The translations under genes and the position numbers were made by a program. A DNA stretch of 2,118 nucleotides from Naegleria gruberi (lineage: Eukaryota), in assembly GCA_000004985.1 (NCBI GenBank), contig GG739290.1. One strand, given 5' to 3'. A model generated the notes under the pieces. The model ran no database searches. It saw only the letters and a list, made by a program, of their open reading frames with translations, and was not told the origin of the DNA. This document shows, one piece after another, positions 1 to 2,118 of this stretch (its first letter is position 1; each line of letters starts with the position of its first letter).

Positions 1-1
1 A

Positions 2-15
2 ACGCAGGGATGCGT
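2..15 (-). terminator. Short GC-containing hairpin, ACGCA-GGGA-TGCGT, one base after the gene's TGA stop. It is a possible transcription terminator or RNA 3' stem.
   Basis: It has a 5-bp stem and a 4-nt loop, directly 3' of the stop on the minus strand. The window ends before any T-tract could be seen. Confidence 0.2.
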
Positions 16-16
16 A

Positions 17-1177
17 TCAGAAGTGTATGAATAAATTTCTTGAGGGATTGTTCATACATTTGGAGCTGTCAATTTTAACAATATTATTCTCTTTGTCTTT
101 AGAAATGAACGTGACATGAGATACAATCTTGTACTCATTTTCATCCAATTCAAATAACTTGTTAGAATCATCACCAGTCTTACAGGATGGAAACAATTCC
201 TTAATAGTGATAAGAGGTTTTGTGAGTTGTCTAAGAATTCCAATCCTATAACAAATACATTTCAAATCAATTCTCTCAAAATCTCTGGGATGAATTTCTT
301 GTTCTTTTAGTATCTTACTTGAAATGTAAGGATCTTTCTTGACTAGTTGTCTAAAGTATCGTGGTGCTATATACAGGCGACCTGTTGGAGTTTTATAAAT
401 CAATCCTTTCAAGAAGAGATCCTTTTCTTCTCTTGTCAGTGAAACATTCAATCCACACAATAAACGTGGTAATAATTCGGATTGAACTGATGGGTCGTTG
501 AATGATTCTTGCTTAACAAGATACCCTTTAATTACTTTATCGATATTCTTTTTCAATTCTGGAAATAGAACATCAGACTGATTTTTCCATTCTTGAAATG
601 TCACCTTTGTTAAAAAGGACGCAATTCCTCTCAAAGTAAGGTTCAACACTTCAGGTATTATTAAGGCCTCAAATAGCAAAACTCCCATTCTTCGTATAGT
701 TACATTGTTGGTAATGCTCATCATATTAATCATTGTAGTTGAACATTTAAAATAACTATTACTTAAATATTCCTTTAAAATTGTACCCAATTGTGATGTG
801 CAAAGAGGTGGTAATGTTAATTCTTGATTTCCAAATTCTGTTTCATTAAATCGTATATCAGAGATGTGTTTAAGACCTGATAGAATTGGAATCAAACAAA
901 CTCTACTTAAATTTAAATTGACAATATCAATGTTCACCATATAATTTCCAATGGCATATAAAGGACGTTTCCATGGAGTAAGTGTTGAATCATCCTTAAT
1001 AGTTCCAAACATTTGGTATAGGAATTGAACCTCATCCAGAGAAATGGTCATGAGTAAAATTTCATCGTTGTTAATAAATTGTTCCAATTTTCTTGTAATG
1101 TTTTGCAATGTGAAGAAATTGGTGGTACAATAAAGAGTTTTAAAGTAAGGGTTTAGCAATTCCACTAGATAACTGAC
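17..1177 (-). CDS. Downstream fragment of the same gene, about 386 codons. This is the 382-aa track ORF plus four further in-frame codons (V S Y L) at 1166-1177. The product is an unknown C-terminal region of the NTPase-like protein, and the fragment is not an independent gene.
   Basis: The track ORF 17..1165 begins with GTG, since rc of 1163-1165 'cac' is GTG and not ATG. The frame stays open upstream of it through the target-site duplication and into the element, up to a TGA at 1313-1315. The first in-frame ATG is residue 39 (MTISLDEV). The stop TGA is at 17-19. Confidence 0.65.
   Translation of the reverse strand, partial: VSYLVELLNPYFKTLYCTTNFFTLQNITRKLEQFINNDEILLMTISLDEVQFLYQMFGTIKDDSTLTPWKRPLYAIGNYMVNIDIVNLNLSRVCLIPILSGLKHISDIRFNETEFGNQELTLPPLCTSQLGTILKEYLSNSYFKCSTTMINMMSITNNVTIRRMGVLLFEALIIPEVLNLTLRGIASFLTKVTFQEWKNQSDVLFPELKKNIDKVIKGYLVKQESFNDPSVQSELLPRLLCGLNVSLTREEKDLFLKGLIYKTPTGRLYIAPRYFRQLVKKDPYISSKILKEQEIHPRDFERIDLKCICYRIGILRQLTKPLITIKELFPSCKTGDDSNKLFELDENEYKIVSHVTFISKDKENNIVKIDSSKCMNNPSRNLFIHF
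1031..1060 (-). other. Candidate Walker B motif ILLMTISLDE, of the hhhhDE type, about 115 residues downstream of the P-loop in the reconstructed protein.
   Basis: It lies in the 382-aa ORF at residues 36-45. It is a hydrophobic run followed by D-E. The assignment rests on motif logic alone, with no alignment available. Confidence 0.3.
1169..1177. repeat. Target-site duplication, left copy, ATAACTGAC. It is 9 bp, or 8 bp if the first A matches by chance.
   Basis: It is identical to 1853-1861 and abuts the TIR. On the minus strand both copies encode V-S-Y in the same codon phase. Confidence 0.65.
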
Positions 1178-1189
1178 TAGATCGCGGGA
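1178..1189. repeat. Left terminal inverted repeat, TAGATCGCGGGA. It extends to 14 matches in 15 positions, through 1192, when one mismatch is allowed.
   Basis: I compared it directly with the reverse complement of 1841-1852. It is GC-rich (CGCGGGA) in an AT-rich context. Confidence 0.7.
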
Positions 1190-1494
1190 AGTCTTTGAAA
1201 AAATGGGCCAGAAAAATTTTTTTCCAAGTCCAAAATACCAGCCATTGGATACCAGTTCGACTTTGCCAAAATTTCTTGGTATCTGAAAATTTTTACAAGT
1301 CGGTAATCTTGCTCACAAGCAAAGATAGAACACCAATATTGACTCTATTCCTTCTCTTGAATACTCTGCGAGTAATGAGGTAACATTTCATGCAGGAAAC
1401 CAACACAAATATATTGAACAAGTCTTTTATTGTGAAAATTTGGGAACTCAACAGAATACCAACAATAATCCAATCAAGAACTGATGACCAAACT

Positions 1495-1589
1495 CCAACA
1501 ACAAGAACGGAGCCAATATTGGTAACAGCAACCATTCATGCTTGAGCCTTCCGCAAATAATAATTACTATTATTTCTTGTTGTTGTTGG
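1495..1589. repeat. Internal inverted repeat within the element. CCAACAACAAGAA (1495-1507) pairs with TTCTTGTTGTTG(TTGG) (1574-1589), which includes a (TTG)4 microsatellite at 1577-1588. The arms could form a stem-loop with a loop of about 66 nt.
   Basis: I compared the two arms by reverse complement. They are 12 to 13 bp long, with one extra TTG unit on the right arm. Confidence 0.5.
1513..1522. repeat. Perfect 10-bp palindrome CCAATATTGG near the centre of the element.
   Basis: The sequence equals its own reverse complement. It lies between the two arms of the internal inverted repeat. Confidence 0.6.
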
Positions 1590-1707
1590 TGTATTAGCGT
1601 TAGCCAAACACCATATTGTTGTTCATCAATTCTACTAAAATTAGTACTAATGATGATACTATTCCACGTTATGCAAAATAAAGCCAGTTTTCTCGATGGG
1701 TAAAACT

Positions 1708-1729
1708 ATGTAGTTTCAATGTAGTTTCA
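1708..1729. repeat. Perfect tandem duplication of the 11-mer ATGTAGTTTCA, two adjacent copies.
   Basis: 1708-1718 equals 1719-1729. This is a slippage-type or replication duplication inside the element. Confidence 0.8.
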
Positions 1730-1840
1730 CTGCATTATTATATTTGGCTGATAATATTTTTTTGAATATTTTTTAAAGTTGACACTCAACTTGTCTCAAA
1801 TTTTCTTCCAGTCCAGCGGATCGACGAATTTATATCAACC

Positions 1841-1852
1841 TCCCGCGATCTA
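1841..1852. repeat. Right terminal inverted repeat, TCCCGCGATCTA. It supplies the in-frame TAG that truncates the upstream gene fragment.
   Basis: It is the perfect reverse complement of 1178-1189. Read on the minus strand, positions 1850-1852 (+ strand 'cta') form the stop codon TAG. Confidence 0.7.
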
Positions 1853-2118
1853 ATAACTGACTGGACACCCCATTAATCTTGCTAAAATTCGTAATCCAAA
1901 CATTTTCCCTTCAGTTTCTTGTTTCGAATAACCATAGTTAACCTCATCGCTTGTTAAGGTGTTACCAGTGTCTAAGGAAAGATTACAATGTAATTTTCTA
2001 TATTTATGTTCAGAATCCATGTTCATTTTAAGAACAATGTTTCGAATTTCCTTACAAGCTCTTGACTTTCCACTACCTGTACCATTGGATAGAATTCCAT
2101 ACTCAAAATATCCTTTCT
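1850..2118 (-). CDS. Upstream (N-proximal) fragment of the interrupted gene, partial at its 5' end. The visible translation is KGYFEYGILSNGTGSGKSRACKEIRNIVLKMNMDSEHKYRKLHCNLSLDTGNTLTSDEVNYGYSKQETEGKMFGLRILARLMGCPVSY* and contains a Walker A / P-loop.
   Basis: I translated the reverse complement of 1853-2116 by hand. The frame is open from the window edge, with no start codon inside the window, so the ORF track missed it. It ends at a TAG (1850-1852) contributed by the insertion terminus. The GTGSGKS P-loop is encoded at 2063-2083. Confidence 0.6.
   Translation of the reverse strand, partial: KGYFEYGILSNGTGSGKSRACKEIRNIVLKMNMDSEHKYRKLHCNLSLDTGNTLTSDEVNYGYSKQETEGKMFGLRILARLMGCPVSY
1853..1861. 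repeat. Target-site duplication, right copy, ATAACTGAC.
   Basis: It is identical to 1169-1177 and sits immediately outside the right TIR. Confidence 0.65.
2063..2083 (-). other. Walker A / P-loop motif GTGSGKS, in the context GILSNGTGSGKS.
   Basis: This is the hand translation of the minus strand, with codons acc-tgt-acc-act-tcc-ctt-tga reverse-complemented. It fits the GxxGxGK[ST] / G-TGSGKS type seen in many nucleotide kinases and FtsK/VirB4-like ATPases. Confidence 0.55.

What the first reader, a model, noticed from the sequence alone, without database searches (positions are those of the whole stretch)
1169..1861. A 675-bp TIR element with a 9-bp target-site duplication has inserted into the coding sequence of a large NTPase-like gene, and in-silico excision restores the ORF exactly
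Three independent signals coincide in the sequence. There is a perfect 12-bp terminal inverted repeat (TAGATCGCGGGA at 1178-1189, rc at 1841-1852). There is a perfect 9-bp direct repeat, ATAACTGAC, immediately outside both ends. After removing 1178-1852 plus one 9-mer, the minus-strand frame entering from 2118 runs straight into the 382-aa ORF (..GCPVSY|LVELLNPYF..). A chance 12-bp inverted repeat in 2 kb is not very rare, but adjacent 9-bp duplications and frame-perfect restoration of an ORF of about 471 codons are together hard to explain except by a transposition event. The element has no transposase ORF, so it is non-autonomous. In this genome context it is probably an undescribed MITE-like family, and the insertion may be recent because the TIRs and the duplication are both perfect.
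Basis: seen in the sequence. Interest (0 to 1): 0.8.

Follow-up and report, generated by a model that had tools for sequence, protein, structure and literature searches.

The report
Transposon insertion splitting a Naegleria gene
A 675-bp non-coding "cut-and-paste" transposon has recently inserted into one copy of an ATPase-like gene of the amoeba Naegleria gruberi; a near-identical intact copy in the same genome confirms the insertion, which is a clear but ordinary transposition event.

Summary
The element (1178-1852) has perfect 12-nt terminal inverted repeats and is flanked by a perfect 9-nt direct repeat, ATAACTGAC. Removing the element plus one repeat gives a 471-codon open minus-strand frame.

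The window is a complete 2,118-bp contig of Naegleria gruberi. The same genome encodes an 834-aa protein, NAEGRDRAFT_47006, that is 97% identical to the restored protein. It reads ...GCPVSYLVELL... without interruption, and its single V-S-Y aligns to both copies of the 9-mer. This is an empty site at protein level. Four more distant homologous loci also lack the insert. None of the 11 equivalent excision registers has intron-type boundaries, so this is not a conventional intron.

The element has no detectable coding capacity. The host gene is a divergent AAA+/STAND-type P-loop NTPase.

A 9-bp duplication, together with a published full-length MuDRF (Mutator) element with 9-bp duplications in N. 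gruberi, makes Mutator the leading candidate.

Verdict: a real, recent insertion of a non-autonomous TIR transposon. It is a new member of a known kind and of modest interest.

The parts
1178..1852 (.). 675-bp non-autonomous TIR element (the inserted DNA)
   Evidence: It is bounded by the TIRs and the TSD. It is absent from the intact paralogue or allele P0003 and from four homologous loci. GC is 0.345 against 0.321 in the flanks. No coding signal was found, and there were no Rfam or tRNA hits.
1178..1192 (+). Left terminal inverted repeat (12 nt perfect, 15 nt with one mismatch): TAGATCGCGGGAaGT
   Evidence: (I15)
1838..1852 (-). Right terminal inverted repeat: ACcTCCCGCGATCTA (reverse complement TAGATCGCGGGAgGT)
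   Evidence: (I15)
1169..1177 (.). Target-site duplication, left copy: ATAACTGAC (sense strand GTCAGTTAT = Val-Ser-Tyr)
   Evidence: D14. The tblastn of P0003 begins its downstream HSP exactly here, with VSY.
1853..1861 (.). Target-site duplication, right copy: ATAACTGAC
   Evidence: The tblastn of P0003 ends its upstream HSP exactly here, with the same VSY (residues 316-318).
1214..1232 (+). Subterminal direct repeat, left copy (AAATTTTTTTCCAAGTCCA), 36 nt inside the left end
   Evidence: It matches its partner at 18/19 positions with one gap. That score was reached in 13 of 1,000 randomisations. It is a possible transposase-binding motif, which is an inference.
1798..1815 (+). Subterminal direct repeat, right copy (AAATTTTCTTCCAGTCCA), 37 nt inside the right end
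   Evidence: (D15)
1853..2118 (-). Upstream fragment of the host gene, running off the contig end; equals P0003 residues 232-318. The Walker A motif GTGSGKS is at 2063-2083.
   Evidence: 84/88 identical to P0003
17..1177 (-). Downstream fragment of the host gene; equals P0003 residues 316-694. The Walker B motif ILLMTISLDE is at 1031-1060. The annotated model XP_002668132 (344 aa) starts at the internal Met at 1049-1051.
38..41 (-). 1-nt frameshift relative to P0003: an extra A in TCA-A-GAAATT. P0003's sequence EIYSYTSDTHPCV continues in another frame over 1-37.

Best explanation
Window 1178-1852 is one copy of a non-autonomous class II (cut-and-paste, TIR) DNA transposon. It inserted into the coding sequence of one copy of a Naegleria gruberi AAA+/STAND-like NTPase gene.

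Mechanism (inferred from established knowledge of DDE transposons). A transposase supplied in trans by an autonomous relative binds the 12-15-nt termini, and possibly the subterminal 19-nt repeats. It excises the element and joins its 3' ends to target-DNA cuts staggered by 9 nt. Gap repair then duplicates the 9 nt ATAACTGAC.

Shown here. The insertion splits the reading frame after Val-Ser-Tyr, and the first codon of the element is a stop (TAG). The existing annotation therefore calls only a 344-aa C-terminal fragment.

Timing (inferred). The event is recent. The TIRs and the TSD are perfect, and both halves of the gene remain open over 470 codons.

Superfamily (not shown). The leading candidate is Mutator/MULE, perhaps mobilised by the MuDRF element reported in this genome. 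I put that at about 0.45, conditional on the element being a transposon.
For: - TIR plus TSD anatomy is present, and it is rare by chance (1 in 2,000).
- Exact excision restores a 471-codon frame.
- Empty site: P0003 (NAEGRDRAFT_47006, 834 aa, on a 695-kb scaffold) sits in the same 90% cluster. It reads RLMGCPVSYLVELLNPYFK with VSY once. Its residues 232-318 map to 2116-1853 and residues 316-694 map to 1177-38, so the single VSY aligns to both 9-mers.
- The restored protein is 97% identical to P0003.
- N. lovaniensis and three metagenomic homologous loci are collinear across the site with no insert.
- None of the 11 equivalent 684-nt excision registers has GT-AG, GC-AG or AT-AC ends. A gene model could therefore not have spliced such an element out to give P0003's junction.
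- The element has no coding capacity.
- The element's base composition matches the host genome's.
- Literature: a full-length MuDRF element with 9-bp TSDs is reported in N. gruberi (PMC3164196, Fig. S2 legend). DNA transposons are present, and young TEs are methylated, in N. gruberi (PMC12344493).
Against: - No second copy of the element or its termini was found. All hits to the termini in viral, metagenome and prokaryote collections were single-ended chance matches on GC-rich contigs. These collections do not contain the N. gruberi genome, so the result is uninformative rather than negative.
- The empty site is shown only at protein level. The DNA of the P0003 locus could not be fetched.
- The TIRs are short (12-15 nt), whereas classical MULEs have TIRs of 100 nt or more.
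- The TSD length of 9 nt rests on one insertion with a 10-nt identity, so 8-10 nt is possible.
Confidence: 0.88

Rival explanations
1. It is a transposon of another superfamily, not Mutator. One option is hAT with an 8-bp TSD; hAT termini typically begin TAG or CAG. Others are Merlin (8-9 bp), P, or a superfamily not yet described. The mechanism would be the same (DDE cut-and-paste in trans) but with a different transposase partner.
For: The direct repeat is identical over 10 nt, so one copy cannot fix the TSD length. The element begins with TAG, as many hAT elements do (my own knowledge). The TIRs are only 12-15 nt, which is unlike classical MULEs. Harbinger and Kolobok elements are also reported in N. 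gruberi, although their TSDs (3 bp; TTAA) do not fit.
Against: An 8-bp TSD would require one unpaired extra base at one end of an otherwise perfect TIR (sequence). The hAT terminal consensus YARNG is met at only 4 of 5 positions (TAGAT). The only 9-bp-TSD autonomous element reported in this genome is MuDRF (PMC3164196).
Confidence: 0.45
2. Introner-like element: it is a transposon, but it is removed from the host mRNA as an intron through splice sites at or near its ends, so the gene stays functional. Candidate sites are the donor CCA|GTCAGT inside the upstream TSD copy (window 1861) and the acceptor CCCATTTTTTCAAAG| at window 1193. Splicing there would remove 669 nt and leave five extra residues (TSRDL) in a variable loop.
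For: In-frame GT-AG pairs exist near both ends: 669 nt and 681 nt. Both gene halves remain open. The junction lies in a loop whose length varies between homologues. The inserted length of 684 nt is a multiple of 3.
Against: 76 in-frame GT/GC-AG pairs exist in this AT-rich sequence, so such pairs are expected by chance. No transcript-derived protein with either spliced junction is in the protein collection. The JGI model did not splice the element out; it starts at an internal Met. Naegleria introns are short (median 80 bp in N. lovaniensis, PMC6125883). No paper found links Naegleria to introners. The open frame is explained equally well by a recent insertion.
Confidence: 0.05
3. An ordinary spliceosomal intron of the host gene that happens to have inverted ends and repeated flanks.
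For: The organism is a eukaryote with introns (PMC6125883). Removing 684 nt keeps the frame.
Against: None of the 11 registers giving the conserved junction has canonical intron ends. The intact copy and four homologous loci have no intervening sequence at this site. The length is about 8 times the median Naegleria intron. The combination of a 12-nt TIR and a 9-nt direct repeat is seen in about 1 of 2,000 random windows.
Confidence: 0.01
4. An assembly chimera or chance repeat structure on a tiny, low-coverage contig, with no biological insertion.
For: The window is a whole contig of only 2,118 bp from a Sanger draft. It carries a possible read-end error near position 40.
Against: A chimera would not create a perfect TIR immediately flanked by a perfect 9-nt duplication of exactly the codons (VSY) that occur once in the intact copy. 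The chance estimate is 1 in 2,000.
Confidence: 0.02

Closest known systems
Non-autonomous Mutator-like elements (MULE/MuDR superfamily), including the MuDRF lineage reported in N. gruberi (Cantu et al. 2011, PMC3164196)
   Same: Both make a 9-bp target-site duplication and have terminal inverted repeats. Both depend on a transposase supplied in trans and insert into genes. An autonomous MuDRF element with 9-bp TSDs is reported in the same genome.
   Different: The TIRs here are only 12-15 nt, whereas classical MULEs have 100 nt or more. The termini do not begin with the G-rich motif common in MULEs (my own knowledge). No sequence link to any MuDRF element could be tested.
[quoted passage not shown]
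   Same: The element is short and non-coding, has TIRs and a TSD, and has AT-rich content like its host genome.
   Different: At 675 bp it is at the upper size limit. The defining high copy number is untested. Apart from the 15-nt ends, the two halves are not inverted copies of each other.
Non-autonomous hAT elements (e.g. Ds of maize)
   Same: Both have short TIRs (about 11-15 nt) starting with TAG. Both have subterminal short repeats that could bind a transposase, cause gene disruption, and restore the sequence exactly when the element and one TSD copy are removed.
   Different: hAT elements make 8-bp TSDs. Here 9 bp is the symmetric solution. The YARNG terminal motif is matched at 4 of 5 positions.
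Introner elements (TIR-transposon-derived introns of Micromonas, Aureococcus and other protists; my own knowledge of Huff et al. 2016 and Gozashti et al. 2022)
   Same: Both are TIR elements with a TSD sitting inside a coding exon. A GT donor lies inside the duplicated target site, and the inserted length keeps the frame.
   Different: No canonical splice pair removes the element precisely. There is no transcript evidence and no evidence of many copies in genes.

Membership tests
Class II TIR (cut-and-paste) transposon, non-autonomous copy | Terminal inverted repeats at the exact ends of the inserted DNA | tested here: met
   12 nt perfect, 15 nt at 93%
Class II TIR (cut-and-paste) transposon, non-autonomous copy | Target-site duplication immediately flanking both ends | tested here: met
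   ATAACTGAC on both sides. The combined TIR+TSD structure arose in 1 of 2,000 randomisations.
Class II TIR (cut-and-paste) transposon, non-autonomous copy | An empty site exists: a homologous sequence lacking the element and carrying the target once | tested here: met
   This was shown at protein level only. P0003 reads GCPVSYLVELL with one VSY that aligns to both 9-mers. Four more distant loci are collinear without an insert.
Class II TIR (cut-and-paste) transposon, non-autonomous copy | No transposase gene inside the element | tested here: met
   The longest ORF is 80 aa. There were no Pfam hits and no homologue for any six-frame segment.
Class II TIR (cut-and-paste) transposon, non-autonomous copy | Other copies in the genome, and an autonomous partner with the same termini | not testable with these tools
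   N. gruberi genome DNA is not in any searchable collection. Scans of the viral, metagenome and prokaryote collections gave only chance hits.
MITE | High copy number of near-identical short elements | not testable with these tools
   Same limitation as above. No gene model or ORF call anywhere overlaps another copy, which argues weakly against very high copy number inside annotated genes.
MITE | Small size (usually under about 800 bp) with TIRs and a TSD | tested here: met
   675 bp
Mutator / MULE superfamily | TSD of 9-11 bp | tested here: met
   9 bp is the only length that gives symmetric ends. 8-10 bp is formally possible from one copy.
Mutator / MULE superfamily | Long TIRs (typically 100 nt or more) | tested here: not met
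   There is no inverted similarity beyond 15 nt (the score was reached in 475 of 1,000 randomisations). Short-TIR MULEs exist, so this lowers the likelihood of membership but does not exclude it.
Mutator / MULE superfamily | Mobilised by a MULE-type DDE transposase with matching termini | not testable with these tools
   The only evidence is the literature report of a full-length MuDRF element with 9-bp TSDs in N. gruberi (PMC3164196).
hAT superfamily | 8-bp TSD and the terminal motif YARNG | tested here: inconclusive
   An 8-bp TSD is possible only with one unpaired terminal base. TAGAT matches YARNG at 4 of 5 positions (sequence).
Spliceosomal intron | GT-AG (or GC-AG / AT-AC) boundaries whose removal yields the conserved protein junction | tested here: not met
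   None of the 11 equivalent registers has canonical ends.
Introner element | Spliced from mRNA; many copies acting as introns of unrelated genes | not testable with these tools
   Only candidate cryptic sites were found. No transcript data are available.
AAA+/STAND P-loop NTPase (the host gene) | Walker A and Walker B motifs conserved across homologues; alpha/beta ATPase fold | tested here: met
   The alignment of 17 members conserves GGxGxGK[TS]RA and hhhhLDExQ. Members give weak hits to AAA_22, AAA_16 and nSTAND3. The AF2 model has pLDDT 70.5. Its best Foldseek matches are ORC subunits, NRC4, Avs3 and NSF, with best E = 3.8e-4. No Pfam family reaches its own cut-off.

The most novel reading that the evidence does not exclude
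The element belongs to an active, so far undescribed family of Naegleria transposons that behaves as an 'introner'. On this reading it inserts into coding exons and is removed from the mRNA through a donor created from the duplicated target (GTCAGT) and an acceptor near its own end. This would make N. gruberi (Discoba) a new lineage in which DNA transposons generate introns.
Probability: 0.04. Interest if true: 0.65.

Novelty: new member of a known kind. Interest (0 to 1): 0.25.

Why it matters
Naegleria genomes are reported to be very poor in transposable elements, and most of their repeats are unclassified. A structurally perfect insertion with an intact sister copy in the same genome is direct evidence of recent DNA-transposon activity in N. 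gruberi. It also gives exact termini (TAGATCGCGGGA) and a target-duplication length that can be used to find the family and its autonomous partner.

It also corrects an annotation. XP_002668132 (344 aa) is the 3' remnant of a gene disrupted by a transposon, not a complete protein.

Beyond that it is a textbook event. It does not open a new question.

Tried and rejected
1. My first chance test compared the flanking segments out of register. It was replaced.
2. I searched 5.8 billion proteins with the concatenated six-frame open segments of the element, to catch gene models overlapping other copies. There were no hits.
4. The TIR 15-mer in viral contigs gave 13 hits, and a degenerate 20-mer in metagenomes gave 37 hits. 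All were single-ended, lay on contigs of 0.33-0.66 GC, and showed no further similarity, so they are chance matches.
5. Long exact pieces of the element found nothing in viral contigs or in prokaryotic genomes. The phage collection also had nothing.
6. Rfam and tRNA scans were empty, apart from one sub-threshold chance hit.
7. Fetching N. gruberi DNA through P0001 and P0003 failed because neither is on record.
P0003 was used instead.
9. The conventional-intron reading was rejected.
10. A solo LTR was considered and rejected from the sequence: the ends are TA..TA rather than TG..CA, and a 9-bp TSD is atypical for LTR elements.
11. Literature searches for Naegleria with MITE, introner, Mutator or the TIR string found no description of this element. 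The Cell 2010 genome paper is not held.
Full report
**1. The observation**

- TAGATCGCGGGA at 1178-1189 is the perfect reverse complement of 1841-1852. The pairing extends to 15 nt with one mismatch.
- ATAACTGAC lies immediately outside both ends, at 1169-1177 and 1853-1861.
- The identity between the flanks actually runs 10 nt (ATAACTGACT). From this one copy the duplication could formally be 8, 9 or 10 nt. Only 9 nt leaves both ends of the element symmetric.
- Removing 1178-1861 (684 nt) joins the minus-strand frame entering at 2118 to the 382-codon ORF. The result is 471 open codons with the junction GCPVSY|LVELLNPYF.

I then tested for chance.
- In 2,000 Markov-1 randomisations of the window, a TIR+TSD structure of combined length >=21 nt occurred once.
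- An earlier test of mine was wrong and is discarded.
- With this base composition, 470 codons staying open has a probability of about 1e-17.

**2. Where the window comes from**

A protein search identified the downstream ORF as 'predicted protein [Naegleria gruberi]' (P0001 = XP_002668132, 344 aa). Its longest contig is 2,118 bp, so the window is a complete small contig of the N. gruberi draft genome. The annotated protein starts at an internal Met. It is therefore the 3' remnant of the interrupted gene.

**3. The decisive evidence: an intact copy**

P0001's 90%-identity cluster contains a second N. gruberi protein, P0003 (NAEGRDRAFT_47006). It is 834 aa long and sits on a 695,587-bp scaffold.
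- P0003 reads ...GLRILARLMGCPVSYLVELLNPYFKTLYY... without interruption, and V-S-Y occurs once.
- In tblastn against the window, residues 232-318 align to 2116-1853 and end exactly at VSY. Residues 316-694 align to 1177-38 and begin with the same VSY.
- The single VSY of the intact copy therefore corresponds to both copies of the 9-mer. This is the expected relation between an empty and a filled site.

The evidence is at protein level, because the DNA of that locus could not be fetched. However, a gene model could not have produced this junction by splicing out an identical element. None of the 11 equivalent 684-nt excision registers has GT-AG, GC-AG or AT-AC ends.

More distant homologous loci are also collinear across the site, with no insert of several hundred bp. 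These are N. lovaniensis L001 and the metagenomic contigs L052, L053 and L054.

**4. Relation between the two N. gruberi copies**

The restored window protein differs from P0003 by 13 substitutions and one 1-residue indel in 464 aligned positions. All differences lie in the first 212 residues, and the last 252 residues are identical. This mosaic pattern fits a divergent haplotype, or a recent paralogue homogenised by gene conversion. Protein data alone cannot decide between them.

The window also has one extra A (TCA-A-GAAATT, about 38-41) relative to P0003, which shifts the frame 40 nt from the contig end. It could be a read-end error or a second lesion.

**5. The element itself**

- It is 675 bp long. 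Its GC content is 0.345, against 0.321 in the flanks.
- It has no ORF above 80 aa, no Pfam match, and no homologue among 5.8 billion proteins for any six-frame open segment.
- It has no Rfam or tRNA match.
- Beyond the 15-nt ends the two arms show no inverted similarity.
- A 19-nt direct repeat, AAATTTT(T/C)TTCC(A)AGTCCA, lies about 37 nt inside each end, at 1214-1232 and 1798-1815. Its score was reached in 13 of 1,000 randomisations. It may be a subterminal binding motif, which is an inference.
- An 11-nt unit is tandemly duplicated at 1708-1729.

**6. The host gene**

No Pfam family reaches its cut-off. A full HMMER scan of 1.8 billion representatives found a small family of 24 proteins.
- The alignment conserves a Walker A motif (GGxGxGK[TS]RA), a Walker B motif (hhhhLDExQ), and a C-terminal D...(Q/H)YK motif that resembles a PD-(D/E)xK nuclease.
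- Several members hit AAA_22, AAA_16, ATPase_2 and nSTAND3 weakly.
- An AlphaFold model (pLDDT 70.5) matches ORC subunits, the NRC4 resistosome, Avs3 and NSF best (best E = 3.8e-4).

'NTPase-like' is therefore correct. More precisely, the protein is a divergent AAA+/STAND-type ATPase.

**7. The intron and introner rivals**

A conventional intron is excluded for three reasons.
- The boundary dinucleotides are not canonical.
- The insert is absent from the intact copy and from the other homologues.
- The length is about 8 times the median Naegleria intron of 80 bp (PMC6125883).

Cryptic in-frame GT-AG pairs do exist near the ends.
- One pairs the donor CCA|GTCAGT inside the upstream TSD with an acceptor at 1193. 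It would remove 669 nt and leave 5 extra residues.
- The other pairs a donor at 1857 with an acceptor at 1177. It would remove 681 nt and leave 1 extra residue.
- However, 76 such in-frame pairs exist in this AT-rich sequence.
- No spliced product is in the protein collection.

I keep an introner-like reading only as a low-probability novel case.

**8. Copy number, partner and superfamily (not testable here)**

The N. gruberi genome is not in any collection that can be searched by DNA. Scans of viral, metagenome and prokaryote collections gave only chance single-end hits or nothing.

The literature reports the following.
- Naegleria genomes are TE-poor. One preprint gives 0.28% for N. gruberi (10.64898/2026.06.24.734286). 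Another paper gives 5.1% total repeats (PMC6125883).
- Most N. gruberi repeats are unclassified, and young TEs are methylated (PMC12344493).
- Kolobok and Harbinger elements occur in Naegleria. Their target duplications (TTAA and 3 bp) do not fit this element.
- A full-length MuDRF element (Mutator superfamily) flanked by 9-bp TSDs occurs in N. gruberi (PMC3164196).

This makes Mutator the leading candidate for the mobilising transposase, at roughly 0.45. The short TIRs argue against a classical MULE. hAT, Merlin or an undescribed superfamily remain open.

**9. Verdict**

This is a real and recent insertion of a non-autonomous TIR DNA transposon into one copy of an AAA+/STAND-like NTPase gene. 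An intact sister copy in the same genome confirms it. The 'undescribed multi-copy MITE family' part remains untested. The finding is a new member of a known kind and of modest interest.

Noticed in passing
window 38-41 (and 1-37): There is one extra A relative to the intact copy P0003 (TCA-A-GAAATT). It shifts the frame so that the ORF ends at 17-19, while P0003's sequence EIYSYTSDTHPCV continues in another frame to the contig end. This is either a Sanger read-end error or a second disabling lesion.
   Followed up: partly
window 17-2118 versus P0003: The similarity is mosaic. All 14 differences from P0003 fall in the first 212 restored residues, and the last 252 residues are identical. This suggests gene conversion or a recombinant haplotype.
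   Followed up: partly
L001:3780-3790; L052:2245-2260 (also L053); L054: about 1706: Homologues of the host gene in N. lovaniensis and in three metagenomic contigs each carry a +1 frame change within about 30 codons of the insertion site, but at different positions. N. lovaniensis has a 1-nt slip in an A5 run. L052 and L053 share a 2-nt deletion, found in two independent assemblies. The family seems prone to pseudogenisation, or to being split into two ORFs, in this linker.
   Followed up: partly
P0003 residues about 700-815 (beyond the window); alignment A1 columns about 990-1100: The host family has a conserved C-terminal motif, D(G/A)hF ... hhhIQYK ... YhTN, that resembles a PD-(D/E)xK nuclease. 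An ATPase-plus-nuclease architecture is reminiscent of conflict or defence proteins. The family has only 24 representatives in 1.8 billion proteins, from Naegleria and from metagenomic contigs of 36-38% GC.
   Followed up: partly
window 1178-1312, minus strand: The downstream gene frame stays open for 45 codons into the element (ARLPTCKNF...SKTSRDL|VSYLVELL), but this extension has no in-frame Met. The annotated protein XP_002668132 instead starts at the Met inside the Walker B motif, so it is an annotation artefact of the insertion.
   Followed up: yes
window 1708-1729: There is a perfect tandem duplication of an 11-nt unit (ATGTAGTTTCA x2) inside the element.
   Followed up: no
window 1182-1189 and 1841-1848: The TIR core is CpG-rich (TCGCGGGA) in a genome of 33% GC. 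N. gruberi is reported to methylate young TEs (PMC12344493). Whether the termini are methylation targets is unknown.
   Followed up: no

Follow-up and report, generated by a model that had tools for sequence, protein, structure and literature searches.

A 675-bp transposon-like insertion splits a P-loop NTPase gene, most likely a young pseudogene, in Naegleria gruberi

Introduction

Does a 382-codon open reading frame (ORF) on a small contig of Naegleria gruberi encode a protein in its own right, or is it a piece of a larger gene, and if so, what interrupts that gene? The window that we analyzed is the entire contig, 2118 bp long. The ORF lies on the minus strand at 17..1165 and, in an ORF listing, starts with GTG (1165..1163). 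An earlier note, made from the sequence, had described it as half of a larger interrupted gene and its start as an artefact. We compared the locus with its homologues, characterized the intervening DNA and weighed other explanations of the interruption.

Results

As the earlier note had reported, the ORF at 17..1165 has GTG at 1163-1165 and its frame is open upstream. The frame passes through a Leu codon, then through one copy of a duplicated 9-mer (VSY), and continues for 45 further codons within an insert of 675 bp. Because this downstream frame is open backwards into the insert, an ORF finder takes the first GTG or ATG and reports a free-standing 382-aa "protein". The earliest in-frame Met, also correctly identified before, is residue 39 (ATG, 1051..1049). 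A public N. gruberi "predicted protein" of 344 aa (P0001) is a 100% match and begins precisely at this residue; its annotated start Met falls within the Walker B strand, and the public gene model is not spliced across the insert. Exact-protein look-ups with P0001, the 382-aa ORF and the longest ORF inside the insert (80 aa) returned no record.

Beyond the insert, the fragment at 2116..1853 is open from the contig edge, contains NGTGSGKS and ends in ...CPVSY followed by TAG, in agreement with the 88 open codons and Walker A motif that had been described there. The same note held that this part of the gene was not called; the 88-codon fragment stands, but a 58-aa ATG-initiated ORF inside it is listed at a 30-aa cut-off. 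The contig end at 2118 truncates the fragment, and a copy of the target-site duplication (TSD), described below, makes up the fragment's last 9 nt. As the contig ends there, the window cannot be extended beyond 2118. To look for an N. gruberi contig with the missing N terminus, we used the N. lovaniensis N-terminal model (P0005) as query and recovered only P0005 itself. Excising 1178-1852 together with one repeat copy (684 nt, or 228 codons) gives a stop-free frame of 471 codons that reads ...LMGCPVSYLVELLNPYF... The features of the locus are collected in Table 1.

Table 1. Features of the N. gruberi contig, with the basis on which each was placed
Feature	Position	Strand	Basis
Non-coding insert, 675 bp, MITE-like TIR DNA element	1178..1852	.	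TIR and TSD; absent from homologues
TSD copy 1; + strand ATAACTGAC, gene orientation GTCAGTTAT (Val-Ser-Tyr)	1853..1861	.	Repeat search
TSD copy 2, ATAACTGAC	1169..1177	.	Repeat search
TIR arm closer to the 5′ part of the gene; + strand ACCTCCCGCGATCTA	1838..1852	.	Inverted-repeat search
Other TIR arm, TAGATCGCGGGAAGT on the + strand	1178..1192	.	Inverted-repeat search
Empty-site allele expected without the element, …TGTCCAGTCAGTTATCTAGTGG…			
N-proximal coding fragment, 88 codons (KGYFEYGILSNGTGSGKS...LMGCPVSY)	1853..2116	-	Translation
C-proximal coding segment, frame of the 382-aa ORF: Leu (1168..1166), Val (GTG, 1165..1163) ...KIDSSKC	56..1168	-	Translation
P-loop/Walker A-like motif, NGTGSGKS	2063..2086	-	Aligned with family consensus GGxGxGKTRA
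Walker B strand, LLMTISLDEVQ (LLMTISLDE, 1057..1031)	1025..1057	-	Aligned with family motif hhhhLDExQ; predicted beta-strand 124-133
Interval with +1 frameshift	39..56	-	16 nt between the Cys codon and GAA vs 15 in N. lovaniensis
Coding sequence continued after the frameshift, TIPQEIYSYTSDTHPCV; stays open up to the contig end	1..51	-	tblastn

We used HMMER to search 1.84 billion representatives with the 471-aa reconstruction, in which the junction lies at residue 88/89. The earlier note had proposed to look for a single contiguous match across this junction; 12 matches span both sides in one stretch, among them P0006 (q6-456), P0014 (q4-416), P0007, P0008, P0009 and P0010. At least seven homologues of 596-881 aa are full-length, uninterrupted and aligned through the junction: P0018 (881 aa), P0006 (806 aa), P0007 (768 aa), P0013 (735 aa), P0011 (622 aa), P0014 (617 aa) and P0012 (596 aa). 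In the alignment, the matches named above from the HMMER search and P0018, a member of P0003's cluster, are uninterrupted from Walker A to Walker B. Fifteen homologues align with the N-proximal fragment through their Walker A region. Thus, the fragment at 2116..1853 and the ORF at 1165..17 are parts of one minus-strand gene. That the ORF belongs to a larger interrupted gene, as the earlier note maintained, is borne out by the homologues that cross the junction, but to judge from relatives of ~600-1000 aa the ORF is not "half" of it. The gene is truncated by both contig ends, and the window holds its central ~490 codons; relative to N. lovaniensis, ~390 N-terminal and ~130 C-terminal codons fall outside.

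The insertion separates Walker A, on its upstream side, from Walker B, on its downstream side, so a single NTPase domain is split. The Walker A motif has N at the canonical first G/A position, as do the two closest relatives, N. lovaniensis (SNGTGNGKT) and P0018 (ANGTGNGKT). In an AlphaFold model (pLDDT 71.8), the 88/89 junction falls inside a confidently modelled helix (block means 86-89) that follows strand 38-47 and precedes the Walker B strand (124-133). Both Walker motifs are in one alpha/beta core, and the strand order in the model fits a P-loop NTPase.

The N. lovaniensis locus is colinear with the window across the insertion site and has no 675-bp insert. The N-proximal fragment is 49% identical to L001 9526-9786 of this species, and the C-proximal segment is 46-48% identical over ~385 residues. 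One annotated N. lovaniensis model stops near the junction and the next one starts there (483 and 444 aa); a frame change in continuous homologous DNA accounts for this, not a pair of separate genes. An A5 run lies near L001 positions 9783-9788 on PYSW02000014.1, and C9374_001841 and C9374_001842 may be one intact gene. The earlier note would have taken homologues confined to one half as a refutation; the seven full-length proteins are continuous, and the N. lovaniensis models are split by a frame change. At the Walker A-Walker B linker, N. lovaniensis has a 14-nt gap as well as the frame change. Two relatives are also frame-broken nearby: N. lovaniensis within ~5 codons, and the metagenome contigs L002/L003 ~25 codons downstream. 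This coincidence weighs against our reading.

The insert is an element with inverted-repeat termini (TIRs) and a TSD, and it interrupts the gene. The 9-bp TSD, ATAACTGAC, is perfect, and would be 10 nt long if the following T were counted. Directly inside its two copies lie TIRs of 15 nt, complementary at 14 of 15 positions and perfect over the outermost 12 nt; in a gapped alignment the similarity reaches ~26 nt. None of 3000 dinucleotide-preserving shuffles contained an 11-nt perfect inverted repeat flanked directly by a 9-bp direct repeat. When the element is folded as a single strand, its two ends pair (z = -3.9). In gene orientation, the first three bases of the element are TAG (1852..1850), which closes the upstream fragment. 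The GC content of the element is 34.5%, compared to 32.1% for the coding sequence. Neither the N. lovaniensis locus nor any of the protein homologues contains the insert, although N. lovaniensis is another species and not an allele. Other parses of the ends, with a 10-bp TSD or as a hAT-type element (8-bp TSD), were rejected, as the termini are symmetrical only with the 9-bp parse.

A six-frame translation of the element, run as one concatenated query against a set of 5.8 billion proteins, found no homologue, and a phage DNA collection contained no match to its DNA. Rfam and tRNA scans of the element gave nothing above threshold; a sub-threshold match to a group II fragment (Rfam, E = 0.26) was dismissed. 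Neither the extended TIR nor the reconstructed empty site was found in metagenome scans. In a viral scan, the 15-nt TIR was matched 13 times, each match being single, unpaired and without further similarity, and we treated these matches as chance. A bacterial promoter/terminator scan was set aside because the host is eukaryotic. The literature that we searched had nothing specific on Naegleria MITEs, introners or Mutator elements. A transposon fits the insert because both termini are inverted, the TSD adjoins them, relatives are free of the insert, the segment is small and it carries no transposase gene. These structural features point to transposition as the mechanism of insertion, and it is from structure that mobility and family membership are read.

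A second lesion, which is new here, lies near the 3′ end of the gene. By tblastn, residues 305-317 of P0002 match the window at 39..1 (10 of 13 identical, E = 4.7e-4), colinear with the main match, and the motif in this continuation is conserved in P0018 and P0004. The coding sequence continues in the shifted frame to position 1, so the TGA at 17-19 is not the gene's true stop. A +1 frameshift between 56 and 39 makes the stop of the ORF an apparent one, an artefact like its start. As the frameshift is within 60 nt of the contig end, it could be a sequencing error, in which case just one lesion is certain.

The fold assignments for the family are weak. A Pfam scan of the 471-aa reconstruction gave no match above threshold, and ten relatives gave only sub-threshold matches to AAA_16, ATPase_2, AAA_22 and NACHT. 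A sequence-profile search of PDB found no match. With Foldseek, the best matches were Avs4 (E = 2e-4) and ORC (E = 1e-3), at TM scores of just ~0.26-0.32; marginal PADLOC matches were dismissed as P-loop noise. The structural comparison weakly suggests a STAND/AAA+-like P-loop NTPase. Relatives carry a restriction-endonuclease-like C terminus, and Naegleria-type members also carry a duplicated N-terminal module. The family is eukaryotic, consisting of Naegleria proteins and contigs on which neighboring genes, for example a HECT gene, are of eukaryotic type. Its members may function as nucleotide-dependent switches with a C-terminal nuclease-like domain.

Discussion

We hold with considerable confidence that the middle of a P-loop NTPase gene is split by a 675-bp non-autonomous transposon and frameshifted toward its 3′ end, and that the gene is most likely a young pseudogene. 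A MITE-like element would have integrated downstream of the Walker A segment and upstream of the Walker B segment, duplicating the 9-bp target GTCAGTTAT (Val-Ser-Tyr). Its leading TAG ends the upstream fragment; toward the window's 3′ end, a +1 frameshift gives rise to the apparent stop at 17-19, and the true coding sequence extends past the contig at both ends. The coding parts are otherwise stop-free, the TSD is perfect and the TIRs are nearly so, which argues that inactivation was recent. Given two disabling lesions, the locus is probably a recent pseudogene, and gene function has presumably been lost.

The best-surviving alternative, although improbable, is that the 675-bp segment is a spliceosomal intron gained in an introner-like manner, so that splicing would unite the two parts in the mRNA and leave the gene functional. 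The coding parts are otherwise intact, and there are 20 in-frame, stop-free GT...AG combinations across the insert. In the most plausible pair, the donor cca|GTCAGT lies in the upstream repeat copy (1861) and the acceptor ttttttcaaAG| (1193) follows a pyrimidine-rich tract; its use would remove 669 nt and yield ...LMGCP-TSRDL-VSYLVELL... A second pair, GTTATT (1857) to GATCTAG (1177), would remove 681 nt and add one residue. However, no GT-AG pair excises the insert exactly, no branch-site-like CTRAC lies upstream of the 1193 acceptor, and the public gene model has no splice across the insert. The one Naegleria intron that we examined is 47 nt long, so that a putative intron of 669-681 nt would be >10 times its length, and the donors differ from its GTAAGT. 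The extra frameshift also speaks for a dead gene. A more specific version, quite unlikely in our view, is that the element itself is removed as a newly gained intron, with GTCAGT in the target duplication and the pyrimidine-rich acceptor, as an introner-type gain in a heterolobosean. As a variant of this version, insertion and excision would recur at the Walker A-Walker B linker, and an old excision would have left N. lovaniensis its 14-nt gap and frame change as a footprint.

We give very little weight to an assembly artefact, in which a very small scaffold would contain a chimeric join or a collapsed repeat. The contig is just 2118 bp long and the frameshift is near one end, but misassembly does not yield a perfect 9-bp duplication abutting inverted termini together with exact in-frame restoration, and base composition is uniform across the junctions. 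That the ORF at 17..1165, or its 344-aa version, is an independent gene, with the 88 codons as the end of a neighboring gene and an intergenic spacer between them, is the least likely reading. The public annotation lists the 344-aa product as a protein and two adjacent N. lovaniensis gene models meet near the same point, but the latter split is a frame change within continuous homologous DNA. The two Walker motifs of a single NTPase domain would be in separate proteins, and the annotated Met falls within the Walker B strand. TIRs and a TSD delimit the "spacer", whose removal restores the frame exactly, and the seven full-length homologues that continue through the junction already refute such a gene.

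The public 344-aa model is wrong: both it and the 382-aa ORF are fragments of a transposon-disrupted, probably dead gene. Neither product is suitable as a protein family seed or as an orthologue, and the main value of the result is for annotation. The event itself is ordinary. The transposon content of the N. gruberi genome is reported to be very low, at 0.28% (2026 preprint), and the locus gives a clean, recent case of a TIR insertion in this genome. The 675-bp sequence is a ready probe for its element family. The locus also exposes an uncharacterized, repeatedly decayed family of eukaryotic P-loop NTPases that has no Pfam model, appears STAND-like and has a nuclease-like C terminus.

Among known systems, the element resembles MITEs and other non-autonomous class II TIR transposons in being small and non-coding, in having TIRs and a perfect TSD of fixed length, in lying inside a gene and in having termini that can pair. 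The classification of Wicker et al. from 2007 reportedly takes a 9-bp TSD to point to the Mutator-like or Merlin superfamilies, and from its TSD the element may have a Mutator- or Merlin-type affinity. Mutator-like elements (MULEs) have TSDs of 9-11 bp, TIRs that are often >=100 bp and an autonomous partner with a MURA-type transposase; for Merlin the transposase is of IS1016 type. The TSD here, 9 bp or 10 with the ambiguous T, falls within the MULE range, whereas the TIR is short, at 12-15 nt (~26 nt gapped). Compared to hAT elements, which have a TSD of 8 bp, the TSD here has 9 bp, and the terminus TAGAT agrees just partially with the YARNG pattern. Like introners, this is a TIR/TSD element within a coding region, with GT and AG dinucleotides in or beside the duplicated target and a combined length of element and TSD that is a multiple of 3; in contrast to introners, the splice sites are not placed for exact removal.

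The protein family can be compared to STAND/AAA+ NTPases with nuclease effectors, namely bacterial Avs3/Avs4 and archaeal ATPase_2-type proteins (PDB 2qen, 2fna), to which the structural scores are weak. In Avs4 the nuclease is N-terminal, whereas the nuclease-like domain of this family is C-terminal. Moreover, unlike Avs3/Avs4 and the archaeal ATPase_2-type proteins, this family is eukaryotic, and its Naegleria-type members have a duplicated N-terminal module.

One gene interrupted between its Walker motifs

The window is the whole of a small contig of 2118 bases from the amoeboflagellate N. gruberi, AT-rich everywhere (GC 28-38% along its length), with meaningful coding on the minus strand only. 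The earlier note had described the 382-aa ORF as half of a larger, interrupted gene, and its factual statements are all correct. The ORF starts with GTG, and the frame 5′ of this codon is open through Leu, Val-Ser-Tyr, and 45 more codons. Upstream, 88 codons are open from the contig edge; these contain NGTGSGKS and end ...LMGCPVSY, followed by TAG. The ORF has its first Met at residue 39, which is also the start of P0001, the public N. gruberi model ("predicted protein," 344 aa) and the sole 100% protein match to the window.

Features of the window and of related loci
Feature	Position	Strand	Basis
Upstream coding fragment	2116..1853	minus	translation
382-aa ORF	17..1165	minus	GTG-initiated
Direct repeat ATAACTGAC(T)	1169 and 1853		repeat finder
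Inverted repeat TAGATCGCGGGAAGT vs ACCTCCCGCGATCTA	1178-1192 vs 1838-1852		repeat finder, 14/15 complementary
Duplicated N-terminal module	L001 8309-9300 (P0005 residues ~110-290); P0018 residues 1-200

Using HMMER, we searched 1.84 billion cluster representatives with the 471-aa reconstruction, in which the insert and one repeat copy are removed. Seventeen proteins matched, and 12 of them run across the junction (88/89) in a single stretch, among them P0006 (query residues 6-456), P0014 (4-416), and P0008 (3-108, 46% identity). The one-gene interpretation is supported. One family member, P0018 (881 aa; cluster mate of P0003), is an unbroken ORF on a metagenome contig. In a multiple alignment, the family Walker A motif, GGxGxGKTRA, aligns to the upstream fragment, and the Walker B motif, hhhhLDExQ, aligns to LLMTISLDEVQ, residues 37-47 of the 382-aa ORF. 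As the two motifs lie on opposite sides of the insertion, one nucleotide-binding domain has been split; the annotated start Met of P0001 falls within the Walker B strand. AlphaFold modelling of the reconstruction (mean pLDDT 71.8) put the junction in a well-modelled helical stretch, with strand 38-47 before it and the Walker B strand (124-133) after it.

Frame breaks in relatives

At the N. lovaniensis locus L001 (PYSW02000014.1), the DNA runs colinear with the reconstruction and the 675-bp insert is absent. The matches are at 9526-9786 (query residues 1-80) and 9758-10897 (residues 76-459); they lie in different frames, and at this frame change the gene model C9374_001841 (483 aa) abuts C9374_001842 (444 aa). 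These adjacent models together make up a single homologous gene, which a frame change within L001 9754-9830 has broken in two. A 14-nt gap in N. lovaniensis, next to an A5 run, was placed by the DNA alignment immediately 5′ of what aligns to the N. gruberi target site. In a second relative, recovered from two independent metagenomes (L002 and L003), the frame change is ~25 codons farther downstream and is accompanied by an internal deletion.

The earlier note had taken homologues that end at the junction as evidence against a single gene. Annotated homologues do end there, but owing to frame changes in continuous homologous DNA; they are not separate genes. The clustering of these breaks near the linker may reflect chance, a variable linker, assembly error, or an old excision footprint.

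The second relative (L002 1031-3547, L003 444-2789) is a family paralogue with two frame changes and a ~68-residue internal deletion relative to P0018. Its presence in both samples makes a genuine decayed copy probable. A sister contig from the same ENA sample, L004, carries an intact family member of 881 aa.

A frameshift at the 3′ end of the window

The last residues of the 382-aa ORF (…KIDSSKCMNNPSRNLFIHF*) lose similarity to relatives right after Cys. The neighbouring frame, TIPQEIYSYTSDTHPCV, is open as far as window position 1, and a tblastn search matched EVYSYTLSTHPCV, N. lovaniensis residues 305-317, to window 39..1 (E = 4.7e-4, 10 of 13 residues identical). This hit is colinear with the main match, which ends at 56. 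From the Cys codon to GAA there are 16 nt in the window vs 15 in N. lovaniensis. Given this difference and the continued homology, the TGA at 17-19 is due to a +1 frameshift that lies between positions 56 and 39. This frameshift may be a true mutation or an error of sequencing near the contig end. The gene extends past the contig end at position 1; against the 993 aa of the repaired N. lovaniensis gene, ~390 N-terminal and ~130 C-terminal codons are missing from the window.

The gene family

Pfam, PADLOC, and PDB sequence searches with the gene and its family gave no significant match, and the family is without a Pfam model. Relatives have AAA_16, ATPase_2, AAA_22, and NACHT matches, all sub-threshold. 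Avs4, ORC/Cdc6, Apaf-1, and the NRC4 resistosome ranked highest in a Foldseek search with the model, with low TM-scores. The family C-terminal domain (P0002 residues ~300-420; alignment A2), which lies beyond window position 1 and thus outside the window, gave weak restriction-endonuclease-like fold matches. These agree with the alignment, where the motif D...(I/F)Q(Y/H)(K/R) is conserved and …ITN… and …YFxPNLLPYY come after it. With low to moderate confidence, we infer a putative STAND-like NTPase switch, then a winged helix, then a nuclease-like effector.

In Naegleria-type members, an N-terminal module of about 100 residues is present in duplicate (…LCMKKLDGGASLAVEKARTLYNAGFDGTSL… / …LCKQKLIGGAGLLEDRVQPLYQAGFNGTFL…); it has no Pfam match, and the more distant members P0006, P0007, and P0011-P0014 are without it. 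On L005 (556-3944; NCBI GCA_037189345.1, JBBCKJ010035481.1), a 768-aa single-ORF member adjoins a HECT-domain gene fragment, which supports a eukaryotic home for the family rather than a viral or bacterial one.

The insert and the status of the locus

The inverted repeat adjoins the direct repeat on its inner side without spacing. Its outermost 12 nt are perfect, and similarity reaches ~26 nt in a gapped alignment. Symmetrical termini are obtained with a 9-bp duplication only, and none of 3000 dinucleotide-preserving shuffles of the window had a 9-bp direct repeat directly next to a perfect inverted repeat of 11 nt. When the element was folded as a single strand, its termini paired (z = -3.9). 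Searches with the 675-bp interior yielded no protein homologue for any reading frame, no tRNA, and no Rfam match above threshold. The insert and its target-site duplication (TSD) have the anatomy of a non-autonomous DNA transposon with terminal inverted repeats (TIRs), MITE-like. The element also contains a perfect 11-nt tandem duplication (ATGTAGTTTCA x2; window 1708-1729). If it is excised with one copy of the repeat, 684 nt in all and divisible by three, the result is ...GLRILARLMGCPVSYLVELLNPYFKTLY..., which is stop-free.

The best-supported account of the locus is transposon insertion into the Walker A/Walker B linker. The element would have entered the linker and generated the 9-bp duplication; the upstream fragment ends at TAG, the first three bases of the element in gene orientation, and the downstream frame, open backwards into the element, gives rise to the spurious GTG-initiated ORF.

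Judged by sequence, the insert could in principle be spliced out of the transcript, adding five residues. There are 20 in-frame GT...AG pairs across it, and the best joins GTCAGT at 1861, a near-consensus donor in the duplicated target, to an acceptor at 1193, where a pyrimidine-rich tract at the far end of the element is followed by an in-frame AG (window 1193-1861, minus strand). However, no pair removes the insert exactly, and the donors are weak. That the two coding parts are separate genes, or that the insert is a misassembly, is contradicted by both the homologue alignment and the TIR/TSD geometry.

With both a transposon insertion and a frameshift, the locus is most likely a pseudogene, and a recently inactivated one, as the TSD is perfect, the TIRs are almost perfect, and, in an AT-rich genome, both coding parts are free of other stops. 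The finding is right and of use for annotation; the biology, a gene hit by a mobile-element insertion, is ordinary, and few transposons have been described in N. gruberi. In the Wicker classification, a TSD of 9 bp typically marks Mutator-like or Merlin elements. The N. gruberi element agrees with these in its TSD, but its TIRs are short.
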